IMG/VR virus record: IMGVR_UViG_3300025853_008930
Coordinates: 1 to 64,000 of that record
DNA length: 64,000 nucleotides
Reading direction: 5' to 3' (one strand)
Source of the DNA: a virus
Shown here: one piece after another, positions 1-64,000 of the stretch
Numbering within the stretch: the stretch's first letter is position 1
How the letters are laid out: every line of letters begins with the position of its first letter
Notes under the pieces: model-generated
What the model was told of the DNA's origin: nothing
Database searches by the model: none
Seen by the model: only the letters and a program-made list of their open reading frames with translations
Program-made: the position numbers and the translations under genes

Positions 1-855
1 GATAGAATCTTTCTTGACTTTGATGCTCATGGTGAAAGTATCGAGAAAGCATGGAGAGATGTCAATGTTGTTATGACTTATGTTATTGAGAATGATTATC
101 AATATACTCTTTTCTTTTCCGGTAGAGGTTTTCACTTGTTTGTTTTTGGTGAGGTTACAGACACAATTAGAAACATACAGGTTTTCTTTAGAGAGATTAA
201 GACATACTTAGTAAATAGAGTTGGTAGTGATATAACCCTTGATGATAGGGTCGGTCAAGCAACTAGACTTAGAAGAATACCTAACACAGTAAACATGAGT
301 TCTAGGGATGAGAATGGTAATCCATACTTTTGCATACCATTGCTTAGGACTGACTTAGATAAACAAGTTCATGAAATACTTGAGTTGGCTAAGAAACCTA
401 GAAGCATACCATTTAGAATAAGTGGCAAAAACTTGGTTGTATTTCCCGAAGCACCACCTATGCAAGCAGTAAGTGGTGAAATTTCAGTTCCTAAAACAAC
501 CGGAACACTACCAATGTTGCCATGTTTACATAATGCTATCATGACCGAGAATCCTTCTCATATGGCTAGAGCATATCTAGTTTCATGGTATAGGGATTTA
601 TTATCCGGTTGTGCTAATGTAGAAAGTGATGCTGATAAACAGAAAATACTTGATGCTATTATAGATGAAATAAGAACTTTAGTTGAGACAAACGAAGAAA
701 TATGGTTAGATTGGGATGAAAGAGAAACTAGAAAGCATGCCAAGTTTACAGTGTTTGGTAATTATAGTAGCCCTCATTGTAAGACTGTATTAATCCCTAA
801 TGGCTACTGTGTCGGTAAGTGTTGGAGATACCCCGAACATGCGGAGGAAGTATAA
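1..855 (+). CDS. Archaeo-eukaryotic primase (catalytic domain plus C-terminal Cys-rich PriL-like part), 5'-truncated by the window
   Basis: Frame is open from base 1 (DRIFLDFDAH, DxD motif I), then SGRGFH (motif II) and D..RLRRIPNT (motif III); C-terminal PCL...HC...YC..KC cysteines. Confidence 0.8.
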   Translation, partial: DRIFLDFDAHGESIEKAWRDVNVVMTYVIENDYQYTLFFSGRGFHLFVFGEVTDTIRNIQVFFREIKTYLVNRVGSDITLDDRVGQATRLRRIPNTVNMSSRDENGNPYFCIPLLRTDLDKQVHEILELAKKPRSIPFRISGKNLVVFPEAPPMQAVSGEISVPKTTGTLPMLPCLHNAIMTENPSHMARAYLVSWYRDLLSGCANVESDADKQKILDAIIDEIRTLVETNEEIWLDWDERETRKHAKFTVFGNYSSPHCKTVLIPNGYCVGKCWRYPEHAEEV

Positions 856-1565
856 TGTTAGTAATAGATAGTAGAGAAAAGAAAGGCTCTAAACTAGTAG
901 AGTTAGTAGAAAGCGAAGCACTAAAGATGAAAGTCCCCTATGAAAAGAAGTGGATAGAAATAGGAGACTATGTTTATGATGATGTATGTTTTGAGGCTAA
1001 ATCAGCACACGATTTTCTTAGTTCAGTAATGAGCAAAAGAATGTGGACTCAATTAGATAATATGGATAGACACTATCAAACCAATGTTGTTATTATTTAT
1101 GGTAGTATTGATGAGGGCATTACCCAATATAAAAAATATATTAGAACCGATAAAACATTTACTAATGCACAACACGCTAATTGGTCTAACAAACTTAGAA
1201 ATAAGTTTCTTGGGGCTATTGGTAGAATAACACTAGATACAGATGCTAAGGCATTTTGGGTATCTAGTGAACAAGAAGCCGCTTTGATAATTGCTTCAAT
1301 ATGTAAAATGAAACCCATCAAGCGGGAAGTTATCAAACCGGAGATATTCAAAAGAATATCAACAGACGATTTGAGGATAGACACCCTCACAACTATAAAG
1401 GGCTTATCAGTAGACAAAGCGAATGCGCTGATAAAGCAATATGGTTCGATTATGGAAATAGGCGAACAAACAGAAAAAGAACTTCAAGAAATGGATGGTA
1501 TAGGAAAAACCCTAGCCCGAAGAATCTTGAATGTTTTGCATTCCGAAGAAAAGGTGAAAATATGA
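855..1565 (+). CDS. ERCC4/XPF-family nuclease with helix-hairpin-helix repeats
   Basis: MLVIDSRE, GDY and EAKS motifs; IKGLS and MDGIG HhH motifs; start moved to ATG 855 after GGAGG. Confidence 0.85.
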   Translation: MLVIDSREKKGSKLVELVESEALKMKVPYEKKWIEIGDYVYDDVCFEAKSAHDFLSSVMSKRMWTQLDNMDRHYQTNVVIIYGSIDEGITQYKKYIRTDKTFTNAQHANWSNKLRNKFLGAIGRITLDTDAKAFWVSSEQEAALIIASICKMKPIKREVIKPEIFKRISTDDLRIDTLTTIKGLSVDKANALIKQYGSIMEIGEQTEKELQEMDGIGKTLARRILNVLHSEEKVKI

Positions 1566-3124
1566 ATGAAGATAATGATAATTATGAGACAGAACAGCAA
1601 AGACAATATGCGGAGATAATAGAAGAAGCGTCAGTAAACATGACTAGCGAATTGCCTAGATTAGTTGCTGAATTTCAAAAAGATGCTATCGCAGTTTCTT
1701 TTAAGAATGATATACCTGCGGCACTAAGTTGCTTTGTAATATTAGGGCAGATTTGTAAAGACTTTATACAAATACCAAACGGTAGAAGCACAGAAGATAG
1801 CAGGGTGCATTTTTGCCAAATACAAACTTCCGGTTCGGGTAAATCAACTCTATGGAATTTCGTAGAGCCGGTTTCCGAAAAATTGTTTACTATGATAAAC
1901 GAAAGCGGGCTTCATGTAAATAATAAATACATAAACTCCGAAGGAGAAGAAGTTAGTGGCGAAGAAGGAGAATATCTTTCTAAAAAGAAATTTGATATTA
2001 TGTCAGCAACAGAATATACTGATGCGGCACTTGTTGGTGGCTTTGAAGAGAAACTAATAGAAAAGCCTGTATTAGATAATGAAGGTAATCCGGCACAAGA
2101 TGATAACGGTCATCAAAGAATGAAGAAAGAACTAAGCATGGTAAGACAAGCAGGTTTGTTAGAAGGTAGTGGATTAGCACATTGGGATGAGTTTGAATAT
2201 TCCGGTGTCTTTAAACAAAGCCAAAACAAAGAACAAGCCATCGTCTATCTAAATACCTTAATGAACACACTAGCAGGTTCTTCTTGGGTAATTAAGAAGA
2301 AACTAAAACAAGGAGATATGATGAAATGTTATTGCGAAAGGTCAATATTAGCCATGACATATCCACCGGAAAAATTAGCAAAGGTTATTGCTAACAAAGG
2401 TGTCTTACAAAGAATGATTCTATTTATTTGGGATGTTCCCGAACATACTCTACACCAAATGAGAAAAGAACAAATAGGTCAAGCAGGTAAAATTGATGAT
2501 GCTAAACAACCAGTTGATGTTCACGCAGAAAGACTGTTCAAAGTCTATCAAGCAGTTAGAGATAGATTCCACGAAGTTGATAAAAACGCACTGAACACTA
2601 TGGTTTATACTCCGGACTTTAACGACAGACTATACTATGAATACGAAGTCATGCGTAAATTCATTAGCGACACACATCCCGAAGTTAGAAAGATTGTATC
2701 TACCTTTCAAACTAGATTGCTCAAGATATTAATTAAAATGGCTGTATTGTGTTCTGTTGCTGAAGCCCTTAGTATTAAGGATAAATCTAAAAGGTTTAGG
2801 GTTACGAGCAAGAATGTTGAAGCGGCAGGTGTTATCGTGCAACAATGTTATAAAACATTGGTAGCATGGTTAGAGCAAAGCCTAAAGCGCACTAGGAGGA
2901 AAAAGGTCACGGAAAAGGATTCAATATTCTTCAAAGCCGCTAAAGAAGTAAAGAAAGACGAAGAAGGATTCTTTGCTAAAAACGACTTAATGAAGAAACT
3001 AGAAGAAGCCGGTGTGACTTATTCGACTAGATATAGAATGTTCGGTGATTATGAAAACGATAAGTTCATCAAAAGAAAAACAGGAAGAACCGTTTACTTG
3101 AAATTAAAGGAGGAAAAGAAATGA
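1562..3124 (+). CDS. MCM-like AAA+ ATPase, putative replicative helicase
   Basis: Walker A TSGSGKS, Walker B HWDEFE, LQRM arginine-finger-like motif, C-terminal winged-helix-like region; replication context. Confidence 0.6.
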   Translation: MNEDNDNYETEQQRQYAEIIEEASVNMTSELPRLVAEFQKDAIAVSFKNDIPAALSCFVILGQICKDFIQIPNGRSTEDSRVHFCQIQTSGSGKSTLWNFVEPVSEKLFTMINESGLHVNNKYINSEGEEVSGEEGEYLSKKKFDIMSATEYTDAALVGGFEEKLIEKPVLDNEGNPAQDDNGHQRMKKELSMVRQAGLLEGSGLAHWDEFEYSGVFKQSQNKEQAIVYLNTLMNTLAGSSWVIKKKLKQGDMMKCYCERSILAMTYPPEKLAKVIANKGVLQRMILFIWDVPEHTLHQMRKEQIGQAGKIDDAKQPVDVHAERLFKVYQAVRDRFHEVDKNALNTMVYTPDFNDRLYYEYEVMRKFISDTHPEVRKIVSTFQTRLLKILIKMAVLCSVAEALSIKDKSKRFRVTSKNVEAAGVIVQQCYKTLVAWLEQSLKRTRRKKVTEKDSIFFKAAKEVKKDEEGFFAKNDLMKKLEEAGVTYSTRYRMFGDYENDKFIKRKTGRTVYLKLKEEKK

Positions 3125-3342
3125 AATACGAAAATACATATGTTGTGTTTGATGTGACAAAGGGGCCAAAAGTAATAATAGAAACATTAGATACTTATGG
3201 TGATGAAGGTTGGGAATGTTGTTCCATGCTAAGTATAGCAGGAACTAACATTGTCGCTTTCTTGAAAAGAAGAATTGGCGCAGACGAACCAACAGTAGAT
3301 GAAGAAAGTGAAAAGATTAGCAAACTTTGGTCTAGTGATTAA
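3121..3342 (+). CDS. Small DUF4177-like protein
   Basis: MKYE...LDTYGDEGWE pattern. Confidence 0.5.
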   Translation: MKYENTYVVFDVTKGPKVIIETLDTYGDEGWECCSMLSIAGTNIVAFLKRRIGADEPTVDEESEKISKLWSSD

Positions 3343-3344
3343 GC

Positions 3345-3938
3345 ATGTCAGTATTAGCGTTAGATATTGAAACAAAAAATATGTCGCATGAAATAGGCGG
3401 CTTTGGTAATACCCATATGTTTCAAGTTTCTACCGTTGCTACTTGGGATGGAAATACAGGAACAGTGTATGTAGACGAGCCTGTAGATTCATTTGCTAAG
3501 TCCGGCCATGTTGTTAAAGGGTTGAGTGAACTAAAGTATGATTTAGACGACCATCTATCTAAAGGTGGTAAAGTCTTAGGTCACAACATAGCAGTATTCG
3601 ACCTACCTATACTTAGAGATTCTATGGATATATATTGTATTCATAAATATTTAAATGAACAAAGTTATATTGACACTAGTAAGATATTACTAAAAGAACA
3701 TGGTGAGAGATTCCAATTGAAGAATCTTGTAAAATGCACTATGGATGATTTCAAACTTATGGATAGTGCCGATGCACCTAAGTTATGGAAGATGGGTCAA
3801 TATGATGAGGTAGTAGAATACTGTATGAAAGACACCCAATTAGTTTATGACCTTTGGCAATATGGAAAAGAACATGGGATTGTTAAAGCATTCTCAATAG
3901 AGAAAGAAGAATTTGTAGATTTGGAGGTAGATTGGTAA
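3345..3938 (+). CDS. DEDD-type 3'-5' exonuclease (RNase H-like fold)
   Basis: LDIET (ExoI), GHNIAVFD (ExoII), YCMKD (ExoIII). Confidence 0.8.
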   Translation: MSVLALDIETKNMSHEIGGFGNTHMFQVSTVATWDGNTGTVYVDEPVDSFAKSGHVVKGLSELKYDLDDHLSKGGKVLGHNIAVFDLPILRDSMDIYCIHKYLNEQSYIDTSKILLKEHGERFQLKNLVKCTMDDFKLMDSADAPKLWKMGQYDEVVEYCMKDTQLVYDLWQYGKEHGIVKAFSIEKEEFVDLEVDW

Positions 3939-4087
3939 TGTCCACAGCAGAATGGTTTGGATTATTTATCTTCTTGATAATCTTAACACTATTGTTCTTT
4001 GCCGCATTTGGTGGCACAAACATAACAGAACAAAGTGTTGATGATTACATCAAGAGGCTAATGGGTCAAACGGAAGAGAAGAAATGA
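3938..4087 (+). CDS. 49-aa single-pass membrane protein
   Basis: Manual translation MSTAEWFGLFIFLIILTLLFFAAFGG...; overlaps the upstream stop; GGAGGT RBS. Confidence 0.65.
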   Translation: MSTAEWFGLFIFLIILTLLFFAAFGGTNITEQSVDDYIKRLMGQTEEKK

Positions 4088-4230
4088 GTTTAAAACAAAA
4101 GTGCGCTTATTGCGGAGATAAGACATTAGCCAAGAGAATCTTAGGATTCTATGTTGGTTCTAGTGAACAAGTAAAACTTTGGGAATGTCGTTCTTGTAAA
4201 GGTATATGGTCGGTAGACACTAAAAAATAG
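4084..4230 (+). CDS. 48-aa zinc-ribbon protein
   Basis: Manual translation with CAYC...WECRSC; ATGA overlap with the upstream gene. Confidence 0.65.
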   Translation: MSLKQKCAYCGDKTLAKRILGFYVGSSEQVKLWECRSCKGIWSVDTKK

Positions 4231-4272
4231 AGGGAGAGTAGTTTAGGCTACTCTCCTTCTAAATTTTTTTTT
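4229..4272 (+). terminator. Hairpin plus T-tract terminator between the convergent modules
   Basis: AGAGGGAGAGTAG/CTACTCTCCTTCT stem followed by a T run. Confidence 0.65.
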
Positions 4273-4331
4273 CAAAAATTTTTCAAAAATTTTCTAAAAA
4301 AGCAAAAAAAATTTTTCTGAATAGGCGAAAG

Positions 4332-4448
4332 TTATTCGTCGTTTGAATTTAAAATAATAAAGCCCAATGGTTTATCTTCAACGAATAATGCACTAACGGT
4401 TAAATAACCAATAGCGAAACTAAGCAAGAATAAGAGAAGTAATATCAT
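4332..4448 (-). CDS. 38-aa hydrophobic peptide
   Basis: Manual translation MILLLLFLLSFAIGYLTVSALF...; ATGA overlap with the upstream gene. Confidence 0.45.
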   Translation of the reverse strand: MILLLLFLLSFAIGYLTVSALFVEDKPLGFIILNSNDE

Positions 4449-5146
4449 GTGAGATTAATTGTCAAGTCATGTGTCGCTGTGCAAGTAGTTCCATCAACAT
4501 TTGCCCTTGCCGCTATTCTAACAGTAAAACTATCTCCGGCTTGTGGAGTAGCACCGCCCTTTCCCGTCAAGAATAATACAGGCATGAAGTGATTTCCAGT
4601 TTGGGGAAACGAAGTCAAGTCATGTGAACCTGCCGCACTACCACTAGAAGTGCTAAATGAAGTTGTATCTTGATTTTGGTTAAAATTATTATTATTACGA
4701 AGAGTCATCAAAACGCTATTAGTCGTGCTTCGAGATACAATTGTCTGCTGAACTTCAAACTCAAAACTACTAGCAGAACTGCCATTGTGTCTAATATATC
4801 CACCTATAACAAAAGTCGCTTCAGCCGCTTGTAAAGAACCTGTGCCGTTATAATAAGCACCATTTCTTAAATCATTAGCCGCTATATCAAACGATTGTGT
4901 TGTTCTTGTAGGAGAAGATGCTGTTCCTAATGTTGCGCCTGTTCCGTCATAAATAGTAGTAGTTCCTTGTGAAGCACCATCGAAGTCACCTGAAACAGAA
5001 TTATAAATAGCAAACTTAACTGCATTATTGTGATTACCTGTAGCCGCAGTTGCTATTGTAATAGCAGGAGTTACCCCGCCTCCTCCGCCACCCGCTAATC
5101 TTTTTTTCTTCTGTTTGGCAGTAGCCCCTGCGACTCCTAAATACAT
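4445..5146 (-). CDS. Beta-rich virion or tail-fibre-associated protein
   Basis: G/T/S/A-rich; follows the tail fibre gene; start after GAGGTGA. Confidence 0.5.
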   Translation of the reverse strand: MYLGVAGATAKQKKKRLAGGGGGGVTPAITIATAATGNHNNAVKFAIYNSVSGDFDGASQGTTTIYDGTGATLGTASSPTRTTQSFDIAANDLRNGAYYNGTGSLQAAEATFVIGGYIRHNGSSASSFEFEVQQTIVSRSTTNSVLMTLRNNNNFNQNQDTTSFSTSSGSAAGSHDLTSFPQTGNHFMPVLFLTGKGGATPQAGDSFTVRIAARANVDGTTCTATHDLTINLT

Positions 5147-5156
5147 TTTATTCACC

Positions 5157-7379
5157 TCAACCAATAGCAATCCAATCGTTATTGCCTATGGCAATACAAC
5201 TTAACGCATCAAATGTAGCAACAGTAATATCTGCGCTTGCACCATTAATACTATTACCATTTCTTGAAACAGTAATATTACCACCTGTTGTATTTAGAAT
5301 TGTATAATGCTCCCCTTCTGCTGAAGTAGAGGGTAAAGTGACATTTCCTGCACATTTCAAATATTTTCCTGCGTGAGTTGATTCTGCTAAAGTAGTGCTT
5401 GCGCTTACAGAAACCATCGGCAATCTTGTGCTTGAGAAAGTTTTACCTGTTTGAACAGTTAAACTACCACTAATAAAAGTATTTCCTCCTAATAGTGTTC
5501 CTCCATCTACAAGTTCTGTTCCTTGACCATCTATATTATCTAAATTATAGGTTTTACTTACGCTAAATGTGCTATAAGCGTTATTATAGCCAAGACCTAA
5601 AGCATCATGTCCTGAATTATCAGCATCAGCAACAGCATCATTTACAGTCCAACCTGCATCAGCAAAATTATCAGTAATATAAACTTGTAAATTATTTGTA
5701 GCATCTGCTACATAAACTTGGAATACTGCCCCATCATAGGTATCATTTTCCTTTATTCTAACTTGCTGTATAATATTAGTTGAATAATACGCTGTATTTT
5801 CCATTTGAATTGCATTTCTAACACCAAATAAATGATTTAATTTAAATTCATATAAAGCATGTCTGCTTGAAGATTCTTCTTTGATAATTACTTGTGCTAT
5901 TCCTCTTTGTTCTGAACCCCCTGTTCCGCTTGCACTTCCACCACTTCTTCCTTTAATATGTGCAACAGTATGCCAACCAACAGAAAGATTGTTTGTCATA
6001 TCCTTATACTGTTGATATATGTTATTAGTGACTCTTAAATCACCATGCACATCTACAGTAGCGGCAGGAGAACTTGTCCCTATTCCTATTCTATTGAGTC
6101 CTGCATCAACTAATAACATATTTGCATTGGTATCGCTTTCTACTCTAAAATTCACATCGTTAGAATTTTCATTAATTACAACTTCATCGTGGTTTAAATT
6201 TAAAACAGGTTGAGTTGCTCCCGCTTTAGAAACATAGAAACTAATTCTCCCCTCTTCTGCCCCTGCTGTAACAGTTTCGGAATCTGCCATTATGTAAGAA
6301 TAAAGATGCGCTGAACCGAGACTATCTTCTCCTACAAATCTAATAATACCTAAATCGTCGCCACTTGCAGGGGAAGCACTATTTTTTCTAAATTCTAATT
6401 GTGCTTCTTGGTCATCAGCATTTGTATTTTCAATAGTAATTTTAGGTTCGCCACTTGCATTACTCTTAACATGGAGTGTTGATGAGGGGGTTTCTGTTCC
6501 AATACCAATACTTTGATTACTTTCTAATATGTTGAAAACATTAATATCACCGGATTGTCTATCTCTAATACTAAATCTATCTGCTGTTGCATATATGTCC
6601 CAATAGGCACTTCTTGTATTTCCATCAACGCTAAGTTGTAAAAACTCAATTGAAGGAGAAAAAGCCGATGTTCTTGCTATTCTCATAACAGCATCCGGCC
6701 CAATAAGATTTAAATTTCTATCAGCAGTTCCTTGACTTCCTGTTATTTCACCAATAGTTACTCTTTGTGTAGAAGCATCTATTCTCATAACTTCTTGTCC
6801 TGCACCTCCACCGTCACTATCATTTACTTTGAAAATAATATCTTTATCGGATTCCTTCGCTTCTATTTCTATATCTCCTGCATTAGATTGTATCGTTAAT
6901 CCTTCTGTATATCCACTATTATTTCTACCTACACTAAGAGAATGTTCAGTTTTATTTACAGTAAGGTATTGAATGGGCATAGGATTATTACCGTTATGTG
7001 TAACTACTGCTATTATAGTATCTCCTGCGGTATAGTCAGGAACTTTGTCTTTTGCACTAGGACTTCTAATAACAATAGCGTCACTACTATTCACTACTAC
7101 CAAATGATATGAATTCTCATTAGCAGTAGTTCTACCTAAAGCCAAATTATTTACGGCTGAAATACTCACCTTCTTTCCATCTCTAAAAATAACTCCTGCC
7201 CCGACATCTATTTGTGTAGCACTATCAATGGTAATGTCAAAATCACTAATTGCATAGTTTTGGCCTAATCCATCAGATAGTGATTTTATTATTCCGGTAT
7301 GAGGAAAGTCCACCCCATCCTCTATTTGATTAAAAGTCGAAGTCGTGCTTTGGCTATAATAATTAGGGTTAGTTACCAT
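5157..7379 (-). CDS. Tail fibre / receptor-binding protein
   Basis: Repeated IGIGTxxP..TLHV fibre motifs; 740 aa; distal end of the tail module. Confidence 0.7.
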   Translation of the reverse strand: MVTNPNYYSQSTTSTFNQIEDGVDFPHTGIIKSLSDGLGQNYAISDFDITIDSATQIDVGAGVIFRDGKKVSISAVNNLALGRTTANENSYHLVVVNSSDAIVIRSPSAKDKVPDYTAGDTIIAVVTHNGNNPMPIQYLTVNKTEHSLSVGRNNSGYTEGLTIQSNAGDIEIEAKESDKDIIFKVNDSDGGGAGQEVMRIDASTQRVTIGEITGSQGTADRNLNLIGPDAVMRIARTSAFSPSIEFLQLSVDGNTRSAYWDIYATADRFSIRDRQSGDINVFNILESNQSIGIGTETPSSTLHVKSNASGEPKITIENTNADDQEAQLEFRKNSASPASGDDLGIIRFVGEDSLGSAHLYSYIMADSETVTAGAEEGRISFYVSKAGATQPVLNLNHDEVVINENSNDVNFRVESDTNANMLLVDAGLNRIGIGTSSPAATVDVHGDLRVTNNIYQQYKDMTNNLSVGWHTVAHIKGRSGGSASGTGGSEQRGIAQVIIKEESSSRHALYEFKLNHLFGVRNAIQMENTAYYSTNIIQQVRIKENDTYDGAVFQVYVADATNNLQVYITDNFADAGWTVNDAVADADNSGHDALGLGYNNAYSTFSVSKTYNLDNIDGQGTELVDGGTLLGGNTFISGSLTVQTGKTFSSTRLPMVSVSASTTLAESTHAGKYLKCAGNVTLPSTSAEGEHYTILNTTGGNITVSRNGNSINGASADITVATFDALSCIAIGNNDWIAIG

Positions 7380-7380
7380 T

Positions 7381-7731
7381 CTACTCTACCTCCATAGTTA
7401 TAAAAATCTCAAGTGTGGCACTATTAGATATCGGGCCGATTGCGTCAAAATTAATTCTTTGAAGCATATTATTACTACTATCAAACAAACCTACTTCTCT
7501 AACAGTTCGCCCATTTAATATAGAACCCGCTACTGATAATTTAACATCTATAACATTACCATCAGCAGTAGATTGACTAACCGTAGTGGCTAGATTTGTT
7601 ACTATTGGAACATCTAGAGCATTATTAGATGGATTTGTGGAGTTTCCTCCCTGTCCTATTCCTCCCGTTCCTGCATTTACTAAAGTGTTAATTTCTTCAG
7701 CGACCAGTTCTTTCAATTTATCTGTTATCAT
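7381..7731 (-). CDS. Tail-tip or fibre-attachment protein
   Basis: VREVGLFD motif typical of tail-fibre N-terminal/baseplate proteins; context. Confidence 0.5.
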   Translation of the reverse strand: MITDKLKELVAEEINTLVNAGTGGIGQGGNSTNPSNNALDVPIVTNLATTVSQSTADGNVIDVKLSVAGSILNGRTVREVGLFDSSNNMLQRINFDAIGPISNSATLEIFITMEVE

Positions 7732-10700
7732 AGCAAATTCTCCTGTATTAAATTGGTGATAGTAAGAGTCCCACCCGCAAACCCAAATGTGTTGGTGTTC
7801 GTATTTAGTGTTGCCGCAAATCCTAAGTGGAAGTCTCCGGTAGTCTCCCTAGTCCTCACTAGTAGAGAAATTTCTTTCAATTTTATTTTTTCTAATATAT
7901 CTAAAGAAGGGATTTTTGATATATAGTCTTGTGACCTGTTTTTGTTTGCATTGTTCTGTGTTTTAAGCAATAATTCTGAAAATACATCTTCTAATCTTTT
8001 AGAGTATCTGCCTATTTCTAGAGTAATAAAACCAAACAATTCATGATTTACATTTAATACTAAGAAGTTAGATAGTCCGATATTTTCCTGTTTAGATTCA
8101 AATTGTATTATATCTCCTGCCTTTACCTGTTCTACACCTGTTGGTATTACCTTTATTTTGTGTTTAATGTTTAAATTACCGTGTATGTTGAGAAGTTTAG
8201 AAGCCTGTTCATCTACATCCTGTTGAGTAATTAAACTAGAATCTACTTCTTCTAAGGTTTTTCTTCCTATTTTCTTTATACTGTTTAGATTTCTTTTTAT
8301 GCCCTTATGCGACGCACCATAAACAATAACTTCATTATAAAAGTCAAATGTTGTTTTAGTAGATTGAAACTCTATCAACTTATCATCATCAATAAGTATG
8401 TTTGTTACTAGACTAGAATCACTATGAGGAACTACAGAAAATACACCGTCTGTTTCTAACAATCTCAAATCCTTTTTCTTTAATAAGAAATTTATAGCAG
8501 TAAAGGCTGAAACTCCTCTAAACTCCGGTGCTATAAATAACGGATATGTAGGAGTGGAGTTAGTGAATTCTATTCCTTCTTCTTCAAATATTTCATTAAT
8601 AATAGATTCTGTTTCATTTGCTATTGTGACGGTAGAACCAATACAGGCTCTATTAGGTGTTATTTTCAATTCTTCTAATGAATTAACAATGAATGTTTCC
8701 GAAACCGAAACCACTCCGTTTAATTTCTTTTTATCTTTTATAACTAAAGTATGCAAATTTTCGCCTACGATTTTCGATGAAGTGTTTGTTTTGAAAGAGT
8801 TAATACCGTCACTGTAGAATAACTCATGTTCTCCTGTTGGCAAAACTAAACTAGAAAGAGTAGTAATGATATTTGTAGAGGCTGTTTGATTATGAACATC
8901 AATCATAGCATACATAGACAATACTGCCTCATTAGTAGTTTCATGTTCCTTTCCTCCTTCATTAAAGAAATAGTGGCTTTTTTGCTTACCATACATTTCA
9001 TTAGAATTAGCCTTTTTAGTATATTCCGGTCTAGGAACAAATAGTTGTATATTATCCGGTGATTCTTCATAGAAACAAACAGGGTTAGGTTGCATTATTC
9101 TGTATGCCTTACCATTAGTTAAAGCCACTTCAGTATAGAGTTCTACATCATTACTACCATTAGTAACTTCTTGAGCATAAACATATATTGGCTGAACTTT
9201 AGTGCCTATTATTGAATCTACCGAACTAACACTAGCAGTTCCGCTTTCTTCTACTAAATAACATCCTGTTAAATCTACATATTTTAGCCATGCTGTTTTA
9301 TCGGGATGATGTGGAGTAATTACCGTTTTATATATTTGACTTCCCGTAGAACGGTGTAAAACCCCTCCGCCTATTTGAGCCGAACCCGTATTGTAAAATA
9401 ATCTAAGTTTAAATCCAATAAAAGCACCATCGGCAGGAGAACGAAAATCAGCAGTTCCGTAATCATTTACGGTAGGACTAGCATTTAAATCATCAACTCT
9501 TAAAAATTCCTTAAAGTGTTTTAAAGAACAAACATTAATTATTTCTTGAGTTCCTATTGATGTTCCATCTATTTCTCTACCACCAGTATTAGTTCCTAAA
9601 ACCCCTGTGCAGTTTCCTGCTTCTAACTTATGAAAAGAATCTTCTATGTCATATCTATCTAATATAACTCCTATTGTTCCACCAAAGACATTATTTTTAG
9701 TGGTATCTATCATTTCTTGAGTAGGTATTGTGAGGGCTGAATTATGTGTTCCCGCTACAAAGTTAGCATTATTAAATAATTTATTCTTATATATACTAGG
9801 TAAAACTACTTCGGCATCATCAGGCATACTTATGGCAGAATTACCTTGAAACTCATAAGCCCAATCTCCCGAAAATTCTCCGTAATCATAATTAGAAGAT
9901 TTCGGAATAATAGCACCTTTTAGTGGGTGATATTTAGTTTCACTTCCAACAGTGTTTCCGATGAGACTATCTGTTTTGTGCCTTCCTTTGATATAACTTG
10001 TAAAGTCTGTTATTACTCTTACAGGGTTTGAGTGTGTAGTGCTAAAGTCCGGTGAGTGTAAAACACCAGTAACAGTCTTAAACACCGTTCCCGTTGTTCC
10101 ACCGGAAATTTCCGGCCCAAAACTATTATGAAGCCTACAAATAAATTTACCATCGCTAGTAAAAATTTCATCACCTCTAGAGAGCGTTAAAGAATTTTGA
10201 AAAGTAATAGTATTAGCCGTTGGGCTATTTATAGCCGTGATGGTATTTCCAGTAAGAGAGATTCTAGTGTGAAATTGATTAGCAATATCAGTTTCATTTT
10301 TAGAGTAGATTTCATCCGTGGATTTTTCGGGATTAAATAAATTAAAATTCTCATCATAAACACATTCTGTTAATCTCATTAATCCAAATCGTTTTAGATT
10401 GTTCAAAGTAACTTCTGTAGTAAATGATAGTGTTTGAAAATTGCTATCTTGTAATACTAAATTAGTTCCTCCTGTCTTTTTAGTATTTTCCAATAAAAAT
10501 AATTTATAATCGTTTATGGTTTTTAAAGTAGAAAAAATGCTGCTAGGTCTATTATCTGAATATGGTAATATATCACAAGTCATATAGAAAAACAATCTAG
10601 GAAATGAGTGGTCTTTGTATTCAAATGCCATAGAATAAATTGGGGAAAGTCCTCTAAGACTACTCGGAACAGCAGATAGGATTGCGCTATCTCTTTTCAT

Positions 10701-13700
10701 TCTTCTTTGATAAGTAATATTAGAACCATAAGCACTATTCATACCTCTCATATCATAAGGCATTTTTCTATTTGAATCAGTTTTTCCTTCTTCTATTACA
10801 TTATTTAATCCTGAATTAACATTGGGTTTAAATTGATAAGAAGTAAAGTTAGAAACAAAAGGAGTTTTTCTAACACTAAAGAAACCTGCTGTGATTGTAG
10901 GCGGGTCGTTAAATGTAAATGTTTCATCGCCTAATCTCTTAGTATCGGAATTAAATGATTTATAAATAGACATACCGAATTCTTTATTCATATCGCTAGT
11001 TCCTAAATGCATATTAAATGGAACTGTCCTACTGCTATCATCTGCAAGAAAAGTATGATGAGGTATAGTTATCATTTTTCCTCCCCAAAGATGTGCAGAA
11101 TTAAGGGTGTTAATGTGATGTCTTTTTCTAACTGAAAAATAAATAATATCGCCTATATCAAAATTTAATGTATTTCCTGCGCTGGTTTCTGTTCTATCTA
11201 CTTGAACATAAAAAGTAGAAGTGTTAGTAGCAGGATTACCCGAACTTACGAAATCTGCTGCTCTATCGGTTTGAAATATATCCAACACATATCCAATAAA
11301 TCCTTTTGTTTCGCTTACTGAATTATCAAAACTTTCACAATATAGCGGGTCGCCAATATTTACACTATTAGACAAGGAAGTAGTGGTAAAAACTACCTCT
11401 CTAGCATTTTCATTAACTGTAACTACTGCGGCTTGGGTATAAGTTGTTTCCATCCTCTCAGCATCAATGCCTTCATATTTTATTTTTCTACCTAGAGTCA
11501 AAGGAATATAAGGGGCTAATTCTATTTCTGTTACATTGTCTTTCTTAGTAGTAGAAACAACTTCAAAGTCTATTAAAGTATCAACGGTATCAAAAGCACT
11601 TTCCCCATTAGTTGATATTTCATCCTTTAATTTGCATTGGAAAGGATTATCATTTGCGATACTAGATGGTTCATGTATTTGATACCCTACTGCGTTTTTG
11701 TCTGCTGAAGAATATTTACCATTAGTTAAATTAAAAGAACCGAAAGAAGAAGTATTGACTAAACTATCCCCTTCTGCCGCACTATTGCTTAGCCCTAAAT
11801 TCATATTACCCGCAGTAAATATAACTCCTTTTTCCGAAGAACCTGATAAAGAAGTTGGCGAGGTAGAGGCGATATGCGAAGAACCCAATGCTTTTGTGAA
11901 CATATAATTTTTTTCGCTTTGTTTGTATATTGTTTCCCCTGCGGCCACTCTAGTTATTGCTCTTGTTATTCCAACTTGAACCAAACTTCCACTATAAGTG
12001 CTAACAGAAGTAACCCTTCCAATATATCCATTAACAGAAAATAATAAATCACCCACTACAGGCATCGAAGAAAAACTAGATGAAGAAACGCCAAATTGAA
12101 TTAGATTGTCAAATACTTCTACTTCATTAGGAGCAGAAGAACCATTACCTGTATAAGTCGTTGTTAATTTATTATAAGGGCTAAATGATGAATAAATAAT
12201 ATCTTCACTAAATACGGTATCTTTATTCACTATAGGAGATAGAAGTTTATTCATCGAGTCTCTTCCTTTTATATCTAAAAAGGTTTGACCCTCCTCCTTT
12301 AGTTGATTAATCTCTTCTACCTCTCCATTGAATCTTAGTGAAAATACTCTATATTCCCCTTTAACAAATTTAAAACCGTTTGAAGAATAATAACTCTTAA
12401 ATCTATTATTTTCTGCATATCTGTAAAAATCAAGAGTTGATTTATCTATATCTTTTGCTTCAACATCTGCAAATATATTTTGAAGATTACCCGAAGTAAA
12501 AAGTATTTTTAGTTTTTCAAAATCCCCACTTAAATCCATAGTTGTGAATATTCTGCGATTTGTAAAGTCCATAGCCCTTCTTTGTAATGTGTTTCCTTCG
12601 GTGGGAGTAAAAGAGACAGAAGTAAAGTTTCTTTTTCCTGCCTCTCTTTTTTCTGCTCTTACTGTTATTGTCTGCGTGGTAGTATTATTAGTAAATGAAC
12701 CAAAACTAGAAACTAGCATAATAGTAGTTCCTAATCGAATTTCATCTCCGACTTCTAATACTGTGCTTAAATCATATTCAGTATCAAACTCAAATACATT
12801 TGTAGATGAAGTAGAAGAATAAGTTGCCTTTAAATCAACAAAGTCGTCTAAATTACCAATATGCACCAACTGTTTTGCCTTGTAGGGGGTATGTTCTTCT
12901 ATCTTCTTCCTCATAATTCTAGCATTATCTAGTATTCTAGTTTCCGAAAAACTACCCTGTTCTATTGAGTCTTCTGTTTCGTGTTGGGAAACCCCTGTAA
13001 CTATGTTGGCACTTTCGGGCGAAAGGCCGTAGTGTAAATATCTCATTTCTCCTCTATTATTTTTAATACTACTATTAGAATCATCTCTTCTACAATTTGG
13101 ATAGGCTAATCTATAGGTAGTATAATTAGTCGTTATAGTATTTCCTTCATCAGTCAATGTAGAGCCGGAAGAAGTAGAACCAAATCCATCTTCATCTAGG
13201 TTACGCAACACATCGGTTAGTTCTGTTTTTAGAGAAAATTTACTATAATCAATCACTTGCTTGCCAAAATCTTGAACAGTTCTAAATACTACTCCTGTTG
13301 TATTACTACTACCCATTGATATTGTTCCCGCACCTGTTCTAGAATTCATGGAAGCATAATATTTGAAATTGTGATTTAACTCATTTTTATTAGTAAGTTT
13401 GCCATGAGAAGTTGATGCGTAGTTAGTGGAATATCCTGCTAGGGGAATATCATTATAGAAATAAAAGTGAGGCCTAGCACAAACAATATTATTTTTTAGA
13501 TTATATGTAGTCTCCTGTTTTAATCCGACAGAAAGTGCTATTATTTTTCTTTTGAATGTGTTAGAGTCGTTATCTACTCCAGTTATAACTCTATATTTTG
13601 TTCCTTTTGGTATTTCACTTCCCATTTTAGGTTCAAATTCAAAAGCATCCCCAGTAGTGGTTCCATTACCATTATCTTCTGCTACTAGATTTGTTATTCT

Positions 13701-13997
13701 AGCAAAATGATGTTTAGCGGGGTCATCGGAATATAATAGAACAAAATAATCAGTAGTCCCGAAAGAAGATAGTGTTAATAAATTGCTTCCATCAGTGTCA
13801 TGTTTTATTCGGAATCCTTTGGTATTCGCTTGGTTAGAATCTTCACTACCTATTGTTAAATTAAAACTATTGCCATCATCTGCTAATATAACTACAGCCA
13901 TTAAATCCCCATCACTAACTGATGAGTCTGCAAACTTAGGATTAGTTGGGGATTCATCCCTATTGGCTTGTGTGGCCGGACTCACATCTATAGCCAT
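7728..13997 (-). CDS. Very large tail-tip/hub protein (2089 aa)
   Basis: Beta-rich; C-terminal hub-like region (FYNEVIVYG...AGDIIQF); downstream of tape measure. Confidence 0.6.
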   Translation of the reverse strand: MAIDVSPATQANRDESPTNPKFADSSVSDGDLMAVVILADDGNSFNLTIGSEDSNQANTKGFRIKHDTDGSNLLTLSSFGTTDYFVLLYSDDPAKHHFARITNLVAEDNGNGTTTGDAFEFEPKMGSEIPKGTKYRVITGVDNDSNTFKRKIIALSVGLKQETTYNLKNNIVCARPHFYFYNDIPLAGYSTNYASTSHGKLTNKNELNHNFKYYASMNSRTGAGTISMGSSNTTGVVFRTVQDFGKQVIDYSKFSLKTELTDVLRNLDEDGFGSTSSGSTLTDEGNTITTNYTTYRLAYPNCRRDDSNSSIKNNRGEMRYLHYGLSPESANIVTGVSQHETEDSIEQGSFSETRILDNARIMRKKIEEHTPYKAKQLVHIGNLDDFVDLKATYSSTSSTNVFEFDTEYDLSTVLEVGDEIRLGTTIMLVSSFGSFTNNTTTQTITVRAEKREAGKRNFTSVSFTPTEGNTLQRRAMDFTNRRIFTTMDLSGDFEKLKILFTSGNLQNIFADVEAKDIDKSTLDFYRYAENNRFKSYYSSNGFKFVKGEYRVFSLRFNGEVEEINQLKEEGQTFLDIKGRDSMNKLLSPIVNKDTVFSEDIIYSSFSPYNKLTTTYTGNGSSAPNEVEVFDNLIQFGVSSSSFSSMPVVGDLLFSVNGYIGRVTSVSTYSGSLVQVGITRAITRVAAGETIYKQSEKNYMFTKALGSSHIASTSPTSLSGSSEKGVIFTAGNMNLGLSNSAAEGDSLVNTSSFGSFNLTNGKYSSADKNAVGYQIHEPSSIANDNPFQCKLKDEISTNGESAFDTVDTLIDFEVVSTTKKDNVTEIELAPYIPLTLGRKIKYEGIDAERMETTYTQAAVVTVNENAREVVFTTTSLSNSVNIGDPLYCESFDNSVSETKGFIGYVLDIFQTDRAADFVSSGNPATNTSTFYVQVDRTETSAGNTLNFDIGDIIYFSVRKRHHINTLNSAHLWGGKMITIPHHTFLADDSSRTVPFNMHLGTSDMNKEFGMSIYKSFNSDTKRLGDETFTFNDPPTITAGFFSVRKTPFVSNFTSYQFKPNVNSGLNNVIEEGKTDSNRKMPYDMRGMNSAYGSNITYQRRMKRDSAILSAVPSSLRGLSPIYSMAFEYKDHSFPRLFFYMTCDILPYSDNRPSSIFSTLKTINDYKLFLLENTKKTGGTNLVLQDSNFQTLSFTTEVTLNNLKRFGLMRLTECVYDENFNLFNPEKSTDEIYSKNETDIANQFHTRISLTGNTITAINSPTANTITFQNSLTLSRGDEIFTSDGKFICRLHNSFGPEISGGTTGTVFKTVTGVLHSPDFSTTHSNPVRVITDFTSYIKGRHKTDSLIGNTVGSETKYHPLKGAIIPKSSNYDYGEFSGDWAYEFQGNSAISMPDDAEVVLPSIYKNKLFNNANFVAGTHNSALTIPTQEMIDTTKNNVFGGTIGVILDRYDIEDSFHKLEAGNCTGVLGTNTGGREIDGTSIGTQEIINVCSLKHFKEFLRVDDLNASPTVNDYGTADFRSPADGAFIGFKLRLFYNTGSAQIGGGVLHRSTGSQIYKTVITPHHPDKTAWLKYVDLTGCYLVEESGTASVSSVDSIIGTKVQPIYVYAQEVTNGSNDVELYTEVALTNGKAYRIMQPNPVCFYEESPDNIQLFVPRPEYTKKANSNEMYGKQKSHYFFNEGGKEHETTNEAVLSMYAMIDVHNQTASTNIITTLSSLVLPTGEHELFYSDGINSFKTNTSSKIVGENLHTLVIKDKKKLNGVVSVSETFIVNSLEELKITPNRACIGSTVTIANETESIINEIFEEEGIEFTNSTPTYPLFIAPEFRGVSAFTAINFLLKKKDLRLLETDGVFSVVPHSDSSLVTNILIDDDKLIEFQSTKTTFDFYNEVIVYGASHKGIKRNLNSIKKIGRKTLEEVDSSLITQQDVDEQASKLLNIHGNLNIKHKIKVIPTGVEQVKAGDIIQFESKQENIGLSNFLVLNVNHELFGFITLEIGRYSKRLEDVFSELLLKTQNNANKNRSQDYISKIPSLDILEKIKLKEISLLVRTRETTGDFHLGFAATLNTNTNTFGFAGGTLTITNLIQENLL

Positions 13998-15178
13998 TAG
14001 ACATCAACCTCTTCAAATCTAAAATAAAATAGGGTGTTTGCGTAGTTAGGAGTTAAATTGGTTATGCTAGAGAATTGAGGTCTAACTATGTCTAAGAATG
14101 ACATTTCATGCATTTCTCCCATAAATTGCTGATTAGTAGAAGAACTATCAGAACCAGTAGCCCCACCACTTACTCCCGCATGAGAACCTTGACCATTAGC
14201 ACCAATATACATATTTTCTCTAGAAAACTCAAAGGTTTCAGTATTAGAACTAGTATCTGTAAAAACTAAATTACCATCTATAAAAATACTAACTCTTTTA
14301 TCAGTATCGTCATAGGTGCAAGCCACATGGTAAAGATTACTCACATATGCACAATCTCTTTCTCCCTCAATAAACACTTCACATCCTGCATCTACTATTG
14401 ATTCATGAGTAGCATAATCTCCGCTATTCGTTGCTAATACTATATTACTAGTAGTGTGGCTATTTATAGTTCCCATTCTTAAATAAGTATCTCCATTTTT
14501 AATGTAAATATCCTGTATATCTCCATTCATCATTCTGCTATGCGTTACAAAAGTCCCTGCTATTGTTGTTCCGGTCAAAGATGTAGCATCACCGACTTTT
14601 ATGAAAGCACTTCTTCCAGTATTGTCTAATCCATCTAAATCATCACTAGAAGAATATTTAACATATTTATCAACAGATGATTGAATGACTACAGGGCTAG
14701 TAAAAGTTTCAATAGCATTTGTTCCTAATTTTAATTTTACAACTATTTTATATTTAGAAGGGTTGTTAAAATTATGAAGAGTATCATTCACTAAGAATAC
14801 TTGAAAATTAGAACTATAAAATATAGCCATTTCGTGATTTAATCTGTTAGCCCTAGATAAATAATTTTCACCTTCTTTTTGGCTACTTCCTACAAAACCA
14901 AGCGGAGGTGCGGGAAAAATTTGCTTAGCAGTAGTTACATTCAAATGAGTTTGATTGTTAGTGTATGTGCCATAACCATTTACATCATATGGAGTGACTA
15001 TAGACTCAAATGTAAATGAGCCTGTATGCGCCCAAATCCCATAGGGAATATCATCACTAGTATCTGCTGATGTCGTAGCATCGGGAACATTCTTTGCATA
15101 ATCAATTGTCAAAAAACCATTACACATTATAGGAAACACCAAACTTTTTTGTTTTCCTGCAAATATACTGTATGACAT
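13997..15178 (-). CDS. Tail protein with LamG/concanavalin-like domain
   Basis: YHVACTYD, IFIDG, YIGAN and FMGEMHE motifs. Confidence 0.65.
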   Translation of the reverse strand: MSYSIFAGKQKSLVFPIMCNGFLTIDYAKNVPDATTSADTSDDIPYGIWAHTGSFTFESIVTPYDVNGYGTYTNNQTHLNVTTAKQIFPAPPLGFVGSSQKEGENYLSRANRLNHEMAIFYSSNFQVFLVNDTLHNFNNPSKYKIVVKLKLGTNAIETFTSPVVIQSSVDKYVKYSSSDDLDGLDNTGRSAFIKVGDATSLTGTTIAGTFVTHSRMMNGDIQDIYIKNGDTYLRMGTINSHTTSNIVLATNSGDYATHESIVDAGCEVFIEGERDCAYVSNLYHVACTYDDTDKRVSIFIDGNLVFTDTSSNTETFEFSRENMYIGANGQGSHAGVSGGATGSDSSSTNQQFMGEMHEMSFLDIVRPQFSSITNLTPNYANTLFYFRFEEVDV

Positions 15179-15187
15179 TTATTCACC

Positions 15188-15844
15188 TCAAGGCAATACT
15201 GTGGCTATTGTGAATTCCATATTGAAAGTAATTTCTGTTGTTTCTGCATTCAAATCATAACTAAATGACGAAACGAATCCTTTAACTCCGTTTGTTGAAC
15301 CCGCACTAGGAAAAGAAGTGGGTATGGCAATATTAGTGTTGTCTTTACTAAACGCATCGCCTCTAGCCGCAAATGAAAAGGGTATTGATTCTGTTAGACT
15401 TCCTATTGTCGCTGATGGATTTGCCGCTTGCGCCCTATCTTCATAGTTTTCATTTACTTTAGAATCCATATAAATTACTAATTCGTTAAATGCTTGGTAT
15501 CTAGTTAATCCTGTAGCATCCACACCGGAAGCAATCAACTGTGCTATTTCTTGAGCAGTAAATTCTAATGCTATGGGTGTAGCAGGATTACCTGTTTCTG
15601 TGTGGCTTCGCTTAATTGCTGTATCTACTATGAATCCGGCCAATGTTAATCTTTTTGAAGACATACCCAAATCCAATGCTATATTTTCCGACTCACCTGT
15701 GGCTAATCCGGCAAAAGGAATACTAATATTAGGAACTGTCTTATCTACGGAAATACTGACACTTTGCACCTTTAGAGGTATCGTGTCTATTTCTAAATCA
15801 GTTCCGCTAAATTTTTGTAGTTTCAAATAAACATAGTCCGTCAA
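15188..15844 (-). CDS. Distal-tail-like protein
   Basis: Immediately downstream of tape measure; beta-rich. Confidence 0.45.
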   Translation of the reverse strand: MTDYVYLKLQKFSGTDLEIDTIPLKVQSVSISVDKTVPNISIPFAGLATGESENIALDLGMSSKRLTLAGFIVDTAIKRSHTETGNPATPIALEFTAQEIAQLIASGVDATGLTRYQAFNELVIYMDSKVNENYEDRAQAANPSATIGSLTESIPFSFAARGDAFSKDNTNIAIPTSFPSAGSTNGVKGFVSSFSYDLNAETTEITFNMEFTIATVLP

Positions 15845-15853
15845 TTAATCACC

Positions 15854-17524
15854 TCACACCGAAGACCTATGGGATGTTCTTCTATTTATTTTAGAAGATA
15901 CCATTCTACCTATTTCATCTGCTATTCTTCTCATTTCTGCTTTAGAAGTATCTTTAGCGTTAATAGTTATATTAAAATTATTAACGACTCCCGAACCTCC
16001 TGCCATTCTCTTTGAATTACTATTAGAGTGAACCCTAGAACCTCTTGGTAATGAAACTAATTCCGGCCCCTTTTCTCCAACAATTGTCATATCATTGTTT
16101 ACCAGTCCACCCGTTGCATTGAAACTAAAAGCATCTTTAATTTTCCCTACGAGCCACTTGCCTATCTTGTATAGAACTACAAAGGCTAATGCCGCTAACC
16201 ATATAGGCGCACCATAAATAAATGCTATTATACCCGCAACAACACCTAGTATTGCAGGTAACGCCTTGAAAAATCCATCCCAACTAGTGAAGGTTTCTGT
16301 AAGGAATGCTATTGTTTTGGAAACTGCTAATCCGATAAATTTAACCACGAATCCTCCTAAAGTAACAAGCAACACTCCCGCTACAGATAAAGCAAGGCTT
16401 AGTAGTCCTTTAGCAATATCAATAACACCGTCAATAACATCTCCTAAATTACCATCACCAAAGAAGGCATTAAATATACTTGAGATTCCCTCCCAAACCA
16501 TTCCTAAAGATGCTACAACAAACCCTATCGCTACTTCTATTGCGGGTTTTATTTCTCTTAAAGTCTCAATAGCAGTTTTTCCAACCGTCTTCCATAAAAC
16601 ATATGCTATCATTAAGAATATGCCCGCATATAGCATCATTTTACCAAAGAACATAAGTGCTTGTCCTAAAAATTTAGGTGCGGCTTTTAATCCTTTCATA
16701 AATTTATTTGTAAACTTACCCATTTTACTCATTTCAATAGACTTATCTCTTGCTTCTTCTAATAGTTTAATTTGTTCTTCTGCCGCTTCTCTTATTTTAG
16801 TAAATTCATCTTCGGTAATTTTTCCTTTCGCCATTTGACGACCTGCATCTCTAACTCTTTTCTTTTCTTCTCCTATTGCTACACCGAACCCTTTACTTAC
16901 ATTACCTATTCTTTTAGTTTCTTCAAAGCCCGATTTTATTTTGCCAAATATATTAAAATCGCCTTTTTTCATTTTCATTATTTTAGGAAAAGACAACAAA
17001 CCTCTAACCATCTTTTTAAAGATATTATCTATGTTTTCTCCTTCTGCGGAGGTTTTTCTAAATATACCTCCTAAAAATCTAAACGAAGTAGAGATTTTAT
17101 TTACTAACCTAAACATACCGGGTGGTAAGAAACCATACATCACTTTTCTTGCCAATGCCGCTTCTACGCCAAATATCTTTACTCTTTGATTAGCACTAGA
17201 TAAAGCCAAGTCAAAGAAATCGAAGGCATTACCTCCTGCATCTCTAAAGGCATCAAATGATTTCTTAGAAATAACTTCAAACTTCTTTATCTCTTGTCCA
17301 CCTTCTCCTAGTAGTTTAAATGCTTCTTTGAGAACTTCCTCTCTTGTAACTAACTCTTTATTCAAGGCTTCTTCTGCTTTTGCGGCTTTTTTAGTTTGTT
17401 CAGTAAATGTTTTTTGTTGCCGATTAAATCCTTCTAATCCGTCAGCAACTTTATTTAATGTTTTTCGCATAGCCTCCAACATATCGTTGTTTTTTTGTAA
17501 TGTTGCAGTATATGACACTATCAC
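15854..17524 (-). CDS. Tape measure protein
   Basis: Helical with hydrophobic segments; ATGG...VGEKGPELV motif; follows the chaperone genes. Confidence 0.75.
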   Translation of the reverse strand: MIVSYTATLQKNNDMLEAMRKTLNKVADGLEGFNRQQKTFTEQTKKAAKAEEALNKELVTREEVLKEAFKLLGEGGQEIKKFEVISKKSFDAFRDAGGNAFDFFDLALSSANQRVKIFGVEAALARKVMYGFLPPGMFRLVNKISTSFRFLGGIFRKTSAEGENIDNIFKKMVRGLLSFPKIMKMKKGDFNIFGKIKSGFEETKRIGNVSKGFGVAIGEEKKRVRDAGRQMAKGKITEDEFTKIREAAEEQIKLLEEARDKSIEMSKMGKFTNKFMKGLKAAPKFLGQALMFFGKMMLYAGIFLMIAYVLWKTVGKTAIETLREIKPAIEVAIGFVVASLGMVWEGISSIFNAFFGDGNLGDVIDGVIDIAKGLLSLALSVAGVLLVTLGGFVVKFIGLAVSKTIAFLTETFTSWDGFFKALPAILGVVAGIIAFIYGAPIWLAALAFVVLYKIGKWLVGKIKDAFSFNATGGLVNNDMTIVGEKGPELVSLPRGSRVHSNSNSKRMAGGSGVVNNFNITINAKDTSKAEMRRIADEIGRMVSSKINRRTSHRSSV

Positions 17525-17525
17525 A

Positions 17526-17765
17526 TCACCTGAACCTGTTTACTCCACTCTTTGCTTGCCTATCTAGTTTATCCATCTCTTCTTGTTCTAATTCCAACAT
17601 TACTCTATGAACACTTAATAAATCTATTACTAAACTTGCGGGCATTTTGTATATTTCTAGCGGGCTTATCGCTAAAGCCTTTGATAACGAATAAACAATC
17701 ACTAAGGAAATATCTTGAGGGTCGCCTTGCTTACCTCTTAATATTCCCTTTATTCTTCGTTTTTT
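17526..17765 (-). CDS. -1 frameshift extension of the tail assembly chaperone (gpGT-like)
   Basis: Slippery A-AAA-AAC at 17765-17759; the -1 frame is open for about 79 codons to TGA at 17526. Confidence 0.7.
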   Translation of the reverse strand, partial: KKRRIKGILRGKQGDPQDISLVIVYSLSKALAISPLEIYKMPASLVIDLLSVHRVMLELEQEEMDKLDRQAKSGVNRFR

Positions 17766-18115
17766 TCTTCATCCCCCTCAAAAGCCGTAAATGGATTAGG
17801 GAGGATTTCCTTAATTTGATTTCCAATATAAGGAGTTAATCTAAGAATATCAATTGCAGAAAGTTTTGGTTCTGTTTTAACTACAAAATTTTCTACCATA
17901 AATCTAAACATGGCATTTAAATCTAATTCCATGTCTTGCCTTCTAGTATCTATTTTCATCATACTATTCATGGCTTTGTCTACCTCAAGCCAAGTGGGTT
18001 CTTTTACCCATACCTTGAGATATTCTTCACTTTCGGGTGCTACTTTAATATAATGTAGCGTAGGCTCGGTTAGTGCAAATAGCACACTCTTATCACTTAC
18101 AATTTTCTTTTCCAT
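17750..18115 (-). CDS. Tail assembly chaperone (gpG-like)
   Basis: Lies between tail tube and tape measure; ends in a slippery site. Confidence 0.7.
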   Translation of the reverse strand: MEKKIVSDKSVLFALTEPTLHYIKVAPESEEYLKVWVKEPTWLEVDKAMNSMMKIDTRRQDMELDLNAMFRFMVENFVVKTEPKLSAIDILRLTPYIGNQIKEILPNPFTAFEGDEEKNEE

Positions 18116-18164
18116 GTTATCCACCTTTTATACCAACAAACAAACAAACGGTGTTGGTGGAATA

Positions 18165-18266
18165 TTACTTTTTATTGCTCTTTTTTGGGCGACCTCTTTT
18201 TTTGGGTTTGCTCTTTTCAAGAGCCTTCTTTATTTTCTCTTGGTTCTTTTCATATGCTGATGGCAA
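18165..18266 (-). CDS. 33-aa basic peptide with AT-hook
   Basis: TTG start after GGGGTGA; ...KPKKRGRPKKSNKK. Confidence 0.4.
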   Translation of the reverse strand: MPSAYEKNQEKIKKALEKSKPKKRGRPKKSNKK

Positions 18267-18271
18267 ACAAA

Positions 18272-20281
18272 TCACCCCTGTAATAGCCAATGAGTAGTTA
18301 CTTCACAAAGCGAGCAAGTTCTAGGCATGACAGTTGCTTCTACAACAATTGGCCCCTTATCTTCGGCTATTGGGAAATTATTAGCAGTTAAGAAGTAGTT
18401 TTGGAAGTTTAGTTTTATGTTTTCTCCGGTTGATTTAGTAAATACTAATTCAATTGTGCTATTATTACCATTAGCAACAGAATTTTCTGTATTGTTTATT
18501 AATTCATTATACAGTAAATCATCAGTAACATGACCAGTAAAAGATATTTCATATGTTCTTTGTGCAGGGATGGCTTCTTGTATAGTCTTACTACCGACTC
18601 CCAAGAATCTTCTATCTTGTAGATTGTTATTCATGGTTAGAGTAAGGGTATTTATTTTTAAGAAACTCTCACCAAAGCACTTGAACACTCCATCGGAAAA
18701 GAAAAATGGTTCTCTTAGTTCCGGTATTGAAGCATAATTCAAGAATGAAGTTTCATCAGTAATGCCTCTTCTAGCATCATAACTTTCTGTTTTTTCTAAT
18801 GTGTGAACATTTCTAGTGTTTGCATTGACAGTCATTTTAACTTCTTCATTTTCATTAGCAGTTATTGTTAGAGTATTAACTCTACAGCCTCTAGCAATCT
18901 TAACGAAGTTGGTGTCTTCATTATCGTTATCAGTATTTGTTCTAAAGGTGTTAGAAGAAGGTAACTTGCTTAATACCTGTTCTAAAGCAAATGAAGGTAG
19001 TAAATCTCCATCTTGTTCTGCAAAGGTATATTCAATGGCATTTTGTAACTTGCCTCCATTCAAAGAAAAAGCACCCAATGGGTCTAAGTCTCCAAATGTT
19101 TCTGTTGCAGGATTTACCGGAGGAGTCATAACTGTTCCTACGCTTCTGTGAATAATTGGCCCTGTTTCGGTTACTGAATTATAATCAATGTAAAGTTTGT
19201 TAGAAGCACCTACGAAGGCTGTTGGGGCTGAACCACTAGGCGCACTTTCGCTAAGGCTATTATCAGCACCTATGTTTCCAATATCTACATCTGTGCATTT
19301 TCCTAAGAAATAATACAACCATGTTCCGTGATTTGCTACTAAATTAATATCAGCCGCACCTGCTGTTTCTATTCCTTTGTATTGATAAGTAAAGTTTCTA
19401 GTGCTTCCTAGTGAAAGATTAGTTTGTTTCATTTCGATTTCTGTTGTTGGGAAAGTAAGTGATTCTACAATTCCTAGCCATGTATCTGCTAGTAGTCTTT
19501 TACCAGTAGCGGTTGAAGTAGTTGTTCCTACGGTCATTGATGTAATTGAAAGTCCTGTATCTGTTGTGGCTGAACCTCCTAATCCTGTAATTGTTGTAGC
19601 AATTCCGTTTGCCCCTCCGTGGTCATTAGTAACAGTAACAACAGCCCCGTTTCTAGTGACTGTTAAATCATCTAAAGTATCTACAGCAATAGCAAAAATA
19701 GCGGCATATTCTTCTCTTGTATTGTCCGACGAAGAATGTATTTGTGCTTCTGCAACAACACCGGAACCAGTATGTTGAGTATATGTTGCGCTATTATCAT
19801 GGTCAATAAAAGCGGCTCTTTCTGTAGCACTACCGCCATCAGCCGCCAATGTTCTAAATACAACAGCAGTATCGTCATAATCTGCTTTAACATCCGAATT
19901 AAAAGTTATAACAGTTACAGCCGCAGTATGTGTTGTTCCCGAAGCCGCTTTTTCAGCAGGACATGGTGCGCCATATGATTCTAAAACAAAGTAGTCATTG
20001 CTTGCTAGTGTTGCTACTGCGGGAGAAAAGGAGATAGTAGTATCTGTATTAGCGGTAACTCTATGCATTCCTTGAAAAACATTAGAAACATTATACCTCT
20101 TAAGAATACACCCAACATATAGATTATTTACTAAAGCAAAATTTCCGGTTATATCACCGTGTAAGGTAAAGGTTGTTTTATTTGACCCTGCGCTTCCAGT
20201 TGTTATTTTACAATAAAAGTCCAATTCCGGCACTTTTGTTATGCTTGCTCCACTTCCTAAAAATATATCTTGTGCTACCAT
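18272..20281 (-). CDS. Major tail (tube) protein with extra N-terminal domains
   Basis: Tube-like C-terminal half (LPSFALEQ, GCRVNTLTI, RTYEISFTG); position before the chaperone and tape measure genes. Confidence 0.7.
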   Translation of the reverse strand: MVAQDIFLGSGASITKVPELDFYCKITTGSAGSNKTTFTLHGDITGNFALVNNLYVGCILKRYNVSNVFQGMHRVTANTDTTISFSPAVATLASNDYFVLESYGAPCPAEKAASGTTHTAAVTVITFNSDVKADYDDTAVVFRTLAADGGSATERAAFIDHDNSATYTQHTGSGVVAEAQIHSSSDNTREEYAAIFAIAVDTLDDLTVTRNGAVVTVTNDHGGANGIATTITGLGGSATTDTGLSITSMTVGTTTSTATGKRLLADTWLGIVESLTFPTTEIEMKQTNLSLGSTRNFTYQYKGIETAGAADINLVANHGTWLYYFLGKCTDVDIGNIGADNSLSESAPSGSAPTAFVGASNKLYIDYNSVTETGPIIHRSVGTVMTPPVNPATETFGDLDPLGAFSLNGGKLQNAIEYTFAEQDGDLLPSFALEQVLSKLPSSNTFRTNTDNDNEDTNFVKIARGCRVNTLTITANENEEVKMTVNANTRNVHTLEKTESYDARRGITDETSFLNYASIPELREPFFFSDGVFKCFGESFLKINTLTLTMNNNLQDRRFLGVGSKTIQEAIPAQRTYEISFTGHVTDDLLYNELINNTENSVANGNNSTIELVFTKSTGENIKLNFQNYFLTANNFPIAEDKGPIVVEATVMPRTCSLCEVTTHWLLQG

Positions 20282-20310
20282 TTTATTCTCCCCCTTTCCT
20301 AACTAACATA

Positions 20311-20820
20311 CTAGGGAATGCTTAATGCGAATCGTTTTGCCTCTACTGTCAATTTATATCCGAATAACCTCTTTGACCTGTCGTTACTTTCGCTTCTTGA
20401 ACCAACAAATATTTGATTAAACCTAGAACCATCATTTGCGGTGTAACCTTTACGACCTCGCTCAAGCGTATGACGGGCTATCAAGTATAAAGCCTTTAGC
20501 CTATCTTTGCCAAAGTTAGCATCCGTTCCTGCTCTTTCATCATGAATGGTTCTTATGTGCATTGTAAAAGAATAAGTTTCATTTCTTACATCATAATGTA
20601 TTGTTGGGTATTCTAAACTTTGCGAATCTTCAAAGAATATAATTACATCTTTAGCAGTTAAGTCATATCTAACTCCTCTATTTTTATCTAATGTTCTAAC
20701 ATCAACAAAGTTAGGAGTTCCTGCATGGTCAGCAGTTATCTTCCCTTCGCTAATTAAAGTAGTAACAGAAGAACTCCAATTAGAAGAAACTAAATCTATA
20801 AGTAAACTTACTTCATCCAT
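20311..20820 (-). CDS. Tail terminator/completion-like protein
   Basis: Size and position just upstream of the tail tube gene. Confidence 0.45.
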   Translation of the reverse strand: MDEVSLLIDLVSSNWSSSVTTLISEGKITADHAGTPNFVDVRTLDKNRGVRYDLTAKDVIIFFEDSQSLEYPTIHYDVRNETYSFTMHIRTIHDERAGTDANFGKDRLKALYLIARHTLERGRKGYTANDGSRFNQIFVGSRSESNDRSKRLFGYKLTVEAKRFALSIP

Positions 20821-21017
20821 CTTTTCATCATCCTTTCAGTTTCTTTATTTATGTATTCTTCTAATTTTTCTTCTGCGAATTGTATTATTTCTTCATCACT
20901 AAAACTAACATCAACGCCTAATATTTCTGATAGTTCCCTTGTAGCCTGTTGTCTTTCTTTTTGTATTTCTATTAGTTCTTGCATTTTAGAAATCAAATTG
21001 ACAGACAAGATAATCAC
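20808..21017 (-). CDS. Hypothetical protein
   Basis: Coupled ORF in the neck region. Confidence 0.5.
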   Translation of the reverse strand: MIILSVNLISKMQELIEIQKERQQATRELSEILGVDVSFSDEEIIQFAEEKLEEYINKETERMMKRWMK

Positions 21018-22132
21018 TCCAAAAGATAAACCAAGTCACCCTTTCCTCTCAGTATATCCATTGCCTCTTTAGTTAGAATATCATATTTTTCTTTTGTAGA
21101 TATATTGCCGCCAGTTTCAGCAATCATAATTGTTTGGTCATCATGTCGTAATAATTCAGCCGCCACTAACATCGTCGTGGCTTTGTGTATAGCCGATGGC
21201 ACACGGCTTGAACCCGCAACATATGTAATAATGATAGAGTTTTGAGTATGATATGGATAGTCCCTCAAAAAGAATATTCTACCATCATCCTTGATGCTCC
21301 AAAAACTACCTAGTCTTTTCATGTCCTGTTTATCAGTAAATACTTCCGAAGTGGACTGTGAGTTCTGCCCTGCTTTATCCGCAAGTGTTATTGTGCATCC
21401 CGAACCATCTTCTCCTGCTAATAAACTTGAGATATTAATTTTATATCCGTTATCGGGGTCAATCGAAGCATAAAAGAAGTCACTTATGCTTAAATTGTTT
21501 GGAGAAGAAGACCTCTCTTTTTCTCTATTCGCCCCTGTAAATTGTGCAGTATTAGCAGGGAACTCTTCATTGATTAAATGACAAATATCTCTTGCTGTTG
21601 TCTTTGCGCCAAATCTACTATCGAATGTATTGTGTGCTGACATAGACCCTTCTGCATGGTGAAATAAAGTAAAAGTATCTCCGCCATTTGGTAATTGTAG
21701 TGTTATGCTTCTAAGGTGTTGAAAGTTGTCGGGATTTAGTGTAATGCTTGCTTGGGCTGATGCTAACTCAAGATAACTGTTGCCTTGCCAAACTTTGAGA
21801 GATATAACTTTCTTTAGTTTCATAGTTGCCAATTGTATAAACCCAACATAACCGCCATAATATGCTTGCATTGGATGTCTCACAAATTCAAAATCGTGAA
21901 ATTCATCTTTGTGTATGATAGGTCTGTATGACCGCTTTACTTTGTCATCAACAATACCTTCTATGTTTTTAATTATCTTACCGACCTGTGCTTGGCTAGG
22001 ATATGTAGAAGATGAAAAGGCAGGAACTTGTAGCATATCCGAGACAGCATCTTTGTCTGTGTAATATCCTTTTCCTGTTGCATAGTCTACATCAATAGAT
22101 GTGTAGTCACTTGGTGATGATGCTATTGCCAT
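21014..22132 (-). CDS. Head-tail adaptor-like protein with insertion
   Basis: YYTDKDAV N-terminus and ITYVAG...VPSAIHKAT C-terminus, typical of adaptors. Confidence 0.6.
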   Translation of the reverse strand: MAIASSPSDYTSIDVDYATGKGYYTDKDAVSDMLQVPAFSSSTYPSQAQVGKIIKNIEGIVDDKVKRSYRPIIHKDEFHDFEFVRHPMQAYYGGYVGFIQLATMKLKKVISLKVWQGNSYLELASAQASITLNPDNFQHLRSITLQLPNGGDTFTLFHHAEGSMSAHNTFDSRFGAKTTARDICHLINEEFPANTAQFTGANREKERSSSPNNLSISDFFYASIDPDNGYKINISSLLAGEDGSGCTITLADKAGQNSQSTSEVFTDKQDMKRLGSFWSIKDDGRIFFLRDYPYHTQNSIIITYVAGSSRVPSAIHKATTMLVAAELLRHDDQTIMIAETGGNISTKEKYDILTKEAMDILRGKGDLVYLLE

Positions 22133-22136
22133 TGTA

Positions 22137-24116
22137 TCAAACCTCTCTTTCTAATATATTTAGTTCTTCTTTGATGTCAAATATAAAATCTCTTGCCTTT
22201 CTTGTTGATTCTAAATCGGGTTGAGAATCTTTCTTATATGCCATTTGTAATTTTCTTAAGTTCACATTTTTATATTTTATAGTGCTAGGTTGTCCGTTAA
22301 ACTTACCTAAAGAGTATGTATAACTAGTTGAAGTTTCTCCATCGGAATCTTTTGCAGTAAAGGCGAATCTATCAATAACTAGTCTAAAGTCCATAACTTT
22401 AGTAACATCTCCTATGGTTTCACCAAAGTATTCTTTGTCTAATACTTTATTTGGGCTATTGTATAATACTTCTAACATTTCACTAGTTTCAGTTTCTTCT
22501 GCATCCCTAGCAGGTAAACCCTTATCGCTTTCTTTTATTCTCTTATCAATATATCTTCTTTTATTAGCCAAATAATTTTTAAATATTGGCTTCAAAAGAT
22601 TTCCGCTATCTTTACCTTTACCTAACTCAATTTCATATCTACTTTTATCGAAATCCGGCAACAACAATAGATGCTTTGCTTTTAACGGGTTATTCTTTGG
22701 ATTGTTATGTCCTATAACTCTCATTTGACTCAACATATCTCTATGTGTTGTAACAGTGTCGGCCACATTACCAAAACCTTTACCGCCTATTTTTACTTCA
22801 CTAAGAACTCTTTTTAAGTCGGCTATTGTGCCATCTTCAATAGGTTCATCAACAATCTCTTTTAAAAAATCCTTAACGAAACCTTGTGTTTTTTCTTTTT
22901 CTTTTTCGGTAGTTTCTTCTATTATTTTCTCTTCTTTTTCTCTAAAGTCTTTCTCTTCTTCGGGGCTTTCGAGTCTATCAAACATTGCATCTACTTCTTC
23001 TTCCGTAGCATCTTTAATGTATGATTCAATATCTCTCAATGCAGGGTTTCTTTCTAAAAGCAATTCTCTTAAACTATCAATATACTCATCGAATACAGGC
23101 TTAAGTTTATCTGTTTCTCTTTTAAGTTTAGAATATTCTAATGCCGCTTTTTTTCCTTCTTTCGTGTCTTCGTATTGTTTTCCAAATATTATTTCTAAAC
23201 TATCTGCCGCAGTTTTTTGTTCTCTACCTGTTGTTGTGGCTATGGGTATAACTTGTTCTCTATAAAGAGGGCTACTTTCCAAAGATAACTTTTCCTCATC
23301 TCCGCCCCCAATAGTCATTTTAGTTTCTTGTTGGATTTTTTTACTTGTTATAATGTTAGGAAGTAATATATTCCTTAAGTCTTTTTCTTCTCTAACAAAA
23401 CCTGCTGTGATTAATGCCGACGCTTTTGGATAATACTGTTGATAAGTTACCCTTTTTCCGTCTTCTTCTACCTCAACATCTTTTGTTAAATTGTCTACAT
23501 AGGCATCATTACTTAATTCATTAAATGTAATGATTTTGGTTTCTTTGTTTTTGTTTCTGTGAGACTTCTTTTCAACATTGAAAATGCTATTGCCACTAGA
23601 ATCTTTATATTTTTTAAGTTCGTCTAACTCACTTTTAGTCAAACCCTGTCTAATCTTAGATTGACTTTCTTTTGTTGCTTTGGTATCTCTAAAAACACTT
23701 GCTAGTTTTTGACTTGTTAAATCTTTTAATTTTATTTGTGCGAGTTCCTTTCCGATTTCATTAGTTTTTAAAAAATCTTCAATGTCGTCTTTTAGACGCA
23801 GTTGAAACCTATCGTCATCTATTATACCTTTTGAAACCACATTTCCCTTTTTGTTTAATTGACTTAAAAGCGATTTGTTCTTTAATGCTGACAATGCTTT
23901 TTTATAAACAGTTATGAATTTAGTTTCATCATATGCTTCAGCACCAAAGTTCTTTTCTTTTACATCATCGGGGTCTACTCTTTCAGCGTAATCTTCTGTT
24001 CCTTTTCCGGTAGAACCTTCCGCTAAATAATCAAACAAAATGAACTCGGCAAATCTTTGAGTTGCTATAGGTTGAGTCCAAGATAAAGGACTACCTTTAG
24101 CATCTTTTATTCTCAA
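22137..24116 (-). CDS. Large K/E-rich hypothetical protein
   Basis: 659-aa ORF, TTG start after GGGTGA. Confidence 0.6.
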   Translation of the reverse strand: MRIKDAKGSPLSWTQPIATQRFAEFILFDYLAEGSTGKGTEDYAERVDPDDVKEKNFGAEAYDETKFITVYKKALSALKNKSLLSQLNKKGNVVSKGIIDDDRFQLRLKDDIEDFLKTNEIGKELAQIKLKDLTSQKLASVFRDTKATKESQSKIRQGLTKSELDELKKYKDSSGNSIFNVEKKSHRNKNKETKIITFNELSNDAYVDNLTKDVEVEEDGKRVTYQQYYPKASALITAGFVREEKDLRNILLPNIITSKKIQQETKMTIGGGDEEKLSLESSPLYREQVIPIATTTGREQKTAADSLEIIFGKQYEDTKEGKKAALEYSKLKRETDKLKPVFDEYIDSLRELLLERNPALRDIESYIKDATEEEVDAMFDRLESPEEEKDFREKEEKIIEETTEKEKEKTQGFVKDFLKEIVDEPIEDGTIADLKRVLSEVKIGGKGFGNVADTVTTHRDMLSQMRVIGHNNPKNNPLKAKHLLLLPDFDKSRYEIELGKGKDSGNLLKPIFKNYLANKRRYIDKRIKESDKGLPARDAEETETSEMLEVLYNSPNKVLDKEYFGETIGDVTKVMDFRLVIDRFAFTAKDSDGETSTSYTYSLGKFNGQPSTIKYKNVNLRKLQMAYKKDSQPDLESTRKARDFIFDIKEELNILEREV

Positions 24117-24128
24117 AAAGAATCACCC

Positions 24129-24812
24129 TCACATTAACCATTTAGCCCAAGCCGCACCCTTTTGTATAGCACTACCTAAACCTAATCCGCTTTGTGGAGG
24201 TTCGTAACTCATCTGTCCTTGAGCATCTATCCAATATGGCCTTCCATAATTATCAGTTCCCGATGGTGGAATAGGATAGCCACTACCATTATTCATAGCA
24301 CCTTGCATTTGATTATATTGTTGCATGTTACCTGTTAATCCTGCTACTGCGGAAGCGGCTGTTGGTTGTGCCATTTGTTGCATTTGCATACCACCGCCAC
24401 CACTAAATCCTTGAGATTCTAGGTATTGTTGCTTTGCTAACTTTCTTTGATTGACAACTTCTGTATTGATTGCCGCATCTAATATGTTCTTAATATCTAA
24501 CTCAATGTTTTCTTGAGTAATCTTTTCAAATTCTCTCATTGCATCATTGTGTATCTTTAACATACCTGTTGTAGAATCAGTTGTAAATTGTAACTTAGCC
24601 AACATCTTGCTAACTACTCTTTCTACAACATCTTCCATAAGTTTCTCCATCTGTGTCAAAAACATTTGACCATGATATTGAAAGAACTCTTCGACATGAT
24701 TATCTTGTAAAGAAAGTAAGTTATTTACATTCTTGAATTGTTGGTCACTTTGTTGCTGAACTGCACCTAAAACTGTGCCATTACTTGTTCCGAATATTCC
24801 CATGTTACTCAC
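24129..24812 (-). CDS. Q/M/G-rich protein with coiled coil and amphipathic C-terminus
   Basis: ORF composition; ends GAAWAKWLM. Confidence 0.6.
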   Translation of the reverse strand: MSNMGIFGTSNGTVLGAVQQQSDQQFKNVNNLLSLQDNHVEEFFQYHGQMFLTQMEKLMEDVVERVVSKMLAKLQFTTDSTTGMLKIHNDAMREFEKITQENIELDIKNILDAAINTEVVNQRKLAKQQYLESQGFSGGGGMQMQQMAQPTAASAVAGLTGNMQQYNQMQGAMNNGSGYPIPPSGTDNYGRPYWIDAQGQMSYEPPQSGLGLGSAIQKGAAWAKWLM

Positions 24813-25437
24813 CCTTCGCTCCCTTTAATAAATGATTTATCCTTTCTGTATTTAATTGTATTTCAGTATTCAATCTTACTATTTCTGCCAGTTGTGTTTC
24901 TTCGTCTGCTATTGGAGTTGGTGGCGTTATAGTCCATCCCATGCTAGTCAGCCTCATAACATCTTCTTTTGTTAAGTCAGTTATTTGTTGTCTTTTCAAC
25001 ATAGAGGGCATTTTCGCTTTAGGAATAAATGCCTTGAAATCTAATCCGTGTTCATCTGCTAATATTTGTTGTTGTAGCATTTCCATTTGCTTATGGATAG
25101 CCGCATGTCTAGGACAATAAGTTCCTCTAAGTGGTCTTCCTTTCTCTACTTTATCTAATGGTATTGGTGGTCTTAGATAATCACCGGACTCCCAAACATG
25201 GTGAGTTCCGCATACTACACATCTATCTTTAAAGTTAAACTTGTGACCATATCTTAAGAAAAGAATTTTTTTCTTTTCCGGCAACAATACTTTTCTTATT
25301 TCTTTCATTTGCTTCTTTGGCTTTAGCGCATCAAACTTATAATCTTCAATTGGCCCAATTGCTCTATACTGTTGTAGTTTAGGCAAAAAAGCGTTCTTTG
25401 CTTGTTGCGTGTTTATCAAATTCGGTTGCTGATACAT
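24805..25437 (-). CDS. Zinc-finger and coiled-coil protein
   Basis: CVVC...YCPRH; C-terminal heptads. Confidence 0.6.
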   Translation of the reverse strand: MYQQPNLINTQQAKNAFLPKLQQYRAIGPIEDYKFDALKPKKQMKEIRKVLLPEKKKILFLRYGHKFNFKDRCVVCGTHHVWESGDYLRPPIPLDKVEKGRPLRGTYCPRHAAIHKQMEMLQQQILADEHGLDFKAFIPKAKMPSMLKRQQITDLTKEDVMRLTSMGWTITPPTPIADEETQLAEIVRLNTEIQLNTERINHLLKGAKGE

Positions 25438-25440
25438 CTT

Positions 25441-26007
25441 TCATTCCTCTAAATTCTTTCTCCAATTCTTCGATTCTCTTACTTCTTCTACTTGTTCGGG
25501 TGTAAGATACATAGCAGGGTGAATATTTGCTCCCATCATACCGAATCTTTCAATTATTTCTTTTTGCTTTTCATTAACAAATTGCTTTACTTGTGGATTT
25601 TCTTCAAAGACATATATTTCAATATGAGAGGGGTCGCCATATTGACCTAAAGCATGAAAATAAATAACATCTGTAGGAAGATTAAATAAATAATCTTCCC
25701 CTAATCTTTCTTTATCTTGTTCATCAATACCATAATATGTAATTGCATCAACTTGATTATCTATTGCCCCTCCCCCAATATCTTCTCCTCCAAAATCACC
25801 ATCTATTAAATCTCTCAATATCATATCTTTAGCAATATTGACTGAATATTCTTTTGACATATAAATAATCATACGCTGAGAATCCGAAAATACCTTACTG
25901 TCTTTCCCGTATATTCTTTTAAGTTCATCTAATATTTCTTTGGTTAAATCACCAAGATATTTTTGAGCCGAAGCCCTATCCATTCTTTTTAATATATTGA
26001 ACCACAT
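25441..26007 (-). CDS. WxxILK-leader accessory protein
   Basis: Starts MWFNILK. Confidence 0.6.
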   Translation of the reverse strand: MWFNILKRMDRASAQKYLGDLTKEILDELKRIYGKDSKVFSDSQRMIIYMSKEYSVNIAKDMILRDLIDGDFGGEDIGGGAIDNQVDAITYYGIDEQDKERLGEDYLFNLPTDVIYFHALGQYGDPSHIEIYVFEENPQVKQFVNEKQKEIIERFGMMGANIHPAMYLTPEQVEEVRESKNWRKNLEE

Positions 26008-26012
26008 AATAA

Positions 26013-26675
26013 TCAATAATCCTTTATCATACTAGTTATTCCTTTATACACCATTTCGGGGTCGGACTTTGCTGATACTATGTATTTGAAACAAGGTATG
26101 CCCTTGTCATTCAACTGCCTCATCCCGTATGTAAATGGTTCAAATATTTCATGTTTATCTATGGGCTTATCGCTTTTATATTTCTCTCCCCACATATCAT
26201 ATTTGTTAGCCCATATTCCGACAGCCATAGGATAATCCACTTCTTTTTTCTTTTTACCCGAAGGCCACCTATCTGCTACAATGGTATCTACTAAAAACTT
26301 CCATGCTAATTGATGGTCTAAATTAGAAGGTGAATCTAAATGTCTATGGTCTATCATGAAAATAATATACTTTACTCTACGCTTCTGCATATCTTTAACC
26401 CATTCTTTCCAATAGATTGCTTCGCCTCCTAAGTCAGCACTTTTAATTGTATGAGAATTTCCATCAATCTTAACATTCTTTCTAGTGGCTCTATGTAAGC
26501 CAACCGTTCTTTCGCTTATTGTAGGAACTTCCCCCCTTGTTCTAAGTTGGTGGCTTAAGGTTGTTTTACCAACCATTGTAGAACCGTAAACTCCAAAGTT
26601 AATTGCATGAACTTTTTTGTAAAAACCTATTATGGCTTCACCAACAAGAATAGCAAAGCCTGTCATTATGGACAT
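26013..26675 (-). CDS. Ras/Arf-superfamily small GTPase with hydrophobic N-terminal helix
   Basis: G1 GSTMVGKT, G2 T, G3 DLGG, G4 NKYD, G5 SAK. Confidence 0.85.
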   Translation of the reverse strand: MSIMTGFAILVGEAIIGFYKKVHAINFGVYGSTMVGKTTLSHQLRTRGEVPTISERTVGLHRATRKNVKIDGNSHTIKSADLGGEAIYWKEWVKDMQKRRVKYIIFMIDHRHLDSPSNLDHQLAWKFLVDTIVADRWPSGKKKKEVDYPMAVGIWANKYDMWGEKYKSDKPIDKHEIFEPFTYGMRQLNDKGIPCFKYIVSAKSDPEMVYKGITSMIKDY

Positions 26676-26680
26676 TTTAT

Positions 26681-27202
26681 TCACCCAAAATATTTTTCTA
26701 ACATTTTTTTCATATGCTCTTTTGTTTCCATTACATCTTCATCTAGCGATAGTTCCATCCCTGCCGCACTTCTAAAATACCCTGTAATTTTAGGATAGTC
26801 ATATTCTGTTGCATCATCTATTAAATTCATTAACTCCGTCGCTTTCTTTTTTACTACTTTGTCGGGTAGATATTTATATTCTATATCTTCGTCGTGAGAA
26901 ATACCTCTAGGCATTCCCATTTCTTTTTTGTTTCTTATGTTTCTATTAACAGTGTATTCTCCATCGCCTTCTAGCCATTTTTCTTTATTTGTTTTCAAGG
27001 CTTGCTTTATCATGGGTTTTCCTTCATCTTTTATTGAATAAATTTTAGAACCAAAAAAAGCATAAATTAATGCTTCATCTAAAGAAGGAGTCCAATATCG
27101 AGTATCTTCTTTTCCCTGTGTTCCTTGAAACAACTTACTGTAAGCATTAACATAATCTTTTGATTGTATTTTGTAAGGTGCTTTTAAAATATTTTTCCAC
27201 AT
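26681..27202 (-). CDS. WxxILK-leader protein, possible ADP-ribosyltransferase fold
   Basis: MWKNILK; LFQGT...YWTPSLDEALIYA...GEY resembles the HGT/Y-T..A..YA/E ART motifs. Confidence 0.4.
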   Translation of the reverse strand: MWKNILKAPYKIQSKDYVNAYSKLFQGTQGKEDTRYWTPSLDEALIYAFFGSKIYSIKDEGKPMIKQALKTNKEKWLEGDGEYTVNRNIRNKKEMGMPRGISHDEDIEYKYLPDKVVKKKATELMNLIDDATEYDYPKITGYFRSAAGMELSLDEDVMETKEHMKKMLEKYFG

Positions 27203-27539
27203 ATTAATGCCCCCAAATATCCATTTTATTCACCTATGAATACATCTAAACCTACAAAATCCCCGTCTATTTGTTTTTCATAGTTCCAAAAAATCTCACC
27301 GTTAAACTCATCTTCATCCGCATATCTCAATTTCCAACCTAACTCATTTAATTTTTTATTTAGTTTATCCCAATCTACATCTAAAGGAAACAACAAATCA
27401 ATATCTTTTGGGTCTTCCTTTTTACCAACCGAACCCACTATTTTAGGTTTAAAATATTCTAAATCTTTTAACAATTGATTAGCAATAGAGACATAATTTT
27501 TAAGAATATTTTTCCACATATTAATGCCCCCAAATATCC
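27188..27539. repeat. 35-bp perfect direct repeat (27188-27222 and 27505-27539)
   Basis: AATATTTTTCCACATATTAATGCCCCCAAATATCC occurs twice. Confidence 0.9.
27226..27519 (-). CDS. WxxILK-leader minimal nucleotidyltransferase (Pol-beta superfamily)
   Basis: MWKNILK; IVGS...KDIDLL...LDVF catalytic pattern. Confidence 0.65.
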   Translation of the reverse strand: MWKNILKNYVSIANQLLKDLEYFKPKIVGSVGKKEDPKDIDLLFPLDVDWDKLNKKLNELGWKLRYADEDEFNGEIFWNYEKQIDGDFVGLDVFIGE

Positions 27540-27739
27540 TTAGCCCTCTCTATAATCCAACCCATTATATTGATGTCAAAGACTCCCATGATATTACCTA
27601 TCAAAAACGATGATAAGGCCGCACAAGAACCCCAAAAATACATCTTCATTTTTATAAAGAACATATCTGCTGAATGCGCCCGACTTTGATTATACACATA
27701 GTCGGACTCACTAAAGCCCATTATGTCGCCAAAGACCAA
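27521..27739 (-). CDS. Small membrane protein
   Basis: Hydrophobic stretch YFWGSCAALSSFLIGNIMGVF. Confidence 0.6.
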   Translation of the reverse strand: MVFGDIMGFSESDYVYNQSRAHSADMFFIKMKMYFWGSCAALSSFLIGNIMGVFDINIMGWIIERAKDIWGH

Positions 27740-27750
27740 TCAACCACAAC

Positions 27751-28158
27751 CTATTGTTGTATAGTCGCTAAGAATTCATTACCTATTGTATTGTCGTCGT
27801 ATTCTTCGTTAGCCATTACTCCGCCTCGCCATGATTCACGCCTTACTGTTCCGTATTGCTTCATGCTTTCTTGTAGTTTAGCCTTGATTTGTTCTTCCCT
27901 TTGTAGTCTTTGGAAGTGATTTTCTATTTGTCTGTCTAGTAACCTAATCTCAATCTTATCATTTAGTGATAGGTCAAACAATGCTTTCATAACCATTATT
28001 CCACCAACTGTAATAAGACCAAACAAAACAGAATGTGCTAATGCCGTATAAGGAAAGTTCATTCCATATGTAGAATAGAAATATACATTCGCTCCGCTAA
28101 CTGTTCCGACAAATAAAATTGTCATAATCAACCTTGTATCTTGACTTAGTGCCGCCAT
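27751..28158 (-). CDS. Two-TM membrane protein with coiled coil
   Basis: Two hydrophobic helices, then a heptad region. Confidence 0.65.
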   Translation of the reverse strand: MAALSQDTRLIMTILFVGTVSGANVYFYSTYGMNFPYTALAHSVLFGLITVGGIMVMKALFDLSLNDKIEIRLLDRQIENHFQRLQREEQIKAKLQESMKQYGTVRRESWRGGVMANEEYDDNTIGNEFLATIQQ

Positions 28159-28167
28159 AATAAAACC

Positions 28168-28473
28168 TCAGTTGAACTCGACTGAAACATTGGCTGTAGA
28201 AATTCCTGCTTCTGTTACTTCCAAAAATATTCCGTTTCTACACAAAACACCATGCATATCGTATTCAAGATTGTAATGTCCTGTAACTGCATGATGTATT
28301 CTAGCAACTTCTGTTCCTGTGTTATCTGTTCCGTTGAAAACCTTAACTGTAACTGCCGCATTAGAAGCAATTGTGATTGCCGCATGAATGCTAATTAACT
28401 TAGCACCTTCATTGCTTACAACCGCACTTGCACCTAATACGCCACTACTTCTACAACCGCCTATGCCTGTCAT
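28168..28473 (-). CDS. Small beta-rich virion protein
   Basis: Composition and head-module context. Confidence 0.45.
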   Translation of the reverse strand: MTGIGGCRSSGVLGASAVVSNEGAKLISIHAAITIASNAAVTVKVFNGTDNTGTEVARIHHAVTGHYNLEYDMHGVLCRNGIFLEVTEAGISTANVSVEFN

Positions 28474-28525
28474 ACTCTCACCTGTTCAATTGACGGAGAT
28501 AGACTCCACCTATTTAATGTAGCGA

Positions 28526-28870
28526 TTACTCTTTCTTTGTTTTAGAAGGAGTTTTTGCTTTTGGTTTAGGCTTTGGTTTAGGTTTAGGCTTAGGCTTCTC
28601 TTTCTTAGGGAGAAGTTCATCTGCTAATTGTTTAGCAGTTGAAATATCCTTACCTGTTTCCTTACAACCCATTAGAACAAGTTTTTCATTAAGTGCTAAT
28701 AACTCTTCACGGTCTTCTTCACCGAAAGTAAAGAAATAATTTGGGTCGGAAAGACGAAGGACAGCCCATTTTACCGAGACTGTCGCTTCTTCTTTCCTTG
28801 TTATTTCTTGCTTTGGTGTAATGTTAAGTCTACCGATTTTTGAATTATCAGATAATCTAACTGTTACCAA
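28526..28870 (-). CDS. Hypothetical protein with KP-repeat tail
   Basis: KPKPKPKPKPKPKAK. Confidence 0.6.
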   Translation of the reverse strand: MVTVRLSDNSKIGRLNITPKQEITRKEEATVSVKWAVLRLSDPNYFFTFGEEDREELLALNEKLVLMGCKETGKDISTAKQLADELLPKKEKPKPKPKPKPKPKAKTPSKTKKE

Positions 28871-28880
28871 TCAAGCCACC

Positions 28881-29243
28881 TCAAAGGTTGCCCCAAACTC
28901 TTACTCTTACGCTCATGTCAGTAATATTTCCGGTAGCGGCCGCATTTGTTCCGTCGTTTGCTACAAAAACTAATGCAAATTGTGTGCTACTTTCATATTC
29001 ACCTGCGGAATTTACAGGATGGTTTCCTACTTCAACATAGGCTTGGTAAGTAGCAGAAAGACCGTTTCCGGTTATTGCTACACAATGAACTGTGCTTAGT
29101 CCGAAAGAACTAGCCTCTATTACTTCTCCACCGCTTGTTGCGTCTGTTACTCTAACATAACCATCAACTACATATTCATTACCGCTAACTTTAGGTCGTG
29201 TAATGCCATTATGGTCAGGTAATAATGCTACTGTATGTGTCAT
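28881..29243 (-). CDS. Putative capsid decoration/minor protein
   Basis: Beta-rich, downstream of the MCP gene. Confidence 0.45.
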   Translation of the reverse strand: MTHTVALLPDHNGITRPKVSGNEYVVDGYVRVTDATSGGEVIEASSFGLSTVHCVAITGNGLSATYQAYVEVGNHPVNSAGEYESSTQFALVFVANDGTNAAATGNITDMSVRVRVWGNL

Positions 29244-29254
29244 TATTAATCACC

Positions 29255-29518
29255 TTACTGTCCAATAGCCATGAAATAAACTACATCACCGCTAACACAA
29301 TGTATTGCTACATCACCACTTTCTAGTGGTAAATCTGCATTAACTACTGCTGTTGCCGCTTCTTCTGCACTTCCCTTGTGGGTAAATACAAGACTTTCAA
29401 CTAGTGATAGCCCAGTTTCAATGTTTCCATCGGTGCTATCCGAAGTAGTTTGACCACAAACTATCTTTCTGTTTCCTTCTAAATTCATTTCTAAATGTAT
29501 TACTGTTGCAAATGCCAT
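29255..29518 (-). CDS. Putative capsid decoration/minor protein
   Basis: Beta-rich, directly downstream of the MCP gene. Confidence 0.45.
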   Translation of the reverse strand: MAFATVIHLEMNLEGNRKIVCGQTTSDSTDGNIETGLSLVESLVFTHKGSAEEAATAVVNADLPLESGDVAIHCVSGDVVYFMAIGQ

Positions 29519-29540
29519 ATATATCCTCTCCTTTTTTTCC

Positions 29541-30878
29541 TCACTGTATGTTTGTTATCTTTCCTTGACCCTTGAAGAAGGAACATCCGACTTCACCAAT
29601 TGTTCGATACAAAGCCCTGTTACCTAGAGTTCCAACACCGAATGGGTTTCCATTGGCGATACCATCTTCAAAGTATTGTGTTGGTTTCATAACCGATAGC
29701 CACAAATGGTCTGTATCAAGGAATAGTAAATCACTTAGTTTTGTTGAAGCACTACCTGTTTGGCACATATCCTTAACAGGGATTAGTGGAATATCGTAGT
29801 ATGTTGCTACTCTAAATCCAACTTCTTGACCTTTAACTCCTCTAACACCGTTTACAGTTGGCACGACTTCTTTTCTGTCCATGAATCTTTCTTGGCTTTG
29901 TAGTAAGTCAGCAAGTGCTTGAATAGTATCATAACCTGTTAGAATAACCTTTGGAGAACCACCGGCTAGTCTTAGGTTTCTAATCATATCATTTAGTCTT
30001 GTTAGAGTTAGTGAACGAACATCTCCTGCCGCATATCCACTACCAAAGTCTACTTCTGCATCAAGGAAAGATGCCGCAGTAAATCTCTCACTACCGTAAA
30101 TCTTTCCTAGAGCGTTAGAAGCGGAAGTTGTATCAGTAGCGATAACTCCACCGTCAATTGCTAGTAGTTCTGCTCTTGAGGTAATAACCTTGTTTAGAGA
30201 AGTATAGTTGTTTCCGATATTTGGCATAGCGGATGATTCACCATAATGCTCTAGTGGCATAACCAACATTTTGTTTTGAACTTCAGCGTGATGCTTACCC
30301 ATATCTTCACGCATTTGCGCTCTAATATCGCCAATACCATCATCAATTTGTGCCATTTCCATAGCAAGTTCACTGAAATCAAATTGATGTGCAACTACTT
30401 TAGGACTCATGTTGAGTTGTGCATAAGTTGGTGCAATTGGGCCAAGTCCATCTTGTGCTGTTGAAAGTCCTGCATTTTCAGGAACACCACCAATCATATC
30501 TGCTCTTGGGCTATCCGAACCTAGTTCTGCTAAGTTTTCTGTTCCGCTTGCATCAACAGTAAACAAGTTACCGCTTCCACCGGCAGGTCGTGACTTTAGA
30601 ACTCTCCAACCACTAGAAGAATATGGCCTCTTTGAAATCATTGAAAGAGCATTAACTTCTCTATTCAACATTGACCATACTTTCTGTCCGTAAACAATGT
30701 TGTAAAGTGCTGATACATCACTAACAGCACTACCGGAGAATGATGGAGAACCATCATGTCCTGTGTGTATTCCACCAATAGCACCGGCTTGCTTCAAAAG
30801 AGCGTTACCGGCAGGTAGATTGTTTATTCCATATGTGCTTGCTTCTAAATCTGCGATTGTGTTAATATAACCTGTCAT
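29541..30878 (-). CDS. Major capsid protein (HK97 fold)
   Basis: 445 aa directly after protease/scaffold; resembles archaeal tailed-virus MCPs; highly biased codon usage. Confidence 0.85.
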   Translation of the reverse strand: MTGYINTIADLEASTYGINNLPAGNALLKQAGAIGGIHTGHDGSPSFSGSAVSDVSALYNIVYGQKVWSMLNREVNALSMISKRPYSSSGWRVLKSRPAGGSGNLFTVDASGTENLAELGSDSPRADMIGGVPENAGLSTAQDGLGPIAPTYAQLNMSPKVVAHQFDFSELAMEMAQIDDGIGDIRAQMREDMGKHHAEVQNKMLVMPLEHYGESSAMPNIGNNYTSLNKVITSRAELLAIDGGVIATDTTSASNALGKIYGSERFTAASFLDAEVDFGSGYAAGDVRSLTLTRLNDMIRNLRLAGGSPKVILTGYDTIQALADLLQSQERFMDRKEVVPTVNGVRGVKGQEVGFRVATYYDIPLIPVKDMCQTGSASTKLSDLLFLDTDHLWLSVMKPTQYFEDGIANGNPFGVGTLGNRALYRTIGEVGCSFFKGQGKITNIQ

Positions 30879-30879
30879 C

Positions 30880-32112
30880 TTAAATTCCTCCTACCATTTT
30901 GTGAATGTCCGACCAATCCATTTCAGCCATCTCATCCATACTTGGGAGTTTAATTGCGGATTCTTCTTGAGCCTTTAGGATAGTTTCCTTTTCTGCTGTC
31001 AAAGATTTCCTTAGTTGTGTAAATTCATCTTTAAGAGAAGCAATCTCGCTTTGTGCATCATAGTTTTGCTTTGCGATAACATTCTCTCTTGTTGAAACTT
31101 CTCTTGCGAATCTTGCTTCAAAAGACTTCTTTAGGTTGTCATAAGCAAGTGATTCAAGTTGTTCTTGTCGGAAAGCCTCATATGCTTTCTCAATGTTTCC
31201 AACTGACAAATCAAGAGTATCAAATTCTCCATTGTTAAATGCCTTTACAACAGGCATGTCGGATGAAGTTGGCTTACCGTTGTTAATAACAATACGGTCA
31301 GCAGGTTCTCCAATTTGGTTTCCTGCACCATCAAGAGTTCTCAAGTAAGCCTTTGCTTCTTCATCTTGGTATTCTCCCATTCCCTTCTCATCTTCTGCAT
31401 CCATGTCTTCTTCATCTTCTTTGTCCATGCCGTAGTCTCCTCTCTCCATGTCATCATCAGCCATTTCTGTTTCTTTCATACCCTTTTCATCAAGAGCCTC
31501 TTCTTCTTTACGAAGCGTATTTACTTCTTCTAGCAAAGTGTCTAGTTCTGCTAGGGCTTTTTCCAGTTTATCACTCATATTATTGTCTCCTTTATCTTGT
31601 TTCAAAATATCGAATCTCGCTTCGGGGTTAATTCCTTTTTCGCATATAGTAATTTCATGCAATTCTAACTTGCTGATTTCATTATACTCACCCAAGTTTT
31701 CATTACTTTTCTTTACTTTTTGGAGGGCTTGACCTCCTATGCTAAAAGACCTTAATGACCCTTTGCGAATGTTTCTGCCAACTTCTTTGGCTTTTTCTAT
31801 ATCATCTCGTAGTTTAATTACTACAAAGAAACCAACATCATCTACTTCAGATTTCCAAAGTCTACCTGTGCTGTCTCTATAAGAATCCACAACTTCTCCA
31901 ACTTGAACATTGGAATGGTTTGTCATGACATTTCTAAATTTAGAATCTTTCATGAACTTAACAACTGCTTCTTTCAAAGCAGATAGTGTAATTAAATCAT
32001 TTTGCTTATCAACAATTTCAATGCTAGCATAGCCGCCAATCATTAAGTCGTCACTTCTAGCCTTAAGGATGGTAAACCCATCATTCCTAGTTGCTAGAAC
32101 TGCCGATGCCAT
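30880..32112 (-). CDS. Prohead protease (HK97 family) fused to scaffold
   Basis: IGGYAS..VDKQND, H (MTNHS), SFSIGG and LHEITICEKGINPEA motifs; acidic coiled-coil C-terminal half. Confidence 0.85.
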   Translation of the reverse strand: MASAVLATRNDGFTILKARSDDLMIGGYASIEIVDKQNDLITLSALKEAVVKFMKDSKFRNVMTNHSNVQVGEVVDSYRDSTGRLWKSEVDDVGFFVVIKLRDDIEKAKEVGRNIRKGSLRSFSIGGQALQKVKKSNENLGEYNEISKLELHEITICEKGINPEARFDILKQDKGDNNMSDKLEKALAELDTLLEEVNTLRKEEEALDEKGMKETEMADDDMERGDYGMDKEDEEDMDAEDEKGMGEYQDEEAKAYLRTLDGAGNQIGEPADRIVINNGKPTSSDMPVVKAFNNGEFDTLDLSVGNIEKAYEAFRQEQLESLAYDNLKKSFEARFAREVSTRENVIAKQNYDAQSEIASLKDEFTQLRKSLTAEKETILKAQEESAIKLPSMDEMAEMDWSDIHKMVGGI

Positions 32113-32171
32113 TTCGCTCAAAGGGAAAAAATTTCCTTTTAATATATAATACACACGGTTATTTTAAACAA

Positions 32172-34721
32172 TTAATCCTCTTTTGGAGGTAATTCAAGAC
32201 TACTATATTTATCTTCATAAATATTCCATAATCCTTTATCAGCATCAGTATCAGCAGGTTTTTGTTCATAGCCTGTCCATGCTAGCCACATTTTCTTTCC
32301 TTTAACTTCAAGCATTCTAACATGAAGTTTAGTTTCAAACTTATTACCCTCTAAGAAATATTCGTGATAGCCTTCCTTTTGAACACCTAACTTAACATCA
32401 CCACTATCAATCAATTTACGCTTGGATATGTTCTTAGCAACAATAGCAGGGAACTTCCCTGCCTTGCCAAATAGTTCAAAGACATCATCTTGTGAATCTA
32501 ATCTAACCATCCAATTAATGCTTTCATCACCTAACTTCATTACTATGTTTAGGCTATCGTCGTCTCTAAGATATATTTTAAACTCGCCACTTCTGTATTT
32601 TTCAGGTGTCTCATATTCTTTCTTGATAGTGTCCATTAATATCTTATCATGCTCGGCAAACAACTTTTTTGTTTTAGCATCAAAGGATATTCCATCTCTA
32701 TTTTCAAACCAATCCTTAACTCTACTTTCTTTGCTTTCTAATATATCTTGATATTCTTTTTTATTATTCTTTACCAAAAAGTTGTGAACTTCTTTAGGAG
32801 TCTTTGCTCCTTTCTCTTTCAAGTAATTAAATATAGCAACAGTAAGTTTAGATTGTTTCGTTTTCATTATCTCTTCTGCTTGTTCTTTCCACAAGTCTAA
32901 ATCCATTAAGGCATTTTTAGCCATTAGATTATCTTGCTCAAAGCCATAGATAGTAAAACCATCCATATCGCTCTTAATTATAATGCTAGCCTCACCGTGA
33001 ATATGGTCAGTAATTACAATGCCTTTCTCTACTTCTTCTACATTATATTTGAGAGACTTGTCAGTATCATTGATTAGCATTTGTAATGTAACTAATTTAT
33101 CCGGTGTTTTACTTTCTGCAATCTCAGTTATCTTTGCGGAATAAACTACAGGCTTACCCTTGACTTCTTTTACCTTATCAATAGAGACTCTAACTACTTC
33201 TCCAACATCTGCTGAAACTTTAGTGTTAGTAGCACTACCAACTTCAAGATAGTTTACTCCTTCTATCTTTTCATCTCCTTCTTCAACCGGCCCTGCCCCT
33301 AATTTGTAAGAAAAGTTAGAACCGTTTTTCTTTTTATCAAGAACAATTAAATCTAGTTCTACAAATGGTTTCCAACGAATCCACTTAGGATTCTTTTTCG
33401 TTCCCAAGAAATATGTAGATGTAGAATCTTTAATCATAGCCCCTTCTGCTGTTGGTATTTCCATAATTTTCTTAGCATATTCTTCAACATCTTTTAGGCT
33501 GTCTGCAACCCTAGTATCTTTTTTAGATGGGAATGTTAAGTCCTCACTAGAATGTATAGAATAGTTGTTAAACATTATTTGCATTCTATTTTGTAGCGTA
33601 TCTTCCATGAGGTTTTCTTCATTGTGTCTCATAATGTCAAACACATGAATTCTAACCTTGCCTTCTCTTTTTCCCTCTAAGTATTCTGCGGCTTCTTTTC
33701 TTTTAAGAGAATCTTCTCCGTCAAATAAAACTAAAGAAGCATCTAAGATACAATCACCAAAATGTTTTTTCTTTAGTTCCTCAACTGCTTCTTTACACTT
33801 TGATGTAATGTCTTTTCCTGTATAATCATAGACTTTTATATTCTTATCTATTTTATGTAATTGAATTCTAAAACCATCGTATTTTTCTTGAACATAAAAC
33901 TCACCACTAAATCCCTTTAGTTCGTTCATATCTTCTATTGTAAATATTCTATACATTGGTTTGTTAGGGATTATGAAATCACTTTGGGCTTTTTCTTCAT
34001 CGGACTTCTTTTCTTTTAGAATAACTTTATCGTCTTGTTCCTTATCTTTAGTGGCTTTTTCTTCATCCATATCTGTATCTATGTCTTCTAATTCAGCCCA
34101 CTCTTCTTTAGTGTTTTTAGATAAGAATATTAATTCTAACATATTCATAGCGGCTTTTACTTTAGCCTCTACTTTTTTAGAGTCTTTACCATCACCATAA
34201 TGTTCTATAATGTAAAGTGCAACATCATCTACTTCTAGGTCTAATCCCATAAGTCCTTCTGTGATGTCATCCGGTTTCATATCTTTAATTGAATATGCTT
34301 CTTTTGGTAGTGCTTTATCATCTTCTCTAATAGCATAATGAACAAACTTAATCATAAGTTCGGGTGATTCTAATAATGCTTCTAATACATTGCCTTTGAA
34401 TTTTTTAGCGAAGGGGTCACTAACTTCTTCCGAAGAATACCTAAGTGCCTTTATTGCTTCATACAATTTTTCAGCATTATTTGTGCTAACATCGGAGACA
34501 TCATCCGCCTCTAATAAGTCATCATCAATATAATCCTTGAGTTCATTTGAAAGAGCATCCGTCATTTCATATGCGTCTTTAATTCTATTTACTGCGTTTC
34601 TCCATTTAGAACCGTATTCCTTTGGGTCGGTTCTTGCTGAAAGATAAGCGACTCTCGTTCTTTCAAAGAGTCTTAGAATATCTGTGGATATTGACTTATC
34701 CTTCTCAATAAGGAGAGGCAT
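32172..34721 (-). CDS. ATP-dependent DNA ligase with N- and C-terminal extensions
   Basis: EKYDG (motif I), FDIM, EGAMIK, WIRWKP, OB fold. Confidence 0.85.
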   Translation of the reverse strand: MPLLIEKDKSISTDILRLFERTRVAYLSARTDPKEYGSKWRNAVNRIKDAYEMTDALSNELKDYIDDDLLEADDVSDVSTNNAEKLYEAIKALRYSSEEVSDPFAKKFKGNVLEALLESPELMIKFVHYAIREDDKALPKEAYSIKDMKPDDITEGLMGLDLEVDDVALYIIEHYGDGKDSKKVEAKVKAAMNMLELIFLSKNTKEEWAELEDIDTDMDEEKATKDKEQDDKVILKEKKSDEEKAQSDFIIPNKPMYRIFTIEDMNELKGFSGEFYVQEKYDGFRIQLHKIDKNIKVYDYTGKDITSKCKEAVEELKKKHFGDCILDASLVLFDGEDSLKRKEAAEYLEGKREGKVRIHVFDIMRHNEENLMEDTLQNRMQIMFNNYSIHSSEDLTFPSKKDTRVADSLKDVEEYAKKIMEIPTAEGAMIKDSTSTYFLGTKKNPKWIRWKPFVELDLIVLDKKKNGSNFSYKLGAGPVEEGDEKIEGVNYLEVGSATNTKVSADVGEVVRVSIDKVKEVKGKPVVYSAKITEIAESKTPDKLVTLQMLINDTDKSLKYNVEEVEKGIVITDHIHGEASIIIKSDMDGFTIYGFEQDNLMAKNALMDLDLWKEQAEEIMKTKQSKLTVAIFNYLKEKGAKTPKEVHNFLVKNNKKEYQDILESKESRVKDWFENRDGISFDAKTKKLFAEHDKILMDTIKKEYETPEKYRSGEFKIYLRDDDSLNIVMKLGDESINWMVRLDSQDDVFELFGKAGKFPAIVAKNISKRKLIDSGDVKLGVQKEGYHEYFLEGNKFETKLHVRMLEVKGKKMWLAWTGYEQKPADTDADKGLWNIYEDKYSSLELPPKED

Positions 34722-34727
34722 GTGGCA

Positions 34728-35246
34728 TCACTTTGTTATTGGCCCAACTCTATCTTTTTTGAGTCTTGGACTTGTTGGAGGAATGACTTTTATTTTTTCA
34801 ATAATATATCTTTCCGAACTACCATCTGCTGACTTGGCTATAATCTGTAATTTTGCATCAGCAATAAAACTAGGATTAGATGAGGAAGAAGATTCTTGTT
34901 TTACATCACCAAATCGGTTAGCAAGGGTTTCCGTAAGTTTATCCATAGAAAATGTTTTACCAATCAAGGATTTTCCAACTAATTGTAAACCCCCCTCATC
35001 TTGTTTCTTCAAACTCTCACCTGCTAAACCATAGCCTTCTTTCTTTTGAGTTTGATTAGTAATCTTAGAAGCGTCTTGCACCTTTGGCCTCTTAATCTTC
35101 TCAACTTCGGGGTCTGTATCTATTTCCAATACTTGAGTTGGCTCAATGTTCTTTCTTTGTTTTGCGCTTAATTCTTCCTTAGCCTTTCTTGCTTTTTCGA
35201 TAGCAAGACTAATTATTCTTTCTTCTTTTGTTACTCTTTCCGGCAC
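34728..35246 (-). CDS. Hypothetical head-module protein
   Basis: Coupled ORF. Confidence 0.55.
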   Translation of the reverse strand: MPERVTKEERIISLAIEKARKAKEELSAKQRKNIEPTQVLEIDTDPEVEKIKRPKVQDASKITNQTQKKEGYGLAGESLKKQDEGGLQLVGKSLIGKTFSMDKLTETLANRFGDVKQESSSSSNPSFIADAKLQIIAKSADGSSERYIIEKIKVIPPTSPRLKKDRVGPITK

Positions 35247-35494
35247 TACTGACCACCTACATTTTCTACCATCTTATGAATGTCTTTCCATTCCATGTTT
35301 CCTACATCCTTTAATGGAGAACCACCAATGGTTCCGTTATTCATCTTAGGAGTCGGACTATCAACAACAACAAAGCCGGACTTCATTAGTAAGTTATCGT
35401 CATTGTAAACTGCTTTCTCTAAACTTTCTATCTTAGCACTAAGGGCTTTAATAATCTCAAGTAGTTCTTGATTAATTGTATTTTCTTCACTCAT
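35246..35494 (-). CDS. Small coiled-coil protein ending in scaffold-like WKDIHKMV motif
   Basis: C-terminus MEWKDIHKMVENVGGQ versus scaffold MDWSDIHKMVGGI. Confidence 0.65.
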   Translation of the reverse strand: MSEENTINQELLEIIKALSAKIESLEKAVYNDDNLLMKSGFVVVDSPTPKMNNGTIGGSPLKDVGNMEWKDIHKMVENVGGQ

Positions 35495-35499
35495 ATTTA

Positions 35500-35688
35500 T
35501 CACTTCATTTTATCCGCTAGGACAAACGGTGGACTCCCGTTATACACAAGAACCTTCTCACGGTTCTTATTAAAAATATATCCTATTGCGTATATTGCCT
35601 TTCCAGTATCCAAGTCTTTTCTTTCTCTCACAACTATTCTCTTAGTGTATAGAGGCAAGTCTTCTTTAATTATATTTTTCCAACTCAT
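35500..35688 (-). CDS. WxxILK-leader protein
   Basis: MSWKNIIKE. Confidence 0.6.
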   Translation of the reverse strand: MSWKNIIKEDLPLYTKRIVVRERKDLDTGKAIYAIGYIFNKNREKVLVYNGSPPFVLADKMK

Positions 35689-36047
35689 CTCTTTTCCTCC
35701 TTTGGTGGATATACTAAATCTCTTAGTTGTCTGTAAAGCAACTCATAGTCCTTACGGAGTTCGGTAGCCGAAGCGACTATATCTACATTCCGTTCATCCA
35801 TAGACTTCATTTTCTTTGTAAGTTTTTTATCGGACTTAACTAACTCTACATCTTTTAATGCTCTAATTAACTCACCTAACTTAGTAAAATCTTGACCAAA
35901 AAATTCTGTTGGTTGTGCGGCTTGTAGTGTTTTCTTTAGACGCTTAGTTTGTTTCTTATCTAATGTGTCTAATATATTCTTCTTTATTTTTTCTTCTTTC
36001 TTTATGGTAAATTCTTTACCTTCTTCATAATAATCCCATGTCATCAC
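35685..36047 (-). CDS. Hypothetical helical protein
   Basis: Coupled ORF. Confidence 0.6.
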   Translation of the reverse strand: MMTWDYYEEGKEFTIKKEEKIKKNILDTLDKKQTKRLKKTLQAAQPTEFFGQDFTKLGELIRALKDVELVKSDKKLTKKMKSMDERNVDIVASATELRKDYELLYRQLRDLVYPPKEEKR

Positions 36048-39000
36048 TTATCACCTTTTTTTCCAATACCCATAGCCTGACTATAAAGAGACAGTATTCT
36101 TTCTAAATATCCTAGTGGTTCTGTTTTGTCATCTAATTGTCCTTTCTCATCTATTCTATTCAAATTAGTTTCTAGGGTTTTAAGTTGTTCTATTTTAAAA
36201 TCCACTACATCTATAAATTGAACTTCTAATCTATTTGCGGCCTTAACTGATTCTTCGTGTTCTTTTTCTAATCTTCTTAACTCTCTTAGATAGTCTCTAA
36301 ACTCATCAACTGCAAAAGCCGCTAATGTCATTCGACTGAAGCCTTCCTTTTCGGGGTCTAATACTTCTGCTGTCTTTTCTTCTTTTATTTGCCTTCCAAT
36401 ATCAAAAGCATCATATAACGAAACTAGTTCCTTTTCTCCCTGCCTTCCATCAATCATGGGTATGTATTCAAATCTTAATTGAGACAAGTCCATAAAGGTT
36501 TTATTTTTACTAAATGCTTCTATTAAATTCTCAATTCCTTTGTTTACTTCTTTGATATTCTCGTTATATCTATCAATGATTCCCTTAGACCTATCTCTAA
36601 CTTTATTGGTTAAAAGGTATTTTTCTATTGCTTTTTGTATATTTTTTAATGCATCTTTTTTAATTTTAGGAACCCTTAGAAGTCTTTTATCCTCAACCAC
36701 TATTAGTATATCACTAAGTTTTGGATATAACTTATCTATGATAGTGAATACCTCTTTGCCCGTCAATGGAACGATGTCTTTTGTTAAGGAAACAGGTAAA
36801 TCTAAATACATTTTTAATGCTCTTTCTGTTATTGTTTCTTCCAGTTCTCCTGTGGGTATTTCTTTAAGAGCATTAGTAACAATGACTTCTTTAGGCTTTC
36901 TTGCATAAGCCCCACCCTTAAAATCTCTAACATCTTTTTGAGTCATAAATTTAAATTCTTCTTTTACAGTCGTTAGTTTTCTTACAGTATTAGCATCAAT
37001 AAGTTCTCGTTCAATCTTTTTAGTATAGGCTTGTGCTATTTTTGCTATTCTTTTCTTGTCTTTTCCTGCGTAAATAGAATCTCTTTCTCCTTCTAATTGC
37101 CCTATTATATTTTGAAAACTCGCAAGCATTTCAGTAAAATCATCTAGTGCATCAAAAAGATTTTCTCCGGTTTCAGCATCTTTGATATTTTTCTTCAAAA
37201 ATTCAGAAATAGCCTTGTAGTTTTTTTCTGCCCTAGACTTATTTTGTTCGGCAAATTCTTTTTTCATCAATTGATTAGATTTCATTAATATCCGTAGTTC
37301 TTGACGAACCTTATCTAGTAATTTTTGTCCTTCTTTGCTTAGAGTTTTCTCCTTTATTTTTCCCTCTTTAGGGTCAAAATCTTGAAGACCGGCTATTGCT
37401 TTTATCTTCTTTTTGATTTGTTCTTCAGTATAATTCAAAATTTGTATTTGTTTAGAAGGTTTACCGGCTTTCAACTCTTTTTCTAGTCTTTCTGCCCTTT
37501 CTATGTATCTATCCCAAACCTGTTCTAATACTTCGGGAGTTGTTAGTTTTTCATTATCTTTTGATTCTATTGAAGGAAAGTAAGAAACATATTTTGGTTT
37601 TTCTATTTCTTTGTTATACCTCAAACCTTTTTCATCTAAGGTTATTTTCTTTACCATCGGTGTAACAGTTTTTGCCCGAACCTTCAAGTCTCCTTCTGTG
37701 TCTTTTTCATCATTCACAACTATGCTATCATCTACCGTTAATACTCCACTAATTATTCGCATTTTAGCAAGTCTCTCTAATACCTTGAAAAGACCTGTAG
37801 ATGCTTCTTCTTCTGCTTTTATGTATTTATTTACAACAGTCTTTGGTATTCCTATACCTGCAATCATCATTTTTCTGCGTCTATCTGTTATCTTTTTGAA
37901 TCTCTTTTCTTTGATACTTCTCAACTTCTTTCTTTTCTTTTTAGTTTCAGTATCTATACCTTGAACAGTTCTTCCTGTAAGTTCTTCAAATGTATCTGCA
38001 ACGACATCCATTACTTTACTATCTTTCAAAATACTACTAAGACCATCTATTACTGCTTTCAGTGTATTAACTCCTTTTTCTCCGTCAGCAAGTGGAGAGT
38101 CCCTAGCATCCCACATCCACTTTCCTTTTACTTTCTTAGCATCAAAATACCTAAACATTTCACCAGTATCTTGTTTCTTGAATTGTAATTTTTTTCTTTC
38201 TGCTTCTCTTTGTCTTCTTGAAGCATCCGATAACACCCCCGAACCTGCTCTTTTTCCTCTTATTCTTTCTTTATCAAAGACTTTTCTTCCAAACAACTCT
38301 CTTTTAGGGTATTTATCTTCCGAAAGACTAGATTCTTCCGGTTTTGTTTTTGGAGATTCTTCTTTTGGCTTCATCCTGTTTAAAACAATATTTATTCCAT
38401 CCATAATAAATTGAGGATTATCATAATTAGTATTTTTAAACATAGTTCTTAACTTATTAGAAGCACCAGTTTTACCGCCTTTCTCTAAGTTTTCTTTTAC
38501 TTCTTCAAGATTTTTCAACAAGAAATCAAAAAATTTAGGAGTGCTTTCACTAACTTCTTGTTCTTTTCTTTTGTCAGCAAACAATTTGTTATCTACTACT
38601 TCTTTTCTGTTTGCTAGCATATCTATGAAGTCTTGAATTTTCTTTCCTTTTTCGGGATTTTCTTTCTTTGTTTTGTTAAGAGCAGTAACTAGTTGATTGT
38701 ATATTTTGATATAAGTGTTTTTTATTTTTCCATATCCAGTGGTATCTTTCATTCCCTTCGGGCTTTCTTTACCCGACGCTAATCTATCTAGTTGGGTTTT
38801 TATCTGCTTATCGCTTAATCTCTTTCCTTTGCGCTGTAGCCTAATTGTTTTCTTAGACATTGTATCTAATACCCTTTTAACTTCGGGATTATCTTTGAGT
38901 GTTTCTAATTCTGCTACAGTGTCTTTACCGCTATAAATTCCCAACAATCTTTTTGGGCTTATTGCTTCAAAATCGCTTTCTTCCGGTGAAGTCGGCTGAA

Positions 39001-39421
39001 AAAAAGGTTTACCCTTTCTTGCTTTACGCCTTATTACTTCTAGTCTTCTTTCCTCAAACTCATCAATATTTTTTTTCTTTTTTGCATCGAATTTGGCTTT
39101 TTCTTTACTCCATAGTTTTAGGGCTTCGTTTTGTCTCTTTTGTCGTGCCTTTCTCTCTCTTTCCAATACTTTGAGTCTAACAGGGTCTAAATAAGGACTT
39201 TGTTTAAACTCTTTTTCTTTTCTTTTTTGTTCTTCATGCAATCTAACAGACTCAAAATATGCTTCTGCTTTTTTTCGTTGTTCGGGAGTTAGATTGTTCA
39301 TAACAATCATTTGAACCGGATTATATTTAAGAATAGCCTTATCCTGTAACTCTTCTATCAAACACTTCAAAAGAAAATGAAGGTCATCTTCTCTATTGTG
39401 TAAGATAGCCTTCATAAACAT
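36044..39421 (-). CDS. Very large K/E/R-rich protein (1125 aa)
   Basis: Long ORF downstream of portal. Confidence 0.65.
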   Translation of the reverse strand: MFMKAILHNREDDLHFLLKCLIEELQDKAILKYNPVQMIVMNNLTPEQRKKAEAYFESVRLHEEQKRKEKEFKQSPYLDPVRLKVLERERKARQKRQNEALKLWSKEKAKFDAKKKKNIDEFEERRLEVIRRKARKGKPFFQPTSPEESDFEAISPKRLLGIYSGKDTVAELETLKDNPEVKRVLDTMSKKTIRLQRKGKRLSDKQIKTQLDRLASGKESPKGMKDTTGYGKIKNTYIKIYNQLVTALNKTKKENPEKGKKIQDFIDMLANRKEVVDNKLFADKRKEQEVSESTPKFFDFLLKNLEEVKENLEKGGKTGASNKLRTMFKNTNYDNPQFIMDGINIVLNRMKPKEESPKTKPEESSLSEDKYPKRELFGRKVFDKERIRGKRAGSGVLSDASRRQREAERKKLQFKKQDTGEMFRYFDAKKVKGKWMWDARDSPLADGEKGVNTLKAVIDGLSSILKDSKVMDVVADTFEELTGRTVQGIDTETKKKRKKLRSIKEKRFKKITDRRRKMMIAGIGIPKTVVNKYIKAEEEASTGLFKVLERLAKMRIISGVLTVDDSIVVNDEKDTEGDLKVRAKTVTPMVKKITLDEKGLRYNKEIEKPKYVSYFPSIESKDNEKLTTPEVLEQVWDRYIERAERLEKELKAGKPSKQIQILNYTEEQIKKKIKAIAGLQDFDPKEGKIKEKTLSKEGQKLLDKVRQELRILMKSNQLMKKEFAEQNKSRAEKNYKAISEFLKKNIKDAETGENLFDALDDFTEMLASFQNIIGQLEGERDSIYAGKDKKRIAKIAQAYTKKIERELIDANTVRKLTTVKEEFKFMTQKDVRDFKGGAYARKPKEVIVTNALKEIPTGELEETITERALKMYLDLPVSLTKDIVPLTGKEVFTIIDKLYPKLSDILIVVEDKRLLRVPKIKKDALKNIQKAIEKYLLTNKVRDRSKGIIDRYNENIKEVNKGIENLIEAFSKNKTFMDLSQLRFEYIPMIDGRQGEKELVSLYDAFDIGRQIKEEKTAEVLDPEKEGFSRMTLAAFAVDEFRDYLRELRRLEKEHEESVKAANRLEVQFIDVVDFKIEQLKTLETNLNRIDEKGQLDDKTEPLGYLERILSLYSQAMGIGKKGDK

Positions 39422-39430
39422 ATTATCGCC

Positions 39431-39658
39431 TCAAAATGGAATATTCTCTTTCTTACCTCTCCTCTTTTGTGGGGGTAAGATAACATCGGGAACATCATTA
39501 GATGCTCTTATTGCTTTATGAGTTGTATCCGGTGGTAGTCCACCAACAGAAAAATCACGATTCTTCGTGGTCTTTCTAGTATCATTTGCATTCTGTGTTC
39601 TAACTTTCGCTAATTCTTTCTTTAGTCTAATCTCTTTCTGTCTATTATCTTCTGTCAT
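39431..39658 (-). CDS. Hypothetical protein
   Basis: Coupled to the portal stop. Confidence 0.55.
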   Translation of the reverse strand: MTEDNRQKEIRLKKELAKVRTQNANDTRKTTKNRDFSVGGLPPDTTHKAIRASNDVPDVILPPQKRRGKKENIPF

Positions 39659-41304
39659 TAACCTGTCCTCCTTTCACTCCTTCTATCTACATTTTGATTA
39701 CCTGCGTCTTCCGGTAATCCGCTTAATCTTTTATCCGGCCCAACACTCATAGAAGGTTTATTTCTAGTAGCCGGTGGATTTTCTTGTGGCTTACTACCGC
39801 CACCTTCTGCAAACATTCTTGTTTGTTCATCTAAATCTCTTTGGTCTAAATTAGAACCTGCTAGTGGGTCTTTTTCTATGGGTCTTCCATCATCATCCAT
39901 TTGTTGTTCATCTTCTTTTGGTTCGGGTTTCTTGTAAGTAAAGTTACCATCCTCATCCATATCAACTTCAAAGCCTAAGTTCTTTATTGATGCCGCAATA
40001 TTGACTTCAATCTCTTTCTTTCTTAGTCCTGCAATCTCATCTTCTTCTTCGCTAGGAGGCAACTTCAACTTCCAATCTGTAATGCCAAATTGCTTTACAA
40101 GATAAGGAAATACATATTCATTGTAAACATTCTGTGCCATTTGAACTGCTCTATTAGTTACAAGTATTTGCATACCTTCATTGTTTAAGCCGCCACTTGT
40201 AGTATTATCAGCCATGAAGACTTTACTGACACCATAGAACGCTGATATTCTATCTCTCAAATCATCCTTAACAGAAATATAATCCATTTCTTTTAGGCTA
40301 TCCATGAACTTAATCCACTCAACAGCACCTTTACCGCCTTCTGCTTCTATACCCATAACAGGAATAAAGTGCGGGTCTGCCTCCATCTTTTCTTTTACTC
40401 CTCTCCAAAAGGCTCTCATTGAATCCATGTTTCTAGTTTGAACCGCTAACAAACCTCTTGGCATTCTGCTCTTAGTATAGGCTGAATTGACATAGTTCTC
40501 CATAGCAATTAAAGTCATGATATGATTGTAAAGTGTAATTACAGGGGAAAAACCGTAAAGTCTTGAAGGACTATACTTACTAAAATGTAATACTTCTCCT
40601 TCGATGAAATACTGTTCATCACCTTTTGCTCGATTGACATAATGAATAGGCATAAGAGGAGAGCCACAAGTTTCACAACTATCGTGTGGTTCTGTTGAAA
40701 TAATATCTCTATGATGAACACAAGTAAATCCTTTGTTACCCTTTACGCCATCTTCATCGGCATAAATAAACATAGTAACAGGGTCGCCACGATACACTTC
40801 CTTAACACGGTGCATTCTAATTTTACCATTACCATCCAAGAAATATTCTTTGACCATAACTATGTATGCGTCATCCATAATATTCAAATCGTCTTCCAAT
40901 TCCTTCAACACATCAATAAATAATTGCTCGGATGAGTTTACATAACCCTCTAAGAACTTTTCAGCATATTCTAATTGCTTAACATCGGGTATTTTTAAAT
41001 CAGTAGAGCCACATCTTGAACACTCTTGAACAGGTCTTGTGTGGGTTTTTCCGCAATTGTTACACTTTGCTTCAAATGCTTTTTCCCAAACATAGCCTCT
41101 TCTGTAGACTTCCTGCTTTAGTTGAGTTATACAAGTTCTAACAATTACTGATTGTTGAACCATAGAATAGATGATGGGGGCTGTCATCATGTAATTGTTC
41201 TGCCTTTCTTGAATACCCATGTTGTAGATATTCCTGTCAGCAGGTTTCGGAGTAGTGCGCCTGAAAAGATTAGTGAAAGAGAACCGCCTTCTTTTTTCTG
41301 CCAC
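39658..41304 (-). CDS. Portal protein with zinc-ribbon insertions
   Basis: YGFSP, RISAFYGVS and VFPYLVKQF portal-like motifs; size and position. Confidence 0.8.
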   Translation of the reverse strand: MAEKRRRFSFTNLFRRTTPKPADRNIYNMGIQERQNNYMMTAPIIYSMVQQSVIVRTCITQLKQEVYRRGYVWEKAFEAKCNNCGKTHTRPVQECSRCGSTDLKIPDVKQLEYAEKFLEGYVNSSEQLFIDVLKELEDDLNIMDDAYIVMVKEYFLDGNGKIRMHRVKEVYRGDPVTMFIYADEDGVKGNKGFTCVHHRDIISTEPHDSCETCGSPLMPIHYVNRAKGDEQYFIEGEVLHFSKYSPSRLYGFSPVITLYNHIMTLIAMENYVNSAYTKSRMPRGLLAVQTRNMDSMRAFWRGVKEKMEADPHFIPVMGIEAEGGKGAVEWIKFMDSLKEMDYISVKDDLRDRISAFYGVSKVFMADNTTSGGLNNEGMQILVTNRAVQMAQNVYNEYVFPYLVKQFGITDWKLKLPPSEEEDEIAGLRKKEIEVNIAASIKNLGFEVDMDEDGNFTYKKPEPKEDEQQMDDDGRPIEKDPLAGSNLDQRDLDEQTRMFAEGGGSKPQENPPATRNKPSMSVGPDKRLSGLPEDAGNQNVDRRSERRTG

Positions 41305-41341
41305 GACAACAACCCCCGTTTACTTTGGACTATTCTATCTA

Positions 41342-41575
41342 TTATAGAATCTTCGCAAAGGCTTTCCTCAATACATTTCTCCAATTACCTTTTTTTCTAC
41401 CATAATTTTTTGTTTCGTATTGTTTAGGATTTTTATTTGCATAAAGAGCCGCCATGTATTTTTTTGCCCTAGATTTGGACAAAGGGGTTTTATTTTTGGC
41501 CTTACCTGTATCGGTATTAATAACATAGTAGCCGTTTTTTCCGACTCTTAATTCATAAGGCAAGGCATTCACCAC
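41342..41575 (-). CDS. Small basic protein with C-terminal WRNVLRK motif
   Basis: Coupled ORF. Confidence 0.55.
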   Translation of the reverse strand: MVNALPYELRVGKNGYYVINTDTGKAKNKTPLSKSRAKKYMAALYANKNPKQYETKNYGRKKGNWRNVLRKAFAKIL

Positions 41576-41856
41576 AACTTCTTACATGCTAGACATTTAG
41601 GTGTTGTGATTCTACCTTTGCATTGGTCACAATTATGTCTTGCTTTAAAATTAGCCCTACGCTTTTTGTTGGTATGAGTTCCACCGCCCCTATTCTTTCC
41701 TTTGCCTTTGTAATTGCCATATCCTTTAGCACCTGCATGAATCTTTTTTCCTTCATGAGTAAGCATCATAATTTTTTTACCTTCTCTATCGGAAGGATAT
41801 ACACGACCTACTCGCATGTCTTTCTTATCTTTTTTACACACATCGAACCAAGTCAT
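41569..41856 (-). CDS. Basic protein with leader variant MTWFDVCKK
   Basis: KIHAGAKGY...RRANFKARH...W. Confidence 0.6.
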   Translation of the reverse strand: MTWFDVCKKDKKDMRVGRVYPSDREGKKIMMLTHEGKKIHAGAKGYGNYKGKGKNRGGGTHTNKKRRANFKARHNCDQCKGRITTPKCLACKKLW

Positions 41857-42257
41857 TGCTTACCCCTCATTTGATTTTCTTTAGAACGCTTATCGTCTTT
41901 TATCGGGCCGCCTTTAGCCCATGTTCTACAAGACCTAGCCGAATGACATTTAAAATGGTGCATCCAACAATAACCTAATTTACCATCATCATCTAATTCT
42001 AACGGCATACATTTTTCCATTCTAGGACTAATATCAAACGCTACACAATTACCGCAGTTAGAATCCATAGCGGCTTCTACTGATGTATTCCAAAAGTCTG
42101 CAATATCTTCCCAATAATCTTCGGGCTTGTCTATATTAAGTGGGCCATATTGTATATGTTCTGCTTTTATGGCGGCATTTCTATTCTTAGTGTTTAACTT
42201 CAAATCCTGTGTTGCTCTAGGACAAGTAAGTTCCTTTAGAATAATATGCCAACTCAT
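41853..42257 (-). CDS. WxxILK-leader Cys/His-rich protein
   Basis: MSWHIILKE; CGNC...YCWMHHFKCHSARSC. Confidence 0.65.
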   Translation of the reverse strand: MSWHIILKELTCPRATQDLKLNTKNRNAAIKAEHIQYGPLNIDKPEDYWEDIADFWNTSVEAAMDSNCGNCVAFDISPRMEKCMPLELDDDGKLGYCWMHHFKCHSARSCRTWAKGGPIKDDKRSKENQMRGKQ

Positions 42258-42261
42258 AATA

Positions 42262-42678
42262 TCATCTCGGACTATGTGTGTAAATATCTCCATCTTTGTG
42301 CATGAATATTTTACCTTCTTTTTCTAATTTCTTCAAGGCCGCTTTAATCTCGGTTTCCTTTCCAAATTGTTTTAGGTTTTTCATTCCTAATGCTCCGCCC
42401 TCTTTCTTAATTTCTCTTAAGATTTGACGCTCTAATTTTGCTGTCTTCATTCTAGGACTAATGTTCATAAAGTCTGTCATTTCTTCGGGGTCTTTACCAA
42501 AAATAGATTTCTTAACCTTTCTTCGTTTAAGTTCATCAAAATCTGCACCTGTTATTTTTCCTTTCGGTTTAGCCACATCTAATTTTTTTTGCCCACCATA
42601 AAGCATCTTTTCATCTTCTTTATGAGTTCCACAATGGGCTTTCTCATCTTCTGTTTTTAGTATGTCTTTCCAACTCAT
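42262..42678 (-). CDS. WxxILK-leader protein with winged-helix-like C-terminus
   Basis: MSWKDILKT; ALKKLEKEGKIF. Confidence 0.6.
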   Translation of the reverse strand: MSWKDILKTEDEKAHCGTHKEDEKMLYGGQKKLDVAKPKGKITGADFDELKRRKVKKSIFGKDPEEMTDFMNISPRMKTAKLERQILREIKKEGGALGMKNLKQFGKETEIKAALKKLEKEGKIFMHKDGDIYTHSPR

Positions 42679-43025
42679 CTTGTAAATCCCCTGCCTCTAC
42701 TTTTTGTTTTTTCTTTACTCGCTTCCTTTCTTTGCTTGGCGTAAGTGTGTGCCGCTTTTAGCCTTTTCTTTACTTTACGGTCTTTAGCATTTTTAACTGC
42801 GGCTCGTAATCTTTGCTCCACTAAATTGATTATTTGTGATTGTCTTTTATGAGACTTAGATTTGAATGCACTACTACTAAATGTTTCTTGAACATCTTTA
42901 ACGGTTCTAAATTTTACAGGAACAGTATCTTTTGGGTTTTCATCTGTGTATAATCTTCTTGCTGAACCTTTTGGTTTTTTACCCGTTCCTTTTTTCGGGT
43001 CAGCCTTCAAGATATTCTGCCACAT
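42675..43025 (-). CDS. WxxILK-leader basic protein
   Basis: MWQNILKA. Confidence 0.6.
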   Translation of the reverse strand: MWQNILKADPKKGTGKKPKGSARRLYTDENPKDTVPVKFRTVKDVQETFSSSAFKSKSHKRQSQIINLVEQRLRAAVKNAKDRKVKKRLKAAHTYAKQRKEASKEKTKSRGRGFTR

Positions 43026-43336
43026 TATGCTCCCTTCCTCCTTTTGTAAGTTTTACAAGCGGCACAAGTTGGCCTACATCTTTGTTTAGTTCCTTTAGAA
43101 GCATCCGGTCTTCCGCAAGGTTTTGTTCCTTTTTTATCATCTTCACATGATTGACAAGAAACCCAACCTTTTGCTTTACCACTACCGCCTCTTCTTTGAA
43201 ACCATCCATGAAGACCGGACTCTTTTTCTCTCTTGAAATTGTCTCCGCCCTTTCTTCTTTGTTTCTTCTTATATCTTTTAGCACCGCTTCTTCTTCGAGC
43301 CTTGCTCTTTTTTTGAAGAATGTCCTGCCATGTCAT
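43025..43336 (-). CDS. WxxILK-leader basic Cys-containing protein
   Basis: MTWQDILQKK. Confidence 0.6.
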   Translation of the reverse strand: MTWQDILQKKSKARRRSGAKRYKKKQRRKGGDNFKREKESGLHGWFQRRGGSGKAKGWVSCQSCEDDKKGTKPCGRPDASKGTKQRCRPTCAACKTYKRRKGA

Positions 43337-43341
43337 ATTAA

Positions 43342-43572
43342 TCACTTCTTAGATTTGTTGCCCCAATTATCCGCACCAACTTTACGACATCTAACTAAAG
43401 CACCGCTAGCATAAGCGGAAGGCCACTTATCATATCTGCTACGAACTTTGTAATAACAAGCATCTTGTTTTTTATCGGACTTACGATTTCTGCGGCCTTT
43501 TTTCTTAGCCCGCTTAGAACCTTTTTTTCTTCGAGACTTACTCTTTTTTTGAAGAATATCTTGCCAACTCAT
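43342..43572 (-). CDS. WxxILK-leader basic protein
   Basis: MSWQDILQKK; DACYYKV..RY..WPSAYASG. Confidence 0.6.
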   Translation of the reverse strand: MSWQDILQKKSKSRRKKGSKRAKKKGRRNRKSDKKQDACYYKVRSRYDKWPSAYASGALVRCRKVGADNWGNKSKK

Positions 43573-43697
43573 TTCTTCATCACCTTTGGTTTATCTGCTT
43601 GTTCCCAACATCTCCTACAAAAGCCAAATGGGTGAACATCTCTTGTCATGTAACATCTACCACAATACTTGAATTGTAGTTTTTGTTTACTAATCAC
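43569..43697 (-). CDS. 42-aa zinc-finger peptide
   Basis: Manual translation with CGRC...FCRRC; ATGA overlap with the next gene. Confidence 0.45.
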   Translation of the reverse strand: MISKQKLQFKYCGRCYMTRDVHPFGFCRRCWEQADKPKVMKK

Positions 43698-43711
43698 CCA
43701 TTCTTTTGTAT

Positions 43712-45067
43712 TTATGCTATCACTCCTCCAATATTTTCCATACTATCCATTAAAGACATTTTACAGTTGTCTTTGTATTTCTGTATGTTATCAAGATATA
43801 TACCTTCTTTTAGCCAATCAAAACCAACATGGTCTTTGTGATTTTCCCACTTCATCAGTTTAAAAATCTCATCACATCTTCCCTTATACCAATCTTCTTT
43901 CTTGTAGGATTTTTTCATCCGTATAAGTTCCATAAGTAATTTAGCATTACCTTTTTTTAATCTAAAATGAGGGAGGCATTTTTCCAATAAACCATAAACA
44001 TCATCTTGAGAATAAAAATTTAATCTTTGAACAGGTCTAGTTTGTTGCGGAGACTTTTGATTTAGATGCAACTTACCAAAGCCTATACTCTTGTGCATTT
44101 CTTCCATGAATGCTCTACCTCTTTCTCCTGTGGCAATAAGTCCAACTCTAGGGTTATGGTTTCTATCCATTGTAATGTAACCATCCGAATCAATAAATGC
44201 CGCAGTATAAGCCCAAATGTTTTTCTTAAGCATTGTTGGTAATTTGTAATATGCCCCATCAACATTAGCAACATCTAACTTCTTTACCATTTTAGAAATC
44301 ATATTTGTTGTTGTGCTTTTATGCAAAGTGTTTGGCATTCTATCATGTATTTGTTTAGCACCGATAGAAGGACTTTTGATAATTTCACTTTCAATAAATG
44401 ACATGATTCTTTCTTTCTTACTCTTAGTAATAGATTGGTCTGTAATATTTTTTATTTGTTGCTTGTAATCTCTTTTAGCGAGACGACATTCTTTTTCTAA
44501 TTGAGCATATTCTTTAGAGTAAACCATATCTGTTTTCTTTAGGTCACTCTCCCAATACTTACATATTGCATCAATAATATTTCTTCTACCATTTACAGAA
44601 TCAATCTTATTTATTTTCATGAGGTCTTTCTCACTAAAGCCCATCTTAAGTATCGCAGGTTTGTATGGTTTAATCCAATAGATAGAATCTATGCACTTAT
44701 TGATATGGTCGGAATATCCATCAATAACAGTATCAATAGCCTTAGCCATTCTAGTTCGCTGTTCTCCTTTTAACTTCCTTCGAGCCTTTCTCATTTTCTT
44801 CACAAGGTCGGGTATGTTTTCACCATCAATAGAATATTCACTAGGGAAAGAACTCAATTGTTTTCTAGCATCACTAGCATTAATGTTTAGATTCTTAGAA
44901 AGTAAATTTACTGCTTCATAATCCGACATAATATAATCATTTACAGAAGCCAATTTATTTCCCAACGCTTCTTCAATTTCATCCTTAGTTTCGTCTTGCT
45001 CTCTTTGAAGTTCAGCAAGCCTAGCCATGTTTCGTGAACCTTCTTCATACTCTTCTGCTGTTGGCAT
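43712..45067 (-). CDS. Protein with C-terminal LAGLIDADG domain
   Basis: AYTAAFIDSDGYI; long helical N-terminus plus HTH-like segment. Confidence 0.7.
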   Translation of the reverse strand: MPTAEEYEEGSRNMARLAELQREQDETKDEIEEALGNKLASVNDYIMSDYEAVNLLSKNLNINASDARKQLSSFPSEYSIDGENIPDLVKKMRKARRKLKGEQRTRMAKAIDTVIDGYSDHINKCIDSIYWIKPYKPAILKMGFSEKDLMKINKIDSVNGRRNIIDAICKYWESDLKKTDMVYSKEYAQLEKECRLAKRDYKQQIKNITDQSITKSKKERIMSFIESEIIKSPSIGAKQIHDRMPNTLHKSTTTNMISKMVKKLDVANVDGAYYKLPTMLKKNIWAYTAAFIDSDGYITMDRNHNPRVGLIATGERGRAFMEEMHKSIGFGKLHLNQKSPQQTRPVQRLNFYSQDDVYGLLEKCLPHFRLKKGNAKLLMELIRMKKSYKKEDWYKGRCDEIFKLMKWENHKDHVGFDWLKEGIYLDNIQKYKDNCKMSLMDSMENIGGVIA

Positions 45068-45076
45068 TCACATCAC

Positions 45077-46507
45077 CTAAAAGTTAATTCCCATGACTCC
45101 TTGAGAGCGTTTATACTTATTGACCTTTGGCGGGTCAAATAACCCCATGTCATCTAAGAGTATGAATGTTTCACTCATCGTATGAGTAGCGGCATTAGCC
45201 AACGCTAAACTCATAACCATGTCGTCATGCGCCCCTATTCCCTCAAACTTTCCTTTGTCTGTAATAGCAAACATAGATAATTCTTCTATTAAAGTAGAAG
45301 TAACTCGACGACTTTCTTCATTAGCGTAAGGTAATATTATCTTACCATTTTCAAAGTTCATTTGTAGACTTAGAATAATCTCTTCTTTCTTTTTCCTAGT
45401 GGTGTTAAAGTCGTGAACATTTAAATCTGTAACATTTCTAATCTCTTGTGTAAATGATTTAGCAAATGTATTTGTTTCAAACAATATTGCTTCGGGCTGA
45501 AATACTTTACCGATTAATTTCACCTTCTGTATATTCTCTCTAAACTCTACATTCTTAGAACGGTCAATATACACAATAGTTTTGTTATCATTTTCATCAA
45601 CTTCTAATACAGTAATTACATTATAATCTCCATCAGTAGAAATAGCGGGGTCAATGCCAACATAATATTTGTAGCCCTCTCTACGCATTGGTTTCAAAAC
45701 ATGGTCTTTGCTCTTTGCCGCTTCCAAATATTCGGGATTGAATAGAGAAGTTCCTGTAGATATTGGAACACACATATATTCTCTTGTAAACATTAGAGAG
45801 CCGACTTCAGCCTTTCTCGCCATAAGAGCATCATAATCCCATCTATTCGGCCATAGCGGTTCGTTAAGAGCATTAAGACAAGGATATGTTCTAAGAGTAT
45901 ATGCAGGGTTTTCAGCGAGTTGTTGGTAAATATCTGTATAACTAAATGGAGTTCCAATAACTCTTAGAGAAGCAGTATGGTGAAGTGTTGGTATCATGTC
46001 ACCATAAAACCAATCTGTAACCTTTTGAATTCCTGTCATACTAAACTCTTTCAAAGGGTCGTCAATGATAATCTCTTGAGGGTGAAGTCCACGAATCTGT
46101 GAACCGACAGAACGCTCTAAGATTTGATTACCATTAGTAAGTGTGATATTTCCAATTGCCCAACCCTTTGCCGGTTTGTATTTCTTTAACATTGGATGAT
46201 TGAATAGTTTATCTATATCTCTCATGTGAACCAAAGTCTGTTTTTGGTTAGAAGAAATGTATAGCATTTGATATGGTGGTTCTCTAAACACTAAATTCCA
46301 TACAACCCAAGCATGCATAAATACTGATTTACCGTGACCTCTTGAACAAATGATAACAGTTCTTTGTGTATCGTTCATCAAATCGTGCCACTCTTCTTGG
46401 TGCTTGGCGAACTCCCAACCTAGAACTTGCTGAAAGAAATAAGGAAATGAGTTTTTAGATAATTCCATATCCATTTGATGCTCAAAGTTAAATGCGTCTA
46501 TATCCAT
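45077..46507 (-). CDS. terL: Terminase large subunit
   Basis: SRGHGKS, IIIDD, IGTP, GIDPA and HDDMV motifs. Confidence 0.9.
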   Translation of the reverse strand: MDIDAFNFEHQMDMELSKNSFPYFFQQVLGWEFAKHQEEWHDLMNDTQRTVIICSRGHGKSVFMHAWVVWNLVFREPPYQMLYISSNQKQTLVHMRDIDKLFNHPMLKKYKPAKGWAIGNITLTNGNQILERSVGSQIRGLHPQEIIIDDPLKEFSMTGIQKVTDWFYGDMIPTLHHTASLRVIGTPFSYTDIYQQLAENPAYTLRTYPCLNALNEPLWPNRWDYDALMARKAEVGSLMFTREYMCVPISTGTSLFNPEYLEAAKSKDHVLKPMRREGYKYYVGIDPAISTDGDYNVITVLEVDENDNKTIVYIDRSKNVEFRENIQKVKLIGKVFQPEAILFETNTFAKSFTQEIRNVTDLNVHDFNTTRKKKEEIILSLQMNFENGKIILPYANEESRRVTSTLIEELSMFAITDKGKFEGIGAHDDMVMSLALANAATHTMSETFILLDDMGLFDPPKVNKYKRSQGVMGINF

Positions 46508-46515
46508 AATCCCAC

Positions 46516-47298
46516 CTACTGATATAGTTCTCTCTTTCTTCTTTGAATAATCTTATTTAGTTCTTCTTTGAGTTCCTTTCCATTTTTATATTTGGTTTCT
46601 ATTATCTCAACAATTTCACCAAATTTTCTCATAATGTCTTTATGTTCAGCACCCTCTCCCATATAAGCAACCATTTGAATTATGTCTGTTATAGCAAACC
46701 AATTCCTTCCTGTTCCTCTATCTAATTTACCTTGCATTTCATATATTGAATTTATAAAAACTTGCATCCATTCTTCCATTTCATTTAATGGAGTAAAACT
46801 TTTTTTTAATACCATCTGCCACTTTTTTATTCCATCAGCCGGTTTAATTCCCCAAGCCACATCTTTGCTCTCAACATATTCTGTTATTTTCTTAACTATA
46901 TTTTCGGGAACAGAATCAAGTAGTTCTTTACTCTTATTTTCTATTTTCCAACCTATGCCCTCACTTGCCGCTATCCATCTTGGTTCGTTTACAAATGTAG
47001 CCAGTTGGGGTTTATCGCTAGAAATTTTCTTTTCTCTATAGGGAACTAAATCAGCCATATGACCCTTTGCAGAACCTTTAATGGATTTAGTTCCACCAAT
47101 CATAATATATTCGGGATGTTCGTTCCACCCTGTAGTGGATATAGTTTTATCATTATCATCAACTCTAATAATCCACTCATTCAAATCATACCAAGAAGGA
47201 ACCTGCCCCATTCTAGCATAAGGTTCATTTGGGTTATCAGTATTCCACCTTTCTTTCATTTCTTCAAAAGAAAACACTTGGTCTAATACTCTTGGCAC
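46516..47298 (-). CDS. Possible GNAT-fold domain followed by an internal WQMVLKK motif and a helical domain
   Basis: WIIRV..TGW..MIGG..KGH..L...GWKI pattern. Confidence 0.4.
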   Translation of the reverse strand: MPRVLDQVFSFEEMKERWNTDNPNEPYARMGQVPSWYDLNEWIIRVDDNDKTISTTGWNEHPEYIMIGGTKSIKGSAKGHMADLVPYREKKISSDKPQLATFVNEPRWIAASEGIGWKIENKSKELLDSVPENIVKKITEYVESKDVAWGIKPADGIKKWQMVLKKSFTPLNEMEEWMQVFINSIYEMQGKLDRGTGRNWFAITDIIQMVAYMGEGAEHKDIMRKFGEIVEIIETKYKNGKELKEELNKIIQRRKRELYQ

Positions 47299-47304
47299 AA
47301 CAAA

Positions 47305-49761
47305 TCACCTAAAATTAGCCTTAATAAAATACACATGCTCGCTATTTATTCCGTATGCCTTACTAATACTGTCGAAAGAGTCAATCTCATTAACGATGCT
47401 AACTAGTTCACTAGCCGACATATCTACATTATATTTAGTTTCCATTTTCTGTAGCATAGCATCCACATCATCAAAGTCTTCTTCATTTCTCTTAGCAAAG
47501 AATATTTCCTTTCCTTTGAGTATTCTCAAAGAATCGTGTGCTTCTAATATTCTACTGTAAATTGTAGACTTGGCTATCCTATCAACCTGTTTCAAGAACT
47601 CTAAAGTTTGCTTATACAATGATTCGTTTTCTGTTTCCAAAACCTTTTGTTTTTCTCTAAGAGTATCTATTAGAATCCTAATTGGTGTCATTTCATCAAT
47701 GTCATCAATGCCTCTACTCCTAAATGCGTCGGAGGTGTTTAATCCCATAAACTTGTCAAGTATCTTTTTACCCGATGACATTGATTCTAAGCCGCCAAAA
47801 ATAGATGCTACATCTTTTTTTATTTGTTGCTTTATGCTAGACTTACCCCGATATATTTCACTAAGAGCATTAACAAAACTCTCGGCTTTCTTTTCACTTT
47901 GTTTTGGATTTGTGAATATTTCACCGGAGTTTATTGACTTGAGGAAAGGCATAAGTTTTTTCAATCTTCTCGGTTTAATAAATCTACTTTGCGAATCAAC
48001 AATTTTATCATTCATGGTTCGATAGGCTTGATATTTTTCTCCTGTTATTTGAGTAGAAACTATGATTCTCAAATGGCCATCTTTCGCAAATGGTAGTGCA
48101 ACTCCTAATGTATTTTTGGAATGTATTGGCTCTAAAAATAATTCACCTACCATTTCCGATATTTCCTTGAAAAGAGTTTTCATATCTTCTGTTATTTCTT
48201 TTGAGGCTCTAACCATACCTCTTCTTCCCAATGTGGTTTTCATATACTTTTCATACGCTCTATGTTGAAAACCGGAATCCTTTACTCCTTTACCTGTCAT
48301 ATCCAAGTATGTTGTGAAGTCAAATAGGGTTTTTTCTTCTTCTAATAATTCAGCAAACAAACGCAAAAATTCCTGTATGTTTTCTCTTTTTTCGTTTGCC
48401 CTGCTGACTTCCGAACTATACCTTTCCCTTAGTGCAGGTTCTTTGAATATTTCAAAAGGTAAAGAAAAAGTAGTTTCGTCTAATTTGTCTATTGATTTAA
48501 TTGTGGCCTTTAGTTTATTTAGGGTAGTTTGTGTATCTTCACCGTCTAGTATTTCTTTTACTTCGTCTTTAATGGATAAGAAAAACTCTTCCACCGTTTC
48601 TACAAAATTAACATCATTAAAAGTATCAACTATTCCATCCATTTCGTCTTTCAAATACAAAATAGCCAACGGGTCTAAATCTATATCTTCAAGAAGTGGC
48701 TTACTTTCAGTATTAGAAATAGTATCTTTAGCAGACATTATATCGCTAATCTCACGCATTTCTTTTTCTTCTCCTGTTTCGGAGTCTTGCACTTTATCAT
48801 AAATTAATTCTATATCGGTTTCATCGGTTAATGCGCTCAACGCTCTAATTTCTGTGAGAAAGTTTGTTATTAGTTTATCTGCTCTTTCATATACATCTTC
48901 TAACTGATAGGTCTTTTTTGTTGAAGCAGATATATAATTTAAAGAGTCTTTATCAAATCCACCTATCAGTTCTACGAATGCTTTAGCGTCTTCGGCCAAA
49001 ACTTCATCTTTACTTTCTTGTAGTGGCTCAATCAACTTAGTTAATTCTAATATCTTTGCATGTAAGTCTGCAAACTTAGGAGACATATCTTCCCAAAACT
49101 GATAGATGTCACCTCTTTTTGATATGTCTTTCAGTTTTTTATTTCCTAATAAGTAAGCAACATCAATATCTACAATTTTAAATTCAAAGAGACTCCTATC
49201 TTCATAAGCACCTTCTATTTCATCTATAATCATCCCTACATTTTTAACAATGGTTTCGTCTTCTATTGTGTCTTTTACACCATTAAATTTATTCCTCATA
49301 ATTTTAGTATCGAATAAGTCTTCGCCATCTTTATCCTTTAGATTTATTGAAGAAGAATCTATGCTTAAATTAGGATTTTCTAAATCTCTTTCTAACAAAT
49401 TATTTCCGTCAGTTTTCTTAATTGTCCTTATGCCCCTACCTTTCTTGAACAATATCTCATCTTTAAAAACTTCAATTGCTGTCTGTAAGTCGGTGTTATC
49501 ATCTTCCTCTACTACTCTTCTATCAGCAAGAGTTAGAGTTTTTGCTAGATTTTTCTTAACATACTCAAGAACTTCATTGTTTATATCTCTCTTTACTGCG
49601 AACTTAGCACCTTCGGGATATTTTATATTGGCTTTCTTTTTAATTAATTTTTTTAGTTCTTTGTCTCGTTGTTCTAAATTAGAATATTCTCTATATATGT
49701 CTAAGAATTCAGCCTTTATTTCTTGCAGGAAGCCTTCAGGGTTGTCTAGGTATTCCATCAT
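47305..49761 (-). CDS. Large acidic helical protein (818 aa)
   Basis: Long ORF. Confidence 0.65.
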   Translation of the reverse strand: MMEYLDNPEGFLQEIKAEFLDIYREYSNLEQRDKELKKLIKKKANIKYPEGAKFAVKRDINNEVLEYVKKNLAKTLTLADRRVVEEDDNTDLQTAIEVFKDEILFKKGRGIRTIKKTDGNNLLERDLENPNLSIDSSSINLKDKDGEDLFDTKIMRNKFNGVKDTIEDETIVKNVGMIIDEIEGAYEDRSLFEFKIVDIDVAYLLGNKKLKDISKRGDIYQFWEDMSPKFADLHAKILELTKLIEPLQESKDEVLAEDAKAFVELIGGFDKDSLNYISASTKKTYQLEDVYERADKLITNFLTEIRALSALTDETDIELIYDKVQDSETGEEKEMREISDIMSAKDTISNTESKPLLEDIDLDPLAILYLKDEMDGIVDTFNDVNFVETVEEFFLSIKDEVKEILDGEDTQTTLNKLKATIKSIDKLDETTFSLPFEIFKEPALRERYSSEVSRANEKRENIQEFLRLFAELLEEEKTLFDFTTYLDMTGKGVKDSGFQHRAYEKYMKTTLGRRGMVRASKEITEDMKTLFKEISEMVGELFLEPIHSKNTLGVALPFAKDGHLRIIVSTQITGEKYQAYRTMNDKIVDSQSRFIKPRRLKKLMPFLKSINSGEIFTNPKQSEKKAESFVNALSEIYRGKSSIKQQIKKDVASIFGGLESMSSGKKILDKFMGLNTSDAFRSRGIDDIDEMTPIRILIDTLREKQKVLETENESLYKQTLEFLKQVDRIAKSTIYSRILEAHDSLRILKGKEIFFAKRNEEDFDDVDAMLQKMETKYNVDMSASELVSIVNEIDSFDSISKAYGINSEHVYFIKANFR

Positions 49762-52079
49762 TTCTCCTCCTTGAATAGTTTTCCGTCTATCATTTGTCTT
49801 AGCAAATTCTCATCGTAGTATAATGTCTTATAGTTCTCCGGCCTATTTGCTATGTCTTCTAATTTCTTCTTTAAAGATTTCTTAAACAACTCTCTTATTT
49901 TGTTTAAATCTTCATTGACTTTATTGGCGAGTTCTTCTATGGCTTCTTTAAGAGATTCATTTTCTAGTGAAAGATTCTCTCTAGCAATATCGCCAACTAT
50001 CTCTTTCAAAGGTTTATCTGCTTCAACAACTATTTCGTTTTCGTCGGCATCTAAGTCTTTCACTTGCACTTTCTTTTTGTATTCAGCCGCAGGGAATAAA
50101 AGTTCTGCTGTGTATAGGGCGACAGCAAAGGCTTGAGACTTATCCATTTTTTTAGACAATAAATTTTCTATATTCGTTTTTGATATAACTTTGCCTAATG
50201 TTTGGTTTTTAGGCAAGGAAACTAATAATTCATAAAACGCTTTGGCGATTTCGCTAGAAAAATCATCGGCTGTTATTGGTTCTAAGTCTTCTAGTTCATC
50301 AATAAATTCACCTAGTTTTTCATCATCTTCATCCCAAGATTCCTCTTCTGTCATTGTCTCTCTTACAAGAGGTTCTAGTGTTTTAATGAAGTTTCCTAAC
50401 TCTTTATTTGTTGTAATATATTTATTTCCTGCTCTTATCAAATATTTACTCTTATCATCTGTATTTTGAGTATCTAGGTTTTGAGTTCTAAACTTCCCAT
50501 AAAGGTCTGCAAAGGTATCATCCTCCAAATTTTCTTTGCTGAATAGCCATTTTATCACTTCTGCATCAAACTCTTCAAAGTTTTCATCTCCGACCAATTC
50601 ATTGTATTCTTTTTCTGTTTCTGCTAATTGTTTATCGTCTAATTGAGACATGCTGATGCCTAGTTTTCTAGCGGCTGTCGCTTTAGCAGAATCTAAAGAA
50701 TATTTTGCGGTTCTTTTTGATAGTCCTTTACTTGCTTCAAAAAAAGCATCCGAACCGCTAGTAGTTAGCAATTGTTCAAAAAATGGGTGAATTTCTAACT
50801 TTCTTGCTCCTCTAGCACCTTTTTGAAACATAAGATTATCAATTTTTTCATTATTTATCTTGAAAAGTAAAGGAGTTTTGTCCAATTGTCGCTTTGCTCT
50901 CTTTTCTCCACGAACTTTTATGCCAAATTGCATTTTGCTTGCTCCTAAAACATTCAAATATGTCTCTACTTGTTTTTCTCCGACATTTTCAGCAATCAAC
51001 TTAGTCAATTCGGCATCTTCCATAGCATATCCGCCAATTTTTGTTTTATTTTGCAGTTTTTCATCTGAACTCACTAATAATTCATATAATTCGGGATAAT
51101 CAACATAAAAAAGTATTCTTGCTTTACGATTTGCTTTCATTTTAGCGGCTCTTTGTGAATATTCAGCCGGTTTTATGTCTTTTTCTGCTATATCCTTGAA
51201 TGATTTTTCGCCACCACGAATAATTCTTTTCTTTGTCCTTGCTTCAGCCGTAAATCCTTCTCTAAATGTCAAACGAACACCATCTTTATCAACAAATTTA
51301 GATAAAAATTCTTCTTGTTCAATTTTTTTCCTTACGGGGATGTCTACAACCTTACCATAAAGCGTAAGATTTTCTTTTATCTTGTTTTTTGACTTAAATT
51401 TGTTGCTATTCGCTGTAAATTTTTTGAAATCCCCTACCTTTTTAGCATAAACTATGCCTTCAATGTTCTCAATTCCAATCACAATCAAGGCTTTATTGAA
51501 AATAACACGGTCTTTAAAAAAATCTTGAACACTTACATTACTATCCTTGATACTGTTTTTCAAAATAGTAGTTAATTTTTTTAGATTTTGCTGTCCTATT
51601 ACCTTTCTTAGTCTATCTTTGCCTCCACCGGACAAATTTTTCCTTTGTTCTTCTAGTGAATTTCTCAAGTCTTGTAGTTGGTTTGAATTTAGCGTTTCTA
51701 AATTAGCATATTTGTTTATTTTTTCTATAAAACTTAAAGATTTTATTTCTCTTTCTTCAGGTTTATCTTTACTATAATCTCTTTTAGTGGCCATGTGTTT
51801 TTCCATAACCTTTGTGAATCTTTCGTGAACTTCCTCTAGCCTGTCTTTGTATTTTCTGTATGCCTCATTGAAATTCCTACGAAAAATATTTTTAAATTCT
51901 GTAACATTTGAGTAAAAATATTCTACTGAACCGGAAGAGGTGGTTTTTCCAAACTTAGACAGAACTTCTCTTTTAGCATCCTTTTTGTTTTCTGTTTTCT
52001 TATTAGAAAGCATGTCTTGATAAGTAGAATCACCCATCAAAAAATCCCAAAAGAAAGAAGCAGGAAAAGGAAATACCAC
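49758..52079 (-). CDS. Large charged helical protein (773 aa)
   Basis: Long ORF. Confidence 0.65.
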   Translation of the reverse strand: MVFPFPASFFWDFLMGDSTYQDMLSNKKTENKKDAKREVLSKFGKTTSSGSVEYFYSNVTEFKNIFRRNFNEAYRKYKDRLEEVHERFTKVMEKHMATKRDYSKDKPEEREIKSLSFIEKINKYANLETLNSNQLQDLRNSLEEQRKNLSGGGKDRLRKVIGQQNLKKLTTILKNSIKDSNVSVQDFFKDRVIFNKALIVIGIENIEGIVYAKKVGDFKKFTANSNKFKSKNKIKENLTLYGKVVDIPVRKKIEQEEFLSKFVDKDGVRLTFREGFTAEARTKKRIIRGGEKSFKDIAEKDIKPAEYSQRAAKMKANRKARILFYVDYPELYELLVSSDEKLQNKTKIGGYAMEDAELTKLIAENVGEKQVETYLNVLGASKMQFGIKVRGEKRAKRQLDKTPLLFKINNEKIDNLMFQKGARGARKLEIHPFFEQLLTTSGSDAFFEASKGLSKRTAKYSLDSAKATAARKLGISMSQLDDKQLAETEKEYNELVGDENFEEFDAEVIKWLFSKENLEDDTFADLYGKFRTQNLDTQNTDDKSKYLIRAGNKYITTNKELGNFIKTLEPLVRETMTEEESWDEDDEKLGEFIDELEDLEPITADDFSSEIAKAFYELLVSLPKNQTLGKVISKTNIENLLSKKMDKSQAFAVALYTAELLFPAAEYKKKVQVKDLDADENEIVVEADKPLKEIVGDIARENLSLENESLKEAIEELANKVNEDLNKIRELFKKSLKKKLEDIANRPENYKTLYYDENLLRQMIDGKLFKEEK

Positions 52080-52087
52080 TAAACCAC

Positions 52088-52231
52088 CTACTTCATAGCA
52101 TATCTTTCTATTTCATCTATCGCTGTCTTAACATACTTAGGGGCTGACTTCATACTATCTCTTAGTGTTGCTAAGGCTTGAGCAATCATAGCCTCATCTA
52201 TATCTTCTTTAATTATATCTTGCCAATTCAT
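52088..52231 (-). CDS. 47-aa WxxILK-leader peptide
   Basis: Manual translation MNWQDIIKEDIDEAM...; GGTGA RBS. Confidence 0.6.
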   Translation of the reverse strand: MNWQDIIKEDIDEAMIAQALATLRDSMKSAPKYVKTAIDEIERYAMK

Positions 52232-52240
52232 TGTAATCAC

Positions 52241-52681
52241 CTAATATGAGCCTTGCCAATCAATGTCTCCTCTATACTCGAATTGGTTTTTATCTTTTTG
52301 ATTTTTCATATCAATGTAAACTGTAACACTCGAAACATTAAAACTAGGGCTTTCGTATGAGTCGGGCATATGATTATCTAATTTATCTGCATCAAACTCT
52401 ACATCATATTCAGTTTCGTCTTGCTCAAATGTATCTGTCTCTACAACATAATTAAAGTTTAGACGGACTTTACTCGCATAAGACCCAACACCCTTTACTC
52501 CCCAACTTCTAAGTTCAACATCAAATCTTCCGTCTACATATCCAGTTGCATTGTCAATGTATGAGTCATTTTTTTCTTCGGGAGCATTTTCTAAAAAAAC
52601 ACTTAGCATTCTGCCATCTATTTCCCAAGTAATGTCTGCCATTTTTTTAATATCTTCTTTTACTATATCTTTCCAACTCAT
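52241..52681 (-). CDS. WxxILK-leader acidic protein
   Basis: MSWKDIVKE. Confidence 0.6.
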   Translation of the reverse strand: MSWKDIVKEDIKKMADITWEIDGRMLSVFLENAPEEKNDSYIDNATGYVDGRFDVELRSWGVKGVGSYASKVRLNFNYVVETDTFEQDETEYDVEFDADKLDNHMPDSYESPSFNVSSVTVYIDMKNQKDKNQFEYRGDIDWQGSY

Positions 52682-53334
52682 TGTAATTTCTCCTGCATTC
52701 TTTTCTTAATGTCTAACCAAATTTCGGGATTGTTTTCAGCAAGCACTTCTTGGACAATTTGCATCTGTGCAAATATAATTGTGTCCTGTCTCTTATGTAT
52801 AAGTTTGCCCTTAAACTCCATAAGATATTTTAGCGACTCCCTAACTTCTTTCGCAAGTTTAGTTAGGCTATCTATTTCTCTAGGTTCTAAATCAACTGCA
52901 CCGAACAAGTCATCTAACTTGCTATCCAGTCTTTGTATGTTATTACTTAGCAAATCAATCTCATTAACTTCTTTCTTTGCTATTATTACTGCGGCTGACT
53001 CTTGAACAATCGGTGCTAGATGGTGTTTCATGTGTCGTTGCACTTGTTCCTTTGTAGTGTCTAATGCTTCGGCAATTGCTTCAGCACTTATTTCACCATT
53101 GGCTAAGTTTTCTTCGTAGTGCTTTCTCATTGGGTCTGTGCATAATACACACTTAGGATTACTACTATTGACATAATCTCCCATGTGATTTCTTTGGTGT
53201 TGTGCCGCAGTTCCACTTCTCCAATCGTGTCTTGAATCTAAATCATCACAAGAAACCTCACCGGCTTCCAACATTCTTTCAAGTTCTTCTCTATCTTCAT
53301 GTTGGCAAAAGCCACAACGCTTTCTTGTTACCAT
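52678..53334 (-). CDS. Putative terminase small subunit (tandem Zn-HTH plus coiled coil)
   Basis: Two CxxC...H...H units around HTH-like helices, then oligomerisation-like helices. Confidence 0.5.
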   Translation of the reverse strand: MVTRKRCGFCQHEDREELERMLEAGEVSCDDLDSRHDWRSGTAAQHQRNHMGDYVNSSNPKCVLCTDPMRKHYEENLANGEISAEAIAEALDTTKEQVQRHMKHHLAPIVQESAAVIIAKKEVNEIDLLSNNIQRLDSKLDDLFGAVDLEPREIDSLTKLAKEVRESLKYLMEFKGKLIHKRQDTIIFAQMQIVQEVLAENNPEIWLDIKKRMQEKLQ

Positions 53335-53348
53335 TTTAAATCACCTCA

Positions 53349-53708
53349 TCACTTGTAGAACTTGAAGGAAATCAAAGGTTCATTATCAAATTCTTCACTA
53401 TCAATAAAAACACTTTCCGGTTCTAAATCTCCTAAGAATCCATGTTTTACATTTTGGAAATCTATACCTAAAATTTGTATTAGATAGCCCTCCATATTTG
53501 TAAATTCAAATGGTTCAAAACCATCTTTAAATTCTACTTTGTGAACTTCTAATGCCATAGCAATAGTTTCGCTACTTCTATCAATATCCAAACTCCATGT
53601 AACAAAACATTTCTGTCCATCTTGGTCTTTGTATTTTTTACTATCTTTAGACATTACTCTACATTCAGTCGTCAGTTTATCTTGCTTTTTCAGTTCGTCT
53701 TTCCACAT
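53349..53708 (-). CDS. WxxILK-leader variant protein
   Basis: MWKDELKK. Confidence 0.55.
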   Translation of the reverse strand: MWKDELKKQDKLTTECRVMSKDSKKYKDQDGQKCFVTWSLDIDRSSETIAMALEVHKVEFKDGFEPFEFTNMEGYLIQILGIDFQNVKHGFLGDLEPESVFIDSEEFDNEPLISFKFYK

Positions 53709-53709
53709 T

Positions 53710-53991
53710 TTAAACACCTAATTTTTTCTCCATACTTTCGACGAACTTTCTTAAAGAGGCAATTAGATTATCTATTTGCCTTATAGGAATATTATCATCA
53801 ATAAATCTATCTAGTCTTTTATTTTCTTTCTTTTCCATCAAGTCTTCTTTGTAGTCCAAAAGAGACTCTATCATGCTCTCGGCTCTTGTAATTACTGAAC
53901 CCTTTTCTGCTCTTAGCATGTCTTCGTGCATACTTGACATATTTTGCCTAAAGGCATCAAACTTGTCTTCTTTTAGTATGTTCTTCCACAT
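53710..53991 (-). CDS. WxxILK-leader protein
   Basis: MWKNILKE. Confidence 0.6.
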   Translation of the reverse strand: MWKNILKEDKFDAFRQNMSSMHEDMLRAEKGSVITRAESMIESLLDYKEDLMEKKENKRLDRFIDDNIPIRQIDNLIASLRKFVESMEKKLGV

Positions 53992-53995
53992 TTTA

Positions 53996-55123
53996 TCAAC
54001 TCCATAAATATTCATGCCATGACTTTTGTATATCATCCTGTGGAACTTTTAATCCTTTTAGATTTAGATGTTCGCCCCACGCTAACTTCTTTGATTTACC
54101 CTTTCCAACAACCGCTACAATCAGTGATGACATAGCAGTTGCTTGAAAGGGCTTTAATGAAAATGTTTTGATTTGACCCGCAGGTGGTTCTATACCTGCT
54201 ATCTTTGAAAGTGCTTCTTTACTTGTCTTTTTGTTATCCAATGTAAACTTCATACCCGAAAAAGTGCTTGCCATTTCTACCAACTTAGGTATTCCATTTT
54301 CTTTAAACAAGGCTTTTCTTTTTAGCAATCCCAATACATGCTTTCTAACAGGTGGGAAAATTGCCAACTTAGAAGGTAATTTAACTTGTAAGTGCATATT
54401 TTCTATTGCTTTATTTGATTCTGCTAAAGCAATCTTCAATATATCTTTTAATCCAACTTTGATTAAATCACCTCTACCAAAAAGTGCTTGAGCCAAAGGT
54501 GGATTAGCAGTATTTGGTGTATCGCTATACCATGTCGGAGGTGCTTTCTTTCCATATTTTTTCTTATACCATTCATTTGCATAGTGGCCAAAAACCTTGT
54601 CTTTTTCTTTACCTATGGCATTACCATCAGCATCCGACTTTGCAGGAAAATTAAATACAGTATTTCTAGGATTTAATGTGCTTGTTGCTTCTTCAAATCC
54701 TTCAATGGCTTCTTGAAATTCTTGTAGTTTTTTTACATGGCTTACTAACAGAATCTTATCTTCTTTGAATTCTTCCATAAATTCTTCTATGTCATCTAAT
54801 AGAGTAAATGCTCCTGTGCTTCCCCTATTTGGCGACCTATCCCTTCTATATCCGCTAGTTACATGCTCTTTCAATTGTAAATATAGATTAGCAGGGTGAG
54901 GCTGTCCACTCTTAGTATCTATTTGTCCAACCTTCTTTCCCTCTCTAGGTTTTCTAATTCTTCTACCTTCACTAAGTAATTTTTTTCTACCTATACCTTC
55001 ACACTTCTTAACCCAAGCCTCATACTCATCAATAAACTTGAATGAGCCTCTAACTTCAATATCGGTGCTTCCAACCCTAATCACGGACTTTTTCTTTTCG
55101 TCTTTTCTTACCACGCTTTCCAC
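53996..55123 (-). CDS. Hypothetical basic protein
   Basis: 375-aa ORF ending IQKSWHEYLWS. Confidence 0.6.
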   Translation of the reverse strand: MESVVRKDEKKKSVIRVGSTDIEVRGSFKFIDEYEAWVKKCEGIGRKKLLSEGRRIRKPREGKKVGQIDTKSGQPHPANLYLQLKEHVTSGYRRDRSPNRGSTGAFTLLDDIEEFMEEFKEDKILLVSHVKKLQEFQEAIEGFEEATSTLNPRNTVFNFPAKSDADGNAIGKEKDKVFGHYANEWYKKKYGKKAPPTWYSDTPNTANPPLAQALFGRGDLIKVGLKDILKIALAESNKAIENMHLQVKLPSKLAIFPPVRKHVLGLLKRKALFKENGIPKLVEMASTFSGMKFTLDNKKTSKEALSKIAGIEPPAGQIKTFSLKPFQATAMSSLIVAVVGKGKSKKLAWGEHLNLKGLKVPQDDIQKSWHEYLWS

Positions 55124-55472
55124 CTCCGTATTCTATATTGAATAATTCAGGATTAGCCCCATGACCACCAAAAGAAACGCCTCCGGCTTCTTTTTCAAAA
55201 GTATCACTAGTGTTTTCTACAATGTCGTTGAACTCTTCCATGAAACTATTAAATTGTTTTTTCATAGATTTGGCTAATGCTTCCTCATCTAATATTTCAT
55301 CGTATGGGTCTGTGTGTAAGTAGCCCAAATAGTCACTCAAACCCATAAAATTACCGCTATCAAACTCAAGTAAACCTAATAGAGCCTTATGGTGTTTTTC
55401 TAAAGCCCTTTTGAGTTTGACAGCAACCTCCTCAAGTTCTTGGTTGCGCTTCAATACTTCTTCCCAACTCAT
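55077..55472 (-). CDS. WxxILK-leader protein
   Basis: MSWEEVLKR. Confidence 0.6.
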   Translation of the reverse strand: MSWEEVLKRNQELEEVAVKLKRALEKHHKALLGLLEFDSGNFMGLSDYLGYLHTDPYDEILDEEALAKSMKKQFNSFMEEFNDIVENTSDTFEKEAGGVSFGGHGANPELFNIEYGGGKRGKKRRKEKVRD

Positions 55473-55484
55473 GTCAAACCCTCT

Positions 55485-55784
55485 TTAATCATCTAAAGCA
55501 ATAGACATGATTTTTTCTATCTCTTTTTCGAGTCCTTTTATTGTTCTATTCATTGACTCTCTTTTTTCAGCATCAAAATCTTTACTCATCGTTTGTAATT
55601 CCTTGATTGTTTTCTTTAGTTCATCTACTCTTTTCAAAAAGTAACTCATGTCTCTTTTCTCTTGGCCTCTAACCGCTTTGCCCTTTAGTCTTCTTCTTTC
55701 CAAAGCCCTTTGCTTTCTTCTGCGAATTCTATCTTTCTCTCGTTCAAAACGACTATCTTCTTTAATTATGTTTTCCCAGTTCAT
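55485..55784 (-). CDS. WxxILK-leader protein
   Basis: MNWENIIKE. Confidence 0.6.
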   Translation of the reverse strand: MNWENIIKEDSRFEREKDRIRRRKQRALERRRLKGKAVRGQEKRDMSYFLKRVDELKKTIKELQTMSKDFDAEKRESMNRTIKGLEKEIEKIMSIALDD

Positions 55785-55785
55785 A

Positions 55786-56013
55786 TCAAGCCCTCGCTAA
55801 ACTTCCAAGTATTCTCTTAATGCTATCCATAGTAGTCTTATGCAATCTATGATATTCTCCGGCAATGTCTTCAAACTCTTCAGCATCAATCATTTCTTCA
55901 CCTTGATACTGTCTAACAATTTCATCCAACTCTTTCAAAACATCCCTTTGTCTGCCAAAGTTATCAATGGCATTTTGCGTGGTGTTACGCTTTAGAATAC
56001 TTTGCCATGCCAT
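55786..56013 (-). CDS. WxxILK-leader protein
   Basis: MAWQSILKR. Confidence 0.6.
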   Translation of the reverse strand: MAWQSILKRNTTQNAIDNFGRQRDVLKELDEIVRQYQGEEMIDAEEFEDIAGEYHRLHKTTMDSIKRILGSLARA

Positions 56014-56015
56014 AA

Positions 56016-56465
56016 TTAACTCTCCATCGCATTCTTATCTTGGAAACCCCTACTAAATCCCTGCTCAAAGTCTATTCGCTTAACTTCTTTAACCGCACTA
56101 GTAGTAGGGTCGTCTTTTATTTCTTTAAATCTCATAATAGCCAAATCTACAAAAGATTCTATTCCTTCGGGAGTCAATCGCATTATAGTATCATTTTTTG
56201 GACTGTTGCCCCCGAAAAGGTCTACTGTTACAAAGGGCGTATCATCTTCCCCTGTGTCAATAAAAGCAATTTCATATGCCTTATATGAATGAGGGTCTTG
56301 TAATTTGCCGTGAGGAATTGACCCTAATCTATCTCCTGCTACCACGCTTAATTCTAAATCGGGTGCAATTTCAGTTCTTGAGTGATAGCCTCTCCTGTCA
56401 TTATACGGCTTAAACTCAATATCTTGGAATCTAAATTGTTTCTTAAGAATATCTTGCCAAGTCAT
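56016..56465 (-). CDS. WxxILK-leader protein
   Basis: MTWQDILKK. Confidence 0.6.
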   Translation of the reverse strand: MTWQDILKKQFRFQDIEFKPYNDRRGYHSRTEIAPDLELSVVAGDRLGSIPHGKLQDPHSYKAYEIAFIDTGEDDTPFVTVDLFGGNSPKNDTIMRLTPEGIESFVDLAIMRFKEIKDDPTTSAVKEVKRIDFEQGFSRGFQDKNAMES

Positions 56466-56818
56466 TTCTTACCCACCTGTCTGCCTTCTCCTGAAAATGG
56501 ATTATATGGAATATTTCTCGCTTTTCTTCTAGCCCTCATAGGCATTGAGTTAGTTTTATTACCTGCCATTCCAAACCCTACCTTTTTTCCTTTTCTTTGC
56601 TTAGTTTTACCCTTTGGTTGTGGTTGTCCAAAACTAGGTGAATCTGTTACATTACCAAACTCTTCTTCTAGTTCTTGCATTTCTGCATCTCTAACCTTTT
56701 TAGAACTTCGTCGTTCAACCCCAAGTTTCTTTTTTTGACGGTCATCTATTTTCCTTTCTATTGCTCTCAACCTACCTTCGGTAAAATATGGCTTTTTTAG
56801 TATATCTTGCCAAGTCAT
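56462..56818 (-). CDS. WxxILK-leader basic protein
   Basis: MTWQDILKK. Confidence 0.6.
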   Translation of the reverse strand: MTWQDILKKPYFTEGRLRAIERKIDDRQKKKLGVERRSSKKVRDAEMQELEEEFGNVTDSPSFGQPQPKGKTKQRKGKKVGFGMAGNKTNSMPMRARRKARNIPYNPFSGEGRQVGKK

Positions 56819-56922
56819 TTCTTACCACCTGTAACAAAACACTTCTTTGACTTTGCCTCTTTCTCATCAACTTCTTTTGACTTTGCATCAAACCACTTAT
56901 CGAGATAACTACACCTTGTCAT
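56815..56922 (-). CDS. 35-aa peptide
   Basis: Manual translation MTRCSYLDKWFD...; GGTGA RBS and ATGA overlap. Confidence 0.45.
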   Translation of the reverse strand: MTRCSYLDKWFDAKSKEVDEKEAKSKKCFVTGGKK

Positions 56923-56923
56923 A

Positions 56924-57265
56924 TTATTCACCTTCGGGGCCATAATCTCCTACATATCGAGCAAGTCTTAAAATTTCTTCAGCCACATCTCTAGCCTCAA
57001 ATTCCAAACCTGCTAATTTATCATAGAACTCTATTATTTTATTCTCATCATAATCTCTATTATCCCTGTTGTAGTCTCTTACTTTTTCAAAGAGTTTTAT
57101 GTAGTAATCTCTTGCGTCTACAGCCGGATTTTTTTCGTGCATTTCCATTAATTCAAATTTTGTTCTCACTAAACCTCTTATTAATTTAGACCTTGAGTCC
57201 ATAGACCTTTCTCGTCTATCAATTGCATCTCCTAAATCTTTTCTTATTTCGTCTTTCCATGTCAT
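56924..57265 (-). CDS. WxxILK-leader variant protein
   Basis: MTWKDEIRK. Confidence 0.6.
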   Translation of the reverse strand: MTWKDEIRKDLGDAIDRRERSMDSRSKLIRGLVRTKFELMEMHEKNPAVDARDYYIKLFEKVRDYNRDNRDYDENKIIEFYDKLAGLEFEARDVAEEILRLARYVGDYGPEGE

Positions 57266-57274
57266 ATTATTCAC

Positions 57275-57421
57275 CTACTGTAATTTTTTCAACATTAGTG
57301 CCGCTTTAGAACAAACTTTCCTTAGTAGGTCTGCATCATACATATCTTGTTTACTTGCATCCTCTAAATAATCTATCACATGCTCAAGCCCTTTTTGTTT
57401 AATTATATCTTCCCATGTCAT
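57275..57421 (-). CDS. 48-aa WxxILK-leader peptide
   Basis: Manual translation MTWEDIIKQKGLEHV...; GGTGA RBS. Confidence 0.6.
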   Translation of the reverse strand: MTWEDIIKQKGLEHVIDYLEDASKQDMYDADLLRKVCSKAALMLKKLQ

Positions 57422-57463
57422 ATTATTCACCTTTTATTTTAAACGCTTTTTTCAAAAATTTTT

Positions 57464-57841
57464 CTAGGATTTTTTTCTACCGGCTTCTTTCATTTCATCA
57501 CGATATTCAAATAGAGTTTCCTGTATTGCTTTTTCTATTGCTTGTGTTATTTTATAAAAGCGATTATTAGGGAATGAAAAACCCACAACAGGGTAGGCTT
57601 CAAACTTGTCTGCAAAATAAAGATAGGATTTATGTAATATCTCTCGTATATTTGCATAATCTAAATAATCAACCCCATCAACTATCTCAAAGGGGGTTTT
57701 TTCATTAAGATTATAATGTTCTCTACCATCAAAAATAATACTTTTCGCCTCTTCTCGGCTCATTGAACCACCCGCCTTTCTTCTAGCATCTATGTTTTCA
57801 CTATGCTCACTCGTTTTTTTAACGGTATCTTTCCAATTCAT
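57464..57841 (-). CDS. WxxILK-leader variant protein
   Basis: MNWKDTVKK. Confidence 0.6.
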   Translation of the reverse strand: MNWKDTVKKTSEHSENIDARRKAGGSMSREEAKSIIFDGREHYNLNEKTPFEIVDGVDYLDYANIREILHKSYLYFADKFEAYPVVGFSFPNNRFYKITQAIEKAIQETLFEYRDEMKEAGRKKS

Positions 57842-57960
57842 TCAAATTCAACTCTTTTTTCAAAAAATGTGGCGGAATTTTTGTAGCACTAGCGTAAAAT
57901 TTTTTTTTATAACTATTGTATTTCCAGAATAAAAGTTATACTATTCATTATTAATCATGC

Positions 57961-58317
57961 TTAGTTATAATCAAATAAACTAGTATTCTTAGTTTCTTTA
58001 ACTTCACCCTGCATAGTTATTTTATGCTTGGCTTTAACATCTCTAATGTATCTTAGTAGTGTGTTTAACTTAGTTTTAAGCCCTTTTAACTCACTATCCA
58101 ATTCATCAGTATATTCATTACCCTTAGTTTGAGTTTCTTTAAGTAACTCTCTAAGTTTTTGTGATATTGTATTTAGCCTTGATAATAAGCCAAAGTCAAT
58201 ATCCTTACTAATGCAACAACCTCCTTTGAAGGGTCGTAGTAATATAAGGGTAATAAATGTAGTAGTTTTATGGGTTAATATGTTATACACAGTAGTTAAT
58301 AGGTCAAAATTAACCAT
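57961..58317 (-). CDS. Hypothetical coiled-coil protein (start uncertain)
   Basis: C-terminal 80 aa look protein-like; internal GGAGG. Confidence 0.35.
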   Translation of the reverse strand: MVNFDLLTTVYNILTHKTTTFITLILLRPFKGGCCISKDIDFGLLSRLNTISQKLRELLKETQTKGNEYTDELDSELKGLKTKLNTLLRYIRDVKAKHKITMQGEVKETKNTSLFDYN

Positions 58318-58363
58318 GAATGCTTATATTATTCAAAATTAACAAAGAAAAAAATTTTGGAAC

Positions 58364-58432
58364 AAAGCCATATGGTTGTAGAGCAACCGATTAACAAGCA
58401 TATGGTTCACTTTGCGGAACCCGCCATATATA
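58364..58432 (+). promoter_or_regulatory. Array repeat R1 (divergent, doubled core) plus TATA
   Basis: CCATATGGTTG-TAGAG-CAACC, then GCATATGGTTC-ACTTTGCG-GAACC and CATATATA. Confidence 0.7.
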
Positions 58433-58452
58433 CTTTACAGGAATGAGTAGTC

Positions 58453-58836
58453 ATGTCACTGAACATAGTATATCAAAGAAGCATAAAAGAGGAGAACGAA
58501 GACAGTATTGAGATAAGTTGCTGTAAAGAAGGCAACGAATATTGGGCATATGCCTTAAAAGTCCTTACTTCAATAGCCAACAAGTCAAACACACGGCCAC
58601 ACATCTATTTTGATTGGGGAAAGAGTAGTAAATGCACCATGAGAGTAGCGGGTTCTTGGAATGCCGAAAGCATGAGTAGTTTCCTAAGAAAAGCATCAAG
58701 CAAGAGAGCAATCGAAAGCGGTCTTTTCAATGGTCGCAGAACTTGGGTTTTCAATCATAAAACTGAAGAATACGAGCGAGTGAATGAAGAAGATGTAGAT
58801 GCTTTACCTAGAGATACCTACGCTATGATGGAGTAG
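58453..58836 (+). CDS. Cassette 1 hypothetical protein (leaderless)
   Basis: ATG 53 nt after the repeat ATAT. Confidence 0.7.
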   Translation: MSLNIVYQRSIKEENEDSIEISCCKEGNEYWAYALKVLTSIANKSNTRPHIYFDWGKSSKCTMRVAGSWNAESMSSFLRKASSKRAIESGLFNGRRTWVFNHKTEEYERVNEEDVDALPRDTYAMME

Positions 58837-58844
58837 ATAAATAC

Positions 58845-58895
58845 GGTTAAAAAAACCCTGCAAGGTTTCGGCCTTGTGGGGTTTTACCTTTTTTT
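58845..58895 (+). terminator. Hairpin/T-tract terminator
   Basis: AAAACCCTGCAAGG-TTTCGG-CCTTGTGGGGTTTT followed by ACC and a T run. Confidence 0.8.
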
Positions 58896-58901
58896 GGTCA
58901 A

Positions 58902-58993
58902 GGTTTGGTGCTTACGCTACGCTCTAAATTCATTATATAAATTACATTTATTATATGAATTTACACCAAACCATATGGTTCACTTTCGGAACC
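58902..58993 (+). repeat. Array repeat R2 (double hairpin/promoter)
   Basis: GGTTTGGTG..CACCAAACC-ATAT-GGTTC-ACTTTCG-GAACC. Confidence 0.9.
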
Positions 58994-59024
58994 CAGAATA
59001 TATATCTTCCATCAAGGAGTATGT

Positions 59025-59228
59025 GTCTAGCCGGCATAATAGACAAGAACAGACCGGAGTTAAGCGGCCTATCGGCTTAACACTATGGCCTAATGACGAG
59101 AGGAAACTTGGAATAGAGGTAAAGTGGCTAGAAAAACATGGCGATGGATATGAACGCCCGTATCTAACAAATCAAGTGTTTTTTGCAGGACTAGGGGATA
59201 TAGGCTCTCCCCTAGTCCAAGTTTTTTT
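59025..59228 (+). ncRNA. Cassette 2: putative ~200-nt structured RNA
   Basis: No self-contained ORF; stems TCTAGCC/GGCTAGA and GTTAAGC/GCTTAAC; 11-bp terminal hairpin plus T run. Confidence 0.5.
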
Positions 59229-59233
59229 ATCGA

Positions 59234-59300
59234 GGTTTGGTGTCGTTATATATTATAACGGTGAATGTGACACCAAACCATATGGTATGCTTTCAATACC
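59234..59300 (+). repeat. Array repeat R3
   Basis: GGTTTGGTGTC..GACACCAAACC-ATAT-GGTAT-GCTTTCA-ATACC (compensatory changes in the small stem). Confidence 0.9.
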
Positions 59301-59331
59301 CGTTTCATATAGTTGTATAGTAATAGTATGC

Positions 59332-59619
59332 ATGTCAGTAGTACAAAAACCGATTAGGCCTAATATTGAAGATTACCAAATTGATAGTGAAAATGATTGG
59401 ATTGAAACATTTTGGAGAGATATGGAAACATATAACAATGAAATGAGATTGTGGAATTTTCGCCAACAGTGGTTAAGTGAATATGGAGTAACTGAAGAAA
59501 TGTGGATTCAAACACCTGTTGAACTTCAGCGAATTATGGTCGAGTTACATCATGAATGTGAGAAGCAAAATCAACTCATGTATGACCTTGAGGAATGGCG
59601 TGACTCAATGCCCATTTGA
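59332..59619 (+). CDS. Cassette 3 hypothetical protein (leaderless, 95 aa)
   Basis: MSVVQKPIRP...; ATG 52 nt after the repeat ATAT. Confidence 0.7.
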   Translation: MSVVQKPIRPNIEDYQIDSENDWIETFWRDMETYNNEMRLWNFRQQWLSEYGVTEEMWIQTPVELQRIMVELHHECEKQNQLMYDLEEWRDSMPI

Positions 59620-59629
59620 GGCATTAGTC

Positions 59630-59679
59630 GGTCAAAAAACCTCCCTTGCTTTCGGGCTTGGGAGGTTTTACCTTTTTTT
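59630..59679 (+). terminator. Hairpin/T-tract terminator
   Basis: AAAACCTCCC..TTCG..GGGAGGTTTT followed by ACC and a T run. Confidence 0.8.
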
Positions 59680-59684
59680 ATTGA

Positions 59685-59750
59685 GGTTTGAGGTCGTTTT
59701 AATTAACTTACTAGATAGTAACCTCAAACCATATGGTTCACTTTAGGAAC
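59685..59750 (+). repeat. Array repeat R4
   Basis: GGTTTGAGGT..ACCTCAAACC-ATAT-GGTTC-ACTTTAG-GAAC. Confidence 0.9.
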
Positions 59751-59798
59751 ACGAATTATATATTATATCTATATTAGAGGGTAGAAAGAGTGATTAAA

Positions 59799-60200
59799 AT
59801 GGTGTGCGAAGAATGTGGAAGAGGATTGAGATATAATACAGAAAGCGGTTTATGTAGTATGTGCATGAATGATTTAATAGACGAGACGCTAGAGCGTTTT
59901 ATGCAAGAAGAGTATAAGGCAGAAGGCGAAAAGGTGTTTAAATGCCCTAAGTGTAATCGCTTAGACTGTATTCAAGGAGACTTTGTTTTGAATGATTGGG
60001 AAGAGTTTAAACCTATACTAAAACCGACAAATACTGATATGTGGTGTCAATATATGTATAAGGGTAAAATGGTTCAAGGTAACACTTTACTGGATGAAAT
60101 TCAGGAGTTAAGAATGGAATGCAAGTATTGTGGATATGACTTTGACGGCCAAGACGACGAACTTAACAACAACACAGTTATTACTCATGGAGGTGTCTAA
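59799..60200 (+). CDS. Cassette 4 zinc-finger protein
   Basis: CEEC, CSMC, CPKC and CKYC pairs; GAGTGA RBS. Confidence 0.7.
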   Translation: MVCEECGRGLRYNTESGLCSMCMNDLIDETLERFMQEEYKAEGEKVFKCPKCNRLDCIQGDFVLNDWEEFKPILKPTNTDMWCQYMYKGKMVQGNTLLDEIQELRMECKYCGYDFDGQDDELNNNTVITHGGV

Positions 60201-60202
60201 TA

Positions 60203-60385
60203 ATGATAGTAATAACAGGTTGGGCAGTTTGGGATAATGAGGCATGGAGGACAGATTTTCGGAACATATACCCCACAAAGGAACTTGCTATGGAAGCGGC
60301 TAAAAAGCATTATAGTTACTTAGGAGACACAGAAGAAGACTATGGCGACCACATGATAAGTCCGGTTGAAATAACGGTTCATTGA
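60203..60385 (+). CDS. Cassette 4 small protein
   Basis: GGAGGT RBS; IYPTKELAMEAA. Confidence 0.65.
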   Translation: MIVITGWAVWDNEAWRTDFRNIYPTKELAMEAAKKHYSYLGDTEEDYGDHMISPVEITVH

Positions 60386-60392
60386 GTTAAAC

Positions 60393-60442
60393 GGTAAAAA
60401 AACCCCTTGTTTTTAGGAGCAAGGGGTTTTTACCTTTTTTTT
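60393..60442 (+). terminator. Hairpin/T-tract terminator
   Basis: AAAAACCCCTTG..CAAGGGGTTTTT followed by ACC and a T run. Confidence 0.8.
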
Positions 60443-60447
60443 ATTGA

Positions 60448-60512
60448 GGTTTGAGGTCGTTTTATACTTATTACTGTTAGTAACCTCAAACCATATGGTT
60501 CACTTTCGGAAC
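60448..60512 (+). repeat. Array repeat R5
   Basis: GGTTTGAGGT..ACCTCAAACC-ATAT-GGTTC-ACTTTCG-GAAC. Confidence 0.9.
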
Positions 60513-60544
60513 TCGGATTATATATCGAACAGGGTGGAGTATGC

Positions 60545-61023
60545 ATGTCGGGAGTCATGAACCGGCAGGGATTGACCGAACACCCTATTGAACGGGGGTA
60601 AGGTGCAATGTTCCGAGTAGTTTCGGCTTATGTAATTATGATGCTCTAATGAGTGAGTTTTTACCTCTAAGAAAAAGTCCTTGAACCTCAAAAGGGGAGT
60701 TATTACTAGTAACTTGGATAACATTGGCAGTATGGCTCTTAAGAATCAAAGAATCAAGAGAGCGTTCAAAGTGAGTGCGACCCAATCGTATCATACTTGA
60801 AGATACCCAACTCTTCATCCCATCCTATTCCAATGGCTATTAGTGGCCATAACACCATTGAGAAACAAAGGCGAAAGTCAAAGTTGAAAATGTAAGGCGG
60901 CAGAAAATAGAAAGAGATTGTAAGTTATCTAAATACTAGTTAGTTAGTGACCTCTCATCAAACCTACTAAGCATCACGCATTCCCTTGCTTTGAACGAGT
61001 AGCCGGAGTTTCTCACTTTTTTT
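60545..61023 (+). ncRNA. Cassette 5: putative ~480-nt structured RNA
   Basis: Bounded by promoter and T-tract; no + strand ORF of 60 aa or more; several stems including TGAGAAAC/GTTTCTCA and GGC-GAAA-GTC. Confidence 0.55.
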
Positions 61024-61028
61024 ATCGA

Positions 61029-61100
61029 GGTTTGGCATCGTTATTATTATGAATTACTTTACCTATGGTAATGCCAAACCATATGGTTCACTTTGAGAAC
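61029..61100 (+). repeat. Array repeat R6
   Basis: GGTTTGGCAT..ATGCCAAACC-ATAT-GGTTC-ACTTTGA-GAAC. Confidence 0.9.
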
Positions 61101-61174
61101 ACGGTTCTTATACCGAATCATAGGTAGTAGTCGCTTCAAGGGGTTGAAGTGTAATTATCATTGAGGTGAAAATT

Positions 61175-61651
61175 ATGAATTTGGAAAAACTAGAAACTAA
61201 TAGAAATAACATACGAACATGGATGAAGGAAAACGAAAGCCCGCTTAATGATGCTTTAGAGGGTCTACTCACAGCATCGGAGTTGGCTAAAACTGATGAT
61301 GAGGCGGTCAAGTATTGGTCGTCAATTCGTTCACTTTGTGGCAACATGAGTCCTTCTCCTGTTAGAAAAGGTGTGCAATCAAAATACAGTGTCGAGCAAT
61401 TGGCAGTATTAGACGCTATTGGAACAGAAGTTGATGAGGCTTCTGTCCGCTACCACAACGACGGTATTATGTCTAAGGTATTGTTTTCTCACGGTAAATC
61501 CGGTGGAAAAACTATGCTTGCAGAAGTATTTGGTAAGACTATGAGAAATATGACCATCAGCAAACTTAAGAAAAAGTTAGATGCAGGAATATGGGATGGA
61601 ACTCTAGCCGGTTTAGACTCCTTGACCGAAACAACGGAGGATAATGAGTGA
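61175..61651 (+). CDS. Cassette 6 protein, paralogue of 62460-62969
   Basis: YWSSIRSLCGNMSPSPVRKG...WDGTL; GAGGTGA RBS. Confidence 0.75.
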   Translation: MNLEKLETNRNNIRTWMKENESPLNDALEGLLTASELAKTDDEAVKYWSSIRSLCGNMSPSPVRKGVQSKYSVEQLAVLDAIGTEVDEASVRYHNDGIMSKVLFSHGKSGGKTMLAEVFGKTMRNMTISKLKKKLDAGIWDGTLAGLDSLTETTEDNE

Positions 61652-61686
61652 TTAACATTTCAACCCCTTGTTGCCCCCACTCCCGA

Positions 61687-61782
61687 TTAGGCCGAATAGT
61701 GAAACTACTCTTACAGTGCAGTAAATAAGCACTTCTTAAGAGATTTGAAAAAATAGTTTCACTATTCGGTCTAAGTTTTTTT
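61687..61782 (+). ncRNA. Conserved 3' RNA element, copy 1
   Basis: 21-bp outer stem (one G-U) enclosing CTCTTA-CAGTGC..GCACTTCT-TAAGAG-ATTTG-AAAAAA. Confidence 0.65.
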
Positions 61783-61788
61783 ATTTAG

Positions 61789-61859
61789 GGTTTGATGCGG
61801 CCTTCGGCCTAAATGTTTAAAGAACATTTCATCAAACCATATGGTTCACTTTAAGAACC
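61789..61859 (+). repeat. Array repeat R7
   Basis: GGTTTGATG..CATCAAACC-ATAT-GGTTC-ACTTTAA-GAACC. Confidence 0.9.
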
Positions 61860-61890
61860 CGATTGATATATCTATTGGCATGGAGATAAC

Positions 61891-62238
61891 ATGCGAAAAA
61901 TAACACAAGACGCAATAAGAGCATTTGAACAGCATAAGAAATTTAAGCGAAGCAATACCGAAGTTGAAGTAAGTGGAAGCGGATTATTTGCCGAACTAAA
62001 ACTACATGGGAATACAATCGCCAAAAGTGGAATATTTGAAGGTTTGATGATTTCATCAGCCGGATGGAATACCAACACCACAAAAGAACGCTTAAACGGA
62101 TTTGATGGAGTTCACATCCATCAAAAAGACTTCACATGGTATTTGAATGGCCGTGAATGGACAGGCGAATGGGTTGATGTTGATGATTTCACCAAACACG
62201 GCCATTATTGTCAATTCGTTGGCGGAACATCATTCTAA
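61891..62238 (+). CDS. Cassette 7 hypothetical phage protein
   Basis: ATG 52 nt after the repeat ATAT; LHGNTIA...GWNTNTTKERLN. Confidence 0.7.
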   Translation: MRKITQDAIRAFEQHKKFKRSNTEVEVSGSGLFAELKLHGNTIAKSGIFEGLMISSAGWNTNTTKERLNGFDGVHIHQKDFTWYLNGREWTGEWVDVDDFTKHGHYCQFVGGTSF

Positions 62239-62270
62239 TTATGAACTGATATAGTTTGAGGACTATAACT

Positions 62271-62309
62271 GCCTTTCTCGACCCTTCGGGGTCGGGATTG
62301 GCTTTTTTT
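62271..62309 (+). terminator. Hairpin/T-tract terminator
   Basis: CGACCC-TTCG-GGGTCG followed by a T run. Confidence 0.8.
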
Positions 62310-62311
62310 GG

Positions 62312-62380
62312 GGTTGTGAGTAATGTATTTTATAATACTAGGGGAGTATTACTCACAACCATATGGTTCACTTTGAGAAC
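62312..62380 (+). repeat. Array repeat R8
   Basis: GGTTGTGAGTAAT..ATTACTCACAACC-ATAT-GGTTC-ACTTTGA-GAAC. Confidence 0.9.
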
Positions 62381-62459
62381 TTGATTCATATACTATTAAG
62401 GAAATAGTAGTTGCTTCACGGGGTATGAAGTAAACTTACAAACATCGGAGTGATAAAAA

Positions 62460-62969
62460 ATGATGGAATATAGTAAAATAATTAGCAAAACAGACGATAT
62501 ATTGACTTGGCTTGATGTCAATGATGCAGGTGCTTTGGATAGTGCCATTCGAGGCATCATTGCAGTTGCTAGAGTCGAAGGACAGACAGAAAAACAATAC
62601 GGTAACTATTGGGGTAGTATTCGCCAAATGTGCGGCAACCTCCCAAACTCACCTATCCGCAAAGGAACTCAACCGTCACTACCTGTCGAAGCACAAGCGG
62701 TTGTGGATTCTGTAATGACTCAAGTAACAGATGCTTTTGCGGGTATTACTGAAAACACTGGACTACTTCTTGAAGTTATCCTACCTTTCAGAAATACAAC
62801 CGGCAAAGGCTTTGAGTCTATGGATGACCTAGCCGCATATATGGCAGGTCGAGCCCGTGATGCATTAATTAAGGCTCATAAAGATGGTCGTTGGGATGGA
62901 ACTCTTAACGACGGACTAACAGGTATGACCCCTCCTCAACCTGCATCAAAGAAGGAGGCTAGTAAGTAA
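62460..62969 (+). CDS. Cassette 8 protein, paralogue of 61175-61651
   Basis: YWGSIRQMCGNLPNSPIRKG...WDGTL; GGAGTGA RBS. Confidence 0.75.
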   Translation: MMEYSKIISKTDDILTWLDVNDAGALDSAIRGIIAVARVEGQTEKQYGNYWGSIRQMCGNLPNSPIRKGTQPSLPVEAQAVVDSVMTQVTDAFAGITENTGLLLEVILPFRNTTGKGFESMDDLAAYMAGRARDALIKAHKDGRWDGTLNDGLTGMTPPQPASKKEASK

Positions 62970-63017
62970 GGCTAACCGATTACCCCGTGTTGCCCCTCTA
63001 CTAAATTAATTCAACAA

Positions 63018-63119
63018 ATAGCACCCAAAGGACATTACAACTCATACAGTCAAGAGAGTTCACGACTTCTTATGAGATAGTAAAAAATAAAGTGTCCTTT
63101 GGGTGTCTATGCTTTTTTT
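63018..63119 (+). ncRNA. Conserved 3' RNA element, copy 2
   Basis: Outer stem CACCCAAAGGACAT/GTGTCCTTTGGGTG enclosing CTCATA-CAGTC..GACTTCT-TATGAG-ATAGT-AAAAAA. Confidence 0.65.
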
Positions 63120-63125
63120 ATGCAG

Positions 63126-63192
63126 GGTTTGAGGCGTAGAATAATATTCAACAAAAGAATGTGCCTCAAACCATATGGTTCACTTTCGGAAC
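63126..63192 (+). repeat. Array repeat R9
   Basis: GGTTTGAGGC..GCCTCAAACC-ATAT-GGTTC-ACTTTCG-GAAC. Confidence 0.9.
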
Positions 63193-63224
63193 ACAATTGA
63201 TATACGCCTCGACCTATAGATACC

Positions 63225-63497
63225 ATGACGGTAATAGATTGGCATGAGCAAGTAAGAGAATACAAAAAACACTATGATGATGATGATGGGATTCATGAAT
63301 ATATAGAAGGGTTACTCCCTGTATATTTCGGTGACATCAACCAAGTATATCATGATGAGATAGGAACACCTCTCAATATTGAGATTGAACCTCATCATGT
63401 CGGCCTTGAGTTTTGGCGAATAATGATAGGTCATATTTTCGAGGAATATGTTGAGAAATTCTTAGAGGCTTGGCATGAAGTAGAGGAGGAAGAGTAA
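63225..63497 (+). CDS. Cassette 9 acidic protein (leaderless)
   Basis: ATG 52 nt after the repeat ATAT; very acidic. Confidence 0.7.
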   Translation: MTVIDWHEQVREYKKHYDDDDGIHEYIEGLLPVYFGDINQVYHDEIGTPLNIEIEPHHVGLEFWRIMIGHIFEEYVEKFLEAWHEVEEEE

Positions 63498-63716
63498 ATG
63501 ATACCGAGATGGAACGACGAAGTTTATCCGGTAATATCTTCCTTAGACGGTTTCAATAATTCAGCAATTGAAGCGATATGTAGCACATACAAAGACGCAA
63601 AAAATTATGTTGCTAAATTAGAGAGTAGAGAGGCGTTAAAGGGTCTTGAGTTCGCTATCCTATGCTTCGACATAATAGAATGCGGGGAAATAGTAGACAG
63701 TAAAATACTGGAATAA
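63498..63716 (+). CDS. Cassette 9 small protein
   Basis: Abuts the upstream stop; GAGG RBS. Confidence 0.6.
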   Translation: MIPRWNDEVYPVISSLDGFNNSAIEAICSTYKDAKNYVAKLESREALKGLEFAILCFDIIECGEIVDSKILE

Positions 63717-63725
63717 ATCACACTC

Positions 63726-63775
63726 GGTCAAAAAAACCGGCTATCTTTCGGGGTAGTCGGTTTTTACCTTTTTTT
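63726..63775 (+). terminator. Hairpin/T-tract terminator
   Basis: AAAAACCGGCTATC-TTTCGG-GGTAGTCGGTTTTT followed by ACC and a T run. Confidence 0.8.
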
Positions 63776-63778
63776 CGA

Positions 63779-63830
63779 GGTTTTGTGCAGTTATTATTTA
63801 TTTAACCCCTTGACAGTTGCACAAAACCAT
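63779..63830 (+). repeat. Array repeat R10 (long hairpin only, promoter half missing)
   Basis: GGTTTTGTGCA..TGCACAAAACC-AT, then diverges. Confidence 0.75.
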
Positions 63831-64000
63831 ACCACATTATAACCATAAGCCTTCACTTGGTAGCAACAATTACTACCCAAGATTCCCACACCCTCGATAA
63901 TATTATTTTCAATTGAGTGTATAAATAATGAAAATAATAATAAAAATATCAATATCATATACTATATAATAGTAAGAAAAACATTATTTTGGGTCAGCAG

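Follow-up and report, generated by a model that had tools for sequence, protein, structure and literature searches.

A covarying helix between the 5' and 3' ends of predicted viral mRNAs, matched by a complementary motif in a neighbouring helicase leader

Two genes in a 64,000-nt stretch of viral DNA (positions 1–64,000 of IMG/VR record IMGVR_UViG_3300025853_008930, referred to here as the window) are flanked by complementary segments in their 5' and 3' untranslated regions, which raises the question of whether the two ends of each message pair with one another and what such a pairing would do. Both genes (cassettes 6 and 8, genes 1 and 2 in Table 1) belong to an array whose cassettes are delimited by promoter/terminator repeats, and the CCATATGG promoter motif occurs in eight exact copies, every one on the plus strand. 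The initial annotation, made by reading the sequence, described the two proteins as paralogous, in agreement with our comparison (32% identity, E = 2.5e-20), and proposed that the messages are clamped by complementary UTRs. The four strings quoted in its support were all found in place, namely CAAGGGGTTGAA (61137–61148) and TTCAACCCCTTG (61659–61670) in cassette 6, CACGGGGTA (62417–62425) and TACCCCGTG (62981–62989) in cassette 8. The outward extension described for both helices was likewise recovered: a U.U/U.U 2x2 loop is followed by G-C and C-G pairs, involving GC 61133–61134 with GC 61673–61674 in cassette 6 and GC 62413–62414 with GC 62992–62993 in cassette 8. The cassette 6 helix is longer than originally described, reaching about 29 bp and including the stop codon.

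Table 1. Coordinates of the promoters, genes and predicted RNA elements of the two clamp genes in the window.
Feature	Position	Strand	Remarks
Gene 1 promoter	61080–61113	+	Palindromic CCATATGG motif and TATA-like box CTTATAC (61107–61113)
Clamp 1, 5' strand	61133–61163	+	Predicted +1 (G61133) up to the Shine-Dalgarno edge
Gene 1 local 5' hairpin, GGGG loop	61133–61150	+	First 18 nt of the clamp 1 5' strand
Gene 1 Shine-Dalgarno GAGGTGA	61163–61169	+	Outside the helix
Gene 1	61175–61651	+	158 aa, all-helical; family unannotated, virus-only
Clamp 1, 3' strand	61642–61674	+	Last codons, stop TGA and 3'UTR; terminates in GTTGC
TTGTTGCCCC	61668–61677	+	Clamp 1 base and single-stranded C-rich flank; complementary to helicase-leader half A
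Gene 1 3'UTR long hairpin domain and T-run (terminator region)	61687–61783	+	−42.5 kcal/mol, z = −7.8
Gene 2 promoter	62360–62393	+	CCATATGG motif and TATA-like box CATATAC (62387–62393)
Clamp 2, 5' strand	62413–62439	+	Core GCTTCACGGGGTA 62413–62425; weaker distal part to CTTAC 62435–62439
Gene 2 local 5' hairpin, possible	62413–62431	+	Weaker, −4.3 kcal/mol
Gene 2	62460–62969	+	169 aa, paralogue of gene 1
Clamp 2, 3' strand	62962–62993	+	Distal GTAAG 62962–62966, adjoining stop TAA 62967–62969; core TACCCCGTGTTGC 62981–62993
TGTTGCCCCT	62988–62997	+	Clamp 2 base and flank; complementary to the helicase-leader motif
Gene 2 3'UTR long hairpin domain and T-run	63018–63119	+	−39.6 kcal/mol, z = −5.0

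Compared with 1000 shuffles of the 3' partner, the cassette 6 duplex (−36.9 kcal/mol) has a z-score of −6.7 and the cassette 8 duplex (−27.1 kcal/mol) one of −3.5, the latter being modest when taken alone. Cross-pairing between the strands of the two cassettes gives only −15 and −20 kcal/mol. When the 178 ORFs of the 80.7-kb genome are ranked by the complementarity of their 5' and 3' flanks, the clamp genes come first and second (−46.1 and −33.5, for a mean of −16.6 and a standard deviation of 5.7). Rfam covariance models yielded no match over the clamp strands (E up to 1). The sole Rfam match, a weak manA-like one, lies elsewhere in locus L016.

The helix is a property of the family. It is present in 36/36 non-identical homologous IMG/VR loci, with about 24–39 bp and −31 to −54 kcal/mol, and was recovered again in about 25 metagenome loci; among these approximately 60 loci no homologous clamp gene devoid of UTR complementarity was encountered, a third paralogue subfamily without the clamp being separate. 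These helix calls are duplex predictions in narrow windows, windows spanning the whole UTRs having given spurious distal pairs. The mean duplex energy is −48.5 kcal/mol for cognate strands versus −31.7 kcal/mol for non-cognate ones. At helix positions 5–13, 94% of the cells are paired, whereas 5000 shuffles of the partners averaged 64% and never exceeded 74%, a statistic that overstates independence since many of the loci are kin. The sequence of the helix base is conserved and the remainder of the helix covaries, with three to five Watson-Crick pair types at each of positions 6–13. At internal helix positions between Watson-Crick pairs, G.U combinations outnumber A.C combinations by 63 to 5, and it is because of this asymmetry that the clamp is taken to act as sense-strand RNA and not as duplex DNA. 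Moreover, each of the 36 full-length transcripts includes the long-range helix in its lowest-energy fold, at a pair probability of about 1. The comparative sequence data thus establish that the helix exists in cis, covaries and acts in RNA, and the end-to-end helix of the initial annotation can be regarded as a real, selected RNA structure.

Several observations place the start of the helix at the predicted first base of the message, as had been suggested beforehand. The first paired G lies 39 nt past the promoter motif, which is where three leaderless cassettes have their ATG, and the TATA box of gene 1 starts 26 nt ahead of it. Across the family, the TATA box starts 25–29 nt upstream of the first paired G in 30/35 loci, and T at −1 is followed by G at +1 in 29/35. 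Transcription of each clamp mRNA would therefore start at G1. The same nucleotides can fold locally: the hairpin GCTTCAA-GGGG-TTGAAGT proposed for cassette 6 is present (−6.6 kcal/mol), and among 30 unique 5' ends of the family, 27 have a local hairpin whose first base is +1; its arms covary. Covariation thus shows the local 5' hairpin to be itself conserved, from which it follows that two mutually exclusive folds exist. The two-state switch put forward earlier survives in this respect only, as the gating of translation that it might imply is not borne out: the helix stops at or ahead of the Shine-Dalgarno sequence in all loci, and the predicted accessibility of the Shine-Dalgarno/AUG region is equal with and without the clamp (unpaired probability of 0.58 and 0.55, respectively). 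For the Shine-Dalgarno sequence of gene 1, the values are 0.61 with and 0.37 without the clamp, so that predicted accessibility is not lowered.

A second RNA appears to be involved in one subgroup of these viruses. The mRNA of a neighbouring UvrD-like helicase has a structured leader of about 200 nt, at G000 64908–65106, containing the bipartite motif GGGGCAACAA-A-GAAGU, whose half A (GGGGCAACAA) is found at G000 64999–65008 and which is unpaired within the covarying leader structure. We identified five core variants of this motif, each complementary to both clamps of its own contig (27/27); all 27 cognate pairs comprise at least 9 perfect base pairs, non-cognate ones at most 8. One variant, GGTGCGACAA, was forecast from the clamps of loci L099 and L100 and located afterwards. 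In predicted co-folds, nucleotides 1–5 of the mRNA pair with GAAGU, and the energy gained amounts to −5.6 and −16.2 kcal/mol. Covariation of half B is found in one lineage only (L086), in which an mRNA 5' end GCAUUAC goes with a half B GUAAU. On comparative evidence, the complementarity in trans between helicase leader and clamp base therefore covaries, and it constitutes the new element of this analysis. The motif is limited to one subgroup and absent from four other clamp-bearing contigs.

Those four contigs still conserve the U.U mismatch. Two more GGGGCAACA copies lie inside minus-strand coding regions of the genome (about 43356 and 56204), a number not above chance. A candidate counterpart in a different virus group (G003), a hairpin loop AUGGGGCUU complementary to the clamp bases of that genome, was set aside as unproven, as the count was at chance level (a control pattern also gave 2 matches); this loop is common only to a 96%-identical relative.

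The explanation that we favour, with a probability of roughly 0.7 for the whole, combines the clamp, the conserved 5' hairpin and the pairing with the helicase leader. Each gene would have its own archaeal-type TATA promoter and yield a monocistronic transcript of about 650–700 nt, with 3' ends expected at the T-runs near 61780 for gene 1 and 63116 for gene 2. During transcription the 5' nucleotides would form the small terminal hairpin with its G-rich loop, to be displaced by the much more stable long-range helix once the 3' strand has been transcribed. Nucleotides ~1–30, counted from +1, would then pair with a stretch made up of the final codons, the stop and the initial 20–30 nt of the 3'UTR, closing the message as a loop that holds just the Shine-Dalgarno sequence and the ORF. 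At its base the predicted helix is imperfect: G1-C and C2-G give way to the conserved U.U mismatches, and a C-rich flank is left unpaired. It is this base that, in the one virus subgroup, matches the bipartite single-stranded motif of the helicase leader. Half A of the leader would bind the base of the 3' strand and its flank, half B mRNA nucleotides 1–5, and the RNAs are predicted to meet in a three-way junction that provides both mismatched U's with A partners. Such a clamp may shield both mRNA ends from exonucleases and may set a terminating ribosome beside its own ribosome-binding site, in a closed-loop mode of translation; docking of the helicase leader could couple the expression of these early proteins to that of the helicase.

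It is possible, although we consider it rather doubtful, that the clamp is in essence a composite docking site, to which the helicase leader gains access by a toehold (the C-rich flank and the U.U mismatches) to form the three-way junction, in a direct mRNA-mRNA circuit. Only a complete and correctly folded mRNA would unite the 5' GCUUC with the 3' UUGUUGC-CCCC. If this were true, early-gene mRNAs would be linked to the helicase mRNA, timing or co-localising the synthesis of the proteins, or else decay of the early mRNA might be triggered via its freed 5' end.

An autoregulatory operator is unlikely but compatible with the favoured explanation: the helix base (GC, U.U, C-G and the G-run) would be bound by the encoded protein or by a host factor, which could control its own mRNA at the level of stability or translation. 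The clamp is limited to one gene family, spanning 25–35% protein identity, and is found on no other ORF of the genome; this, together with a helix base conserved amid covarying positions and a protein with conserved basic Gly-rich loops (KKGRGS, HGKSGGG), is what an operator would lead one to expect. However, complementarity to the helicase leader already explains the conserved base, including nucleotides that are unpaired in cis and covary in trans, and family, profile and structure searches with the protein detect no RNA-binding fold or family. The predicted structure is that of an all-helical, soluble protein (pLDDT 88). Pfam, PHROGs and NCBIfam gave no match, a profile search of the PDB retrieved designed helical proteins only, Foldseek found nothing below E = 1 in the PDB, and a wide structural search returned only generic three-helix-bundle matches over residues 1–65 (Z ≤ 7.7). 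A BFVD search returned two unnamed viral proteins and an ESM Atlas search was empty; cultured-phage records contained neither similar DNA nor a protein homologue, and homologues numbered zero across 185,579 prokaryote species genomes. A third paralogue directly beyond the window (G000 64362–64832) is without a clamp, as is its subfamily, and the protein therefore does not need one.

The architecture also recalls hok/sok, a type I toxin-antitoxin system. In hok mRNA a fold-back (fbi-tac) joins the extreme 5' terminus to the 3' end and hides the translation start, a metastable 5' hairpin forms during transcription, and a second RNA, cis-antisense to the leader, targets the transcript, which encodes a small toxin. 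The clamp mRNAs share the pairing of the two ends, the metastable 5' hairpin and a putative partner RNA, whose predicted trans pairing overlaps the helix base. One might thus imagine that the full-length mRNA stays translationally inert until trimming removes its 3' strand or the helicase leader displaces it. We regard such a lock as improbable, as the Shine-Dalgarno sequence and AUG lie outside the helix and are predicted to stay open, a strong Shine-Dalgarno sequence 7–10 nt from the AUG being kept in every locus. In addition, the product is a soluble helical protein of about 160 residues (158–169 aa) and no small hydrophobic membrane toxin, and the partner is the leader of another mRNA, predicted to bind both clamp ends. 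In Staphylococcus aureus, the 3'UTR of icaR mRNA pairs with its own 5'UTR at the Shine-Dalgarno sequence, blocking translation and promoting RNase III cleavage (PMC7821165). The clamp mRNAs resemble icaR in the pairing of their own UTRs and differ from it in that the Shine-Dalgarno sequence is excluded.

Archaea circularise RNAs held by terminal helices, such as pre-rRNA, tRNA introns and C/D sRNAs. In the bulge-helix-bulge processing stems of pre-rRNA and tRNA introns, too, paired flanks shape a long RNA into a closed loop. The initial annotation had offered processing or circularisation of the ORF-bearing RNA as one function; the helix would then juxtapose the ends for endonuclease cutting and ligation into a circular RNA. 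The archaeal precedent, a 5' G stacked beside 3'-flanking structure, two virus-encoded ATP-dependent ligases, and an internal Shine-Dalgarno sequence in the clamp mRNAs next to leaderless cassettes all speak for it, yet the idea is very improbable: the bulge-helix-bulge, the archaeal splicing and circularisation signal (two bulges of ~3 nt on opposite strands, ~4 bp apart), occurs in 0/36 helices, even with relaxed limits (bulges of at least 2 nt, helix of 3–5 bp). Furthermore, there is nothing to cut on the 5' side because the helix begins at the predicted transcription start, and a triphosphate 5' end would need further processing to become a ligase substrate.

Least probable of all is a DNA-level feature, i.e., inverted repeats flanking a mobile cassette or recombinase core sites, with the leader copy as a third, inverted site, since, in spite of the cassette array and of the identical cores to be expected among partner recombination sites, the G.U excess is strand-specific and points to RNA also in comparison with integron cassettes and attC, the arms covary freely, unlike conserved protein-binding sites, gene order is stable in about 20 contigs, no recombinase was encountered incidentally, and the leader copy occupies an unpaired loop within an RNA structure that itself covaries. 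Promoter/terminator repeats of this type mediate cassette shuffling in T4-type phages (PMC2839356, PMC4122927). The PeSL arrays of those phages are likewise made of short cassettes, each with a stem-loop and a conserved promoter boundary (PMC2839356, PMC4122927), but PeSLs concern the cassette boundaries and not a 5'-3' mRNA helix, and the promoters here look archaeal, with TATA at about −26 and leaderless starts.

The favoured clamp belongs with the long-range 5'UTR-3'UTR interactions of the hbs, icaR and hok type. In Bacillus subtilis hbs mRNA, an interaction between the two UTRs influences the access of ribonucleases and couples stability with translation (Braun, Durand and Condon 2017, PMC5737220); that pairing comprises 14 bp, does not start at +1 and operates in a bacterium with RNase Y and RNase J1 (PMC5737220). 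In contrast, the clamp extends over 24–39 bp from +1 to the stop codon, in a probably archaeal host, is conserved family-wide with covariation and has a putative trans-acting partner motif. In haloarchaea, translational control needs both UTRs jointly, as shown genetically, base pairing not having been identified (Brenneis and Soppa 2009, PMC2636863). The clamp shares with that case the archaeal setting and the involvement of both UTRs of one mRNA, and differs in that the pairing is direct and known from sequence alone. A competition between long-range pairing and local terminal hairpins is also found in flavivirus genome cyclisation (5'-3' CS/UAR), which acts in the replication of a eukaryotic RNA-virus genome and not, as here, in an mRNA of a DNA virus. 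Base-paired closure of the two mRNA ends has been shown for a handful of bacterial transcripts, and in Archaea has been inferred only genetically. Here, ocean metagenomes contain a whole family of virus genes that retains the closure across deep divergence and offers dozens of natural compensatory mutants. Should start and helix be confirmed, the family would provide a model of archaeal mRNA protection and recycling without caps or poly(A) tails, as well as the first case in an archaeal virus of mRNA-mRNA docking backed by covariation, and the compact natural design of 5' hairpin, clamp and toehold might be useful for stabilising synthetic mRNAs.

The cassettes were read at first as a T4-like bacteriophage PeSL array, a reading that was dropped as checks pointed to an archaeal virus. 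The genome resembles that of a magrovirus, a virus of Marine Group II archaea (Philosof 2017, PMC5434244). According to that description, magroviruses carry one ATP-dependent DNA ligase within the structural module and another in the replicative module, and encode GroEL in groups B and C or a thermosome in groups A and D (PMC5434244). Here, an ATP-dependent ligase (32172–34721) adjoins prohead protease and capsid genes, a second one is found at L111:13601–15133, and a GroEL-type gene is present at G000 74488–75918. A further protein combines a TFIIB zinc ribbon with an HTH domain, its TFIIB match (26 bits) being under the Pfam cut-off of 29. Pfam models of PolB and MCM had no match in the 80.7-kb record, which is 86% complete; the same paper describes most of the archaeal-type replisome proteins of magroviruses, PolB and MCM among others, as too divergent for simple searches (PMC5434244). 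The host is thus probably an archaeon, likely rather than proven because PolB and MCM were not found, the chaperonin is of bacterial type and the TFIIB match falls below the cut-off. The archaeal-virus context also includes a relative whose tRNA-Lys is interrupted at position 37/38 by an 88-nt intron.

The two clamp genes, gene 1 (cassette 6) and gene 2 (cassette 8), belong to an array of short plus-strand cassettes. A T-run, a variable hairpin and an exact copy of the CATATGGTTCACTTT motif (8 in all) stand in front of each unit. The initial annotation had proposed that the 5' and 3' UTRs of each gene pair with one another; the four strings it quoted are all in place, and the helix of gene 1 proves far longer than noted (about 29 bp, stop codon included). 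That of gene 2 has a 13-position core and a weaker distal part adjoining the stop codon. Relative to shuffled partners, the energies of these helices, hereafter clamps, correspond to z = -6.7 (gene 1) and z = -3.5 (gene 2), cross-pairing between the strands of the two genes is not above background, and both genes occupy ranks 1 and 2 among 178 genome ORFs for 5'/3' flank complementarity. A long hairpin follows each gene, with a conserved inner motif (CUCWUACAGU ... ACUUCUUAWGAG) and a variable outer stem; in other virus groups the same 3' position is occupied by another domain, 145 nt long, or by no more than a short terminator hairpin.

Features of the clamp region and of related loci (G000, whole virus record; L003, L016, L065 and L111, fetched loci; other positions refer to the window)
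Feature	Position	Strand	Remark
Cassette array	58.4 kb to window end	+	
Clamp, gene 1	61133-61163 with 61642-61674		
Clamp, gene 2 (core)	62413-62425 with 62981-62993		
Clamp 3' base plus next four nucleotides	61668-61677; 62988-62997		genes 1 and 2
Long hairpin after gene 1	61687-61783	+	z = -7.8
Long hairpin after gene 2	63018-63119	+	z = -5.0
Helicase TATA box CTTTATATA and leader	G000 64880-65106 (L003:1959-2185)		outside window; invariant TATA
Bipartite motif GGGGCAACAA-A-GAAGU	G000 64999-65013		outside window; helicase leader, unpaired
CAGTTGCCCGTTTAG	G000 64232-64246 (L003:1311-1325)		
GGGGCAACA(A) copies	43355-43364; 56204-56212	-	
278-aa protein	G000 71848-72684 (L111:7848-8684)		
tRNA-Lys(UUU)	L065:1557-1719		
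Hairpin 5' of tRNA-Lys	L065:1484-1550		
Small ORFs	55786-57841	-	
manA-RNA-like match	L016:3164-3428	-	

Comparison across the protein family shows a conserved RNA-level helix that closes the message; it runs from the predicted first base to the stop codon. The family, defined by the two clamp proteins and a third paralogue encoded shortly past the end of the window, comprises 92 protein clusters from marine metagenomes, none of which is annotated; a confident AlphaFold model of the clamp-gene protein is all-helical (pLDDT 88), and structural and sequence searches with this protein gave no informative relative. In 38 viral-contig loci, from which 36 predicted transcripts were folded, the proposed UTR complementarity holds without exception in two of the family's three subfamilies and is absent from the third, whose TATA box lies about 30 nt 5' of the ATG. 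The clamps comprise 24-39 bp (-31 to -54 kcal/mol), the 5' strand typically starting with GCUUC and the 3' strand starting at the stop codon or within the codons just before it and ending in ...G(U/A)(U/A)GC, beyond which come a C-rich stretch and a terminator; an Rfam search over the clamp matched no family. Mean pairing energy is -48.5 kcal/mol for cognate partners versus -31.7 for non-cognate ones. To count covariation, the first 13 positions of 27 distinct helices were aligned in a gap-free register. Across positions 5-13, 94% of cognate cases are paired, whereas 5000 shuffles of the partners average 64% and reach at most 74%; three to five Watson-Crick pair types occur at each of positions 6-13. 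A U.U mismatch is conserved at position 4 (18 of the 27), and position 3 holds U.U, U-A or U.C. Internal positions hold 63 G.U pairs versus 5 A.C mismatches, which argues for selection on the sense-strand RNA and not on duplex DNA. The minimum-free-energy fold includes the long-range helix in all 36 predicted full-length transcripts (560-755 nt), with pair probabilities of about 1 wherever the assigned register was correct.

Three neighbouring cassettes have the layout of leaderless archaeal mRNAs: their ATG comes about 25 nt past a TATA-like box and 39-40 nt past the promoter motif. In the two clamp genes it is the first paired G that lies at exactly +39 from the motif. Among 35 distinct promoters of the family, the TATA-like box starts 25-29 nt 5' of this G in 30, and T at -1 with G at +1 is found in 29. 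From this offset, spacing and dinucleotide taken together, the helix very probably starts at nucleotide +1.

The initial annotation had further suggested a two-state RNA switch. An alternative fold is indeed conserved: the first 18-22 nt or so are predicted to form a hairpin from +1 with a G-rich loop in 27 of 30 distinct 5' ends (-4 to -9 kcal/mol). Since its arms covary (e.g. GCUUCA/UGAAGU, GUCUC/GAGAC, GCUACG/CGUAGU) and the mirror hairpin of the 3' strand is much weaker, the 5' hairpin appears to be selected in its own right; presumably it is the fold of the nascent RNA until the 3' strand is made. Gating of translation is not borne out by the models, in which the clamp leaves the ribosome-binding site exposed: a strong Shine-Dalgarno sequence lies 7-10 nt 5' of the AUG in all loci, and its predicted accessibility is 0.58 with and 0.55 without the 3' strand. 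A bulge-helix-bulge arrangement was found in none of 36 clamp helices.

The clamp also shows covarying complementarity to the leader of another predicted mRNA. Downstream of the third paralogue, this subgroup has an invariant TATA box and the approximately 200-nt leader of a UvrD-like helicase gene; a covarying long helix in the leader encloses both the unpaired bipartite motif and the hairpin CCAUGUU-UCGGGGGG-AACAUGG. The first half of the motif, GGGGCAACAA, is exactly complementary, in each of the two clamp genes, to the 3' base of the clamp together with the four nucleotides that follow it. Forty loci surrounding the third paralogue were drawn from metagenomes; on 20 contigs the leader occurs together with one or more clamp genes (15 distinct combinations), and the motif has five variants (GGGGCAACAA, GUGGCAACAA, GGCGCAACAA, GGUGCGACAA and GGCGCAAAA); complementarity reaches 9-12 perfect bp in 27 of 27 cognate pairs and at most 8 where the motif core differs. 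Variant GGUGCGACAA was predicted in advance from two clamps reading UGUCGCACC and then found; the altered nucleotide is one that the cis helix leaves mismatched, and therefore trans pairing constrains it. As an explanation of the match, trans pairing is more parsimonious than a protein or recombinase site in duplex DNA that the copies share. When mRNA and leader are co-folded, the second half of the motif, GAAGU, pairs with mRNA nucleotides 1-5 and the remaining clamp stays intact; in one lineage, where the mRNA starts with GCAUUAC, this half is GUAAU. With trans pairing, a three-way junction is thus predicted where each of the mismatched U's gains an A partner, which would explain why the imperfect helix base is conserved. 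The G-rich loop UCGGGGGG is similar to the 5' strands of clamps in other virus groups. Two further minus-strand copies of GGGGCAACA(A) lie in minus-strand coding regions, a number not clearly above chance. The motif CAGTTGCCCGTTTAG, about 190 nt 5' of the third paralogue within a long AT-rich spacer (63.9-64.36 kb), is unchanged in four related contigs and similar to the clamp base GTTGCCCC, yet does not covary with it.

The fold-back of hok mRNA is a known 5'-3' pairing system. The other closest cases are the B. subtilis hbs mRNA, with a 14-bp 5'/3'-UTR interaction (PMC5737220), and haloarchaea, where UTR cooperation was inferred genetically (PMC2636863); compared with these, the clamp is new in its greater length, end-to-end reach, family-wide spread, occurrence in a probable archaeal virus and trans partner. 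Most confidently, we propose that the clamp would keep the 5' terminus always paired and set a 30-bp roadblock against 3' exonucleases. With less confidence, because the helix includes the stop codon and directly abuts the Shine-Dalgarno sequence, a terminating ribosome would be freed beside its own start site; if so, closed-loop re-initiation would be added to the termination-reinitiation known in archaea (PMC6728339). Most tentatively, the helicase leader may dock on the clamp base and couple both transcript sets.

The 80.7-kb IMG/VR virus record, whose first 64 kb form the window, is incomplete, and no close cultured relative of the window was found. Several genome features fit the magrovirus description by Philosof et al. 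(PMC5434244): an ATP-dependent ligase within the capsid/protease module, a second ligase elsewhere and a GroEL-type chaperonin. PolB and MCM were not detected in the incomplete record. A 278-aa protein with an N-terminal TFIIB-type zinc ribbon (E = 7e-6, under the Pfam cut-off) and an HTH_11 domain is a candidate viral archaeal transcription factor that could read the TATA promoters of the array. A complete relative, G003, itself with clamp genes, encodes a tRNA-Lys(UUU) whose 88-nt intron at position 37/38 is of archaeal type. This tRNA, the zinc-ribbon protein and the promoter geometry favour an archaeal host, and we regard the virus as a probable archaeal virus. Just 5' of the tRNA lies a long hairpin whose loop, AUGGGGCUU, is complementary to the G003 clamp bases at chance-level significance. 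A related virus has a weak manA-RNA-like Rfam match (28 bits, where the gathering score is 55; E = 6e-4). On the minus strand, at least five small ORFs in a run share the N-terminus M(N)xW(Q/K/E)D(I/T)(L/I/V)K(K/Q) and appear to form a paralogous family.

Follow-up and report, generated by a model that had tools for sequence, protein, structure and literature searches.

A structured RNA motif at the presumed 3′ end of messages from one gene family of a virus with a probable archaeal host

The DNA analysed here, referred to as the window, covers positions up to 64 kb of a linear virus record in IMG/VR, which is 80.7 kb long and has an estimated completeness of 86%. The genes in the window include those for a portal, an SU10-like capsid protein and a tail tube protein, and its structural block contains an ATP-dependent DNA ligase domain within a protein of 848 aa. 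Outside the window, the same record encodes a second ATP-dependent ligase, a thermosome-type chaperonin, a protein with a TFIIB zinc ribbon and HTH, ThiF, and a UvrD helicase. No DNA or protein match to this virus stretch was found in a phage collection. The combination of a thermosome subunit with two ligases, of which one lies in the structural module, has been described for group A magroviruses of Marine Group II archaea (PMC5434244). On its gene content the virus looks like a magrovirus, and it probably has an archaeal host; given this combination, the Poseidoniales setting proposed in the initial annotation is plausible. Poseidoniales rank with the most numerous archaea of the surface ocean, and we know of nothing on the control of messages in their viruses.

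Eight cassettes lie on the + strand between 58.4 and 63.2 kb, each with the motif CCATATGGTTCACTTT, which is absent from the rest of the genome. The order within each is the same, namely the hairpin and T-run of the previous cassette, a variable hairpin, the motif, and a TATA-like box. Just two of the cassettes, 6 and 8, end in a long structured element (el1 and el2 respectively), as had been proposed; the six remaining cassette ends (58.4-63.8 kb) are a plain GC hairpin followed by a T-run. Cassettes are shuffled among related viruses. The features of cassettes 6 and 8 are listed here.

61077-61104, + strand: cassette promoter of paralogue 1, the 12-bp palindrome AACCATATGGTT and then a TATA-like box
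61133-61157, + strand: 5′ strand of the untranslated-region helix (clamp) of paralogue 1, beginning GCUUC, complementary to 61649-61674 (16 bp, a 1-nt bulge, 5 bp)
61175-61651, + strand: paralogue 1, 158 aa, all-helical, of an uncharacterised family
61649-61674, + strand: 3′ strand of the paralogue 1 clamp, including the stop codon and ending GUUGC
61687-61707, + strand: el1 outer stem, 5′ arm, from the fold; identical in orthologues
61708-61753, + strand: el1 core, consisting of P2 CUCUUA/UAAGAG, a 1x3 internal loop, P3 AGUGC/GCACU, a 9-nt loop, and an A-rich 3′ bulge ending in A6
61754-61774, + strand: el1 outer stem, 3′ arm, from the fold
61776-61782, + strand: T7 run, the presumed transcript end of cassette 6 from sequence, with the junction hairpin and promoter of the next cassette downstream
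62357-62384, + strand: cassette promoter of paralogue 2, with the same cassette motif
62413-62439, + strand: 5′ strand of the paralogue 2 clamp, GCUUCACGGGGUA, an internal loop and ACUUAC, complementary to 62962-62993
62463-62969, + strand: paralogue 2, 168 aa
62962-62993, + strand: 3′ strand of the paralogue 2 clamp, spanning the stop codon and ending GUUGC
63018-63035, + strand: el2 outer stem, 5′ arm, from the fold
63041-63087, + strand: el2 core, consisting of P2 CUCAUA/UAUGAG, a 1x3 internal loop, P3 AGUC/GACU, a 12-nt loop, and an A-rich bulge with A6
63091-63110, + strand: el2 outer stem, 3′ arm, with a bulged U close to the base, from the fold
63113-63119, + strand: T7 run, the presumed transcript end of cassette 8 from sequence

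The palindrome motif of the paralogue 1 promoter occurs in eight copies, all confined to 58.4-63.2 kb, and stands a fixed 54 nt from the 5′ end of the clamp. In both paralogue cassettes the G of GCUUC lies 54 nt from the motif, and in three simple cassettes the ATG lies 54-55 nt from it. This geometry suggests an archaeal-type transcription start about 20 nt past the TATA-like box, in which case the simple cassettes would be leaderless and the paralogue messages would start at GCUUC. A bacterial sigma-70 type promoter was considered and dropped, given the thermosome, the TFIIB-type zinc ribbon, the two DNA ligases and the leaderless spacing.

The two genes followed by the elements are paralogous, as initially annotated; their products are 32% identical (E 7e-23). 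A profile search of 1.84 billion representatives gave a family of 100 clusters at E below 1e-3, mostly of 150-190 aa, with the common motifs W..IR, P.RRG..S.LP, HGKxGG and RWDGT, and an acidic tail. The family protein has no match in Pfam, PHROGs or the PDB by sequence search. Its AlphaFold model is confident and all-helical (pLDDT 90.5). Nothing informative came from Foldseek against the PDB, VIA wide and the ESM Atlas, and fold searches returned just generic three-helix bundles, with Z up to 8.2. No nuclease, toxin-like or known RNA-binding fold was seen in these sequence and fold searches.

DNA encoding the family was collected from a close relative (L003/L004), three viral loci (L009-L011) and 71 marine metagenome loci. 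A feature common to the whole family is a covarying helix between the 5′ and 3′ UTRs, enclosing the ORF, which we call the clamp; for this genome it had been noted separately in the initial annotation. Its 5′ strand starts from GCUUC, and its 3′ strand extends between the stop codon and GUYGC. Over 11 ungapped positions in 34 distinct sequences, 97.3% of positions are paired, compared to 38-49% when the strands are slid against each other. There are 2-5 pair types per position, and many of the G.U pairs are possible on the + strand only. The helix is 11-28 bp long and reaches 25-28 bp in many loci; its conserved parts are a two-by-two U/U(C) internal loop and a G-C/C-G end, with U-A before the end in 24 of the 34 sequences. 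A compensatory change is seen directly in paralogue 2, where the window has CACGGGG/CCCCGUG and its relatives have CACAGGG/CCCUGUG. After GUYGC the family reads ACCC, CCCC, GCCA or CACA, and in the clade with plain hairpins the run of C is the 5′ arm of the terminator itself. A tRNA-like acceptor end, meaning an end helix and then N-CCA, was also considered and rejected on the basis of these sequences.

The two elements lie 3′ of the clamp, on the + strand, and fold as initially annotated. The outer stem of el1 has 21 bp including one G.U, and that of el2 has 4 bp, a bulged U, and 14 bp including one U.G. The predicted folding energy of el1 is -43.5 kcal/mol (z -6.8) and that of el2 is -37.3 kcal/mol (z -4.6), and none of 200 shuffled sequences was as good. 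A pattern made from the core occurs exactly twice in the 80.7-kb genome, while the reversed control does not occur. Rfam gave nothing at the gathering score over the whole window; when searched by E-value, the element was hit best by a plant miRNA model, with 19.9 bits compared to a gathering score of 100. The orientation as + strand RNA also holds, in that the G.U and U.G pairs in the stems of el1, el2 and el3 would become A.C mismatches on the opposite strand.

Additional copies were sought by pattern scans and with a covariance model. There are five canonical element types, each with its own outer stem: el1, el2, and those in L017, L114 and L132. In addition, two degenerate copies keep the long stem with a decayed core. 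The copies in the collected loci are listed here.

L017:642-749: canonical element
L114:590-703, - strand: canonical element
L132:953-1064: canonical element (L132a)
L132:1697-1794: degenerate element (L132b), long stem kept, core decayed
L114, 3′ of the win2-like gene: degenerate element (L114a), long stem kept, core decayed

All seven copies, five canonical and two degenerate, lie directly 3′ of a family gene, and the element is thus inherited with the gene. A T-run (T7-T9) follows all five canonical variants and is absent after the degenerate L114a. The covariance model found no copy away from family genes in four whole family-carrying viral records or in 282 kb of family loci, no match whatsoever in a fifth viral record (G004), and, among the matches listed, no additional copy in 601 kb of pattern-matched IMG/VR loci. 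Matches of the strict core pattern in IMG/VR, beyond the close relative and L114, are chance matches in coding DNA. The looser core pattern matches more than 113 stretches there, and among the matches listed none of 75 new loci scored with the covariance model. It is concluded that the RNA motif is real and new, is tied to one viral gene family, and has no Rfam counterpart.

The reverse association fails. Among 54 distinct family proteins with enough flanking DNA, 43 of the genes have a plain GC hairpin and T-run at the position of the element, past the conserved GUYGC at the end of the clamp and ahead of the junction to the next cassette. The covariance model gives no score to these loci. The strict co-occurrence that a covariance-model search was meant to check holds in one direction only: every copy of the element is beside a family gene, but most family genes have a plain hairpin instead. 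As 43 of 54 genes carry this ordinary end, the family protein does not need the element. Similarly, L132b and L114a have lost most of the core, from which it follows that the core module is dispensable in some settings. The element-bearing genes form two deep groups in the protein tree (win1 with L114, and win2 with L017), and the plain clade is compact; the element may have had a single origin. The second paralogue of G001 was found in L114; it was not located via L141.

Covariation supports the fold. Alignment with MAFFT followed by RNAalifold missed the outer stem, because its arms are out of register. In the covariance-model alignment, which leaves the el1 rows one column off, both sides vary in 14 of the 21 modelled pairs, and the share of paired cells is 88.5%, compared to 34-53% with slid partners. 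Of 500 shuffles, none reached the observed value for four of five covariation measures. The compensatory changes named from the window are borne out across the types: the pair 35/64 is A-U or U-A, and the pair 42/55 is G-C, C-G or A-U.

Within orthologue groups the elements are 97-100% identical, compared to 87-95% for the ORFs and 77-92% for third codon positions, so that the element evolves slowly. The substitutions between orthologues are all in the apical loop, the bulge (bulged U) or the junctions, or else change U.G to U-A (L015), a pattern that fits selection on a folded RNA. The spacer between clamp and element is 12-27 nt long and not conserved, and that ahead of el2 is wholly replaced in L012 and L015. 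Between element types, the core remains 62-82% identical across lineages whose proteins are 30-55% identical, and the arms are only 22-50% identical, except for the 3′ arms of el3 and el4 (65%). The outer stems had been described as unrelated in sequence. This is right for most of their length, but not for the lowest 3-4 bp, a UAG/CUA base (with a bulged U or a G.U) that is common to all variants.

Taken together, the most probable reading is that the element is a cis-acting domain at the 3′ end of the mRNA, in which an end hairpin under pairing constraint carries a conserved tip, probably a protein recognition site. We give this reading a probability of roughly 0.55. The outer stem and T-run would replace the plain hairpin and T-run that are typical of family genes, and most likely mark and protect the 3′ end of the transcript. 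Only pairing would be selected in the outer stem, whose sequence would then diverge between lineages by compensatory change. The clamp provides a precedent in the same messages, since there too the pairing is kept while the sequence drifts; a variable stem with conserved pairing can therefore be seen as drift. In archaea, a T-run can terminate transcription without a hairpin. Since the host is probably archaeal, what looks like a terminator hairpin may really be an end-protection hairpin.

The tip is a module of about 46 nt, made up of P2 CUCWUA/UAWGAG, the 1x3 internal loop, a P3 of 4-5 bp, a purine-rich loop, and the A-rich bulge, which is 11-15 nt long, lies on the 3′ side and has six A in a row. 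Because this module is constrained in sequence, it is most likely a protein recognition site. Candidates for the protein that would bind it are the product of the cassette itself, or a host or viral factor. Such a protein could tune the stability or the translation of the mRNA, jointly with the 5′-3′ UTR helix that would close the message. Some observations count against a cis-acting domain: a stem of 17-21 bp far exceeds what is needed for termination, the core is mostly lost in L132b and L114a, L114a has no T-run, and the searches recognised neither a known fold nor an RNA-binding domain in the family protein, one of the candidate binders.

A different suggestion is that the element is cut from the 3′ end of the mRNA to give a stable small RNA acting in trans, perhaps as an RNP with the paralogue protein. 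The strict linkage to one protein family would be expected for this, and so would a conserved core next to a variable part. The extreme conservation within orthologue groups, which includes the outer stem, points the same way, and the non-conserved spacer of 12-27 nt between clamp and element implies that the element could be a separable unit. The initial annotation went further, and saw in the variable segment of about 20 nt a possible guide. We could not support this. In every variant the arms pair with each other, which leaves no free guide. None of 185,579 prokaryote species genomes contains an exact match to the 20-mers taken from the el1 and el2 arms. In IMG/VR, ten unrelated matches came up for a 16-mer of el1, which is the level expected by chance, the longest being 19 nt and inside an unrelated ORF of 1194 aa. 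The virus genome itself has no match to a stem arm of more than 10 nt, apart from one stretch of 17 nt with two mismatches (E 2.7). Moreover, most family genes lack the element, two lineages keep a long stem although their core has decayed, and the sequence and fold searches showed no nuclease or known RNA-binding fold in the protein. We therefore regard a trans-acting RNA as unlikely, and a target guide would be a small part even of that. More specifically, a separable viral RNA might associate specifically with the product of the gene just upstream of it, each paralogue having its own cognate RNA through the lineage-specific stem and the conserved tip; this we consider distinctly improbable.

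The long duplex could also be a processing site for a double-strand-specific or structure-specific endonuclease, where a cut at the A-rich bulge would leave the upstream message with a protective hairpin. The stem of 17-21 bp, the large asymmetric bulge on the 3′ side and the intercistronic position do resemble the RNase III sites of phage T7, but each cassette has its own promoter and T-run, which implies that there is no polycistronic precursor to cut, and the host is probably an archaeon. We give this explanation little credence.

An element acting as DNA, such as a cruciform or hairpin for the recombinase, replication or packaging machinery that aids the shuffling of cassettes, would account for the long inverted repeats and would suit the exchange of cassettes between related viruses. 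It is very improbable, given that the G.U pairs work on the + strand only, that the substitutions match a single-stranded fold, and that only one gene family has the element, which is not a general feature of cassette boundaries. The junction hairpins ahead of each promoter are better candidates for such a role. Least credible is the initial suggestion of an RNA antitoxin, which would neutralise a paralogue protein that is toxic, in the style of type III toxin-antitoxin systems. The adjacency of a small protein gene and a structured RNA is the one point in its favour; against it are the 43 of 54 family genes without such an RNA, the lack of tandem RNA repeats, and the searches, which showed no toxin-like or nuclease fold.

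Several known types of element were compared and rejected. ToxIN-like type III systems have tandem antitoxin repeats, rather than one copy per gene on its 3′ side. For an archaeal C/D-box or H/ACA sRNA, the C (RUGAUGA), D (CUGA) and ACA boxes are absent, P2 is all Watson-Crick, and no snoRNA model scores. Inspection of the element showed no k-turn or BHB motif. Compared to an integron attC site the layout is reversed, with a conserved tip and a mostly variable outer stem. The A-rich junction was also considered as a mimic of the ribosome-binding region of the gene; this idea was dropped, since between 41 and 402 of 500 shuffles aligned equally well.

The family thus presents an unusually clear mRNA architecture backed by covariation, with a helix from the 5′ end to the region of the stop codon and, in part of the family, a conserved structured module on the end hairpin. 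It offers a concrete RNA motif that has no Rfam entry, together with a family of proteins, in about 100 clusters, whose fold is predicted confidently but has no match; both can be tested for roles in mRNA stability, closed-loop translation and protein-RNA recognition in archaea. It also illustrates that a constant core with a variable stem can arise by ordinary compensatory drift, with no guide function required. If a separable RNA-protein complex did exist, marine archaeal viruses would have in it a small protein-RNA system that is new, and that might mark or regulate its own message or act on RNAs of the host or of rivals.

One close comparison is with transcript ends made of a hairpin and U-run, which comprise the intrinsic terminators and the hairpins stabilising 3′ ends in mRNAs of bacteria, phages and archaeal viruses. 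The element similarly has a stable stem-loop with a T-run directly after it, is located where a gene ends and ahead of the next promoter, and is evolutionarily interchangeable with plain GC hairpins at the same site. It differs in its stem of 17-21 bp, compared to 6-13 bp, in being restricted to one gene family, and in holding a conserved sub-hairpin of 46 nt and an A-rich bulge; termination is presumed from the sequence. The early mRNAs of phage T7 have RNase III processing hairpins between genes, which are expected to leave a protective 3′ hairpin. These are also long imperfect duplexes with an asymmetric internal loop, but the cassettes here are monocistronic and the host is probably archaeal.

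T4-type phages have gene cassettes flanked by a promoter and stem-loop (PeSL). The array described here is similar, in having small genes each with a repeated promoter motif and a stem-loop, shuffled between relatives, except that the promoters look archaeal, with a TATA-like box and leaderless geometry; the likeness is to the array and not to the 95-nt element. Guide RNAs (crRNA, omega RNA and bridge RNA) share with the element a conserved structured part and a varying part of about 20 nt beside a dedicated protein gene. Here, however, what varies is an internal duplex, the searches above gave no target, no known effector fold was recognised in the protein, and such an RNA is missing from most family members.

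In haloarchaeal mRNAs, genetic work has shown a functional interaction between the 5′ and 3′ UTRs, described there without the term 'base pair' (Brenneis & Soppa, 2009, PMC2636863). The archaeal setting, and the action of both UTRs on one message, are shared with that case. The difference is that the present messages have a direct covarying helix of 11-28 bp around the ORF, with the 95-nt element outside the helix. On these comparisons, the element is best classed as an elaborated transcript-end structure, and not as a new kind of system.

In this family of uncharacterized all-helical proteins, the 5′UTR and 3′UTR pair with each other to form a helix. The entire ORF lies within it, as the helix spans the message from about +1 as far as the stop codon. 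The helix is found family-wide, that is in the window and in related viral and marine metagenome loci (L009-L082, L114 and L132), and is 97% paired across 34 distinct sequences. It has a conserved UU/UU internal loop, and its G.U pairs are valid on the + strand only. In the window, its two arms are located as follows:

61133-61157 with 61649-61674, + strand: 5′-3′ UTR helix of paralogue 1
62413-62439 with 62962-62993, + strand: 5′-3′ UTR helix of paralogue 2

Such a helix could close the message, serving either end protection or re-initiation.

In the clade whose genes end in a plain terminator, the 5′UTRs (L009-L074, for example L009:2440-2480) also contain a local hairpin, (A/G)UUCNN-loop-NNGAAUAGGA, which shows covariation and immediately precedes the Shine-Dalgarno sequence. 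Its overlap with the inner end of the 5′-3′ helix suggests a possible role as a switch. No lineage with the 3′ element has this hairpin. A third, distant family member (record G001) lies outside any cassette array, in L141 (reverse strand, 844-1314); it has no CCATATGG promoter, and a 5′-3′ helix is not visible there.

In the window (58398-63186), a perfect 12-bp palindrome, AACCATATGGTT, recurs in every cassette promoter, always at the same spacing from a TATA-like box and with the start codon (or the 5′ end of the ORF-enclosing helix) 54-55 nt downstream. This layout suggests that the messages are leaderless and that a viral factor uses the site as an operator.

A gene with a Kyano_Gp96 domain (Pfam E 8e-18) accompanies both paralogues in three viruses:

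window 61891-62238: Kyano_Gp96-domain gene
L114, reverse complement 2602-2973: Kyano_Gp96-domain gene
L132:6-221: Kyano_Gp96-domain gene

It is kept with the paralogues in a varying gene order, so the cassettes are shuffled as units. Between cassettes 7 and 8, the close relative has a segment (L003:4416-4686) whose homologue in the window, 60826-61100, forms the end of the window's ORF-less cassette. A similar stretch in L114 comes after the degenerate element.

Elsewhere in the window (52088-57841, − strand), the peptide M-x-W-x-D-I-L/I-K-K stands at the start of many late-strand ORFs that are otherwise unrelated. It may serve them as a common tag for targeting or processing.

The genome also encodes the following set:

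window 32172-34721; L120 (genes beyond the window):13601-15133, L120:10434-11945 and L120:7848-8684: two ATP-dependent DNA ligases, one of which lies within the structural block, together with a thermosome-type chaperonin and a TFIIB-zinc-ribbon protein

By gene content, this set fits the group A magroviruses.
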